A stretch of DNA of 63,991 nt, the filler included, from Rozella allomycis CSF55 (Eukaryota): the NCBI GenBank assembly GCA_000442015.1. It is 14 parts of 14 records of this genome, joined end to end, with 100 filler letters (N's around TTAATTAATTAA, not from the genome) between each part and the next. Parts side by side here need not be neighbours in the genome. Positions count along the whole stretch, not along the records: positions 58,271 to 63,991 come from KE560514.1; 13 more parts are not named here. One strand, written 5' to 3'. Each line of letters opens with the position of its first letter. Position 1 is the stretch's first letter. The position numbers and the translations under genes are program-made. Below the pieces are notes generated by a model. The model searched no databases. It had not been told where the DNA came from and worked only from the letters and a program-made list of their open reading frames with translations. This document shows, piece by piece, positions 1-63,991 of this stretch.

Positions 1-1090
1 CAATTAAATCTATCTAATTAATAAAATTTGCTTTGCTGTTTAACTTTTTCCAATTTCTATCTAAACTTCTTATCTTTTAGCCTGGAAATCACTTGAATTG
101 GTACTTCAAATGATTATACTTATTTCTTTCCCAAAATAAAAATATGTTAAGCGACGAATCTGATTACAGTGACTGTGAAATCGCATTCGATAGCAGTAGC
201 AGTTATTCTGATAATTAAACTGTCCATTTAATTTGATAACACAAAAGCCATTTATCAGGAGATATTTGATGCTTCGTGTAAACAGAGAGAGTTAAGTGTA
301 ATTGTCATTCGTTTTGTTCCAAGCTACAAGCATAAAAAGAATGATCCTTTATTGGACGGGGAGTTTACGACCGGACTTCAGAAACGATTATTAGCAATTT
401 GAGTTAATTCTAATTTCACTTCCAATATACACTCACTTTAAGGGATGTTGTCGAGTTTTGTGTATGTGTGGGTCTGTGTGTATGTAAACATTTTTACCTT
501 CCATTTCCCTCCAAATTTGGTCTTTGAAATCAGAACACTCAATAAACCAAGTAAAATTTATTTTCAGCACGTATAGTAAAGGCAGTTGTTGGGTTATAGA
601 TGAGTGGTGCATGGAGATAAATATAAAATTTGAAAGCGACTTTTGGATACATTTAATAGCTATAATACAACTATAACAACCATTTGCGGTGGATCTTAAA
701 TATAAGTGAAAATTGTCGTACCAGGGATTCTCATCCCACTTCAATTGTCACATCATGGATTCTCATCTTAGAATAATCATTGTAGAGAGGAGTCATAATT
801 CTCAAAGGATCTCTTAATCCTGACAGATCTCTATCTGTAATACTAAAAGCGGAGTTGCCGTGGTAATTGGGTGGGGNCTGTAATACTAAAAGCGGAGTTG
901 CCGTGGTAATTGGGTGGGGGTTGTACAGATTGATCGTACTTCAAAATGATGCATCTGATGAGTGAATGTGAATGCTCAAATAACGATTCTTTAAGCTTTT
1001 CGGATATGGGTAAAATAAGATTGCGTAAATAGGTAATACTCTTCAAGGAAAAGTCTATAATGCATTTTTTCAATGTGAATGCGAGTAGGT

Positions 1091-1190
1091 NNNNNNNNNN
1101 NNNNNNNNNNNNNNNNNNNNNNNNNNNNNNNNNNTTAATTAATTAANNNNNNNNNNNNNNNNNNNNNNNNNNNNNNNNNNNNNNNNNNNN
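1091..1190. other. Artificial contig-joining spacer (N44-TTAATTAATTAA-N44), first of 13
   Basis: Same 100-nt spacer with six-frame stops at 1091, 3686, 5658, 8982, 10240, 12821, 14278, 29956, 49397, 51505, 52774, 56302 and 58171. Confidence 0.97.
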
Positions 1191-1292
1191 TCTTGAACCC
1201 ACTCGTTATGGGAGTCATCTAGATTCTTCCGTGTCACCAAGTATTCATCTTTATTGTTATTCATTCTCCTAAGTTGTAGGATCTTTTCCACT

Positions 1293-3062
1293 TCATGTGC
1301 AGAGATGTGATATTAGAATAAATAAAAACCTTTTCATGCGAAACACGGTTTCGCTTTTTTGAATGAATGTGCTGATGAATACTCCAAGAGCGCTCACTGG
1401 ATGCATATGATGTTGGAACATGAAAAACAAACACCAAGGGCCAAATCCTTCAGTACCGCATACGTCTTTGTTACATTCCACCAATCTAAAGGTGAGAACT
1501 GCTTTTGGTGATTCCATTTCTCTGGATCGGTAGCCCATTCTTCCTTTTTTGTCACAAAGCTGACTAATGCCTCTCGATATTCGTCCTCTGAAGCTCCCGA
1601 GTTTAGGCCACCAGACATTACTATATGGACTGCTTGATTGATTGTGTCTGTTATATCAGTGCCATGAAAGTCTGCTATAGCCCTTGTGTGATCCAAAAGC
1701 AACGCGAATCCCATGGATGCCGTGTGCAGAAAATTTCACCGGCTCAAAATCATATCTAAAACGGCACGTTGGATTTGATTATCGACATGATCATTTGGAA
1801 CGCGATAGATTGAAAGTGATAAGATTTTGTTGAATGATTCATAAACTATAGAAAGTGACGCATTATCTCTCTCGAAATTCGCCAAACACTCATTCACTGG
1901 TTTAATAAAATCTAACACAATTTTGGCGTCTTGGAAAAAGTGTCGGTCTTCAATTATCTCTTTTACCTCCTTCAACTTTGCTGGTTTCCTATTAAATCGA
2001 TTAATAAATTCTTCGTCTTCGAATAATTCTCTTACAATATTTTTGTTTGAGAACACTCCCGCAGGAACAGGCAGCCTTAATCCACGCCGGGTTTCGTTCC
2101 CAGGCCGCTGTTTTAGAAGCCCGCGAAAGCGATCGAGTAATAAATTTAGTTACCTTTGCACCCTTTGCGACTGCTTGCTTGAAAAGATCAAGCTCCAAAA
2201 TGTCCTTTACCAACAGGTTCATGGTATGTGCCGCGCATCCGTTGCAAAATATATGAGGGTATTTGCCGTCCAATATGTTCCATGCATTGGCCATGTTTGG
2301 CGCGTTATCTGTGACCACCCCACAAACCGATTTAGGACCAGAGATTTCTTCCACTTCTCTTATCACCGCATCAATCTGATCAGACATATACGCTGCACTA
2401 TAAGCCACGTCTCCAGTATGAAGGGATTTCCAAAAAATAGGCCTCATTTTGGTGCTGTAATAATGAAATTGAAATGCTTTGGTTATTGACGTTAGACCAT
2501 CCATCAGTTACAATGCTGAGTTTTCGTTGCTGTCTCAGTCTGGTTATAACCTTTTCTTTCTCGCGTTTGAAAACAGCATCCACCATAGACGTTGCCAAAG
2601 TCTGGCGCGAAGGGGGAGTGAATCCTGGGCGGAGGTCGCTAAGAAACTTCCGAAAGTACTCATCATCAGTTATGCGAAAGGGGATACCAGTTGCAAAAAA
2701 TGTAGTCGCAAGAGACATCCGCACTTTTTCATGTTCCTCACCGCTAATGTTAGAGTCGTAGTATGTTATTTTCTTTTGGGTTTTCTGTTTAACCAAAATA
2801 TCTTCTGGCGGCAATTGATTATCCTCCGACTCACTTTCAATCCTGGATCTCTTGAACTTTTGAGATGGTTCTGGTAAAAGATCTTTGAACTCATCGGTCA
2901 TGTTTCGGCAGGTAGCAACATGGGGCTTCAAATTCCTTGATAACTGGGCTTTTATGATTTCCTCCCGACCAAATTTGCATCTAATATCTGGATGATGTTT
3001 GCCGGCACCTTTAGGAACAATAATCTCGAAAGCTTTCCAAAGAGGGTTAGTAGACGTGGCAT
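1293..3062 (-). mobile_element. hAT-superfamily DNA transposase pseudogene (BED finger, DUF659-type core, hATC dimerisation domain)
   Basis: Frameshifted fragments: degenerate BED finger (LWKAF..C..H..C), GIPF..F..F...LRPGFTPPSRQTL, TDGWSN, VVTDNAPNM, GCAAHTMNL, and C-terminal PLDWW..SERSWS. Confidence 0.88.
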
Positions 3063-3159
3063 GTTGTGTTTCTTACACGAGGGGTACAAGATTTTATTAC
3101 CAGATAAAATTAGAAATTTTATATATTTTTGGTTTTCAGGTTTCTATTTTTAGTACCAC

Positions 3160-3258
3160 TTGTTATTTAACACGTTAATTATTATTCACAATGTTAATTA
3201 ACACGTTAATAACCGTTATTAACGTGTTAATTAACAGGCTGTTATTAACACTTAACAA
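3160..3258. repeat. TTAACAC/GTGTTAA motif cluster with a perfect 22-bp inverted repeat (3192-3236)
   Basis: tgttaattaacacgttaataac-c-gttattaacgtgttaattaaca, ~130 bp upstream of the hAT transposase start. Confidence 0.85.
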
Positions 3259-3260
3259 CA

Positions 3261-3685
3261 TTATTTAGTTGTGATGACTATTGGATTGGAAATTGTATAG
3301 TCCTTCAACAATTTAAACCAAGTTTCGTTTTCCTTCAACGGTGTTAAAATTGTTTGTTTTATCCATGCAAAACAAACATATTGATCTTCGCCATCCCCTT
3401 GCTGATAAAGCACGGCCCCGAGGCCTCTGCTGGAAGCATCTGTGGCAATAATAAAAGGTTTGTTAAAATCAGGATACTTCAACATTATTTGACTCCAGAG
3501 GACGTCTCTGATTGTGTCATATATTCTTTGAGATTCTTTATTCCAAACCACGTTCATGGCCTTTCGCAATTTATCTAGTGGTTGTGTGAGCATGGAATAA
3601 TTTAGTATCATATCTCTGAAGAAATTAAAGCATGCCAACTGCTGTTCAATCATATGACCATTGACTGGTACTTCCCAGTCATCCA
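3261..3685 (-). mobile_element. Ty3/gypsy LTR retrotransposon pol fragment (RT connection/RNase H)
   Basis: LKYPDFNKPFIIATDASSRGLGAVLYQ; truncated by contig end. Confidence 0.85.
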
Positions 3686-3958
3686 NNNNNNNNNNNNNNN
3701 NNNNNNNNNNNNNNNNNNNNNNNNNNNNNTTAATTAATTAANNNNNNNNNNNNNNNNNNNNNNNNNNNNNNNNNNNNNNNNNNNNCATTTTTTGCCAGCC
3801 CATTGAACTTCGTTAAAGAGCCCAGCCAATGCATCGTTCAAAATTAATTCTTGTCAGCCCAATGTTCTGTACTTTAGAGCCCATTTATCATAGGCGGCTC
3901 TTTTTTCACGCCCTCTAGGAATCAGACTACGAATATCAGGAACATCGTTTTTAATAAA

Positions 3959-5400
3959 TTAAATTCTTTTACGACTAAATGGAGGGTTGAAGTTGCACAA
4001 AGCTAAACCAATTAGAACGTGATGACAACATCTCCAATAAAACCAGCTTCTACAGTCACAGGAGGCTGCTTTAAGATCAAGAACAAAAACAATAGATTTT
4101 TTTTTCTTATTTGTGAGTTTCGTGTTTTGGGATCGAGTTGATTTTTGAACAACATAATCGTTAATACCCTTGATCGCTTTCTTAACAGTATCTTGATCAT
4201 AATTTCGGTACAATAAAAATTCGTTTTTAAAAGTATAATGTAATTCATTCCCAAAGTCCGAAATAACACTTTGCAATCTTTTAAGGAGTTCTACTGCAGA
4301 TAAACGTTTTCGTTTAGTATAATGCCTTTTAAGAGTCGCGTTAAATCTTTCAATAGCATTATTAGTTAAGGCGGTACCAACCTAAAGAAAATAAAAAAAC
4401 GGTTATTACCTGGAGGAACGAGATAAGAAGCCCAATTTGACCAAACTGAATCAGTATTCAACCAAATGTCGGTGAGATAGTCCCAAAAACTATCCAAATT
4501 ATCTTTTTCTTTACACGTGTTTTTCAATTTCTCGTAATATTTTCCTACTCCTTTTCATTACGCGATTTCGAAATTTTCGGAAACAATATCAAAAAATCAT
4601 TTTTCCAAATTTTTTTAAATAAAATTTCATCAAAACCTCCAATTAGCTTTTCAAATTCTTCTTGTCGTTTATGACTAGACAATGCTAGACAAAGTAGATG
4701 AAACTGACCAGACACATCAACCATTCCACGATAACCTGATAGTTGGCGTCATCTAGCTTGTAGGTTTCATCAACACATGTACTTTGCCGTAGGTAGCATT
4801 GAATGCCTGACCCCAGCTTTCAAGTAGCGCAAGCGACGTTATACCAATGAACAAAGGGTCTTCATCGGTTCCAACGCCAAGAACAGCCAATTCGTTTTCC
4901 TCATCAAAGCCAAAAAGCAGGGGTTCGTTTTTTTCGTTTTCCGAAATTTCCTCAGAATTTTCAAATTTTTTGCTTTCAGAAATATCGTTTGTAATGTCGG
5001 AAATTTTGTTTGTGTAGCCTTTTTGGAGCTTTATGCGACTTTTTGCTCCTGAATTTTGTTGACGTGATAAAGATGCAGCTTCAGAAGTCTCATTTATAAA
5101 TTTAGCAATTTCAAGAGGTAGCTTTTCCAAATGTTGCGAAATGAGATTAGTGGCAACCAGATTTAATCTAGTCTTAGACTTTGCATTATCCGTTGGCATA
5201 TGAGACTGAGCATTGTGTGAAAATGCACAATTGTTGCAAACATCGCAAAACAATAATCGGTAACGAGACGGACAGTTTTCACCGCACTTGCACATAAAAT
5301 AGCTATTATGATTTGAAAGGCTTGCTTACTGGCTAAGAGCTGTTTTTTGGGGTTTGTCCTTGCATTCAGGATGCAGTTTACAATAAAATTTCTTTGCACC
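3959..5400 (-). mobile_element. Mutator-like (MULE) transposase pseudogene with SWIM zinc finger
   Basis: SWIM CDC..CCHHV at the C-terminus and TNNAIERFN motif near 4340-4365; several frameshifts. Confidence 0.7.
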
Positions 5401-6122
5401 TCTACATTTGGTCATTGCAATTCCAGACACGAAATACATTTTTAAAGCATGCTCCGCGTCTTTATAGCATGAAAAATTTTCTTTTTTCCTACCCAGTTAA
5501 ATTTTACTTGTAAAAATTTGTGCATATTTTTCTACCATCTTGTGGCTGGGGTGGGCTTGGACGATAAAATAGGATTGCAAGGGTAGGGGTTTTGGTGGCT
5601 TAGAAGTGGGCTCTAACGAATACTCGGGAAATTTCAAAATCGAAAAAGTGGGCTAGGNNNNNNNNNNNNNNNNNNNNNNNNNNNNNNNNNNNNNNNNNNN
5701 NTTAATTAATTAANNNNNNNNNNNNNNNNNNNNNNNNNNNNNNNNNNNNNNNNNNNNCCGAGACCACGGTTGCAAGCCAGAAATATGAGCCAATTGCGCC
5801 ATTATGTGGGGAGGCAGAACGGAATGTACTATCAATAAAGAATCTGTCTCACAATATAGCAATTTGTATGTACTGTGACAGTGTCGTTGAAATATATGAA
5901 CAGGAAATATAGAATCAACTGTAAGTTGAATGTGATTTGACAAATAGGTTCATGCTTTGCTCCCGCTAATTAAACCTGATGCAATTAGGAAGCGTAAAGT
6001 TAAATAAAGATCTATTACATATATCTTTTTAGACCAATGCATTAAGAAGTTTATAGCGTGAGATTAGGTAATATATAGAACACGAGAAATTTAATCTTTT
6101 TATTAATTTAAAACTCAAAATG

Positions 6123-7835
6123 TTATGTGGTTTGTGACAACTCCTTCAAAATAGATTTGGCTTCTTCTCTTTCTAAACCGCCAAACGTCAATAAGGATGA
6201 CGCAAACTTTCGAGCCTCTTCAAATCTACCAAGGTTTTTATAATAATTCGCCATATAAATGGCTGATTCTGCATATTCAACAGACTCCTCATTTTTGAAT
6301 GCTTCAGCTGCTGAACTATAGTAAGACGCAGCAACTGTTGGCTCATTCATAGAATGATACAATCTTGCCAGTTTAATCATGGCATTTCCATCATTTGAAT
6401 CATTTTGAACAGCTTTGTCGTAGCAAACAATTGCTTTTTCAACTTGCTTTAATGTCTCATAACAATTTCCGACAGCACACCACATTCTACTATCTTTTGG
6501 TCTTTTTAAAATACGTGAACAAATTACCTCAAATCTCTAGCTTTTTCATAGTAATGAAGGGCGTAATATGGCATTCTCAAAACTTCATATGTTTGACCAA
6601 GCCCAAACCAGGCTCTGTAATCCGAACTATTGACATCTTTTATTTCAAAATTAAATTGATTTACCAACTGCCCTTCTGTAACATTCGATAGCTGCACTGG
6701 TATTCTTTAGTTCAACATACTCGTGGCCCATCAAGGTCCATGCAGCCAAGTAATTTCGATTAAGAGAAAGAGCTTTTCCAAAATACTCAATGCTTTTTTC
6801 ATGCTCTCCTCTAAGACTATAATAATTGCCAACTACACAGCAAGTCTCAGGCCTCATATGATCAATCTCTACACATTGTTGAGCTAATATAGCTAGATTC
6901 TCCTTTTCTTCTTTAACAAATAAAACATTGGAATAATAATCTACAAAGTCCAAATTAGTTGGATCTCGTTCTCGCAACACTACAAATAACTCTTCTGCTT
7001 CCTCAAAATCTAACTTTAAATTCAACAAGCGCATTTACCCCGATTTTGATAAAGAGCTATTGCTTTTTGTCCAATAATATATAAATTTTGTGGGGAATCT
7101 ATTAAAAGAGAATCACATATCTTTATAGCTTCATCATTTTCTTGTAATTCAATCATCGCTGATACTCTGTATAAATCCTTAAAAATACATGAAGGAAGTC
7201 TGTCTTCCAGATTATTGAACTATTTATTTTAAGCCTTTTCTTTACTTCTGTCCTATTAGTTGTCATCTTTGATAATTCCAGCCAAGAACACCAAAGATAA
7301 GGTTGTCTGTGTACACTCTCCAAAAATATACTTGTTGCTTGCTTCACCAGTCCTAGTTGCTTTAAAATAACTCCATATCTATATAACCATGCCATATATT
7401 TTACAGGTACATCAAATACGCGTCGGTTCTTCCCTTTTGGTAGCATATTTTCAACTCATTTTCTAATCGCCCTAAATTTTCATTTGATGGCAATGCCTCA
7501 TTCTTCGATCTCTCTAATACATCGGGCATGCGTAAGTCTTTCTCTTTCTCTCCCCAGAGATAAAGTGAGTAATATTTCAAAAACAATGACATTGTATCAA
7601 TCTCGTTGGCCAAGAGCAAACAAACTTTTTTAAAATCTTTGCAGTCAAAATAAGATTTTGCTTGTAAATATTTCACATTACAGCTGGGAAATTGAATCAC
7701 TTGCGAATTAATGGATGTAAAATCAAAAAGCCTTTAAAAATACGTAATATATAGATACCATTTTGAAGTTAGTACAAGTCCCCTCATAGAACATTGAACA
7801 GCAGTGTTCAGGATCTCTTCTTTTACATTGACCAT
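6123..7835 (-). CDS. CDC23: Anaphase-promoting complex subunit 8 (TPR), multi-exon
   Basis: [61 protein letters not shown] introns of ~26-29 nt. Confidence 0.95.
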
Positions 7836-7954
7836 TTCTGAAATTTACGCAACCGGAAAAACCACTTCCATTATTATTTCAAATGGATTAATTTAAGATT
7901 TTTGACATTTATTGCCAGTTTAGTTTTACAATACTATCGCACACAGCCACTTAA

Positions 7955-8779
7955 ATGTCAACTACTCTGCTGCGCGACCTTCGAGAGATGTTCACAACTG
8001 ATGTTACCTTCAATGCCATCATGATGCCAATCATAATCATTTCCTCCCAACTCTTCATATACTCACCCAAAACACTTCTCGCGATCGTAATGATGTCCTA
8101 CTTGATCGTCATCGTTCACGGCCTCCCAACATTCCACATGTTTCTCAAAATAACAGCTCTGCTACCTCTAGGTCTTGCTTCAGTTTTGTTCTTCTACTCA
8201 ATTCCGCGCAGAATAACTTGGAAACTTGATCCCGCATTCACATCGTACGGGAATATTGCTGTCTTCACCAACATTGGAATGATGGTTTTCACGCCTTACC
8301 ATAATACAATACGCGGTCTTTGCTCAAAGGTTACGTGTATGGCTCTTTTCGTATGGATCGTGCAACAGGGTTACAAAGTTGGATGGCGCACAACAACTCA
8401 CAATGAATTGGGAATGTTCCTCTATCACGCTGTTAGTAATGAATGGATATTGACTCACGCTGTTTATCGTTTCGTCTTGGTCACATTAGCTACCTTTTCG
8501 CGGCGTATTAGATATCTAGAGTTTTATACTGCCATAATTGTTCTCATACTTCATAGAAGAGTGAATAGTTTACCAATGAGATATTTGTTCGGCATGGCAG
8601 ATACTATTGTGGTACCGATTTTGGCTTCCATGAGTAGTATTTATGAAATGTGGTCGAATCAGTCAGAAGAGATGCTACAGATCGGGGTGCCTTTGGATTT
8701 GATGTTAGGAATTGTTCAGCTGTTGTTGGCAGGATATACAGTATACCGAATTTGTCTTGAGAGAGATAAAGGAAAATAA
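7955..8779 (+). CDS. Intronless multi-pass membrane protein of unknown function
   Basis: 274-aa ORF with ~7 hydrophobic segments and AATAAA at the stop. Confidence 0.8.
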   Translation: MSTTLLRDLREMFTTDVTFNAIMMPIIIISSQLFIYSPKTLLAIVMMSYLIVIVHGLPTFHMFLKITALLPLGLASVLFFYSIPRRITWKLDPAFTSYGNIAVFTNIGMMVFTPYHNTIRGLCSKVTCMALFVWIVQQGYKVGWRTTTHNELGMFLYHAVSNEWILTHAVYRFVLVTLATFSRRIRYLEFYTAIIVLILHRRVNSLPMRYLFGMADTIVVPILASMSSIYEMWSNQSEEMLQIGVPLDLMLGIVQLLLAGYTVYRICLERDKGK

Positions 8780-9564
8780 ACTAGCAATTAAATGACAATA
8801 GTGGTATAAATATTAATAAATTATAAGAACTCATTCACCTCTTAAATTGAATCATCCTTTCTTACAATTCGTTTTGACAAAGAAGTCAAATCCATATTAG
8901 GTATTGCCTGGCTTACTGTGGATATCAACATCGTACACAGTAGAAAAGCTAAAAGGGCCTTCACCGTTCACAAGAGAATGGNNNNNNNNNNNNNNNNNNN
9001 NNNNNNNNNNNNNNNNNNNNNNNNNTTAATTAATTAANNNNNNNNNNNNNNNNNNNNNNNNNNNNNNNNNNNNNNNNNNNNAATTATCAACAAAGAGCTA
9101 TGTGAAATAAAATAATCAGTTGTTTAATTTTGTATTAAATTATTCTTTCAAATCAATAACCCCATTTCCACTCTATTCTGATCTATGTGAGTACGGAAGT
9201 AAAGTGTTGTGGCTGTGACTGCCATGTAATAGACAATAACCTTCGAAAATTGACAATAATTTATCCCTTTGATTAACACAAAAATATTTTATGGAATATA
9301 TATATTCATTTGCGTGCAAAAACTGCATACCTTATCCGTCGAATAATTGTAATTGTAATCCTGCTTCTTAGGCCGCGGTTTCAGGGTTGCCAATTATAAA
9401 GCCCCAAATTGAAATTCTATTTAAAATACAAATAGACAGTAGCATTTGTGTACTTGTTTACAATTTGAATTCATAATGTTTGTGTTTACTTTTTGCATAT
9501 TTCCGAAAAAGGAAAAATTGAGGCATATATAAGGCGACATGATTTGTTTACGCTCCCATCATCA

Positions 9565-10239
9565 ATGCTTTGTGTATGTGACATTCACTTCTTTAACACC
9601 AGGTTACAGCGGAATCCAATTCTGGCGAGTATACAGCAATTCTCGATGTGTTTAAGAGCAATTTTAAGCTAACTGGTTATTCCACTGGTTACAAGTTCTA
9701 CCCAGAACTTTACTGGGTACATATGAATAAGGAGGTTAGAAAATACCAAAGAGTACAGGTAATTGAACTCAATATTGAAAGACTCTAGGCTATCAAAGCC
9801 CTCGAAAGTGCAAACAAGGCTTTAAAAGCCAATTTGAAGAGCAAGGATGAAGGGAGAAAGCGTAATCAGATTTTGTTTGATGTAATTTAGGCTTTTTGTC
9901 GGCCAAAATTGAAGCGATGAATTCAAAAATCGCGATGGCCGACAAATATATTACAAAAATGAAGCAATTGAAAGAAAGAGAAGAAGCCCTTTTGAAAAAG
10001 GAGCTTCTTTTGGAAAATGGGTTGCTGATGGCAAAGTGTGCCCGATCGTACTACCGGAAACGGCTATACGAATATTGTCCAAGTACGAGAAATATTTTGA
10101 ATGAATAAATGATGATCAATACGATGACATGGAGGCATTTGCCTGCTTTGAAGACGTGAAAGCCGCGAATGAAAGATACGAGAAGGTGTCAACGGCTATT
10201 GGACAAGAAAATAAAAAAACGAAGAAAGTCCATCAACAA
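9565..10239 (+). CDS. Hypothetical coiled-coil protein, possibly pseudogene or partial
   Basis: Short exon-like ORFs separated by ~30-nt GT-AG segments; no family recognised. Confidence 0.3.
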
Positions 10240-10339
10240 NNNNNNNNNNNNNNNNNNNNNNNNNNNNNNNNNNNNNNNNNNNNTTAATTAATTAANNNNN
10301 NNNNNNNNNNNNNNNNNNNNNNNNNNNNNNNNNNNNNNN

Positions 10340-12560
10340 CATTTTTCACACCTCCATTGATTTGGGCCTTCTTCAGTAATCTTCTTATTGCAGCCAGGGG
10401 AGGGACAAGCAGTGTAAGAAATATTGTTGTCAGCGTAAATGTAGCCAACTGTAGCGACGCAAGAGAAATAATCTGGCTTGTCAGAAAATCCTAAATTCTT
10501 TTCTTTGATTTCAGATAAACAAATTCTATCGTCAGTTGGTGAATTTTGAGTTTGTTTTGTTTGTTGAGTACTAAATGATTTTGCTTGGATCGAATTGCCA
10601 ACTGAGTCATACCACCCACGCAATTCATGTGCCTGGGGAATGTCTGGATTTATTATCATTGTTCCAGACGATGAAAGCGAAAGAGTAATTCCATTATAAT
10701 GCGATGTTCTACACCCTAATAACATATTCTAGACTTTTCTTTACCTTTAAACGCCAACACTGGAGTCCCCTGGACACTAAAATCCTTGGCTGTTTGACCC
10801 CACAATGTGACTCTAATCAAAGTATTCGACATGTCCAAAATCTCTACATCTCTCTTAGTCATTTCTTTTTGTGTCGTCTTTGATGTAAAATTATTCAATT
10901 CATGAACTTTAACTGCAACACCCTGGTAAAAGACATTAATGAAATTTACAACAACGTCAACATTCAAATTTTCTCCAACTTCAGCCAACTTTGCAATTGG
11001 AACAAAGTTGTATTTAACAAATGGAATACTATTAGACTCTTCTCTGCATGGTTCAACTAGTGTCTCTTTGTCAAACATTAATTCATAATCTCCATTCGAA
11101 TATTGCCGATTGGACAATTTAACACTCGCATTGGAAATATAATAGATTTTATTCAATTCCAACAGAGGATAAACCCTATCAACCACCTCATTAAACGCAC
11201 TCGCTCTAATTTCACCCTATCATCAATATTGCTAAAATTTACAGTCTCATCCATCCACGTCATATTAAACAATTTTCCTGCTCCCTTAGCATTATGGTAT
11301 GTTTTAATTGGAGCNATGTCTCCTTGTCAAACATTAATTCATAATCTCCATTCGAATATTGTCTATTGGACAATTTAACACTCGCATTGGAAATATAATA
11401 GATTTTATTCAATTCCAACAGAGGATAAACCCTATCAACCACCTCATTAAACGCACTCGCTCTAATTTCACCCTATCATCAATATATATGAAATTTACAG
11501 TCTCATCCATCCACGTCATGTTAAACAATTTTCCTGCTCCCTTAGCATTATGATATGTTTTAATTGGAGCTAAGTTAGTCAATCTCACTTTGATTGTATA
11601 TTTTTTATTATATGGATTCAATTCCTCAACTTTGGAATATTTTCTATTGTTGGAATACTGATTTGCTGTCGTTGATTGCACAGACTCACCATAAGTGTTT
11701 GTTGGTGCGTATGGATTGCTTGTATTTGAGCTGTTCGTCGTAGCATATGGATTTGAAGCGCCAGATGCGGCGTATGGGTTCGACGCGTATGGATTCTCAG
11801 TGGACGCATAAGGATTTCCAGCTGACGCATACGGATTTCCAGTTGAAGCGTAAGGATTTGTATTTACATTTGTGCTATTATTGGCGGCATATGGATTTGC
11901 ATTGGCGTAAGGATTAGAAGACGCATTTGAAGTAGCGTATGGGTTAGCATTACTTGAAGCATATGGATTGTTTTCATTCGTTGCATAGGGATTCCCAACG
12001 TTATCATTCTTCATATTGTTCATTCCTGCACTAGCATAAGGGTTCGTTTTGATTTGATTATTCGCTTCAGCATAAGGATTCCCCATTTCAGCTCTTTCAT
12101 TCATTTCATTTCCTTCTCCATTTTCATTCACAACAACCGCATACATAGTAGGCTTTCCAATAATTTCATCTCCATAAATAATATTATTCAAATCTATAGA
12201 TTTGGGTACAATAACAGGCTTCTGCAGCTTTCCATCACTAATTATATCAAAAAATATCATCTACATTCCAGAGATCGAATAGTTTGTCATTTTCATTATA
12301 CAAAACTGCTTCACGATCCCAGCTTCGACGTACTGTACAAAACTATGGTTGAATAAAAGTGATCCAGTGTTCACACCGTCACTAACAAGAAGCCTGCTTA
12401 TTTTATCTTGCTTTCGTTACCTTGCTCGGTCAAGCCCCTGAGGTGTTTTTGGTAGTCGCTTGATAGTCGTTACTTGCAACCACGGTTCCTTGTATCCGGG
12501 ATGTGCAACATCTTTCTCAAATAACGCTTTGATAGTGCCTGGAATTAACAAGTTGCTCAT
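10340..12560 (-). CDS. RFA1: Replication protein A 70-kDa subunit, 3' truncated, with an assembly duplication inside
   Basis: OB-fold motifs LLVSDG, ELNPYNKKYTIKVR, IRVTLWG, INPDIPQAHELRGWYD and zinc ribbon YTACPSPGCNKK..WRCEK. Confidence 0.93.
11063..11570. repeat. ~250-bp tandem duplication joined by one N (11315), probably uncollapsed alleles
   Basis: Near-identical copies at ~11063-11314 and ~11316-11570 with scattered substitutions. Confidence 0.85.
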
Positions 12561-12920
12561 TGACAGACAAGGGTTTTACGATTTTTGGGATATACTCTAA
12601 AATGATTTATAGAAAGAATTTGAGATGATCGGAGGGGTTTTTCGTTACATTAATAATCACACGTTGAAGGCATTGAAATACTGTATTTTCAAGGCGGAAC
12701 ACGAATTAGAAAGGTCATATGAGATACGATCAGATATTGAATTTTAAATTCCTGCTTTTTCTCAATCACTTATTTCTGTTTCATAAAGAATGTTGACATT
12801 TATTTAGCGCCAACAAGCAANNNNNNNNNNNNNNNNNNNNNNNNNNNNNNNNNNNNNNNNNNNNTTAATTAATTAANNNNNNNNNNNNNNNNNNNNNNNN
12901 NNNNNNNNNNNNNNNNNNNN

Positions 12921-14236
12921 AAGGTGATATACTTATTGGAAACAAGAGTGAAAAGTCTTGTGATTTACTTAAATTTTCAGTTGAGAACTCAATTCAAAAG
13001 CCAAAATGTTTTAAACTTAATGCCAGCACAAGATCAATTGCATGCAAAGGAAATGAGGTGTATGCTTTGACCTTGAATAGTTTGAAAAAATATAAAATGG
13101 GAGCTGATATGATAATGATTGAGGAATGGAAAGGTTCTTACGATGATGTGTTGATAGTTGATGAAAATTGTATAATTTTAAAACAAAAGGATACTTTTAT
13201 TGGAATGGATTTTATTTATAAGCGCAAAGTTGATGAAATCGAATTAGAAAAAGTGTCTGGCGCGTATTTTGTTTTAAATAACAAATTAATTTGCACTGTT
13301 GGTGGAGAGCTTGTTATTATTCAATTACAAATATTGAAGCCTTCTTTATTGAGTGCTTTGGGATCAATGGTTAAGACTCCAACTATAACTAGCTGTCTGG
13401 TAGGTGACACCGAAGGAACAAATGCTGCTGAAGTTTACAGCATTTTACAACCTAATGCACCTTTATCTAAAGTTGAACAGGTTGTTAGCAATCCAAAATT
13501 TGGAGAAATTATCGATGTGAATGTTGTGTCCACATTGTTAAACAACTTGGCCATCTCTGAAAAAATACCGCACAAAATAATGAAACATGTCATGAAAACT
13601 GGATTGGTTACTTCATGGACCTGCCAAGACTTACTTGAAAAGGCACTTAAAGGAAAAGATTGGGTAAGAATTAAGTAAATTTCTCAAATAGAAATTGTTG
13701 ATTTCTATACTAAAATATGTCAATGATTTGACGGAAGAAGATTTATTCAAAATTATTATTGCTGTTCTTGATTCTAGAAACGATTCTTCCTTGACCAAAA
13801 AGAAAGTAGATATGATTATGAGCATGGCGTTTTCCAGATCTGTCAGCGAATCCTCTGCTGTGAAATCCATGCGCCATTTAAAAGAAGAGCATTTCGATTA
13901 TCTATTTCAATTTCTTGTTAACATGATGAAACAATATAGCAATTCTCTTGACTTGAAAATTGTCAACTATCCGTCATTAGATCAAGTATTAAACACATGA
14001 TTATATAATTCTAGATTACACAATGGTTGACCATCATTATAGACAGTCATATAACTGACTTGATCTTAAAAGAAAAATATTCCAAAGAAATCATGAATCT
14101 CTTAGAAGTTATTTACGAAGAAAAAAAGTTCTGCCAATCGCTGTTGAAATTCAAGGGTGAAATTGCACATATTAGCAAAGAATACGAAAAAGTTGTCGTC
14201 ATTCCTAATTATTCAACTGAATATATCGTGCTCTAA
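12921..14236 (+). CDS. NOL11/Utp8-like nucleolar protein, 5' partial
   Basis: C-terminal WLTIIIDSHITDLIL...YSTEYIVL resembles the NOL11/Utp8 C-terminus (recalled); tiny introns. Confidence 0.55.
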
Positions 14237-14481
14237 TAAACTCTATTTATTTCTTTTAAAATACGCAAGCTATTGTANNNNNNNNNNNNNNNNNNNNNNN
14301 NNNNNNNNNNNNNNNNNNNNNTTAATTAATTAANNNNNNNNNNNNNNNNNNNNNNNNNNNNNNNNNNNNNNNNNNNNCCTCCCCGTCCAGTTAACGAGCA
14401 CTGCGAGACTTGTTATTTGTTTAGGTAATAATTTAATATTAAATGTTTTGCTTTGTGGCTTAATCCTAACAACTCTCAGCA

Positions 14482-16779
14482 ATGTGGTCTTTTGTGAGAA
14501 CTTTGTTTACGTCCACACTGGATAAAGTTGGAGAATATATTGAAAAAAACCAAGAATCGCTAACTGTGCGGTTTGGAGACATAACGCCAGCTCCACCATC
14601 GCCTCGCAAATGTTATGATGACACTATACCTGTGCGGATGATCGATGTTAATAAAGATGACGGAGTGGGAAGCGAAGATGAGGAGATTTACTATTCGAGA
14701 AGAGTGATTGATTTGGAGAAACCGACGAATTTGGTGTCGTTTTCGCAAAAGCAGGAGTATTTGGTGAAATGTGTTGATGCGACTGCGAATTTGGCGAGGA
14801 GGATGGAAGAATATAATAAAAAGAGATGGGTTATTGCATATCCCAATGATAAAAACGTAAGTAGTTGGGTTTGGATGTAATAGTTTATGGTATTGAAGAT
14901 TGTTGATTTGAAGGGAGGAGTGTATGATGAAGAGAATTTGATATTGGAAAGTCTTGAGAGTGTTTCCATTGGGAATCTGTTGGATTTGAAGTTTAGTGAG
15001 GCGATTGGACATCTGGTCAGATTGAAGGGAAGAGTGATGGATCACACGTCAAAGATATTGGTGACAGGTGATGTAAACTCTGGAAAGAGTACTTTGATTA
15101 ATGCGATGTTGCAAAGAGAGTTACTTCCGATTGATCAACAACCAAACACTAATGCGTTCTGTGAGATTGTGAGTGCAAAGTTGAACGATGACAAGGAGGA
15201 GCTTCATGCTAACATTGAAGGGGAGAATAAACTTTTTGAAATTGAAGAAGCACAGGAAATACTAGAGAAAGATGACATTGAGAATGCAAAGATTTATGCA
15301 CGTGATTTATTTCTTCATAATGAGGCATTTGACATTACATTGATTGACTCTCCTGGATTGAATATTGATTCTTTGAATACAATGTCCCTTGTTGCTAAAC
15401 AGGATGATATTGACATTGTTGTATTTGTTGTGAACGCAGCAAACCATTTGACTCTTTCTGCTCGTGACTTTTTGAAAATTGTATCGAAAGAAAAGTTATA
15501 TATTTTCATTGTTGTTAATAAATTTGATGAAATCAAAAACAAAGAAAAATGCAAACAGAAAATCTTAAAACAAATCCAAGACATTTTACCACAAACATTT
15601 CAGACTGAAAACCTCATTCACTTTATAAGTGCCAAAGAGGCATTAATACAACGTAATTTTGAAATGAATAGATTGATTTCTGGTTTACAAGAATTTACTT
15701 TGGAAAAGAGGACGATTTCTAAACTTTCTCCCGCCAAAACCTACGCCACACACGTGCTATCAGATATCAGAATTTTAGCTGAATTCAATCAACAAAGAAC
15801 ATTGAAAGATGCAAATAAATTGACTAGTTTGATATCTCAAGAAACGCCAGTCTTTGAAGCCATGAAAAAGGGCATTGTTGAATTTGATGAATATACAAAT
15901 AAGATAACAGAGCAAGTGTCTACAATGGTAGAAACAAAAACAAATGAATCTTTTAATAAATTTCTTGGCAATCTAGAAAGTTATTTAAATGAAATTCCAT
16001 GGTAAGATTCTATTTAAACATTTAATAGGCATGGACTGTTTGATTCACATAGTTATGCACAAGATTCAATTCATTATTTGAATTCAGTTGCTTCAAGTAG
16101 ATTGAAGAATTGTCATCAATTTTCTTTAAATTTAGTTTCAGAAAACATAAATAAACTTCATCATAAATTAGCCCAAGGATTTCAACACCCAATCCCAAAA
16201 GTTCAAAGTTTTCAAAATTTTCCTCCTTTTCTTGTTGATGAAGAATCCGTTCATGTTAAATATTCATTTGGTGACACTTTAAGTGCTTTAGCTTCATTTG
16301 AAAATTACACGTCAATTGCTTCATTTCTTTCCTTTGGTGCTTCAGTTGCCGCTTCTTCATACAGAATGGCCTTTTTAATGAACTTCAAATCTTCCAAAAC
16401 AATTATTTTTGCTGCTACTGGAGTTTTCAGTAATTGCATTTCAATCTCTTGATTAGGCGTTGGAAGTTTATTATTCTTAACAAGAAATATTCAAAATAAA
16501 ATAAACAGAAAGATTTGCGACAAGGTAAGAAAAGTTTACAAATCCAGCGACACCAACAATCATCAGAAATTAGTGCTTGCTCATTACGCTAGCAGGTGTG
16601 TCAAATTTGCTGCGTGGGAAATGCATAAATTTTACAACACTGAAATTATTAATGCAAAAGCTGAATTAGATGAAAAATTGAAACAATTGAAATATACAAA
16701 AGAATCTTTGGAAGTGTTTAATCAGATCTCACAGGATGCTGATGATATATCATTTGTCTTGTCTCAAGTTCAGCTTTAA
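14482..16779 (+). CDS. FZO1: Mitofusin (dynamin-related GTPase)
   Basis: KILVTGDVNSGKST, LLPIDQQP, LIDSPGLN, VVNKFD, KLSPAKTY; C-terminal TM segments and coiled coil. Confidence 0.9.
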
Positions 16780-16993
16780 AAATAAATCTATGAATTTTTT
16801 AACTTTGACAATTATTTTGTAGTTAATAATCTTCTTTAGGGAGCACTAAAACATGTATGCATGTCAATGTATATTGTACAATTACATGAAAGTACATGTA
16901 TGAAGTCTCATGTCTGTAGCTTGAAATATAACTGATAATGCCAATTCATAATATGAGAAATCAATTAATAAATCTGAAATATCTATTTATTGA

Positions 16994-17740
16994 TTATTCA
17001 CTTTCCTCTATTTCTTCTTCTTCCTCCTCTTCCTCTGAGTTATTTTCACTCAATAATTCAACTTCAGATTGTTCCTCTTCCTCTGATTCTTCCTTTGCTT
17101 TAGACTTTGCTTTAGCCTTTGGTTTAGCTTTAGATACACCTGCATTTCCAGAGCTTTTATACTCTTTCATTTCTTCTTGATACCTCTGCTTATCGCGAGC
17201 AGCAATATCATTATATTTCTACTCATCACGGATTAATCTCTATACCTTTTTAGAGCTCTCTGGAAGTTCTTTCCACATCTCTCCGCAAATCTTTGAAATC
17301 TCTCCAGCCTTCTTTCCTGGATTGTCAGCCCTAAGTTTTGGTCCAACTTCTTTCATATATGCAAAGTAGGCTGTCGTTGCCTTTTTGGGTGCGTTTGGAT
17401 CTTTTTCCTTTTTACTTGCGCCTTTAACGCTCTTCTTTCCCTTTTCCTTGCTTTCGCTCTTATATTCATCTGATGCCTTGTATGCCTCCATTTCTTTGTT
17501 ATACGCCTCCTTTAACTTGGCAGCCTTCTCGACATATGGCTAGGATTAAACAAACATCACATGTCTTACCTTTTTCTCTGACTCGCTCAGCTCGTTCCAT
17601 CTTGCTGATATTAGCTTTGATAGTTCACCAACACTTATTTTTGGATTCTCTTGCTTCACTTTGTCTCTATGCTCGTTTGCATATATGAAATAGCTGCTCT
17701 GTGGGCGTTTTGGCGCGGAAGAATCCTTTGTCTTTGGCAT
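16994..17740 (-). CDS. HMGB-type protein with two HMG boxes and an acidic tail
   Basis: APKRPQSSYFIY..W and KDPNAPKKATTAYFAY..W; E-rich tail; two introns. Confidence 0.9.
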
Positions 17741-17838
17741 GGTGAATGTACAAGGGTCGTTGGCGCCAATCTGAATTTATGGAAATGAATTACGTAAATT
17801 TCTTAGTTAAAAAGATAGATTTTCTTTTAATTAGTTTA

Positions 17839-18585
17839 TTACAGTGTGCGAATAAATGCGCCATTGCGGGAATTGATCCTAATTTTGCTTCCTACTTTGA
17901 CATGTGACGATAATCCTGTGATTCTTGCACCACCTGCTATCAATACACTAAAATCGTTTTAATGGGAATTTCTTACTCTTTATGAGTCCCATTGTCGCTC
18001 AAATCTTTGGCGACTGTAACCTCAATGAACTCTGGAAGATCTACAACTAATGGCTTCCCATCCAAATTTTCTTTGACTATAACAGTGACATCATCTAATT
18101 TGAAAATTCGAGTAATTCTTTACCTTCCAAAAATGAAATCAGTTCAGGCCTTATGATTGCCCTGTCAATTTCAACTTGTTCGAATGTCGCCTTGTTCATC
18201 ACACAAACGATAGAATCGTCGTGATATAAATACGAATACAACTTTTTTTCTAAATTCATAACTAATTATGATCAATAAGCATAGTTTATACTAGGCACAT
18301 TCTGTTCAGTGTCGTATTTCTGAGTAGTCTCTATCCCATTCAAAGCATTGCGAACATCAACCTATAAACAATACAAACAATTATTACAGTGACGTATCTT
18401 TTTTGACGACCAGATCCGGATGGACTTGATTCCTTCACAATATGTGGCGCCCCATCAATGTCCACAATATCGCCTCTGGCCAATCTTTTAGCTACCTTGT
18501 AATCAGAATAAAATCTGAAAAGTGGGAGGAAGCTATTTTTTCTCCAAAGATATCCGGCTGATGGGAGTTTCGCAATTCGGTTCAT
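17839..18585 (-). CDS. efp: Elongation factor P (bacterial type) with N-terminal mitochondrial-like presequence
   Basis: Spliced (4 introns): LARGDIVDIDGAPHIV..VDVRNALNG..YSYLYHD..MNKATFEQVEI..VDLPEFIEVTV..VKVGSKIRINSRNGAFIR; Arg-rich, acid-free N-terminus. Confidence 0.8.
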
Positions 18586-18782
18586 GAAATTGATAAGTTA
18601 CAAATTTGGCAAATTGGTTCAATGAGACGAAAAACATACCTGAACGCAAAAAAGATAAGAAATATAGTTGAATAAATTTTAAGAATGCTGAGAGTGAGAT
18701 TCGTCGTAATGAATGGAGATCGAAGGGAATGCATGAAAGTTATTTAGACTTCAAATGACAGAATTGTAAATAGCATTTATTA

Positions 18783-19806
18783 TTAACGTCTTCTGTTGCG
18801 ACTCCTTGAGCGCCTTCGTTCCCTGCTTCGAGATCGATAGCGTCGAGAATCTCTGTCCCGAGATGGTGTTCTTGAACGATATCTTTTTCTGTCTCCAGAT
18901 CTTGACCTATACCTTTTCTTTCTCTCACGTGATCTTCTTCTTGATCTGGACCTTGAACGTCTCCTATCCCGCGACCTTTCCCTAACTCGTCCTCTGTCCC
19001 TAGACTTTTCTCTACCTCGAGACCGATCTCTATCTCTATCCCGAGATCTTTCTCGTTCTCTGGATCTCTCTCTTTCATAGTCCTTTTCTACTACCTTAGA
19101 AGTGTCATTCTCGTCTTTGCTGTCTGAAACATCATGACGAGGAGAGTTTTTATCAGACTCGTGATTGGTTTCGGCATCATTCCCTTTATTGATTTTACCA
19201 GTCCATTTGTCCAATAAATTTGAAATTAAATCACTTCCTTTATGTAATACTAATTTTTCATCTTTAACTGGAGTTGCACGTGAAGATTCACATTGTTCTG
19301 CGTCCTCAAATTCGCAAAGTAAATAATCCTCTATCATTCGCTTCACATTTTTGGCCTTTAATTTTTCCTTTAGAATAGATATGTTCATGTCTTCTGTAAC
19401 ATTTTCAATGACGATGTAATTTTCAGGAACAGTTATTGATTGTAACCATTCAATAGATTCATTTTTCAAATTTTCTTCAATAATAGCTTTATCCGTAATT
19501 CCTTTCATTGGCCCCTTGTGCATCTGAACACGTAACTGACGTCCCCCAAGCTCGGTACCAGTCAAATGAAGGGCAGTTGATGCTTCACCGTATTCTTCAA
19601 ATTGTATAATACATTCAAAAGTATTCTTCTCGATAAAGCTATTGTTATCAGTGTCAGGGCAACTTTACCTTGGATAAAAGTTAAAATGTTTAATTGTCCC
19701 AACAAAATCGAACAGCTTTCGTAATATATCTTCACTTACTAGATTAGAAATACTCAGTACCTTAGAAAAGTAAGAGAAATATGATTACTTTGACTGACCT
19801 AACCAT
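18783..19806 (-). CDS. RRM/RS-domain splicing factor (SRSF11/SREK1-like)
   Basis: N-terminal RRM (ALHLTGTELGGRQLRV) and long RS/RE tail. Confidence 0.8.
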
Positions 19807-19944
19807 TTGAGAAATATCTAAAAGTTCCCATGACGTATTTGAGAGACATTAAAAGGGCTGGACTAAAATGCGCAAAACATAAAATTATAATAAGGCCTAA
19901 ACAGTCGATCTTTATTTCTTAAAAATCTCATAGCCCTTTCGGTC

Positions 19945-20938
19945 ATGCTTCGCCACTTTTTTTCTAGGCAAATGTCATACAAAGTTCGCTCTATTGGTGC
20001 CAAGTACTCTTCCGAATTTAGAACCTACATTGGTAATTGTTTTGCAATGTCTTGTTAGAAAATGCAAAAGGACAAGTGATTTCACCATTCCACGATATTC
20101 CTTTGTATGCCGATGAGGAAAAAGGAATTCTCAACTTTATCGTCGAAATCCCACGTTGGTCCAATGCTAAGATGGAAATTTCAACAGGAGAATTTATGAA
20201 CCCTATCAAACAAGACGTCAAGAAAGGGCAAGTCAGGTTTGTTAAAAATGTCTTTCCATTCCATGGATACATTTGGAATTATGGAGCCTTCCCTCAAGTA
20301 CCGAAATTCTACTCTTTAAAATAGACATGGGAAGATCCAACTCACACTGACAAAGACACTACTTGCAAGGGTGACAACGACCCTGTTGATGTTCTCGAAA
20401 TTGGTGAATCCGTTGGTTACATTGGTCAAGTAAAGCAAGTCAAAGTCCTTGGCGCATTTGCTTTAATTGACGACAACGAAACTGATTGGAAAGTTATTGT
20501 TATTGACATTAATGATCCTTTGGCTGAAAAGTTAAATGGTAGATTTTACACGTGATTATTTCCGTAGATATTGAAGATGTCAACGTACATATGCCTGGTC
20601 TTTTGAGAGCAACTTTGGAATGGCTAAAAGTCTACAAAATTCCAGATGGAAAACCAGTGAATAAAATCGCTTTTGCAGAAGCTGCTCTAAACAAAGAATT
20701 TGCCATCAAAGTCATTAAGGAGACACATGAATTTTGGAAAAGATTAATCACCAACGCTGTACCATCCAAAACCGACTCATATGAGTTGTCTACATCCAAC
20801 GTTGCTGTCGAGGGAAGTCCTCACAAAATTTCTTTTGAAGACGAAAGAATGTCTAAAATTTCTCCAGCCAACAATTTGCCACAAGTTTCAACTCCAACAT
20901 CTCTTGACAAATGGTATTATGTTTCATCTTTGCTCTAA
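19945..20938 (+). CDS. IPP1: Soluble inorganic pyrophosphatase, with two in-frame ATGs (19945 and 19972)
   Basis: [47 protein letters not shown]. Confidence 0.96.
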
Positions 20939-21208
20939 AATAAATCACGATTTAATTAGCTAGCAATGCTATTTTCATTCTATTGTTTAAAAATACGTGA
21001 GCCAATCAAGGGAATGTTTGATGTTCCATTGTTCAATGTGCTTTATTTAATTCTTGTTAGGTATTGTTTATTTCATATTTTACTTAGAAATGATCGATGC
21101 AATTTTAGTGTAGGGTTCAGGTTGGTCCAAATCTACAGTTCTAAAAATAGCATTCACGGGCGTGAATTTGGATGGTTTCATAAACCCTGTTTCATCCCTG
21201 TCGTCAGA

Positions 21209-21703
21209 ATGAGCACGGAATTCGAATCAACTTATGAACATATTATAATGCTTTTGCAGGCAGCTCAATATATTGAGCAAAGATCTTCATCCAAATTTTT
21301 ACCCGGTTCACCGACTGCATCTTCAGCATCTACTAATGGCGACGATAAAAACTATAATGAAAATTATGAATATAGCGGACAAGAATTCAAATACGATGAC
21401 TCAACAATTGCTCCATACGCTATCAAAAACCAGCCGTATGGGGGTAAGCGGTATATTTGCAAATATTCGGGATGTAATAGTGCATTTACTTGCCGGAATC
21501 ATTTGGTTAGGCATCAAAGAATACATACCGGTGAAAAACCATTTCAATGTGAATTTAAGGGTTGCACTAAGAGATTCAGCAGAAAAGACAATATGATAAC
21601 TCATTATAAAGGCCATTTCAAACATATGACATCTAAAAGAGGCTCATTGCCAATTACACCCCCGCTAGAGAGCCAGATAGAAGATCCCTCATACTCGGAA
21701 TAG
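21209..21703 (+). CDS. Two-finger C2H2 transcription factor
   Basis: CKYSGC..HQRIH-TGEKPF-QCEFKGC..FSRKDNMITHYKGH; likely start is MSTEF. Confidence 0.85.
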   Translation: MSTEFESTYEHIIMLLQAAQYIEQRSSSKFLPGSPTASSASTNGDDKNYNENYEYSGQEFKYDDSTIAPYAIKNQPYGGKRYICKYSGCNSAFTCRNHLVRHQRIHTGEKPFQCEFKGCTKRFSRKDNMITHYKGHFKHMTSKRGSLPITPPLESQIEDPSYSE

Positions 21704-21827
21704 GGGATCTTCAGATTTTTCACTTTTTTAAAATAAATATCTACAACTATATACAACTAAAACTTATTTTCTGCATACGTTCTGAATAACTTGTACATGT
21801 GCAGACAAAAACTGTGGCTTGCGGGCG

Positions 21828-22412
21828 ATGATACTTCTCGATTCTTTTGCGCCAGAAAAGTGTTTATCTGAGGATAACAAACTTCGCTACACAGAGGAAA
21901 ACATAAAGCTGAATTCTACTAACGATTTATCAAGTCTGGGACTTCCTCAAATGGGTTCCATTTTCATGTATTCCAAGTAAGTGGAGATATTGTTTTTGTT
22001 AGTTATTTGGTGTGGTATAACTCTGATATATGCAAAGGGATAAAGTTAATGTATCCACAAATTGTTTTGCATGCTATTTGCAGAGAAAGTGAATCGTACT
22101 TGTACTGCCAAGTTGAAACAGACTCTGTTGTCTCAGAAAGTGGAGAAAATCTTATGTCCTTTAATAACGAAGATGATGATAATGCTTCTATGATTGAATT
22201 ACATTTTGTTCCAATTACACCGGCCAATGGTAATATTGATGAAAATGTTGGAATTAGTGGATCAGATGTTCGTGGCAATGTCTGAATGTTCTGCACTACA
22301 TCCTAACGTGGAAGAAGGCGAAGAAGAAGAAGGGGAATCTACATTATTTACAGAAGAACTATTGCGCCAACTTGAAGATTCAAAGAAAAATGATGAGGAA
22401 GCTGGTAAATAA
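21828..22412 (+). CDS. CLNS1A: pICln/Lot5 methylosome subunit
   Basis: GIKLMYPQIVLHAICR..YLYCQ, ELHFVP, MFVAMSECSALHP; two introns. Confidence 0.85.
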
Positions 22413-22422
22413 AATTCATTTA

Positions 22423-23466
22423 TTAAAATAACAATGTTTCTTTGTCTTCTATATAATTCAAATCTTGCTCGGCCATCAATCTTTGAACGTAAAAATAAAG
22501 GCTGACATTGTTAAAGTCACTCTTCGACATCATGGAAATAAGCTTATCTGTAGTTGCTATTAAGGATGCCCTTGAAAGGATTATTTGATCCTGCTGGTTA
22601 CAAGTATCGAAGCCATCACATATATTGATTATCCCAAGAGATTGGAAAAATGCCACATGCTTAAGATCTGCAAAATAAGATAAATTTTCGCAATTCAACA
22701 AAACTTCGTTTGGAAAATTCTTCGCCAAAAGGTAAGCTAAATGTTGGGCTTTTTTGTAAAAGTAAACACCTAATTTCCGACAAAATTAGAGAATTACTTT
22801 TTCCATCATATTGATAAACATCAAAAAAGTGACTTTGAGCTATGGATAATTTGCGGATAAATTCATTAGTATTCTTTCCGCACGATTTAGCAAGTTGTAA
22901 AATGAAAGAGCCAAGTGATTTGTATTTTTGCGAACTAAGCCAATTGCCTAGATCGTTTAAGACTAATTTGATAGATTCAGCCAAAGGCTTGAGTGGGCCT
23001 GGTTTTGAGGCATAGACTCCATCCATAACTTTATCTTCGTAACTCACAGGAATATTAAACAAAGAGGACACGTCGGACAACGAAATATTTGACAGAATTT
23101 CGTTTTTAATATTGTGATACGTAATATGCATTGTATATAGTCCGAATTCCATGATATTTGATGAATTATCACGTCCTGCGTCTTTGAGAAGTTTATCGAA
23201 ACTAGTTCCAAACGATAGATAGCCTTTTAAGGCAACAAATGTCACTTTCTGTTCCAAATTATCAAACTTGAAAGGTATATTGTCTATTGTTGGAGAGGAG
23301 TCTTTGGCCAAATCAAGATCAATACTGCTTATAAATTCACGCATGCGTTCTTCATTTATCTATTCTAACAAACTATAAAAAATACTTCTATCAATTTTGT
23401 TTCTCTGATTATTTCTTTACAACTCGCCACTATCGTTTGTGTCAAATCCGTTTTTTCAACTGTCAT
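22423..23466 (-). CDS. Divergent queuosine-salvage (QNG1/DUF2419-like) family protein
   Basis: FFDVYQYDGK/SVYFYKKAQ and LSYFAD resemble the FxD..VxFYKRAQ..LTxFADY motifs. Confidence 0.55.
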
Positions 23467-23907
23467 TTTTGAAATTTCCACATCACATCTAATTGATAAA
23501 CAGATAAAATTAGATATACTTTTTGCTGTATTTATCAAAAATTAAAGTAATAATTTGTACCTCAAGGCATTACTTTTCATGGGAACTTTTGCACCTCAAG
23601 ATCAAAAGCCGGGTTGGGTTGCGGTGTTTTGCTTATTTTTGATATGGGGATTGACTTATATACCAAGATTTATATATAGGAACTTGAGAAACTCGGGAGA
23701 TTCTGTAAAACCAGAGGAAGGTGGTCAAGAAGGTAGTCCCCTTGTGAAAGTAAGATCACATGATGATCTGAAAGTAGGAAACTAGGTATTATAGGGCATA
23801 CGCCGAGGCTAGAGACGGTTTACTCTGGCTCACAGTAGCAGTGTTAATCTCGTTCGCGGGAAAGTCCAATCAAGCAACAACTACTGTGTTCAGGTACGAG
23901 AATTCAT

Positions 23908-24238
23908 TTATGATGAAAACAGTTGGCTTTTCTTTGCCGATTGGGTTATTTTAGTTTTACTCTCATACTTTACAGACAGCCCGCCTTTGTTAACAGCACT
24001 TCGCATGCTGGGAATCATATTTGCTACAATTATCATTATTGTCGCCTTTGCATCAGCTGACGGTAGATTTGCAGGAGTATAAAAATAAATCAACTTTGAC
24101 CGTCCATTCTTGCGATTCTTTAGTTAACGTTGTTCATTTTGGAGACTTCCTTACCAATTAATGTCATTTATGTCGAAAAGTAAAAGAAATATATATAAAA
24201 TCATACAACAACGCCATTCATAATACTTTAGTCGTCAT
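23908..24238 (-). CDS. Small hypothetical membrane protein
   Basis: Hydrophobic N-terminus and a possible intron; no family recognised. Confidence 0.25.
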
Positions 24239-24364
24239 TTTCCGACAACCGTTAATCGTAAAAATCCTTTTGTAGAAATTGCTCAATCCCCGCTGTAAAC
24301 TATTTTTTATTAAACTTTAAACACACAATTAAATCTATTTTTGTTTTTTTCTAGAACTAGGACG

Positions 24365-24658
24365 TTAGTTTAATAATGCAGTCTTTTCAACTGTTTTTGA
24401 TTTGATTGGTCTTTTCACAATTTTCTTGTTATTGGTGGTATTTATTAGATCTTTAAGGTCAAAAGTGCTACTAGCAGTTGAAACTTGGTGTTCATTTGCA
24501 TTATGAGTGTCTTCCGGGTTAGATTCGAACGTGTCATTTGTAGATCTATCGCTTGTTGCTTTTTGAAAAAAGTGGTAAAGGCCAAAGAATATAACTATGA
24601 GAATTATGCAAAATAGGGCGAAAACTATGGCATTAATTTGTCGCTTTTGAATTTTCAT
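24365..24658 (-). CDS. Small single-pass membrane protein
   Basis: 97-aa ORF with one strong TM helix. Confidence 0.4.
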   Translation of the reverse strand: MKIQKRQINAIVFALFCIILIVIFFGLYHFFQKATSDRSTNDTFESNPEDTHNANEHQVSTASSTFDLKDLINTTNNKKIVKRPIKSKTVEKTALLN

Positions 24659-24827
24659 TTCCTTTTAAAGCAGGTGGCTAAGATTGACCCGTAGGCATGC
24701 CCGGAAATGGTTTAATTAGCAAATAATTTTGAGAATTGTGACCCAATTGTTTTTATGGCATTCAAATTTCATGGTGGATATGGAAATAATTGTTTTACTG
24801 TAGCTAAGCTACTAGTTGAATAGAGTG

Positions 24828-27800
24828 ATGATAAACAATGAAATAGTTGAAGCAACTGGAGATCCCGAGATTGATCCGTCTGAACAAAATGAAAATGGAG
24901 TAGCAGATTTAGAAATCATAAATGATGATGATGAACCAGGTGTTACCAACTTGGAAGATATAGATGAAACCAACGCCATAACAGAACAATCTCCTGATGA
25001 ATTTGTGAATGATATGGTCGGTAATTTGACGTATAATCTATTATTTAGAGAATAACAAAGATATTGCGATAGTTACAGAGATTGACAATTCAGCGTTTAC
25101 AACAAACCTTGAAGACGTTTCAGGAAGTACCGAAAATGTGGACGTTATACAAATTCTACCAACAAATAACACAACAGTTGAAGGTCAAGTCAACGAGGGA
25201 GATCTAGCTAGTTCTATAAGTGATCTGTCTAGTAGAAATAGATCTACATCAAAGTCTCTTGAATTCAGTAAAAATCCAGAGGCGGAAAATAATGTGGAGA
25301 TCACTGCTTTGGAGAACACTAATGAAACAGGCCAAGATGAAAATAATGATTTAATTTTGAAGAATATGATCGATTTGGTCGAATCATACATACCAGATGA
25401 TACCTTGGGCAATAAAGCCGATAATAAAAATCTCTTAGTTGATGTTCCCGAGGTTTATAAAGTTGAAGAAAAAATAAAAAATGTAGTGAACCAACCATCC
25501 GCGTTGGGAAAGGTTGATAAATATCCTTCAGCATCTGGTAAAGCAAGACATTTATTATAAACTAGATCTTCCTTCTTTAAACGAAAAGAATGAGATTAAA
25601 ACAAAATACAACACTGTTATTGGGAACACTACTGCAAACTCTCAAGAAGAAAAGACGCCGAATGTTTTGAAAACAGAGATTACAGCTAATATAAACAGCG
25701 AGACTAATTCATTTATTAATACTCAAGTATCAAAATCAAGTAATGAGTTTATTAAATGTATATTGAGATTCAGAAAAGAGTCAAGTGTCCAATTTAACAA
25801 AGAAATCAAGTACAGACTCGATTTCCAAAGGGGGTACGATAAATAATATGTTTACAAAGATACAATGAAATCAGAAAATTCTTTAACTAGGGGAAGAGAA
25901 TCAATTGCTTCTACAACGACGACTGGTACTTTTAGGAAAGGATTGAGGCATAAGAGACAGATGTCAAAGATTCAAGGGTCGGCTAGTCCTAACATATCCG
26001 AAACGAATGAAAATGACGATAAACAAGCAAATGAAAATGCGGTCCAAACCAATGAAAATTTAGCCAAACCAAACGAAAATGTGCTCAAAACAAATGTTGC
26101 TAAATTGTTACTGGTAGATGCTCAAGTTCAAACTGCAACATATGAATTCTTGAATCAAGGAGAAACTACACCAAGAGCTGTCCCTTCATTGAAGAAATTA
26201 GGTTCAGCAATTTTGGATGAAGAAGTAAAAATTTTTCATTTTTCAAATGTGAGATAGGAAGATCTCTTTTAGACTTGCGAAAACCAAAAGAATTTCGGTC
26301 GTTACATGATCTTAGAAGTAGTAAAGCAGACCTTGGATCCAGAAAATTAACAATGAATAAAAAGAGAAAGTAATGATATGAATATATCTTAACCAAAGAA
26401 ATAGAAAACCAATTGAAAACCAAAGAGCGGGAAAGGGATGGTTGGGACTAAAGATTCTTGAAATGAAGAAATGGTGGAATAGGAGCGAGAATCAGAAAGT
26501 GAAAAAGAATTCTTATTTCTTTCCGATAATGACTGGATCAATTCGTTACATTGAAGGCAAATTTGGTTCTTCAATAGCTTCCTATTTTGCTCTATCTCGA
26601 TGGATTTTTATGATGAATGTTTTGTTCTCTTTGATTTGGCTCGGATCATTCTTTTTTCCTGGATCTCTACAGCAGGATTGGTCTGTGTTTGGCCAATACA
26701 AATTTGGAATCCTAAATTTAGTTAATGGCGATGAAGCGTATCTGTACTCCATTTTCTTTTATGGGGCTTACCCAACAAATACTAATTATTACAATTTTCA
26801 ATTAGCTCATATAGCTTTGATTTTGGTGTTTCTTGGTGTGAGTCTACTCAGCATTGTTACAACGTATTAACGATATGCATATTTTAATTATAGGGTTAAA
26901 AGTCAGTATTTGTCTAGAACTGATTCACTTGAAGTAGATAAAGCTAGAGTCTTTGCCTTGACAACATTCTCTTCATGGGATTTTTCAATATCCTCAGAAC
27001 AAGCCAAACAAAATCTTCACTCGGCCATTGGAACCAAATTTAAGGTAAAAGCTAATATATGTATTTTCAAAGACATTGCTGGGTGAAAATGAAATACAAA
27101 GAAAGAAACAAATGCTAACCATCGGCGATAAAATATTCAGATACTTTTTAAGATCCCTTTCAAATATATTTATAATCTTGTTGTATTTCACCGCAGCTAT
27201 TGTCATTGCCATAAACATCAAAGCTGATGCTAAATCAAAAGATTCAACGGCTGATTTTACTCTTCCTTTTATTGGAAATATTCCTGATAGTTTATTTAAC
27301 ATTTTTCAAAAGATTCCTCCAACTTTATCTATTTCTGTTTTAAATATTGTAATGACTACTCTATTTTACTACATTGGTGGATTTGAAGAATGGGATGATC
27401 CAACTTTTGAAACAAACATTTTGATTGCTCGTTCATTCGTCTTTAAAATAGCATCCATTGGAATGATTGTTTTTACTCTGTGGGGTACAATAGATGGAAA
27501 CAAAAATGGTCCAAAAATTCTTCCAGTATTAAGATTTAAAGCCTTCCATTTAGGTTGATAAATGTTGGGAAAATCGATTTGGTCAAAAGTTTTATCAGTT
27601 AGCTTGGACTGATTTTTTGGTTACTTTTGCTACTACCATCGCTATTCCTGCCATCAAATATTACATTGTAGTTAAAAAGCCCGGAGAATTTGATATCGCT
27701 GCTAATATCCTGGAACTAGTTTATCGACAAGCTATTGTGTGGTTTGGAACCCCCTTTTGTCCAATACTTCCATTCCTCTCAATGGTTGCAAACTTAATCT

Positions 27801-28294
27801 TGTTTCACGTTAAAAAGCTTTCATTGGTTCGATTTACAGCACCGCCTAAGAGAATTTACAGTTCCTATAAACAGAGTATTTATTTTATGTTGTTCATGTT
27901 AACCACACTCATTTTTATGATGCTTTTATTAGGATTTGTGCTGACAACGTAATATAATCAATTTTAAACAACAGGGTCATTACTAGTTGTGGACCACACA
28001 AGTCTGTGCGTTTAATTACAGATTACATTAACCAAGTTATTGCGACAATGCCGGATACTTGGAATTATATTTTTTCGTTTATTGGAACTATTGGGTTTCT
28101 TATCCCATTTATTTTGTGTCTTGGGTATGGCATATAAAGAGTTTTAAAATAGATTATGGGTTTACTACTTGCTAGCAATAGGATACAAGAGGAATGAGGG
28201 TATAAAGTGGCTGCAAAAGGAATTAAACACCGAAAGAGAAGATAAACGTCATTTACTAAGATTGTATTCCAAAAATCAAGATAAAATCGAATAG
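24828..28294 (+). CDS. Transmembrane channel-like (TMC family) protein with long disordered N-terminus
   Basis: IRYIEGKFGSSIASYF, CWENRFGQKFYQL, FDIAANILELVYRQAIVWFGTPFCPILP, SCGP; ~11 tiny introns; start uncertain. Confidence 0.88.
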
Positions 28295-28343
28295 ATTTCT
28301 TATTTTTTCAATTTAATTATCTTTTACATCAAAATTTTTTAAT

Positions 28344-29830
28344 TTATTTAAATACCGCAAATGATACCAAGTGCGTAACACTGACTGTTTTCTCAAAGAT
28401 TGAATATCGAAGAACACAGAGTGGACTGCTTTCCTTGTCATTCTCTTCTAAACCATGCATTTTCAGTAAATGATGGAAATCTGCATCAGAAAGGATTTCT
28501 ACTTAACCTACACATTAAATTTTACCATTCTGAATGTCATTGTTTGCGGAAATCGACATACCAACAGACTTTGCAAAATTTAATAGATCAGTAGGCATTT
28601 CGCATTTGCTTTGCAATGTTATTTGATTAGATACTGGCTTTTTCTATATCATATATATCACTTTTTATACCTTGACTTTATGGACAAACGATTTCAATCC
28701 CTCCAATTCTAAATCACATACGCCAAGACTTTTTATCAAATCAATTTCTTCTAAAACCTACTCAGAGATTATTATTTTGATTACGGCATAATTTTTATAG
28801 TACAAATTTTCATTAAATTTTTCCTTTTCCTTATTAACAAACGCTAACGTAAGTTGATCAAAGTATTGAATTCCCAGCTTTTCGTCAATAAACTTTATAA
28901 TGAATTCTATATCCTCTTTTTTGACAGCATTTCTCATATTCACATATAACTTGGCTAGTTTGAATTTTGAATGACGTCATTACCGTTGACAGAAAAATCG
29001 TTTCTATGCAAAGGATCAATGTAATACATATGCGACTGGTCAAACAAGCATTTTGTGCATGTTTCACTGTCCAATTCTAATACGGGGCGCCGTTCCAACG
29101 TATCCTTCAAAGCGTGATAAGCTGAGAGGTGATTCAAAGAGTTTCGTTTTCTCTCGATTTTAGTTTCATTGTCAGGCGAGTTTGCGGAATTTTCTTCTGA
29201 TGGTCGTCTATATCGTCCTGTTTTCATGACGTTTCCAGTAGAAATTAATAAACTCATATGACCGGCGCAGAAGTAAGCCACTCGAAAGAAAATCTCAGAA
29301 ATGTCTATATTTGCAAATCTGTTTTTATTAATTATTGAAAATATGAAAAACTAGCTTGATATTCTTCTATCGAAAGCTCAATTTTTTCCAACAAATCCAA
29401 ATCACAATCCAGGCAAGAAGCGGTAACCATTGACTCAAAAGCAGACTCCCACATTTCCACTTGTTCATAGCATTTGCCTTTGTAATACCATGCCAGTGAG
29501 GTAGGTTTTAGCATAATTGATTGACTCAAATCGTGTATTGCCTATGCGAAGAAAAGGTGACCTATTTATTACTTGGTGAAAACAACGTAGGCAACAGTAG
29601 CATATCGAACGATTAAAAAACATATCTGTTCCGTCATTGATGTCAAAATCTTCGCAATAGTTTAACGCCTGGGAATAGTATATAATAGCCTTTGCAAATT
29701 CGTGGTTAGACAATTCTAAGTTACCCGCTACCAAAAATTCCTTTCCAAAATAGTTCGCTAAATCTTTCATGGAGGTTAAGAAATCGTTTGGAATTAAGCT
29801 TTACCAGTCATGGCTGCGCACGTATTCATC
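28344..29830 (-). CDS. TPR-repeat hypothetical protein
   Basis: GN..F..AIIYYSQAL, FFNRSICY, AWYYKGKCY; multi-exon; 5' end uncertain. Confidence 0.55.
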
Positions 29831-30055
29831 AGTTATCTAGCACTCTTTGGCATTGGACTTTTGTTGTTAAAGCCCATACACACGGTTGATTACTTATATG
29901 GAACACATGATGAAAATGTATTGGAACTGGGATTCAAGAATTGACAATGTTTTCTNNNNNNNNNNNNNNNNNNNNNNNNNNNNNNNNNNNNNNNNNNNNT
30001 TAATTAATTAANNNNNNNNNNNNNNNNNNNNNNNNNNNNNNNNNNNNNNNNNNNN

Positions 30056-32225
30056 AGATTTCTTGTTGAAAATGCTGGAGTGAATAATTTTGTGCAAGAA
30101 AGGATTAAAAGAATAGAAGAAAAGGATGAAAAGTTTGTTGAGAGTGTTTTGTATGAAGCTAATTGTGGAGATTTAATAATTGGAGTTTTTGTTGTTGATA
30201 TTTTTAAAGATAAAAGAAATAGTTTGTCTATAAGCCATCCATTTAATCTTTATAATTATTTTGAGATTGAATGTCCCATGGATTCTGATGGCGTCAATTT
30301 GAAACATGGAAGAATTGAAACATTTTTTATTGATTTGAACTTTTATGGGAAAACTAGACTTTTCTTAAAAGAAATTTGTAGAAGAGCGAAATTGGATTGT
30401 TTGTTTTTCTGTTTAGATCCAGAAAAGAAAGCTTATGAGAATAGCATTATGAATAGTTTCACTTGGAGTGTTAAACCCAAGAGATTTATAGCTCATAGTG
30501 ATACACATTCACATCCAGGGTTTTCAGTTAGATTTTTTTCATTGAATGCCAGCCAAGATTTAAAAATAGATATAAATTCAAGCATTGTGTTGGTTGGATG
30601 TTCAGATGTTTCAATTTCAATGTTAGAAACATTTTTATTGGTAATTTGAATGGTTATGGGTTAATTTAGAATAGAAATTACAATTTCAGAAATTTAACAA
30701 TAATTTCACCATTTGGAATTGAAGAGAAACAATGTTATTGGAATGGAGAATATTCTAAAGAGAAATTGGATAGATTAGGGTTATTTCATTCTCTTAATGT
30801 TGTAGCTCAAAATTTAGTTGGAATTGATAGAGATAAAAAGATTGTTTCAACTGAATTTGGATTAAATCTCAATTATGATTATTTAGTTTTAGCTACAGGG
30901 GTTGAATACAATCAATTGGAATTTTTAAAAGATTGTGATTCTCAAAATGGGGTCTTTAATTTCAACAGATCCATTTTAGAAGATTTAACTAGAGAACTTC
31001 AAAGAGAACTTCACCAAGAAGTGGCAATGTAATTTCTGCTTAAATTTAAATAAAGATTCACAAATGACTTGCATGGATTAGCTGCTGTTTCATTGGCTAC
31101 TGATCTTGGCATTCCTTTACAAAAGATTTCTTTAATCTTCAATGAAATAAATCAAAATGAATTTCTTTCAGTATTTCTAATTCTTTCAATAAAAAAGGAA
31201 ATTGAATTATTAAAGCACAATGGACTGAAAATTTACAATTCTAAAATAAAAGAATGCAAATTTCAAGATTCTAGAATGAATTCAATCATTCTAGACAATC
31301 AAGATGAACTACAATGCAATCTATTCATAAATGCATCAAATAAACAACCATCAACCCAAATGATCAATATTTTAAATCAATCTTTTTTAACTGTTGACGC
31401 AAAACTAATAATCGATCAGAATTGTAAAACAAACGATAATTTCATGTAACTTACAAGGGTTTTAAATATAGATACGCTGCTGGCCCATTAACAAGATTCA
31501 GTTCCAAATACAACACTCTATGGGAACACTCATTCTTAAATTCTAGGCAGGTAGGTATCAACTTGGCTAATCGCATCATTCGTTTAACCACTAAAGACAA
31601 TTCAGATCCATTCCTAGACTTTGAATCTTACTACTCTGATCCAATAGTCCTTAATCATTCCCTTCCAAGTAAATTCTTCTCATTTCGTTAATCAGTGCAA
31701 AGAATGCTCCTAGACATTAAAAAACCTCTCATCCCTCATCTGAAACTTGAAACCCCCGTCAAAAAGATTGAATCAAATGCTAATAACCAATACTGCTCTC
31801 TAGAAATCAATGCAAATGGCTACATTCAAAGAATCACAATTTTGGCTTCCGAAGCAAACATGAAAACTAAAAATTACAGCTTTCTGTACAACAAACACCA
31901 CAAGCTACTCCTAAATCTTTTATCTCGGTATGAAGATGGACTTGTTCCAGATTTACTGCAGTAATTGTCTTGTTTCACCTCTATTAGATTCATTAATAAT
32001 CTGGCCAATTACCATTTGTACAGTCAAGATGTTGAAGATTTATATCATGAATTGGGATCTATTATATCTGGTCAGGCTGATAATCCTGTTATTGAGAAAA
32101 TTAGAAACGCGCAAACTATTTCATCCAGGGAAATGCTCGAATTGTTCAATGAATGGCAACAGTTTGGTGTTAGGGAAACATTGCATGATCGGGTTATTGA
32201 ATACGTCAACACAGTAAGCATTTAA
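30056..32225 (+). CDS. CFAP61: Cilia/flagella-associated protein 61, 5' partial
   Basis: IVLVGCSDVSISMLETF, YDYLVLATG, LNQSFLTVDAKLIIDQNCKTND..IYAAGPLTRFS. Confidence 0.8.
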
Positions 32226-32395
32226 TAAAGACACTTCCATTGTGACCATTTTTGGCATTCTTAATTATAAATTTATAATATGGCATACAAATTACAAATA
32301 TCCTCTATGCTATTAGTGTCGAATTCATTTTTACATTGAACAATTATGAGATCATTTAACCGTTAAAATTAGAAATTCGCCGACTGTCATTTTTT

Positions 32396-34286
32396 ATGGA
32401 TCAGCACAGTTTATTAAAATCATTGGACGCCTTTTTAAATACCGAAAATGAAAAATCAAATATCTGGAGTCAATTCCTAGCCGATTACTCAAACTGCAAA
32501 TTTGGTGAAAGCTTAACCGGTAAAGTCCAAGAATTGGATGCTCGTTTGAAGGATTGTAATTTTTTGGATGAAACTTGCGAAACTAGAAATCTTATTTTGG
32601 AGCTCGTCGAGTCGATTAAATCAATTGTCGATGACAAGGCAAGAGTCTTGGAAGTAGCCAAGGAAGAAGAGACTGGCGTTGAGATTGAAGAAAATAAAGG
32701 ATTTGACAATGGCAACGATAACTGTAACAGTCGTGACAATCAACTTGAAGAAATTGAGCACGAAAATCAAATTGAAGAAAACAATGACTACGAAAATAAT
32801 CATGTATCAGTACATGAAAATTCAATTGAAAAGAACGAAGAAAAAGATCATGTATCAGTACATGAAAATTCAACTGAAAACAACGAGGACAATGAAGAGA
32901 GTCCTGAAAATACGATCCGTCACCTGAAAAACACTGTAGAGGAAAGCAAAGAATCATGCTACATGTCATTTAAATCAATCAACAACAATTCTGAAAAGGA
33001 AGACATCACTGTTATCCCAGAAATGGAACCCAATGAAGCCGATAAACAAGCACGGGTTTTTCCGAAACCAGAATACACCCCGGAATTGCAGCAAAGAACA
33101 GAGACTCTAGAAAGCAGATGGCGGGTCAAACAAGGACTGAAATCAGTGTACACCACTCAAAGGCCTGCATTCGGTAAACCGCTAGACAAGAAGCCCGAAG
33201 TGAATCGAATTCCGAATTCGCCCTTGTCTATTCCACTTGGATTGCAACTGCCAAGTCCGATACCGCCCAGGCAGAGCAACGAAAATGAAAGCGAGAATTT
33301 TGAAGATGCACAAGAAATTAAAGAAAGAACAATGATCTTGTCTATAGCGTCGCTGGCAGAACCACCCGAGCTGCTGAAACCTGAAGAAATGACAAGGAAA
33401 TTTAATTATCGGTTTAAAGGAGCGGCGGCTTTAAAATATTCTTTGAACTTTACTTCGAACCAGGCTGCCTGCATAGAATTCAATGGCAATTCAATTTACA
33501 ATATCAATTTAAAGAATGCAAAGAAGGGGTAATTTTGCTCTTTTCATTTTTAATTTAGTACTATTACTANGTCCAATACCGCCCAGGCAGAGCAACGAAA
33601 ATGAAGGCGAGAGTTTTGAAGATGCACAAGAGATTAAAGAAAGAACAATGATCTTGTCTATAGCGTCGCTGGCAGAACCTCCCGAGCTGCTGAAACCTGA
33701 AGAAATGACAAGGAAATTCAATTATCGGTTTAAAGGAGCGGCGGCTTTAAAATATTCTTTGAACTTTACTTCGAGCCAGGCTGCCTGCATAGAATTCAAT
33801 GGCAATTCAATTTATAATATCAATCTAAAGAATGCAAAGAAGGGGTACGTTTGCTCATTTCAGACTTAATTTAGTACTATTACTATATGTCCACCATATG
33901 ATACCAAACAGGTAGTGTGGAAACTTGTCAAAACGGCTCTCTGCGTCCAGATCTTTTATCAGGATCGGCTAGTTGGTGAGTATACGGAAGAATCAAGTTT
34001 CAGAACCATTTTGAAGGTTTGTGGTCAAAATGAAACTTTCAATCAATTTATGAAAACAAATGAACAGAAAGAAGTCTATTCGGAACCTCAAATATCCATT
34101 GTTGGGGAATATGAAAGCGGCCAAACTTTTGCTGTCATTCACCTGCCTGAATCTAGGGAACAAAAGCTTATTGGACAATGCTCAAAACAGAACGACTGTT
34201 ACCAACTTGAAATTGATGACGTTGGATTCTCGGAACTGCTAGTAGTGGTTATTGCATCACTAATCAATGGTTTAGGTAGAAAATAA
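32396..34286 (+). CDS. Hypothetical protein with acidic N-terminus and possible tubby/LURP/scramblase-like C-terminus; contains an assembly duplication
   Basis: 378-aa ORF plus a spliced 3' exon; fold call is a guess. Confidence 0.5.
33255..33885. repeat. ~315-bp tandem duplication joined by one N (33570), probably allelic
   Basis: Two near-identical copies of the same exon end and intron with several substitutions. Confidence 0.85.
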
Positions 34287-34413
34287 ATGAATAAATATTA
34301 TTGTACATTGACAAGTCAAACAAATTAGATGCTCAAAAAGCTTTGCATGCTTACGAGAATTAAATGATAAAAATTTTAATATGAAAATAGAAACCGAATG
34401 AATAACCAAAACT

Positions 34414-35160
34414 TTATAAATTTGAACACCTTAAATTGCGAGACATTGCGTATTTATAATGAGTGTCATTGATTCTAGAAAGGTCTAAACAATTATTAAA
34501 ATCTCCAGAGGCATCATAATTGCATGAATCACAGCATACGAGCACATTATTATCTTTAATTGAAATTGTAAATCCCATCTCTGATACAACTCTCAAGTCA
34601 TACCCTTGGAATCCAGAGCTGTAGTTCAACAATTGTTCTAATCTTTTATTGGCAGCGATTTTCTTTGCGCATAACACTGCTTGGTGCAGATATCCCATGA
34701 AATCATCTGCTTCACTTTTGCCTTTTAAGTTGACTTAATCCCTTTACTTGCGAATTCACAGCAACAAATCGATGGAATAGACAAATATTGCTCCGAGTAC
34801 ACCGTTAATTTCTCATATCGAGTCGCTGCGAATTCAGGAAATCGTTTAACCCAATTTGTATTGCAACAATGGAAACATACACGCAAATCGTCTTTTCTCG
34901 AAACCCAATGGTCGTTCGGCGGGACTAATATTTAAAAAAGGTTATATTACTTGAAAAATTAACAAGAACACATTTCATTCCCGCTAAACTCCAAACGCAC
35001 AGAACGGGATTGAGATATTCGTCAACTTGAGTGAATAAATATTCTGATTGCCCAAGGCATTGCCACTCGTCATCGAGAATTTTGTAAAATTTATTTATTG
35101 TTCTTTAAATGCTAAATTAATGGTTTACCTAGTCTCATCGATTTCTTTTGGCCTAATCAT
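34414..35160 (-). CDS. Cys-rich hypothetical protein
   Basis: Removing three ~26-nt GT-AG introns gives a continuous ~220-aa frame; no family recognised. Confidence 0.5.
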
Positions 35161-35450
35161 CACGCTGATTTTGTAAATATCGATTATTATAAATCTCAAT
35201 TTTCTTCCACAAGAGTAAAACTCCGAGAGCGGTTTCTTATTAAACGTGAGTCAAAGGTTAGAATAAGCGCTCTTAACTGAATCCGGGAACTAGCTAATCA
35301 ATATCTGGGGTCCGAGATAGTATAAGTAATATCATTTTCTTTTAGCAAGTCAAAAATGAAGAGTGACAGAAATGATGAATATATAGGAATTAAAGAGACA
35401 TCATATGAATTACATTATAATGTTTATTCTTTAATTTTTTAATAATACTC

Positions 35451-36962
<1,512 letters not shown>

Positions 36963-37048
36963 TTCAATGAAATGTAATTTTCTAAATACCCGCCTTTTCG
37001 AAGACGAAAATTTGTAACCTTGTACCAAATTTAAAATTCAAGCGAAAC

Positions 37049-38067
37049 TTATTTTATTAAATTAGCCGTCATTGACGAAGGCATGCAGTACACAGGGTCA
37101 ACCCCATTCAAATCAGGATATCCGAGTAATGAGAGTCCCGCCAATCCAAAAAGAGTGTGAAATACGTCCGGCATGTCATTTGGACGATCCGAAAATCCGC
37201 CTTTTTCGAGATCCTGGCATGATAGGATGAACTCTATGAGTTTTTCTTTGTTAATCCAATCCACCTTCCCTAGCATGCTCAGAGATGAAAGCACCCACCA
37301 AGAATAACACACCTATTTCAAGGACGTAAAGCAAAATGTACGTCTTCCAATTTCTCTGGTCGGCCGTTGAGCCCGCCACATTTTAGTTGCCTCTCAGAGA
37401 GCCACCAAGCCAATTCGTCTACATTGACTAAATGTAATTTTTTTAATATCTTTAATGACCCTACACAACAAAACGCTATCACTTTGAAATGAATGATATA
37501 CCTTGAGCCGCATGACTTTCAGATCCAGGAATGGCACCAAAGCTATGATCAAAATTTTGGCACTTTAGAATAAATTCAACAGCCTTATCGGTATCTATAG
37601 ATTCGAGACTGCCTAGAATAGACAGCGTAGAAATAGCGCAATATGAAAACCTTGTATCGATTTCACCCCATTCATCACCAGCGAATGATCCATTTTCCTG
37701 TTGAAGACTTTTTACGTCTGATAGATTGATAAAACGCTGACTTACAATTTATGACTTTATCTTTGTCGATGACATTCAAGGCATCGTACATAAAAAGGAT
37801 CTGTACCGCACTCAATGTATACAGGATGTGAGGATCATGGCCAGCATTTCCACCGAAACCTCCAACTTCCGGCTGGTAGCATGACATGACAAAATCAATA
37901 ATCTGTTCTTTTGGAAAAGGAAGCTCGTCAGACAAAATGAATAATGCTGTAACACCCCAATAAACGCCGGATACACGTAGCTGTTCTGTGAACCAATACG
38001 AGAGTTCGTCCTTTCTATCATTCAGAGTTTTTATATATTCTATATGAACTTTTTTATCAAACGGCAT
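37049..38067 (-). CDS. BET2: Rab geranylgeranyltransferase beta subunit
   Basis: [60 protein letters not shown]. Confidence 0.96.
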
Positions 38068-38116
38068 TTTCGTAAATTTCTGATAACAAGTAAATTCTGA
38101 AACTGCAATTTATTAT

Positions 38117-38812
38117 TCAAATTGATGCCTTTTGAAGTATTTTAGAATAATTTTCAACAATTCTTGAGAATTGATGTGTTTTGGACACCATGAAACCCTT
38201 TTTAAGTAAAATCAATATCATTACCCATATCACACAGCAAAGACCAGATATAATCCAAGTAAAAGTGGTAATTGCACCAATCTCTTTTGAGCATGCTTCT
38301 AACGCGACATGAAACATCTTTGGATCTGGAACGATACTGTTAGAAGTAAGGTATTCGCGGCCTATAAATTCGCATATTGCATCTTGATTAATGGTCATCT
38401 GGGTTAATATAATGAAAATCAAGACAGAGCCAAAGATTAGCTCAATCCTGCTTAATAAACTAAATGTGTAGAGATATTTTGCACTTAGCTTCTTTCATTC
38501 TTAAAATCAATTTACTTTGTAATTAGCAAAGAGTCCACAGACATACATGAATACGCACCAAGAACCAAACGAAATCCACAATAAAACAAAGTATTCGTCA
38601 AAAATGGAAGAAAGTTTTACATAATTTACGATAATGCCGTAAAGCGCAACAGATGAAAGAGCCTTTCTACATTTCTTAATTAGATTACTAGGCCTAGAAA
38701 TGCATGGAACAAACAAAAAGCCTGTAAATTGATAAATCTGAAAATTTTAACAGCAGACGGATGAATTGAATCCACAGATTCGTTAATATTCACTGGTTTG
38801 TAACCCGCCATG
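38117..38812 (-). CDS. Four-TM membrane protein, tetraspanin-like topology
   Basis: Three clustered TM helices, a Cys-containing loop and a fourth TM; two introns. Confidence 0.45.
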
Positions 38813-38887
38813 TTGATTGTTTTGGGGCGCAGCGGAGATTAAACAATAGATAAAAGAAGCAGAAGTATAATTAATGAAAAGTTAACT

Positions 38888-40296
38888 TTATGCGTGTATT
38901 GTTTTGCCAAATAGAGATACAAACAAATCTGAAATTTTATCATCGGGCCATTTTTGATTATCGATGACAGGTGCCATAAAATTCTGAAGCTTTGGGTGAA
39001 CTTCGTACCTAATTTTTCTTCCCTTGCTTGCTTTGCGATCTACGTTTTGTTTCTTTACTTTTGACTGCTTCATTGCCTGATAGCGCATAGTAATGGCTGC
39101 TGGATCATCTAAATTGAATCTATTTTGAATTTGTACTTTGGTCAACCATTTTATTGTTGATGTATTCTCTTAACAATTGCTGATAGAAATCTGTATCGTC
39201 AAATATGTCATCATCATAAAAATGATCCTGGTCATTCTTTTGCATTTCTTTTCCAAAAATTTTGATATCAGATCTCAAAAGTCTAGTTCTTTTAATGAGT
39301 CTCTCTTTATCAGTCATGACATGCTTGACTTGATCCAAAATAGGCTGGTTGATGTTCTTCAACTTTTTCATGGGAACAGCAGATGACATTTGCACTTTGG
39401 AATGCCATTTGTCTAAAGATTCTTTGGTAAACGCTTCAAAACTTTCATAAAAGAAAAATCGCAAATTTACTCTTGATCTACTTTTTGTATATTTTGCCAA
39501 ATATCATCCAAATTTTTGGCTTTTTTCAATTTAGATTTTTTAATTTGATTATTTCCATACAGTCCCTAGTAAATTCTATAGTAAACGCGTACTGTTTTCA
39601 ATTCGAGGAAGTCTCCAATTAATCCCTCCAAGGACTCAGCGATATCATCCATGGGGCATTCTTCCTAAATTAACATTTAATATTTAATTTACTTGTGGCC
39701 ATTGATTCGCATTTAAAAGCAATTTTTGCATTTGTATTCTAACGCCCAAAGAGTCTTCCCAAAGGCCAAGCTGATTTCTAACATGGGTGCTTTTATCAGC
39801 ATCATTGATATTTGATTTTGAGATCATTTGGATTTGATACCTTCAATAACATGAAAGTATTTTAATTACTCTTCTTCATCTTCTATTTGCTTTAATTCTT
39901 TTTTCAAGTCATTGAATCCGCTTCCTTCTTGAATGTCTTCAAATTCGATTTCTTCATCACTTTCCTCCAAAATCTCTCCCATAGGTTCATCATCATCTGA
40001 AAATTCGTCAAACTCGTTCATCTTTTCTANAAAATCCGTCAAACTCGTTCATCTTTTCTAGTGAATTTTCGTCGTCCATGTCATTTCTGGTGATCTTTTT
40101 TCCTCTATATTTTGGATCGTCCAGCTTAACCTGAATGTTTTTTCTAATTTCTGAAACACTAACTCTTGAAAATCAAAGTGTCTTACCCCATATCTATATA
40201 GTGCTCAGTAGACAAGTTATTTTCATTTTCACTTTCACTCTGACTACTTATTATTTCGTCTTCTGGATCGAAATCTTTAAATTTTATATTTTCCAT
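38888..40296 (-). CDS. BFR2: AATF/Bfr2 ribosome biogenesis factor
   Basis: KDFDPED, DIFDDTDFYQQLLRE, VDRKASKGRKIRYEVHPKLQNFMAP. Confidence 0.95.
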
Positions 40297-40330
40297 GAAA
40301 GCCAACCCCGGTTCTAAATAATTTTTAAAA

Positions 40331-40554
40331 ATGCATCTCATGATTTACAATGGCGAGGATGGTAAACGCCGCTACACATTAAAGGTAAAATATTTTTTGA
40401 TAAATAAAGGAAGAAAGTGGCTCCAAATGGAAGTGCTACACGCTCAGCCCACCCTGCTCGATTTTCACCTGACGATAAATATTCAAGACACAGAGTTACA
40501 TTAAAAAAGAGATTCGGATTACTTTTAACTCAACAAGAGGAATTAGAAATGTAA
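40331..40554 (+). CDS. NOP10: H/ACA snoRNP subunit Nop10 (missed by the ORF track)
   Basis: [44 protein letters not shown] after a 29-nt intron. Confidence 0.97.
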
Positions 40555-40569
40555 ATCAGTTTAATAAAT

Positions 40570-42267
40570 TTATGAAAATCTACAATAAAGTCCATGCCAG
40601 AACCGTAAATGAAACGGCGCTGCTAATGGCAGCATTACATCTTCTAACGGCAGGTAATCCTTGTTTATGTATTTATCCTTGTTGTTTGTCATTATTTGCC
40701 AAATAGAGACGGTGTTCTTATAGATGCCTCTAGAGTATCGATCGTGCTCACAATTTAAAAGAAAGTTGCCGAATTGGCAAGAATATAAGCCTTCAAAGAC
40801 ATCAACAAGGAATCGCTCGTTGAATTCAAAGTGCGTCGGATTTTGCTGCATGATTTGCCATGTGCATTCCAGAAATTGATGAAACACTGGTGAGCATTCC
40901 TTGTAATGATGAGATTTCGGATGTTTTGACAAATGCCCACATCTGTCTAAAAATTTATGGCCAAATGAAATCCATTCCTTTTCTATTAAAACAATGTACC
41001 CTTGGATTGTTCTGAAATATGGATCTAAACAAAGTTGCGCTAATCCGCTGAGTTGAGCTGTTCTATCCCATCCTATGAAAAAGTAAATTTTATTCTACCA
41101 TCACTGCAATGAATTAAAACATTTGCACCTTCCAGATAAATTCCTTTGACAATAATTATCACCGCGTCCAAAATCAACTTTATATGTTTCATCCAATCAG
41201 TTGCCTCTAAAGCTGAAAGCCAATTTTCATAGCCCATGTCTTGTTTTTGCAACGCTTCTGATATATAAACGAATCAATTACCTTCGATCAATTTGTTTAA
41301 TGATTCTCGCATTACGTGAATATTTTCTATGCCCATAAACATTCTTTTGCTGTTTTTATAATTCTGAGTACTTTCAAATCCAGCCCCCATTGCTTTATTC
41401 GCCATTGCTTTCAAACTAAATCTTACAAATTACCATTTGTCGTTGGTCTCGCATCAATTATGTAATTCTTCATGCTTTGATCCTTTAAATCTGAATTTGA
41501 ATCAAATATCGCTTCTAGTAGTTTTTCATCTTGAATGCTTCGATTTTGCTTTATGCCAACAAGGGGCTGACTAGATCTAGTTATAGTTCCCTATCATCAC
41601 TTCACTTTCACTTTTTTACGAAATTTGGCGAATAAATGAATGATAAAACTGGAAGTCTGTTTTTGGTTCTAAATTTGGCCGCGTGAAATATAACATTATC
41701 ACTTATCTTTTCTGGAACCCCAAAGACTTTAGGATAAGTTTTGCAAATGGAATAATTTTCATTGGCTGTTGATAATCTCCATCTTTTAGGATCCTTATTG
41801 CCACCCATGCGTTCAAATTCTTTAAATGGATCATAATAATCTATCCATTCCAAATTTGATTCTATTTTGTTTTGAAATGCATAAAACCTCTCAATGCTCA
41901 CTTTAAAGCGCTAGGAAATTCCATACTTTTGTAAACATTCTGTGAAATTGCATTGTACACAATAGAACCCTCAGGCTCATTCATTATTAACTTGAAGAAG
42001 AAAAAATGTCTACAGCAGATTTCTATAGTTAAAGCATAACCACTAGAATTGTTTTTCAGCTTTTCCACGCTATATATTAATGAATAGAGAAGCTATTGTT
42101 AATACTAGATTGCTCACTACCTTAATTTGTTCACTGTTGAAACGTAAAACAATGTCGTATTCATTTAATATAATAAAACCTTTGATTTGAGGCTTCTTAT
42201 GTCTTTCTATAACTACGTCTTCAAGAACAAAAGGAATTGTTTCCATTCCAAAACTTGAAGCCACCAT
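40570..42267 (-). CDS. Myotubularin-family phosphoinositide phosphatase
   Basis: [26 protein letters not shown]-like [16 protein letters not shown]. Confidence 0.95.
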
Positions 42268-42557
42268 GCATAACGTTTTTCACATGTCGGACGTGAAAAT
42301 CTCGCGGCGTAACATAAAAATTCAAAAAGTAATTGCAAAATAGCATCACAATTATTTATTGTCGAGGATTGAAATTAAATAATTGGATACCTAGTTTCGA
42401 TTTGAAACGACAAGATAACTTTCCTTTGCCTCTACAGTGAAATAAAATAAAAGAAAAAGTAACCAAAATTCTTATTCTATGCTATGTTTTATAGAATGTA
42501 TTCAATTCTATCACGCAGCCACTATCAACATTGTTTGTTGACATTTTTATTGTCCAC

Positions 42558-45500
42558 ATGAGTGATCCTCCAGCATTTTACAAAGTGGTATTCAATGATA
42601 AGGATCTTGTATCAAATTACCTATATCCTTCCAATTTTATAAAGACGTCAAAATACACATTTTACAACTTTATTCCTCTAAATTTATATGAACAGGTAAT
42701 TCATGATTCTGATAATAAAAGTTCAAAAGATTTTACAACTTGTATTTTCTGCTTGGCGCTTGTTTGACAGCCCTCGGTGATCTAATCCCAATTGACCCAT
42801 TCGTACAAATCGCACCTCTTGTACTAGTTGTGACTGTCACAGCAATTAAACAAGGTTTGGAAGACAGGGTAAACCAAGATTTAGACTTCTAGTTAGAAAA
42901 GACATGTTGAAGATAATATAGCAAACAATATACCGTATCTGGTGTTCAGAAATGACAAATTTGAAATGATTTTGAATAGAAACATCAAACCGGGAGATAT
43001 AGTGAAAGTCTGCAAGGGTCAGAAATTTCCTGCAGATTTGATTATATTAGCTTCATCCCACAAAGACGGTTCATGCTTTGTAGAAACCTCGGACCTGGAT
43101 GGAGAAAGCAACTTGAAGCGAAAACAAGCGATTGAAGATTTGAATAAATTTATAATACCTGAATCAAACCATGGATTGCAACTAGATAAGATATCTGGTA
43201 CCGTGCAATCGGACATGCCCAATGAAAGAATGAACGTATTTAATGGAAAACTATCAATTAAACTGTCAAAGAATAACGAAAAGTCTTTTTCCCTTGGAAT
43301 GTCACAAGTACTACTCAGAGGTGCTAAATTGAGAAACACCGAGGAAATTTATGGTGTTGTTGTTTATGCAGGTCCAGATACTAAAATAATGAGGTATAAT
43401 GTATATCTCGAGATTACAGGAATTTAAAGCAGACTGATTTAAAGTTTTCAACAATGGAAAAACAAGTGAACCGAATTACTCTGGTAGTTTTGAGCATGAA
43501 ATTCAGTTTGTTATTTATATTGTCGGGTTTGGCGGGTAATTTTCAAGAATCCACAGGAAAACTTTCGTGGTATTTGGAGAACTCGAATTCAGGAATATAT
43601 GTAATGTGTAATTGAATTAATCAAAGGTGTTTACGACTAGCTTAGTCACATTTTTTATTCTATTAACATATATGGTTCCACTTTCACTTTTTGTGACATT
43701 TGAATTAGTTAGGGTTGGTCAAGCATTGTTCATGGAATGGGACACTTCGATGTCAAGTGGAGATAAGCCAATGAAGGTTAAGAATTCAAATTTGAACGAA
43801 GATCTTGGAAAGGTAACCATAATTTCATTTGCTGAAATAGATTGAATATATTTTCAGCGACAAAACTGGAACATTAACAAGAAATGAAATGACCATAACT
43901 CATTGGTACATTGACAAACATGGTGTATTTGATGAACAAAGCTCTCCTGGAATCTTAAGAGAATGCTTGACAAGAGCAACGCTAGATGATCAGTCGCTAG
44001 AAGAAATAAAATTTTTCATAAAACATTTGTCAATATGCCACGGAGTGCTTCCTTCTGAAGAAAATGGTAAGCTTTTTACTACTTTTTGTTAGGACAGATT
44101 GTTTTTGAAGCACAAAGTCCAGAGGAACTGGCAATTCTAAAGTCGTTGGGTTCGAATGGTGTTGTTTTAAAGGACAGGACCAAATATGTAATAACGCTAG
44201 AGGAATTTGGAATTATTAATCAATATCAAATATTAAATGTTTTAGAATTCAATTCCGATCGCAAGAGATTTTCTATTATCATTAGGACAATAAAGGGTAT
44301 CATTTGTTGTCTTCATTTTGAAAAGGCATTTTTCTATTTACAAAGGGAGCTGATACAATAATTATTGGGCTACTCGGGAAAGATCACGACAAAAGCTCTA
44401 TTCAAAAAATGGAGAAACAAGTAGATGAATTCGCTAAACGAGGCCTGCGTACTCTAGCAGTAGCTTGGAAGCAATTAAGTGAAGATGAATATGAGAATTT
44501 TAAACAAATTTATAAAGATGCTGAAGAATCGTTAGAAGATCGAGAAAATAGAGTCATGAAAGCATGCGAAGTTGTTGAAAATCAATTAACATTGCTAGGT
44601 GCAATGGCTATTGAAGATAGGCTTCAAGAAAATGTTCCTGAAACAATTGCGTACTTCATAAATGCAGGAGTAAAAATTTGGCTCCTGACAGGCGACAAAC
44701 AAGAAACTGCAATCAACATCGGACTTTCTTCAAATCTAATTTCTAATGGAATGGAAATATTAATTCTTAATGCGAAAACAAAAGAAGAGTGCGATAATAA
44801 AATCGGACTGCTATTTGAAGCTGCAAAAGAATTTCATTTAACGGCAGGATGCACCCTTGTCGTAGACGGAGCTACTCTAATCTTTGCATTGGATTTTGAG
44901 TTGGAAAACAAATTTCTAGATTTAGCAAAGCTATGCCATTCTGTCATTTGCTGTAGAGTGACACCATTACAGAAAGCACAAGTTGTTCGACTAGTGAAGG
45001 ATAAACTCAAAAAAATAACATTAAGTATTGGCGATGGAGCCAATGATGTAAGCATGATACAAGCGGCACATGTTGGAGTTGGGCTAATGGGAAAAGAAGG
45101 AGGTCAAGCGTCTAGAGCATCTGATTATTCCTTTGTAAATTTCAAGTATTATTGATAAGCAATAAAATATAGATCACTGTTACCATTATTAGCCGTACAT
45201 GGGAGATATTCAGCCATGAGAATGGGCAAGCTAACATTGTATTCATTTTATAAAAATATTTTGCTCATTCTTGTTCTAGTTTGGATGTCACCGTTTTACG
45301 GATTCTCTGGAAGTTCAATGTATAATGATAGATTTTTAACCTTGTTTAACGTCATCTTTACATCACTGGGGCCATTGTGTCTGGCACTATTTGAAAAGGA
45401 CGTTTCTCAAGAAACTATTCTAAATGTATTTTCTTTAAATAGCATCTAATAGAACCCAAGGCTTTACTCTAGCATTAAATCAGGCCTGTATTTTAGTTCA

Positions 45501-46065
45501 AAGAAAATGTTCTTGATATTTCTCAGCGCCATTTGGCATTCTCTTGGTATTTTATTATTATAAATATTATAGTTATTTTTTGCTTCATCTATTTAACGTT
45601 AAATGGAACAGATCTAGTTGGATATCGAAATTACGACGGTGGAAATGATTTACAAGCTCCCTTCATCGGAACAGTGGTATATTTGACTGTTTATTATAAA
45701 ATAATTGCAATGGTTCGGTAAGTGACGTCACATATTTCATGTTTATAGATATAATGTATCTTGGACAGCCTTTTCTTATTTATTGAGTGGTGCCGTTCTC
45801 CTATTTCATTTATTTGTTTTTGGCTTTATTTATGAAAGCGAATACGAAGTAGCATGTAAAATTCTTTCTTTAGATTTCTAAAGTGCTACTACATACTAGT
45901 GCGGGATACTATTTTGGTTTACTGCTAATTCCAGCAGCATGCATAATTTTTGATATTGCCATCGACTAGTAATTCAATATTTGTTTCTAATAAAGCTTGA
46001 GATGTCAAATAGATCCTTTAGACTGGGAAATTTTGCTAGAAGAGGAATTGAAACATAGAAAATAA
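42558..46065 (+). CDS. P4-type ATPase phospholipid flippase
   Basis: DLDGESNLK, FSDKTGTLT, WLLTGDKQETAINI, IGDGANDVSMIQAAHVGVG; 13 GT-AG introns. Confidence 0.96.
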
Positions 46066-46116
46066 TTGCATTGAATGTTAAATAAATTTCATAGTGGCTC
46101 AGCCCCTAACTAGTTA

Positions 46117-46538
46117 ATGGTACTTGTTTTTTTATTTTTTTACTTCAGAGTGATACCGATACCTTAAGAATTTTACAGTCAGACCAAAATTCTATCAACA
46201 GATACTCTGTAATTAACAGTCAAGTGCTTCGCCTTAAAGCTCAAAGGAAGGCTCTTAAACAAAGATTAGTAGACTTAGAAGATGCTATCAGCGAATTAGA
46301 ATTGATGGATGGACAGTGCAACCTAAAAGTTGGTGACGCTTTCATTTTGGACGATGCCGAAAAAATTGTCGAGCGTTTAAATAAGGAAAAAGAACAAATT
46401 GAGGCGGAACTAGAAGAAAAAAATCATGATTTTGAAGAAGGATCAACTGAAATGGCAAAATTGAAAAAGATTTTGTATGCAAAGTTTGGAAACCAGATTC
46501 AACTTGAGAGAGGCGACGAGGATGATGAAGATTCTTAA
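46117..46538 (+). CDS. PFDN4: Prefoldin subunit 4
   Basis: ATG-only first exon; DQNSINRYS, LEDAISELEL, KVGDAF, LKKILYAKFGNQIQLE. Confidence 0.9.
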
Positions 46539-46662
46539 TAAAGTATTTATTTGTTTTAAATGGAAAAACTTTAAAATGCATCAACTCAAAAAGACTATTT
46601 TTAATTGCTATTTCGCTTAATCTTAACAGCGTGTTTGAGATTTTTCGTGGAATTTTTGGACC

Positions 46663-48347
46663 ATGACAGATCCAAATTCCCTAGAAAATATTTTAGAGCT
46701 GATAGAAACCCAAAGAATAACAGAAATACCTATTCATCATGTCCAAGTTTTAATAAAAGAGGCGTTGGAACAGATTTCTTCAAAGGAAAACGGTAAAAAC
46801 AAAATTAAACTAATAATATAGACATAATAACAGCGACTAACATTGCGGAAATTCTGTTAAAGGAAAAGACTGAAATTGAGGCAGCATATGAAAGTTTAAG
46901 AGAAGAATCCAGGAACAACAAAACTGTACAGATGCTAGAAGAGGCCAACGGGAAACTGATAAAGGAAGTAGAGGAATTAAAAGCAACAATGCTAGAAAAA
47001 GATAAAGAAATACGTCGCTTAGAAAACAGAATAGAGTCTCTGGAATCGTTATCCATTAATGACAAGGAGAATTACAACCAAATTATAGAAAATCTTCAAG
47101 TAGAGTTGCAAAATCAGAAAAATCTTAAAGAGGATTACGATAAGCTGGTAATAAAGTTTGATAAGAACCAAGATCATGAAAAGCAGTTGAATAATTTGAT
47201 TGAAAAAATTGAAAGGAAAAATGAAACATTAGAGTATGAACTGGGGGAAGCTAAAGAAAAATTAGCGGAGACTTCATCTTTATCTTTAGAGTTAGAAGAG
47301 TATAAGGTGCTTTTTGAACAAACAACAGAAGAATTGCAATTAATAAAGGATGATTTTGTTAATCAGAGCCAAGAGTTAGAACAATGCAAATCTCTAATAA
47401 ACGAGTATAGGCTTACAATTGATTCATTGACTAAGCGCCTTGATCCTGCTCAGCAACCAGAAGCACCATGCGATGAGAACCCACTGAACCATTCGTTGTT
47501 TAGTGAAATAGAAGATAAAAGGGTTGAGCTTGAAAATAAGCATGACTCGCTATTGAAAAAGCATTCTGGTCTGATTAGGAGACACAAAGAGACGGTGCAA
47601 AAGCAAGAGCAAATGACTAGCCACATTTCAAGGCTAACTCAGCTCACTTTTAGCAATTCCAGTGATGATCAAATTCAAAGACTTTCACAAATTATTTCTC
47701 AATTACGTTCAGAAAATGAAACCCTCCAGAAAATGCTTGATTCAAATGCGAAAGGTCCCTTAAATAAAATCCAACAAAATCTAATAATAGAAAACGAAGA
47801 TTTGCCACATATTTTGAAATTAACAAATGATCAATTGAGCATTGAAAACGAATCTCTAAAAAAAGAAATAAAGAGTTTGACTTTAATCAACAATGAGCGC
47901 CTAATGACATCTGAAAACATGGAAAAAGAAGTTTTGAATTTGAAGAAAGAACTTTCTGAATGGAAAATGAAGACCATTCAATTAAACTATGAACTAGAAC
48001 AGATTCAAGCTTCGAACAAACTTGATGAGCAAGTTCACGATGACGAAGAAGGGAACAATGGAAATGAAGGAGAATCTGTACGAGAAAATTTTGATCCTGG
48101 ACAACAATGGGCGCAACTTCAACGTTTGTGGCGTGATGAAACGGCTCACCAGCTAGATTCAGCAAAGAAGCACCAAGAACAACTCGCTAATTTAGAGAAT
48201 AAAAGTGAATCTTTAAAAGAAGAAGAAAAAGAAAACACTAATGTTGAAAATAACAAAAGAAAGCTTGAAACTGTCGATAGTGGCACTGTGAAACCGCCAC
48301 CTAGAAAGAAAATTAATGCAACCAGTAATAAATGTCCCCAGCAATAG
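46663..48347 (+). CDS. SPDL1: Spindly-like dynein/dynactin adaptor
   Basis: Long coiled coil, Spindly motif NHSLFSEIEDKR, terminal CaaX-like CPQQ, degenerate CC1 box near the N-terminus. Confidence 0.8.
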
Positions 48348-48450
48348 CTATTCAACTAATAAAAAACACTTTTGTTGAAGTAAATTATCACTAATATCAT
48401 TTCGCTTGGTTTAAAAGGCTAAAATACGGCATTGAATTGTAAATTTCGAA

Positions 48451-49252
48451 ATGGAAGTTCAAACTTGGTTTCGCTCTCTGCCTTTCTGTACAAGATACAT
48501 ATTGCTTCTGTCAATAAGCGTCCCTCTTCTAGTTCGATTTAATATTATCTCCCCTTATTCGCTAATTTTGACATATGAAAAGGCAGTTATCAGGCTACAG
48601 GTACTATATTACAACTTGAATTATTTAAAGATTTGGAGATTTATAACTTGCCTCTTCCCATTATCTATCAATTTCAACACCATTTTCCTTCTCTTTTTTC
48701 GCTACAGATACTCGCTCGAGTTGGAAACAGGTCATTTTAATAGGAGAACAGCAGATTATGCCTATTTTCTTACATTGTTAGTTGTTGGATCATCAATCTT
48801 GGCTCTTACATTTGAAGCCAATTTTGAAATGCCATCTGCATTTACTATAGCCATTTTGTATCTCTGGAGCAAGCTAAATCCAAATATGACTGTTAGTTTC
48901 TTGTTCGGCATAACTTTCCAAGTAAAAAGCATCACATTTAATGAAAGGCGCAATATCTTGCATTCGCCATGATAGCATTAGATTTTCTAATGGGTGGTCC
49001 AATTATGGGTTCATTAATCGGCGTGTTTGTTTGCCATGTATATCATTTTTTTGCAATACTATATCCAAGTCTTCATGGAAGAGTTTATGTTAAAACACCA
49101 CAATTATTGTAACAATGGGCATTTAGAATTACGGTAGTTACAGATTGTTTGGAAATGATGAGAATTCATCTAGAGTTAATATAACGCAGTCTCCTCAAAT
49201 CAATCAAAGAACATATACCGTTCCATCTAGGGGAAGGACACTTAATGATTAG
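48451..49252 (+). CDS. Derlin (ERAD)
   Basis: WFRSLPFCTR, QIWRFITC, YRYSLELE..F..RTADY, LYLWSKLNP. Confidence 0.92.
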
Positions 49253-49849
49253 ACTATTGAATAAACATATTTTCNTTAATGATTAGACTATTGAATAAAC
49301 ATATTTTCGAAGCGGAAACTTTGTTTGAAGACCATATCTATGCCTCTTTTTAAAATTGAACATTTTTTATAGACAAATTTGTTTATTAATTTTAGTNNNN
49401 NNNNNNNNNNNNNNNNNNNNNNNNNNNNNNNNNNNNNNNNTTAATTAATTAANNNNNNNNNNNNNNNNNNNNNNNNNNNNNNNNNNNNNNNNNNNNTCGT
49501 CCATCATCCCCGCCACTTTACAAATAGTGATCTTAACATCTTAATCTTTCTAGAAACTTCAATATTCATTGTTATCAATTGAAATTGGACATTTTCCGTT
49601 AATTGATTCTAAAGCTTAACAAAAGTTGTTATTTGGATCGACGACTTAAGTCGACAAAACAAATTTGAAATTCTTATTTCAATTAGTTAAAAAAGACCGC
49701 AATATTAACGGCAATTGTATCATTGAGAAATCGAGATAATATTTGTGGAAAAGAAAATTGTTACAATTCTTGAAAATTGAAACCAGCTAAATCTAATTAA
49801 AGTTTAAAATATAATGCTACTAATTAAATTATTTTTAATTTATTGATTT

Positions 49850-50566
49850 TCACAGTTTCATGAATTCAGAATACACTTGAGCTGCAAATACCTGTCGTAT
49901 CTCAGGATAAAGCATTGGACGACATTCTCCGAAACCTATTGTATGCCTATAAAACATGTATTTCGCGCTATTTAGAAAATCGTCAGCTTGCGGAACAAGT
50001 TCCAAAAAATTTCTCTTAAATTCTTCAATTAGCGATTGTTCTTCCTCTTCTGTCATTATAACAGCATCTGCTTTTGTAAAAACTATAACCCTTTTCTTAA
50101 AGCTTTCTTTCGTAATTAAAGACGAGACAAAGTTGAATACAGTGGCAATATTGCTTGGGATTTTTCCTGCAGCAGGAAACAAAAACAATAACACGTTAGT
50201 TCCATCTTTCAAGAGTCGTGGCACTTGATCCGCTATTAAGCACGAAATCCCGTGATTCCTGATTTCGTTCTCATCAAATCCAGGTGTATCTACAACATGT
50301 AAATTGATACCTTCCGCGTAGCAGTCATATTTAGTGACAGTATCCAGGCTGTTCCGCGTATTACTATTCATTATGGTTCTTTCATCACCTGGAACTAAAT
50401 CGAACATGCCATGCAAAATGTTAACCATGGTTGTTTTTCCTGATCCACTGTAGCCGAGCAACAGGGCATTTATGTGCCTATCTGATACCTTAGATTCCCC
50501 AAGCACAGGCGAAGAATATAATGTCTTGGTAAAGCAAATGAGAGTTAGAACAGAAAAAAGTTTCAT
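49850..50566 (-). CDS. Intronless AIG1/septin-class (TRAFAC) GTPase with predicted signal peptide
   Basis: G1 GYSGSGKT, G3 VVDTPG, G4 VFTKAD; hydrophobic N-terminus MKLFSVLTLICF. Confidence 0.75.
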   Translation of the reverse strand: MKLFSVLTLICFTKTLYSSPVLGESKVSDRHINALLLGYSGSGKTTMVNILHGMFDLVPGDERTIMNSNTRNSLDTVTKYDCYAEGINLHVVDTPGFDENEIRNHGISCLIADQVPRLLKDGTNVLLFLFPAAGKIPSNIATVFNFVSSLITKESFKKRVIVFTKADAVIMTEEEEQSLIEEFKRNFLELVPQADDFLNSAKYMFYRHTIGFGECRPMLYPEIRQVFAAQVYSEFMKL

Positions 50567-50663
50567 CAGATGACAGGGCCAAGATTGGAAATTTTACAGA
50601 AAGATGTTTAGATTAGACTTGACAATTTTTTTCAAAATATGAAGTCTCTGTTAAGTTTTATGG

Positions 50664-51504
50664 TATTATACACATGTCTATCCACGGTGAAAACGTAGGA
50701 TTCGTTGACTCAAATTGCCAAGCATCTTCATCCGGATGAAGATCTTTTATAGCCTTTCTTAAAACTTCCATACATCTTGCCCTCTTTTTTTATTGACATA
50801 TACGGGTCTGACTGATTATTTTCTTCAGATATTCTGTTGATGACTCTAAAACATTTTCAATGGTATGCTTCTCTGTCGCCGCTAGTCTCAAGTTGAGATC
50901 TTTGAAATGATCTATCAATTATCAAATGAATTATCTCCTTAGAAGAACGCGAAGATTCAAAGTTGAATAAATTCAATCTCATTACGAAATTTGAATTAGC
51001 ATGAGAAGAGAATCGATAAAAATAGGATTGGAAGCACTACCTGTGTAGTGCTAAACGGTGTTGTTTTTTGGAAATTCTTGTGATAAATATTGAAGAAATA
51101 GTATTAGCGCATGGTTTAAAGAATTCATTTCGAATAGTCACAGAAAGTAGATCTATGTGTTTTTTAGATGAACTTTCTCGTATCTATGCTGCCATCAAGT
51201 TTTGAGCATAAAGTTTTGTGTTCCACAATTGAACTCTTTATCTCTAGGTCTCTCCTTTACATGATGAGGCTGGCAAATGCAGTATTCACACTAACACTTA
51301 TTGCATGCGTGATCGCTACACTTGGTGGAAATCCCTCTTCATCTTTAATTCTTTGTAAATAGTTCAAGTATCAACAGGCAACACTCGGTATGGCTCTTCT
51401 GATCATTATTTGTATCTCTTCTATCGGGTATATATTGTGATAGTAAAGCTGTAATGGCTTATCCTTATTTTCTGCACAACTCTTCTATTAAGATGTGTGA
51501 TGGA
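50664..51504 (-). pseudogene. Disrupted hypothetical coding remnants
   Basis: Short reading frames with in-frame stops; no family recognised. Confidence 0.2.
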
Positions 51505-51604
51505 NNNNNNNNNNNNNNNNNNNNNNNNNNNNNNNNNNNNNNNNNNNNTTAATTAATTAANNNNNNNNNNNNNNNNNNNNNNNNNNNNNNNNNNNNNNNN
51601 NNNN

Positions 51605-51956
51605 TCTAATGGTCCAATGTTAACCGTGATACACCCCATTCTTCTAGCCGCATCTAAGCAAAGAAAATGATTTTCTAGCATTCTGAAACGCTTACTTTTA
51701 TCATCTTTAAAGTTAACGGTTATGTCTTGATCCTTTATTAAACCAGGAGAATAGAAATTAATCAATTTGCTTTCATAAAAGAAATCTGAGATTACCAAAG
51801 GAGTACACCGTTGTGAATGGCAGAAACTATTGATTCAGGAGTGGAATCTATTGGCAGCATGTTTTTAACATCTGAACAGCTACTTAACGCTTCATTTATG
51901 TGTTCAACTAGTGCGGATGCTTCGCGCGGCGTAATTTCAGAATGAGACGATACCAT
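51605..51956 (-). CDS. Calponin-homology protein (fimbrin/plastin CH1-like), 3' truncated
   Basis: EASALVEHINEAL..LPID..NGVLLCKLIN..ENHFLCLDAARRMGCITVNIG. Confidence 0.75.
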
Positions 51957-52056
51957 TGATTACAATATGAGAGTGGCTGAAGTTATATTAATTGTTGCAA
52001 TCCAATTAGCAGCAATTAATAAATGAAATTATCTATTTCATGTACAAAAATGGTTT

Positions 52057-52773
52057 TTATTGGTTATTTAAATATTCTCCAGTAAGCTTCTGTAGGATTG
52101 AAATATTGTCCATTTCATTTTCTTCATCAGGGTCAATAGGTAATTCGTCAGCAAACGACTTTGACATCTGCTTTCTCTTCTGGGCGTTGGCTAATCGTGC
52201 TTCTATTCTCCTCTTTCTTTCGGCCTTTTGTCTTTCGGCCATTTCACGCCTTAAGCGAGTTTGCTTCCGCATTACTTCAAGTTCCTCTTGTTGTTTTGCC
52301 CTTTCTTCAGGATTCAGCGAGAATTTATAATAACTAATTCCCTTTGTTCTAATTTCTTTGCTTTCATCATAAAAACGGGGGCCAAGATTATCAATAGAAT
52401 CATCCTCAACACTTTCTTTTTCTATTTCATTCAAGGATTGTTCTTTGCTTAAATTAATATCATCGTTTTTATTTCTTTCATTACGAATAGCGTACCGCCT
52501 TACTGTTCTTTATCAGCAATATATTTTTCATATTCGTCTTTTGGTAGGACGCGATTGCGCCCAAATTCATCTTTAAACTCAATAAAATCATTGCTATCGG
52601 ATTCCTCCTCTGAATCTACTCTGTCTAATTCATTATAATATTTTTCAGCGAAATTGACCATTATTTCGTCCTTTTCCTTTTCATCCAGATCATCTACAAA
52701 AAGTAAGCATTCATAAATTACCAAATGAACAAATATCTTGTTTTAGCCTTTCATATATTTTTGCTTTCCGCTT
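52057..52773 (-). CDS. CCDC174/DUF4078-like protein, 5' partial
   Basis: EFKDEFGRNR, YDESKEIRTKGISYYKFS..ERAKQQEEL..RKQT. Confidence 0.75.
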
Positions 52774-53099
52774 NNNNNNNNNNNNNNNNNNNNNNNNNNN
52801 NNNNNNNNNNNNNNNNNTTAATTAATTAANNNNNNNNNNNNNNNNNNNNNNNNNNNNNNNNNNNNNNNNNNNNTTGATTTTCCTGGTCGCTCTAAATTAA
52901 TCCAGTATAAGGCATTACTGTTTCTTTTATAAGCCAATTCGCATACTATTATCTGGCCAAGCTGAAGCTCCATTCCACAAGTTTCATGAATGGAGCAACT
53001 TCTCCCATTGGTGCCTCTAGAAATCCCAGCAATAGTCAAAAATATATTGCTCTTAATAAAAATGATTTCGCCATCTTGATTTGATAACATTTTTTGTTT

Positions 53100-53570
53100 C
53101 TTCAAAATGTACAAGAAAACGACAAGGGTAAAAATTCCGCAGCAGTCTCAACTTTTTGTCGAATTACGGTACCTTTGAAGAACCAAAGTTCGTACAAGGT
53201 AACGACCGAAATGCCTAATCCAAAAGGATCGAAAATGACCCCGTCCCAATCCATCGGTATCTTGTCATCCCCCTGGAAAGAGTCGTGGTTTCCTTGCCGG
53301 AATTTCGGCTGTTTGCTGGTCGCAGTTCTGGATGAACTTTCCAACAATCAGGCTTAACGTACCCTTTCTTATTGCATCCAGTGCAGATGACAACCCGTGC
53401 GCGTTTTTTTGGATAGACCATGAGCCACAGTAGCAGAGTGGGATGCTTTGACATAGCCCACAGAAGAATCGGCCAATTGCTTACTCTTTGATGCACCAAT
53501 ATTAACGCTTTTGCAACCTGGTTCAACGAATCCAAGTAACCATGACGTAGCGTATTGTTCACAGATTCCC
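53100..53570 (-). mobile_element. Degenerate LTR-retrotransposon gag fragment (copia-like zinc knuckle)
   Basis: CTGCNKKGYVKPDCWKVHPELRP (CCHC with H->Y). Confidence 0.55.
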
Positions 53571-54464
53571 ATGTAGCATCCTGAATGCTGCTAATGAAAG
53601 GAGATATGAGGCATTCTTTTCGTCACTCTTCTCCCCATAACTTTTCATAGACACCTTTGCAGAAATTATATACGTACTTGCGCATATCAACGCCATTGAG
53701 CAAGAGTTTTCTAAAGATTTCACATATTAAATGCAAATATTTCATTTTGGAAGATCTGATCAAGTCATTCTTAAGCTGTGGCCAAATCCGATGCGAAGTT
53801 TGAACCTCAAATATTTTCAAACGAGAATAATATGGACACAGTTATTTCCCCATAGCTTTGCATTATAGATACTTTTGCAGAAAGTATAAACGTACTTGCG
53901 CATATCACCGCCATTTAAGACGGTAAGGGGAAATGACAAATGTGATTTAACAACACAGTGTTGTTGAAGAACGAGGCAGTGGCTAGATACGGATAAGACC
54001 CCGAATCCATTTTATCGGCTGTTCGCCATGCCATCTTATCTTGCGACAGTATTTGTCACACTTCCGAAGATGCCTTGAAACTCCGTGCTAGTCGACGCTT
54101 CCGAAATACGTTCACCGCCGACCACAAAAAACCGTAAATGGATTTTTCGGATTTGTCCAAAAAAATATCAACGTTAGTAAGAATTTGTTTTGGGCACAGC
54201 TACATAGCCACTGATGTTGTTGCATTAATGGCTGACGCAGGATGTCATCTTCAACACAGAGTATCCTCACTGACTATAAGATGGTTAAAATTGAAGAATA
54301 CGCCGACCATTTTCCGGTTGCCGCAATTATGGCGTTAGACAACAACACTAAATTTATTAATTATCAATTTTTTAGCCAAGANCTCTAGTGCAAAATTTAG
54401 AAATTCTTTTAAGTCAGGTCGTCAGCAAGCACACCTTAATTTAAATGAAAATAAAAAGGAATTC

Positions 54465-54909
54465 AATGACATTTTAAAACATTATATTGACCCACACTAT
54501 AATGGGTCGGAATTTGTTGCTTTAAAATCGTTGGCAGGTTGCCCTTCTCGAGCGGTACACTGAGACTATTTTTACTCAAGAAAACCATTATTGGACGGAT
54601 ACAAAGACAATTATCCAATCGGTGCAATTCTTGCTCTTGACAATCACACAAATCTTAACGTTTTCAAGGGTAGACTCAATAAAATTTCAGCTATAGAAAG
54701 GTATGATGAAAACAATCCATGTTGCAAAAGGAAGCAATATCTTTTTCCGTGGGTTTTTTCCACACTCCGGAGGATCTTATAAGGATGAAAATTTGAGGAT
54801 CCATTTCCTCTGCTCGCATCAGAACCACACTGTCGACACTGTGTGTAATCAAATAGTAGACTTTGTTAATGATGACATATCAGACACTGATTACGAAATT
54901 AATCAATAA
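54465..54909 (+). pseudogene. Frameshifted PhyH/2OG-Fe(II) dioxygenase-like fragment
   Basis: PIGAILAL..TNLNVF then, in another frame, IHVAKGSNIFFRGFFPHSGGSY..NLRIH. Confidence 0.35.
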
Positions 54910-56636
54910 TAGATCTTTTATTTAATTTATAGCAATTCCCTTTTTCCACATTGCAGGTCCTAATATTTATAAATAACTTTTCTTCTTAGCCACTGTCACA
55001 AAGACGTGACACTACCGTGACAAAAATTCATCCAATAAGGTCCCGGTTTTCTACAAGGGGTGTGCCACACCCGGGGTGATTTTGTCGTTGGCCGTCTTGT
55101 TGTGTTAAATTATTTAGGAAGAATTGTTTGACTGGTATCTTAAATAAATATTTGCCTTTGCTCTTTAGTGCTTTTTCCCCTAGATTGGTGTGAGTCGTGT
55201 GATTTTGTTGTGTTTCCATCGGATTTTGATGATGTTGTTTAATTGTATTGTTTCGTAATTGAAACGCGTTGGGTATTTAGTAGATTTTTCATCATTGAAC
55301 GGTCTGAGAAAATTGAATTTGTTCGACCCTTTGTGAACGCAAGACCTTTGGTCCTGCCTGATGTGAACGCCTGGCGTTGAGCTCTGCCTACAATAACTAT
55401 TACAGGGATTAATATCCTCTGTAATACTGATAGATTTTTTGTGAACTGGGATAGACCCACGGAGTGAACGGTTAGACCTTCTAAAGGTCCACTGTGAAGT
55501 CACCGTAGCCTCTTCAGGAGGTTTCCCCATAATGNCGTAGCCTCTTCAGGAGGTTTCCCCATAATGATTATTAAACCGAAGCAAGGAAATGAGCTTGGCA
55601 TGCTCGGGATCCACTGTTACAGACAAAAGAAAGGTTGGTCGAAAAAAGAAATTTCATACGGAAATTTTCAGATGTGAATATTGTCGCACGCATTACAGAT
55701 AACATGCAGCTCGTGACATCGATAATGTGTAAGTGATAAAACTAAACGTCAATTAATAAACAAACATATTACTGAACTAAATTAGATACTGTAGGTATTG
55801 TTCGCATGTAGCCCTTGTGGAATACGCGATACTTCGCGCACATATAATTTGCGCGAAACGGAATCACAAAACTTAACCTTAAATGCAGAAGCAATACCTA
55901 CCCCGATTCCCAACTATTTAGACAAACCTCTAGTGATTTTTTAGCATCAGATAACAAGAAATATATCCCTCACGCATTTTTTTCTGTAATATTGTATTCT
56001 GAATACCTGGCCGAATATTTTGGACTTCCAGTAAGTACTAAGAAACTGCCTCAAAAAATGATCATTCTCCAATGTTGCCCATGCGCATAAAGGATTAAAT
56101 TCACTTTGGCGAGTTAGCGATCGGGCCACGGACTCGTGGTTGTGTGAAAATAATCTAAGTAAATGTTTTGTTTCCTTTATCCTTAAATATTCTCTCATCG
56201 CGTTGCAATTACTCCTTAATGTTGTTGAGGCCGCTCTCTTAAGATCCATCCTTGTGTATAAAAAGAAGTGAACGTTAAAGGTAATTTATTGAATTTATGC
56301 TNNNNNNNNNNNNNNNNNNNNNNNNNNNNNNNNNNNNNNNNNNNNTTAATTAATTAANNNNNNNNNNNNNNNNNNNNNNNNNNNNNNNNNNNNNNNNNNN
56401 NGTGAGAGCAGCCGGATTGCTAACTCTATCACTTCCAACAGATCTTACCTTCCCCGCAGTTCTCCTTCATAATGGACGGGATAATGTAGTGGCTAAGGTT
56501 AAGATTTAATGGGCTGCTAATATAGCAAAGGGTAAAAAACCGAATTACCAATAGATGCGAGAAAGGCTAAAGGAAGAAAAATTATTTAGATCCTGATAAT
56601 AACGTGAGCGATTCTTTGCTCGATGAAAAGCGAAAA

Positions 56637-58170
56637 TTAATTTATTATTAATGACAACGTTCTATTGCTATGCAATAAAACACTGTCCAGTGCGTTTTTG
56701 CAATTGAACGTGACGTTTGGATTACCGGAAAGATCAAGGACTTTTAGTGAAGGCATTTTAGCGATGGAGGAAGCTAAAAGACTGCAATGGCTATCACTAA
56801 AATTGCTGTTTCTGATCTTTAACTTTGATAAGCTGGGCCAATTGCTAACAGAGAATGAATAAATATCTTCATTGTCGCTGATTTTTATTTGGTTAAATTT
56901 TATCATGATTAAAGAATTTGTAAATCTTCTTACTACCTTCAGAGCAGAAGCCAAACTTTGACGAGAAAACGAAATGAGTTTGGGGTCTCCATTAAGCAAC
57001 TCTGGATTTTCAAATGTGCAGTTTTCAAAAGAATATTTAATGATGTAAGGAAATTGAAAATTTTCAAATTGGACAATGGAATCAATGAACTTCATAGAAT
57101 GCACAAAAGAGCTCGATATTTTAAAGCTATTGGGGACATTAACGAGTGGCAAAATCTCATTTTTCACCGACATTAATGTAGTAGACTTTGTCGGTAATAC
57201 TCTTTCATCGGGAAAAGTATATGAGCATCCCATAGTAAGAGTATTCAGGTTAAACTTTTTCAACTTGTTAGAGGCACACCAATCGATAGATAAGCGTCTT
57301 AATTTTCTTGATTGTAAACAGTTCAAGTCAATTCCTGCTTCCCGATCCAAACCTTTTAGCTTAATATATTCCAAATTGTTCATACCCATGAATGAAGAGC
57401 ATAAAATTTCAACATTTTCAACCCTTGAATTTAAAACCTTTAGATATTTCAAATTCTTAAGTAATGCAATAATTTTGTCAATTCCGTCAACGTTTTGTGC
57501 GGAAAAATATTCAATATCCTGGTAATGATTACTTAAATATTCAATCAGGGATATCCTAGCTCTTTTAGGTAAATCCATCAAATTTAAGGCATCACAATGA
57601 AAAGGGCCTTCTTTTGGAACAAAATTAAATCGAACTATTGAATTCTTCGGTTTTACGCTATCGATTAACCCTTCAAGTCTATTCAACGAATGTTCATCCG
57701 TAAAATCAATTAATACCATTTCGTAGTCGATTCTTCCATCAAGATAGCGTAGACATTCAACCGTTGGGTTAATTATTCGATTTCTTGTTTGCATAACGCC
57801 AAACTCATAGAATCTTGTGATCGTACAAGGCCTTCTTTTCAAAAGCACTTTTGATGCCTTTGTTTTCGTAATTAAAACTTGCAATATTCTTTTCAAAAAT
57901 TCTTTGGTCTCCTTTTGAAGTAAGATTCCGTCTTCCTTAGCTAAAAAGTCCTTATATTGTAAAATGTCACTTATTCCTTTTAGTCGATCAATCAGCTCCT
58001 TTCTTAAAAGCCTAAAATTAACATTCACATCCTTAACACTCACATCACAAATACCTCCATCAAACTTCGTGGCAAAACATTTCCGATCTTGAGGCACAAA
58101 ATCAACTTGATGGGCTTTAATCAAACTATCGATCCTCTCATTATAGCTTATTAAACGATTTGTGTCAATC
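56637..58170 (-). CDS. Intronless RNI-like leucine-rich-repeat protein, 5' partial
   Basis: 495-aa ORF with LKYLKV, LEYIKL, LSKLKIRNS and LKVLDLSGNP repeats. Confidence 0.7.
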
Positions 58171-58350
58171 NNNNNNNNNNNNNNNNNNNNNNNNNNNNNN
58201 NNNNNNNNNNNNNNTTAATTAATTAANNNNNNNNNNNNNNNNNNNNNNNNNNNNNNNNNNNNNNNNNNNNTGGCCGTGAATATTGTCCACCAAGGCAATT
58301 TGGGTGAATTAAGAATCGTCGCTAAATCAAATTCACACCAAGGATACATG

Positions 58351-58926
58351 TTACAGTGTGCAGCTTCCCAAGATGGGGATTCCCAGTGTCGGTCGCCAAC
58401 TGAAGAATTCTAATTTCTGCAGAAATTCGACTCGTGTGATAATTGTTGGAAATAGTTTTTCTTGCGAAAGCACAGTTCCCTTCAAAGACCTTTTGCCTCG
58501 GAGCCTTTGGGAAGCGTCCAACACAAAGGGTACTGAACTACGCGGGCCCAAGATCTTGTATTTTTGTTCTTTAAAAGATTCAGCTAACAAAGCAGATTGA
58601 GCAAGCAGAAAATTTTGTGTGAACTTGGGGGACCATTTCAGATTCTTTACAAGGTCATCCTCTTCTAAAGGAAGATCGCTATCAAAGACCCCAGCCATCA
58701 CAAATTCTACAATAATTCTGTTCTCGATATTTGAAGAAGAATCGATGATAGAGAAGGTTTCGGGTAAGTGTTTAACGATACAGTCGCCGATGGTCAAAGA
58801 AGGGTCATAATGTTTATATAGGGCGCTGAAATTCACCGCAGGGCAAGCTTTAGAAAGATCTTGGAGACCGCCGCATAACTGAGTCGCCAACCTAAGAATT
58901 TTAATTTCTGCAGAAATTCGACTCAT
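58351..58926 (-). CDS. Hypothetical ORF bracketed by a diverged ~100-bp direct repeat
   Basis: 191-aa ORF; repeat copies at ~58392-58495 and ~58883-58986. Confidence 0.35.
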   Translation of the reverse strand: MSRISAEIKILRLATQLCGGLQDLSKACPAVNFSALYKHYDPSLTIGDCIVKHLPETFSIIDSSSNIENRIIVEFVMAGVFDSDLPLEEDDLVKNLKWSPKFTQNFLLAQSALLAESFKEQKYKILGPRSSVPFVLDASQRLRGKRSLKGTVLSQEKLFPTIITRVEFLQKLEFFSWRPTLGIPILGSCTL

Positions 58927-59050
58927 GTCATAATTTTTTGAAATGATTTTTCTTGCGAAAGTACAGTTGCCTTCAAGGACCTTGTTTCATAAATGTAGCC
59001 TTTTTAAATTTCCTCATGGTCCGGACTCCGGAGCAACGCCACCACCGTTA

Positions 59051-59842
59051 ATGGACACAAGAATAGTACATTTAGTTGAAAAATGGGTAAAGTTTACGAA
59101 TACAATTGTTGGACGCGACAAGTTGCTACGATTAATCCAATACTTTTCTCGCTTTTTAATCCATTACCATACTTTTAAATCAAATTTTGACATTGCACCT
59201 CTCCAAAAAATGCAATCTGCCATCGGTTTAACCAGGAAGCGTAATATTCTATGTTTTGAAGAAATAGTTTTGAGAGCAGGGAATAGCATAAACTTTATCA
59301 TGTCATTCATTAGATCATACATATCGATTAGGGATGACTTGGCAAGATACTTGGCAATGGCTAAATCGCTAAGTTATGCCTCCTTTTTAATGTACGATTT
59401 AAAATTATGGGTAAGAAATAATGCTTTTCAATTTCAGCTTCATGGGTCAGGTACTGTTCCTATCCCTAATACAATCTCATCAGTTAATAGGAGGGCTGCT
59501 TGGTGGTGGCTAATGGGTTTGATCTCTTCTTGGCTTTTGTGTCTGCATAAGTACAGATTGTATGCCATAAAAGCAAATATGAATACCAAAGCAATAGATA
59601 GTAAGGATCCATCATTATCTGAACCCGCCAAGAAAACTGCACATCACCTTACAGAGTAAAAACAAATGTGAAAGTTAAGCAGGGAACGCAATCAAATCTT
59701 GCGAGATTGGATCAGTGCCACCGTCGATATCTTGATACCTTCAAACACATTAGGCTATATTCCTACGAATCTTGGAGTCGTTGGTATTTCGGGTACAATA
59801 TCATCCCTATTTGGAATTTATTCCAATTGGCCTGCACAATAA
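59051..59842 (+). CDS. PEX11: Peroxisomal biogenesis factor 11
   Basis: GRDKLLRLIQYFSRFL; two in-frame 27-nt introns are read through by the ORF track. Confidence 0.92.
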
Positions 59843-60231
59843 ATACCAATTCATTTATTCATGTTTTGAAGTTCTAAGCCCCAGATTCCATAAACTTCTT
59901 TTTTGATAATGACTCGGGGGAACCAGAGGGAAATGGATAGGTTAAAAAATTTGAAAAAGCAACAAAGTAAAAGCAAACAGACAAACTTGAGTGGTACATC
60001 ACTACAAAAGAAAAAGGAATCGTAACACTACATTCATGATGATATAACATAGGGACGCTGAAATAATGAGGCAAAAACAGTTAAAAGCTNTTTGAGTGGT
60101 ACATCGCTACAAAAGAAAAAGGAATCGTAGGATAACATTCTTGTGATATAACATAGGGACGCTGAAATAATGAGGCAAAAACAGTTAAAAGCTTTAGAAA
60201 AGAAATCTGGAAGCGAAAATCAAAAGTAAAT

Positions 60232-60777
60232 TTAGTCATCTTGTATTTCGTCGATTGGTATTTCTGAACCCTGTGTTTCAAGTAGCTCATTTTCTTTCTG
60301 TTCTTGAGCATCTTCTAGATTTTCTTGCAAGTTATCTTCTGATTTCTCCTCATAAGACTCTGCCTCTAGATCATGACTTTGATTCTCCTGAATGCCACCA
60401 GCTCTCGACTCATTCTGAAGTTTTAATTCTAAGTCTCTCTGAGCAGCTATGTATCCAGTTTGATATCCCGCTTTATACCATGTCATTATTAAGCTATTTA
60501 ACGACGGATCTCGAGTCATATCGAAATAGGCATCGTTTTGTTCACTAATTTCTAAATTATCCAAATTTTCATTCTCATTCAGGTCGCTAATTTTATCTTG
60601 CCTGGCTTTTTTTCGCATTGGCTCCAGATCAATGCTCTCATGGTGAGAACCTTGCTAAGAATAGCTTTTACAAAGTAATCATACCTTTGCTAGTCTGACA
60701 CTCTCGTCCCATGCCTTTATAAGCTCTGTATCATCCCAAAATTGAGGATCATACGAGAACTGAAAATTTGTGGACAT
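60232..60777 (-). CDS. SMN1: Survival-motor-neuron (SMN/Yab8) orthologue
   Basis: WDDTELIKAWD (Gemin2-binding) and YG box SLIMTWYKAGYQTGY; one intron. Confidence 0.88.
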
Positions 60778-60810
60778 TTTTTAGACGTTGAATTTTCATC
60801 TTTTTTGGAA

Positions 60811-61608
60811 ATGACAAAGCCTTTTCCAGCCAATGTTCCAATTCATATAATTAAGAAAACAAAGGACTTTTTGTTTGTTGTTAAACCTCATGGTGTAAAG
60901 AGTACTGAGAATTGTCCTAATTCAATCACACGGGAGCCTTCTCTAGCGCACTATTTAGAGAGACAATTGAAGGCAGAAGAATTTAAATATGAAGTTTTGG
61001 AACCATGTTATGGAATTTCAAAGAATTCTCATGGGATAATGGCCTATATTCATAATTATAACACACTGGAAAGATTTAAAAGCGGGGAGATATCGTTTAT
61101 GAAGCATTATGCCGCTTTGGTACATTCTAGTCCTGTAGAAAAGGAAGGAATTATTCGATTGCCTATTAGAAACAGCAAAATCGACTTTAAAGGCGATGAG
61201 GCAGAAACATACTATAGGGTGGAAAACAGACTAACTGATAAATATTCATTGCTTCATGTTGCATGTAAGACTAATATTAGCAATCAAATTGAACTACACT
61301 TGGATCATTTGAAGTGTCCATTAATTGGAGATAATATCGCAGCATATAAAGCGGAAAATGGGATGCTTCGAGAAGAGCTTAGTATAAAGGATTTTCCAAA
61401 ATTTCTCAGTTTATGTACCGTCGATGTAAGTGATATCCAAGGTAGCATTGATTTTACATTGTCGTATTCCACTTCCGACGTATTCTCGTACCTTCTTGGA
61501 AATCTGCGATTGCGTCTAGATTATGAAGCTAAAAAGAAGAGGAGGTCAGAAACAATTAAAAAGCACAAAATAACAATAGAAAACTTTTTCTCGAAGACAA
61601 TGCAGTAA
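60811..61608 (+). CDS. RluA/RPUSD-family pseudouridine-synthase-like protein, catalytic motif degenerate
   Basis: VVKPHG, KHYAALV, AETYYRV, NQIELHL..LKCPLIGD; HRLD position reads YGIS. Confidence 0.75.
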   Translation: MTKPFPANVPIHIIKKTKDFLFVVKPHGVKSTENCPNSITREPSLAHYLERQLKAEEFKYEVLEPCYGISKNSHGIMAYIHNYNTLERFKSGEISFMKHYAALVHSSPVEKEGIIRLPIRNSKIDFKGDEAETYYRVENRLTDKYSLLHVACKTNISNQIELHLDHLKCPLIGDNIAAYKAENGMLREELSIKDFPKFLSLCTVDVSDIQGSIDFTLSYSTSDVFSYLLGNLRLRLDYEAKKKRRSETIKKHKITIENFFSKTMQ

Positions 61609-61707
61609 TTTATTAAGATAAATTTCAAACTATCAAATAAATTCGTGATGATTATGTCAAAACTATTTTAATATTTATTATGCATTAAATTTTTGAAGCA
61701 GTGATAG

Positions 61708-62896
61708 TTATTGTCCCTTCATNNNNNNNNNNNNNNNNNNNNNNNNNNNNNNNNGAAATATGAGTGGTAGTCTTATGTGGACTTGACACGGCAAATCCCA
61801 TATCTCTTGTAGTATGCATGACAATACATTCCTATACATTAAGCGAAATGCTATTACTCTCTTTAAACCACTTTCTTTGTCTTGATGAAGAAGTAAAATA
61901 CCACCTTCCGGCTTTCGGTCGCGAAAAAATATAGATTGATAAAAAAATTCTTTAAAAAGAGTCTCAGACTCGGTAAATTCTAAGTTTCCTCCCAAAACTG
62001 TCTCCGGAATGAACGAAGCAATCCTTGTAAGTATCAAATCCTCGCCTCTTCCGGTTGAACATGAACCAATTGAACGCCTGCCTTTTTGCTGAGACCAGCA
62101 CCCACATCCATACTGAGAAGACTAAGTAATTAATTAATAAATGCAATACTGGGCCAAGTCTGCCGGGTAATTTCAAACTTACTCCACCACTAGAAGTTGC
62201 AGTGACCACAAATCCATTCTCATCTATGGCAATCACACCGATGGTGTCGTACATGTTACCAGAATCATTATTGTCAATAATAGACTTGTATTTTTTAAAT
62301 CTTTTGGTGGAATTTTCAAAATGTTTGGTGGATATTTAAGTATTACCTGTAAAAAGCTCTGAATTTCGCTTGATAGTTTCAATGCCGGTTTGAAGCGCAA
62401 AGTCATCAGCACCTTTACCTACTAAACATCTGAGCTTTATGATTTAAGATAAAAATTACAAAGGCGGTGAGCGGCCATTGGTTCTTGCTTCAGGAGACGA
62501 TGAATAGTCCAATAGAGCTTTGGCTAATTTAATAGGATTTTTAACGACTAGATTTAATTAATTTAAATTATAATTACCGGTCACTGCGCCAACTGAAGCG
62601 AATGGATATCCAGTGGACAATTTCGATGTCATTATTGATGATTCACACTCCACATTTCCATCGGCAGTTCTATTAGATCCTTTACCTGCATTAGTCAATT
62701 CACTGTTCAATTATTCTAACACAATTTAATTTACTTCGAGGTAGCACATGACTTCAACCACTATATTTTCAAGATCACAGTTTTTCTTGACTAAACTCTG
62801 ACCATAGTTTAAAGCATTCTTCATCAAATCTGTATACTCTTTCTCCCTTTTATATGAGAGCTCTCCAGCCCCAATGTGACAAGCTATTACTACCAT
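61708..62896 (-). CDS. TASP1: Threonine aspartase (taspase 1)/type-2 asparaginase; N gap near the 3' end
   Basis: [42 protein letters not shown]; two introns apparently GT-TG. Confidence 0.88.
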
Positions 62897-62917
62897 TGCA
62901 CTCTAGAGTGGCTTAAC

Positions 62918-63881
62918 ATGGGAAAAAGTTCAAAAGACAAGCGCGACATTTATTATAGATTGGCAAAGGAAGAAGGGTGGAGAGCTCGAAGCGCGTTCAA
63001 ACTCTTACAAATAGATGAAGAATTTCAAATTTTCGAGAATGTTAAAAGAGCTGTTGATCTATGTGCGGCACCTGGAAGTTGGTCACAAGTTCTTTCAAAA
63101 AAGTTATAGTAATTTATTTAATTTATTTTGACAGTAACGAAGAAAAACCTGGCGATTCCACCACTATTGTTGCGGTAGATTTACAATCGATGGCTCCATT
63201 ACCCGGCGTGATCCAATTACAGGGCGATATCACAAAAACTTCTACTGCGGAAGCAATAATTTCTCATTTCAAAGGTGAATTGGCGGATCTGGTTGTTTGT
63301 GACGGTGCTCCGTAAGTGTTTTAGACAATACATATTAGTGATGTCACAGGACTCCATGACCTAGACGAGTATATCCAAGCCCAGCTCCTTCTTGCAGCAT
63401 TAAACATAACCACACATGTTTTAAAACCTTCAGGGACTTTTGTCGCGAAAATATTTAGAGGAAAAGATGTAAATATTTTGTTTGCTCAGTTGCGTGTTTT
63501 CTTTAAAGAAGTGTACTGTGCTAAACCTCGAAGTAGTAGAGATTCAAGTATTGGTAACAATATCTATACCGATGTTAAAAAGAATCATTTGTTGTCTGCA
63601 TCGGTTACAATCCTCCTAAAGGCTACAAACCTGTGATGCTAGATCCGTTTCTAGATCCAACTCCTGAGTTTTTTGAACAACTTGAAGGTGTAAATAGAGA
63701 AGTTGTGCCTTTTGTCGCATGTGGGGATCTTAGCTCTTTTGACTCTGACAGAACGTATCCATTGGAAATTGATGGGAAAACTTATGAGTTAAAAGAACCC
63801 TTGCAATCGCCAATAGACGCTCCTTATAAAACAATGTTAGAAATGAAAAGGAACAACAAGTTTAATTTAGAGTCACAATAA
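62918..63881 (+). CDS. TRM7: tRNA (C32/G34) 2'-O-methyltransferase (FTSJ1)
   Basis: [58 protein letters not shown]. Confidence 0.97.
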
Positions 63882-63991
63882 AATCAAGTCTTGTTGTTTA
63901 TGATTAATATTATGTATTATTGTAGATATCTTTAAAAGGGATGGCTTTTAAAAAAGCCGAATTAATTAGATTGTTCGCTTATTTAGCACCA

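Follow-up and report, generated by a model that had tools for sequence, protein, structure and literature searches.

Two ultra-short segments in a taspase-like gene of Rozella allomycis CSF55 begin with GT and end with TG. In our judgement there is about an even chance that both are true spliceosomal introns of a functional taspase gene, and that the only productive 3′ splice site of each is a TG.

A taspase gene with two GT-TG segments

The window, by which we mean the whole stretch of 63,991 nucleotides analysed, consists of at least 16 short contigs (1–19 kb) with a G+C content of about 34% and scattered single Ns. Its spacers are composed of N44, TTAATTAATTAA (a 12-base six-frame stop) and N44, for example at 1091–1190 and 3686–3785. 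Because the joined contigs are separate, neighbourhood across the spacers is meaningless. The contig of interest occupies 61755–63991, and its left edge is a distinct gap of 32 Ns.

A taspase-like gene of the Asparaginase_2 family (Ntn hydrolases) lies on the minus strand at 61755–62896. It starts with the ATG at 62896, and its 3′ end reaches the N32 gap at 61723–61754. The gene contains six intron-like segments of 26–30 nt, of which four end in AG and two in TTG, the latter two both starting with GTAA. All features described in this paragraph are on the minus strand. Exon 1 (62735–62896, 54 codons) runs from the N-terminal ..GAG.. motif to ..YLE and is followed by intron 1 (62708–62734, 27 nt, phase 0), which reads GTAAAT...AATTG and is GT-TG; it carries two in-frame TAA codons and has an A+T content of 81%. 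Exon 2 (62578–62707) bears the ..TNAGKGSN.. motif. Intron 2 (62548–62577) and intron 3 (62430–62459), which flank exon 3 (62460–62547), are both GT-AG introns of 30 nt, in phases 1 and 2, respectively. Exon 4 (62347–62429) ends in ..ELFT. The second GT-TG segment, intron 4 (62317–62346, 30 nt, phase 1), reads GTAATA...TTTTG, with one in-frame TAA and 73% A+T. Exon 5 (62150–62316) encodes D↓T(I/V)G, the site of autocleavage and catalysis, together with the motifs ..SSGG..PGRLG. Intron 5 (62122–62149, 28 nt, GT-AG) changes the frame. Exon 6 (61858–62121) encodes ..YGCGCW.. and ..STGRGE.., and intron 6 (61832–61857, 26 nt, GT-AG) precedes exon 7 (61755–61831), which encodes ..HTT..MGFA.. and is open at the N gap. 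The positions, sequences and GT-TG ends of introns 1 and 4 all agree with the original prediction.

The seven-exon spliced model has 323 codons and is free of stops up to the gap. The first 252 codons (exons 1–5 read through, with X at TAA) scored 89.2 bits against PF01112 (Asparaginase_2), for which the cut-off is 27, and the top match among solved structures was human threonine aspartase 1 (E 1e-16); the taspase identity claimed at the outset is thus confirmed. Exon 5 alone matched positions 169–208 of the PF01112 profile (37.9 bits, E 1.5e-9). The stretch around its nucleophile Thr aligns with ..DSG..D↓TVGAV.. / ..LD↓TVGAVVVD.. of human taspase 1. The family landmarks GAG (N-terminal), TNAGKGSN, the D↓T site, SSGG, PGRLG, YGCGCW, STGRGE and HTT are present. 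Judged from its sequence, the gene is one for a taspase-type Ntn hydrolase, and its product is predicted to cleave itself into alpha and beta subunits and to act as a protease. The gene has the motifs, the D↓T autocleavage site and the overall length of Taspase 1 and other Asparaginase_2 Ntn hydrolases (PF01112; PDB 2a8i). It differs from them in that its structure requires two non-AG acceptors, and in protein searches its closest non-Rozella relatives were about 30–45% identical.

The TG dinucleotides in independent DNA assemblies

Three DNA runs, each from a different study and independently re-assembled, have Logan contigs that span both TG sites. X1 is possibly the source sample, X2 is another sample from another study, and X6 has another organism label and comes from yet another study. 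None of these contigs differed from the window at 62708/62709 or 62317/62318. Elsewhere in the 2237 bases they carried 29 single-base differences, with no insertions or deletions. A second X1 haplotype contig (151 nt, 5 differences) likewise keeps the TG of intron 1. Nothing of X10, a metatranscriptome, aligned here, even at 85% likeness.

The X1 contigs split into two haplotypes at 62657–62807 (5 differences in 151 nt, with depths of 166 and 128), which points to heterozygosity or mixed strains in the X1 sample.

Fragmentation of the assembly and its stray single Ns might raise the suspicion of an assembly or sequencing error, with AG as the true bases. We find this barely credible: three independently re-assembled DNA runs agree at both sites, yet they resolve 29 other differences in 2.2 kb. 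Because three DNA runs carry the same TG, base error is excluded as far as the contigs show. Random base error had been called an improbable explanation beforehand, and the unchanged TG in X1, X2 and X6 upholds that view.

Homology test of intron removal

For the homology test, a profile was made from 105 homologues, namely those 300–440 residues long among 150 family representatives, with the Rozella model left out. Alternative gene models were built from the window and scored against this profile. The model with GT-TG introns at both sites scored 318.3 bits. When intron 1 was replaced by its only short GT-AG option (62747–62703, 45 nt), the score was 295.5 bits, a cost of 23. When intron 4 was replaced by the in-frame GT-AG option (62346–62224, 123 nt), the score was 272.5 bits, a cost of 46, and the catalytic Thr was lost. 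Both replacements together, which is essentially the public model discussed below, gave 249.7 bits.

Other terminal dinucleotides were also considered. Intron 4 scored 298.7 bits as a GC-AG intron of 57 nt and 311.2 bits as an AT-AC intron of 21 nt. An AT-AC reading of the two segments was rejected: the in-frame options (21–45 nt) were at least 7 bits lower or lacked the donor motif. U12-type introns, whether AT-AC or GT-AG, are marked by the extended donor /RTATCCTT together with a branch site resembling TCCTTAAC. The donors found here, GTAAAT and GTAATA, are not of this type.

In a length scan, the donor was fixed and 12 in-frame lengths (12–45 nt, in steps of three) were scored against the profile. 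Intron 1 had a unique maximum of 318.3 bits at 27 nt, followed by 311.4 at 24 nt as the next best and 309.0 at 30 nt. Intron 4 had a unique maximum of 318.3 bits at 30 nt; its next best score was 315.0 at 12 nt, and the neighbouring lengths gave 312.7 (27 nt) and 312.9 (33 nt). Two of the 12 options at intron 1 and one of the 12 at intron 4 end in TG, and the best score fell on a TG-ending length both times. The 5.5-bit peak at intron 4 is weaker evidence than that at intron 1, because the intron 4 boundary sits in a variable linker.

At intron 1, moving the boundaries by one base gave the same score (318.8) and no better dinucleotides, and moving them by five bases to give a TT-AG intron scored 315.0 bits. 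Homology thus fixes the intron 1 boundary only within a few bits, and the canonical GTAAAT donor therefore decides. With these 9 codons removed, the spacing to human taspase 1 is gapless and the LE[D/N]S..TNAG motif is formed; the junction reads LE-NS..TNAG, as the family motif in the original prediction required. Removal of intron 4 gives ..ELFT-E-NSTKRF... From the best match to the protein family we infer that introns 1 and 4 are removed exactly.

Introns 1–4 are all multiples of three and TAA is the only type of stop in frame within them, which would suit a reading in which the segments are not removed and the TAA is read through or recoded. We regard this as very improbable. Retention lowered the family score at all four sites, by 12.5 bits for intron 1 (305.8), 8.1 for the canonical intron 2 (310.2), 12.2 for the canonical intron 3 (306.1) and 4.3 for intron 4 (314.0). 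Because introns 5 and 6 shift the frame, tiny introns must be real in this genome. The standard code, with TAA as stop, gives coherent models across the window, and three to six read-throughs in one mRNA seem implausible. Separate translation of the alpha and beta subunits after the stop in intron 4 was rejected, too: intron 1 would still end the alpha part after 56 codons.

The public gene model

The sole close relative found in protein searches was P0001, deposited as 'N-terminal nucleophile aminohydrolase, partial [Rozella allomycis CSF55]' and 99% identical over the matched stretches, which places the DNA in R. allomycis or a strain nearly identical to it. In P0001, a cryptic GTG donor at 62747 is joined to the AG at +32 of intron 1, and ..MCYLENS is lost. 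The donor of intron 4 is spliced to an AG 123 nt away, and the catalytic region of exon 5 is absent. P0001 also takes a 37-nt version of intron 5, which scores 9.4 bits lower than the 28-nt version, and reads through intron 6, with loss of the conserved C-terminus. Its catalytic exon is missing evidently because the predictor allowed GT-AG introns only.

P0001 has Met and Thr of the X6 type at codons 225 and 249, whereas the window encodes Arg and Pro there, so the two stand for different haplotypes or strains.

If P0001 were right, with GT-AG introns only (45 nt for intron 1 and 123 nt for intron 4), the gene would encode a shorter Ntn-hydrolase-like protein without the nucleophile. This model obeys the GT-AG rule, it is the one deposited, and its version of intron 1 happens to leave a Glu ahead of TNAG at the correct distance. 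It is nonetheless unlikely. It fell 68.6 bits short of the GT-TG model (249.7 versus 318.3), lacks the conserved C-terminus through its reading of intron 6, and drops an open, conserved exon 5 that is itself a PF01112 match at the catalytic site. Its 123-nt intron is outside the set of introns modelled in the window (longest 67 nt in a search that allowed up to 70 nt), and its donor at 62747 is GTG, while of 82 short introns listed all but 2 start with GTA.

For orthologous introns in close relatives, metagenome contigs were scanned; the scan gave 32 loci, all at 23–37% identity to the query and none of them close.

Strain variation, selection and possible decay

Between the window and X6, the taspase gene had 7 differences, all of them exonic, of which 3 were synonymous and 4 nonsynonymous; 0 of 171 intronic bases differed. 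X2 shares one nonsynonymous difference with X6. A further 3 synonymous, 1 nonsynonymous and 1 intronic difference come from the second X1 haplotype. The exon total for the three comparisons was thus 5 nonsynonymous to 6 synonymous in 971 exonic bases, with no stop and no indel. Under uniform mutation, in which 78% of changes alter or stop the protein, the probability of 5 or fewer of 11 is 0.02. With substitutions leaning to the synonymous side in this way, the taspase gene is probably still under selection and does not look neutral, although the numbers are small.

An FtsJ-like methyltransferase gene, named from its translation, lies at 62918–63875 on the plus strand and has three GT-AG introns (26, 27 and 29 nt). 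Its exons showed 1 nonsynonymous and 9 synonymous differences between the window and X6, and its introns differed at 6 of 82 bases. The constraint on the taspase gene is weaker than that on this neighbour (about 4:3 versus 1:9, window versus X6).

These comparisons bear on the main rival explanation, in which splicing of the gene is crippled and the gene is in decay, as a young unitary pseudogene or at best a leaky gene. Two AG acceptors would have mutated to TG, and the introns would be retained or spliced at out-of-frame AGs; no active taspase would be made, and the open exons would reflect recency. We consider decay possible, if rather doubtful. In its favour, Rozella lives as an obligate parasite inside cells and its genome is reduced. 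The relaxed constraint relative to the neighbouring gene points the same way, as does the fact that a single gene holds both lesions whereas the window's other introns, about 105, are GT-AG. A strain variant at 62706 (minus strand), found in X2 and X6, changes the first codon of exon 2 from AAC to AGC (Asn to Ser). It creates a new AG 2 nt past the TG of intron 1 and so adds a canonical, frame-breaking GT-AG intron of 29 nt, the modal length. In human genes, according to one report (PMC2374985), AG>TG mutations activate neighbouring AGs rather than splicing at the TG.

Several observations argue against decay. The TGs predate about 1–3% sequence divergence, because they are common to all haplotypes seen, yet the 971 exonic bases are free of stops and indels and lean to synonymous change (5:6, P = 0.02). 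The catalytic and structural motifs are all intact. Both lesions would also be the same A-to-T change with the terminal G kept, for which we estimate a chance of 1 in 6.

Our preferred reading is a gene that is functional but weakly constrained, with real introns spliced at least partly at TG, and we hold it at roughly even strength for and against. Several findings weigh against it. The AG at 62706 in X2 and X6 does not sit easily with strong selection for TG use, the taspase gene is much less constrained than its FtsJ-like neighbour, human TG sites never act alone, and the window yielded no other homology-supported TG acceptor.

Ordinary introns of the window

An exon chainer was run over the whole 64-kb window, using dynamic programming with codon log-odds, GT-AG introns of at most 70 nt and the standard code. 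The chainer is crude because codon bias is weak. About 101–108 GT-AG introns were modelled across the window (106 in the AG-only run, the longest being 67 nt). In the AG-only models, 72 of 106 introns were 26–29 nt long and 3 of 106 were 30 nt. Among 77 short canonical introns chosen for a GTA start, A was at +4 in 53 and T was at −3 in 53, and their mean A+T content was 73%. No clear branch motif was evident in these 77 introns. All modelled introns with a length divisible by three contained a stop (20 of 20), an ascertainment effect because the chainer cannot call such an intron if it lacks a stop.

Modelled introns skip internal AGs as near as 2–5 nt to the AG used. Together with the very narrow length distribution, these skipped AGs suggest a length or distance rule.

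Introns of about 30 nt are known in R. allomycis (Whelan et al. 2018, PMC6349667), and those of Paramecium and Nyctotherus are about 25 nt long (PMC5014332). Introns 1 and 4 of the taspase gene resemble such ordinary ultra-short introns in their GTAA donor, their length (26–30 nt), their richness in A+T, the T at −3 and the in-frame stop in introns that are multiples of three. They differ from ordinary ultra-short GT-AG introns only in carrying T, not A, at −2, and both end in TG in the three DNA runs.

Search for further TG acceptors

When any acceptor was allowed, the chainer added 6–15 non-AG links, eight of which were inspected. The link at 32214–32361 joins two neighbouring genes, that at 17793 is upstream of a start codon, and those at 4409, 4548 and 4782 all fall within a gene that bears a transposase-like motif, the frame being inconsistent by 1 nt at one of the three; these five were rejected. 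No supported acceptor was found among the remaining three of the eight.

When AG and one other dinucleotide were allowed, TG gave 5 links with a GTA donor (24–32 nt), and 14 control dinucleotides gave 0–4 each. Two of the 5 TG links were the taspase sites; one of the others was upstream of a start codon, one was in the transposase-like gene, where the frame is inconsistent, and one was at 10083. With a flank-score filter, TG gave 7 links versus 16 for AA, 14 for TT and 14 for AT. Outside the taspase gene, there was thus no enrichment of TG over the control dinucleotides in the 64-kb window with either filter. Nor was a further homology-supported TG acceptor found in the window, where about 105 GT-AG introns were modelled.

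The original prediction had envisaged a 'relaxed or regulated class of 3′ splice site'. Such a class is not shown, because there was no further well-supported TG acceptor among the roughly 105 modelled introns, and TG candidates outside the taspase gene were no commoner than controls. Four TG acceptors, paired in two genes, had been proposed; the taspase pair stood, and the other pair was not recovered by the window scans.

The candidate at 10083–10111 (GT..ATG, 29 nt) lies between two overlapping frames on a 1.1-kb contig. At 10040–10239 on the plus strand, open stretches in the same frame are split by one TGA, another long frame overlaps them, and no canonical intron fits. The chain of open reading frames (ORFs) at about 4064–5493 on the minus strand contains a ..TNNAIERFN..LK.. 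motif, which we take to recall MULE-type transposases. At 4409, an obvious 28-nt GT-AG intron leaves the frame one base off, perhaps because the copy is degenerate or the assembly contains an indel. An ORF at 3264–3683 on the minus strand encodes a reverse-transcriptase-associated RNase H (PF17919, E 1e-15) and is a retroelement fragment. When 10 of the 40 orphan ORFs listed outside the chains were compared with Pfam, one had an RNase H retroelement domain and the rest were below the cut-off.

Competing AGs and comparison with human TG sites

Every AG within reach of the two donors breaks the frame. From the donor of intron 1, use of the AGs at +19 and +32 leads to stops after 2 and 0 codons, respectively. 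The one at +32 (62703–62704, minus strand) is the nearest downstream AG, lies 5 nt past the TG and is followed by an immediate TGA. From the donor of intron 4, splicing to the AG at +46 or +62 would miss the frame (remainders of 1 and 2, respectively, on division by three), and the nearest downstream AG is that at +46 (62301–62302, minus strand), 16 nt past the TG. The failure of these AGs, through stops at intron 1 and a wrong frame at intron 4, had been foreseen correctly.

In humans, TG 3′ sites have been validated in 36 genes (Szafranski et al. 2007, PMC2374985). As described there, position −3 is a pyrimidine, position +1 is a purine and an AG lies no more than 28 nt away, and TG serves as an alternative to a nearby AG and never as the sole 3′ site (see also PMC4176328). 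Introns 1 and 4 share these features: −3 is T and +1 is A at both, and the next AG lies 5 nt (intron 1) or 16 nt (intron 4) downstream. The Rozella sites keep the terminal G and have an AG within 28 nt downstream, like the human TG-AG tandems, and they have a GT donor of normal strength, like the U2-type GT-TG introns of human GNAS and TSPYL2 (PMC2374985; Parada et al. 2014, PMC4176328).

There are also differences from the human cases. The Rozella introns are 27–30 nt long, whereas the human GT-TG introns have hundreds of bases. The partner AGs in Rozella break the frame, and TG would be left as the only productive site. Two such sites occur in one gene, and the organism is an early-branching fungal parasite. 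TG use has been validated in humans, whereas in Rozella it is deduced from DNA and homology. In the literature on Rozella introns, spliceosome/U2AF and intron length, supplements aside, we found no report of non-AG acceptors.

How TG might serve as the acceptor

If the two introns are spliced at TG, the acceptor in the RNA would be UUG in place of AG at both. The spliceosome may pair the conserved last G of the intron with its first G and tolerate U at −2. A narrow length rule, with 26–29 nt in 72 of 106 modelled introns, may assist the choice of TG. The AGs 5 and 16 nt downstream may serve early recognition, as in human TG-AG tandems. Splicing at those AGs would yield frame-shifted, prematurely stopped mRNA. 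With AG use non-productive, how much active taspase is made would hinge on the fraction of splicing at TG, and this dependence could reflect plain inefficiency or regulation.

A broader idea is that the Rozella spliceosome for introns of 26–30 nt picks its 3′ site by distance from the 5′ site and by the terminal G, tolerating U at −2, so that TG would be constitutive in roughly 1–2% of introns. We offer this tentatively and think it more probably wrong than right by a good measure. If true, such a distance rule would run contrary to what holds in humans, where TG never stands alone as an acceptor, and public models limited to GT-AG would systematically drop or mangle exons, as with the missing catalytic exon of taspase.

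Implications

If transcripts of the taspase gene prove to be unspliced or mis-spliced, a parasite gene would have been caught early in decay. If, on the other hand, transcripts confirm splicing at TG, this would be the first known case of TG as the sole productive 3′ site, within the limits of our literature check. A single conserved gene would hold two instances of it, in an organism with introns near the physical minimum, and it would offer a natural test case for the choice of site in the second step of splicing under near-fixed intron length. Gene catalogues of Rozella and other organisms with tiny introns, where prediction allows only GT-AG, may undercount intact genes.
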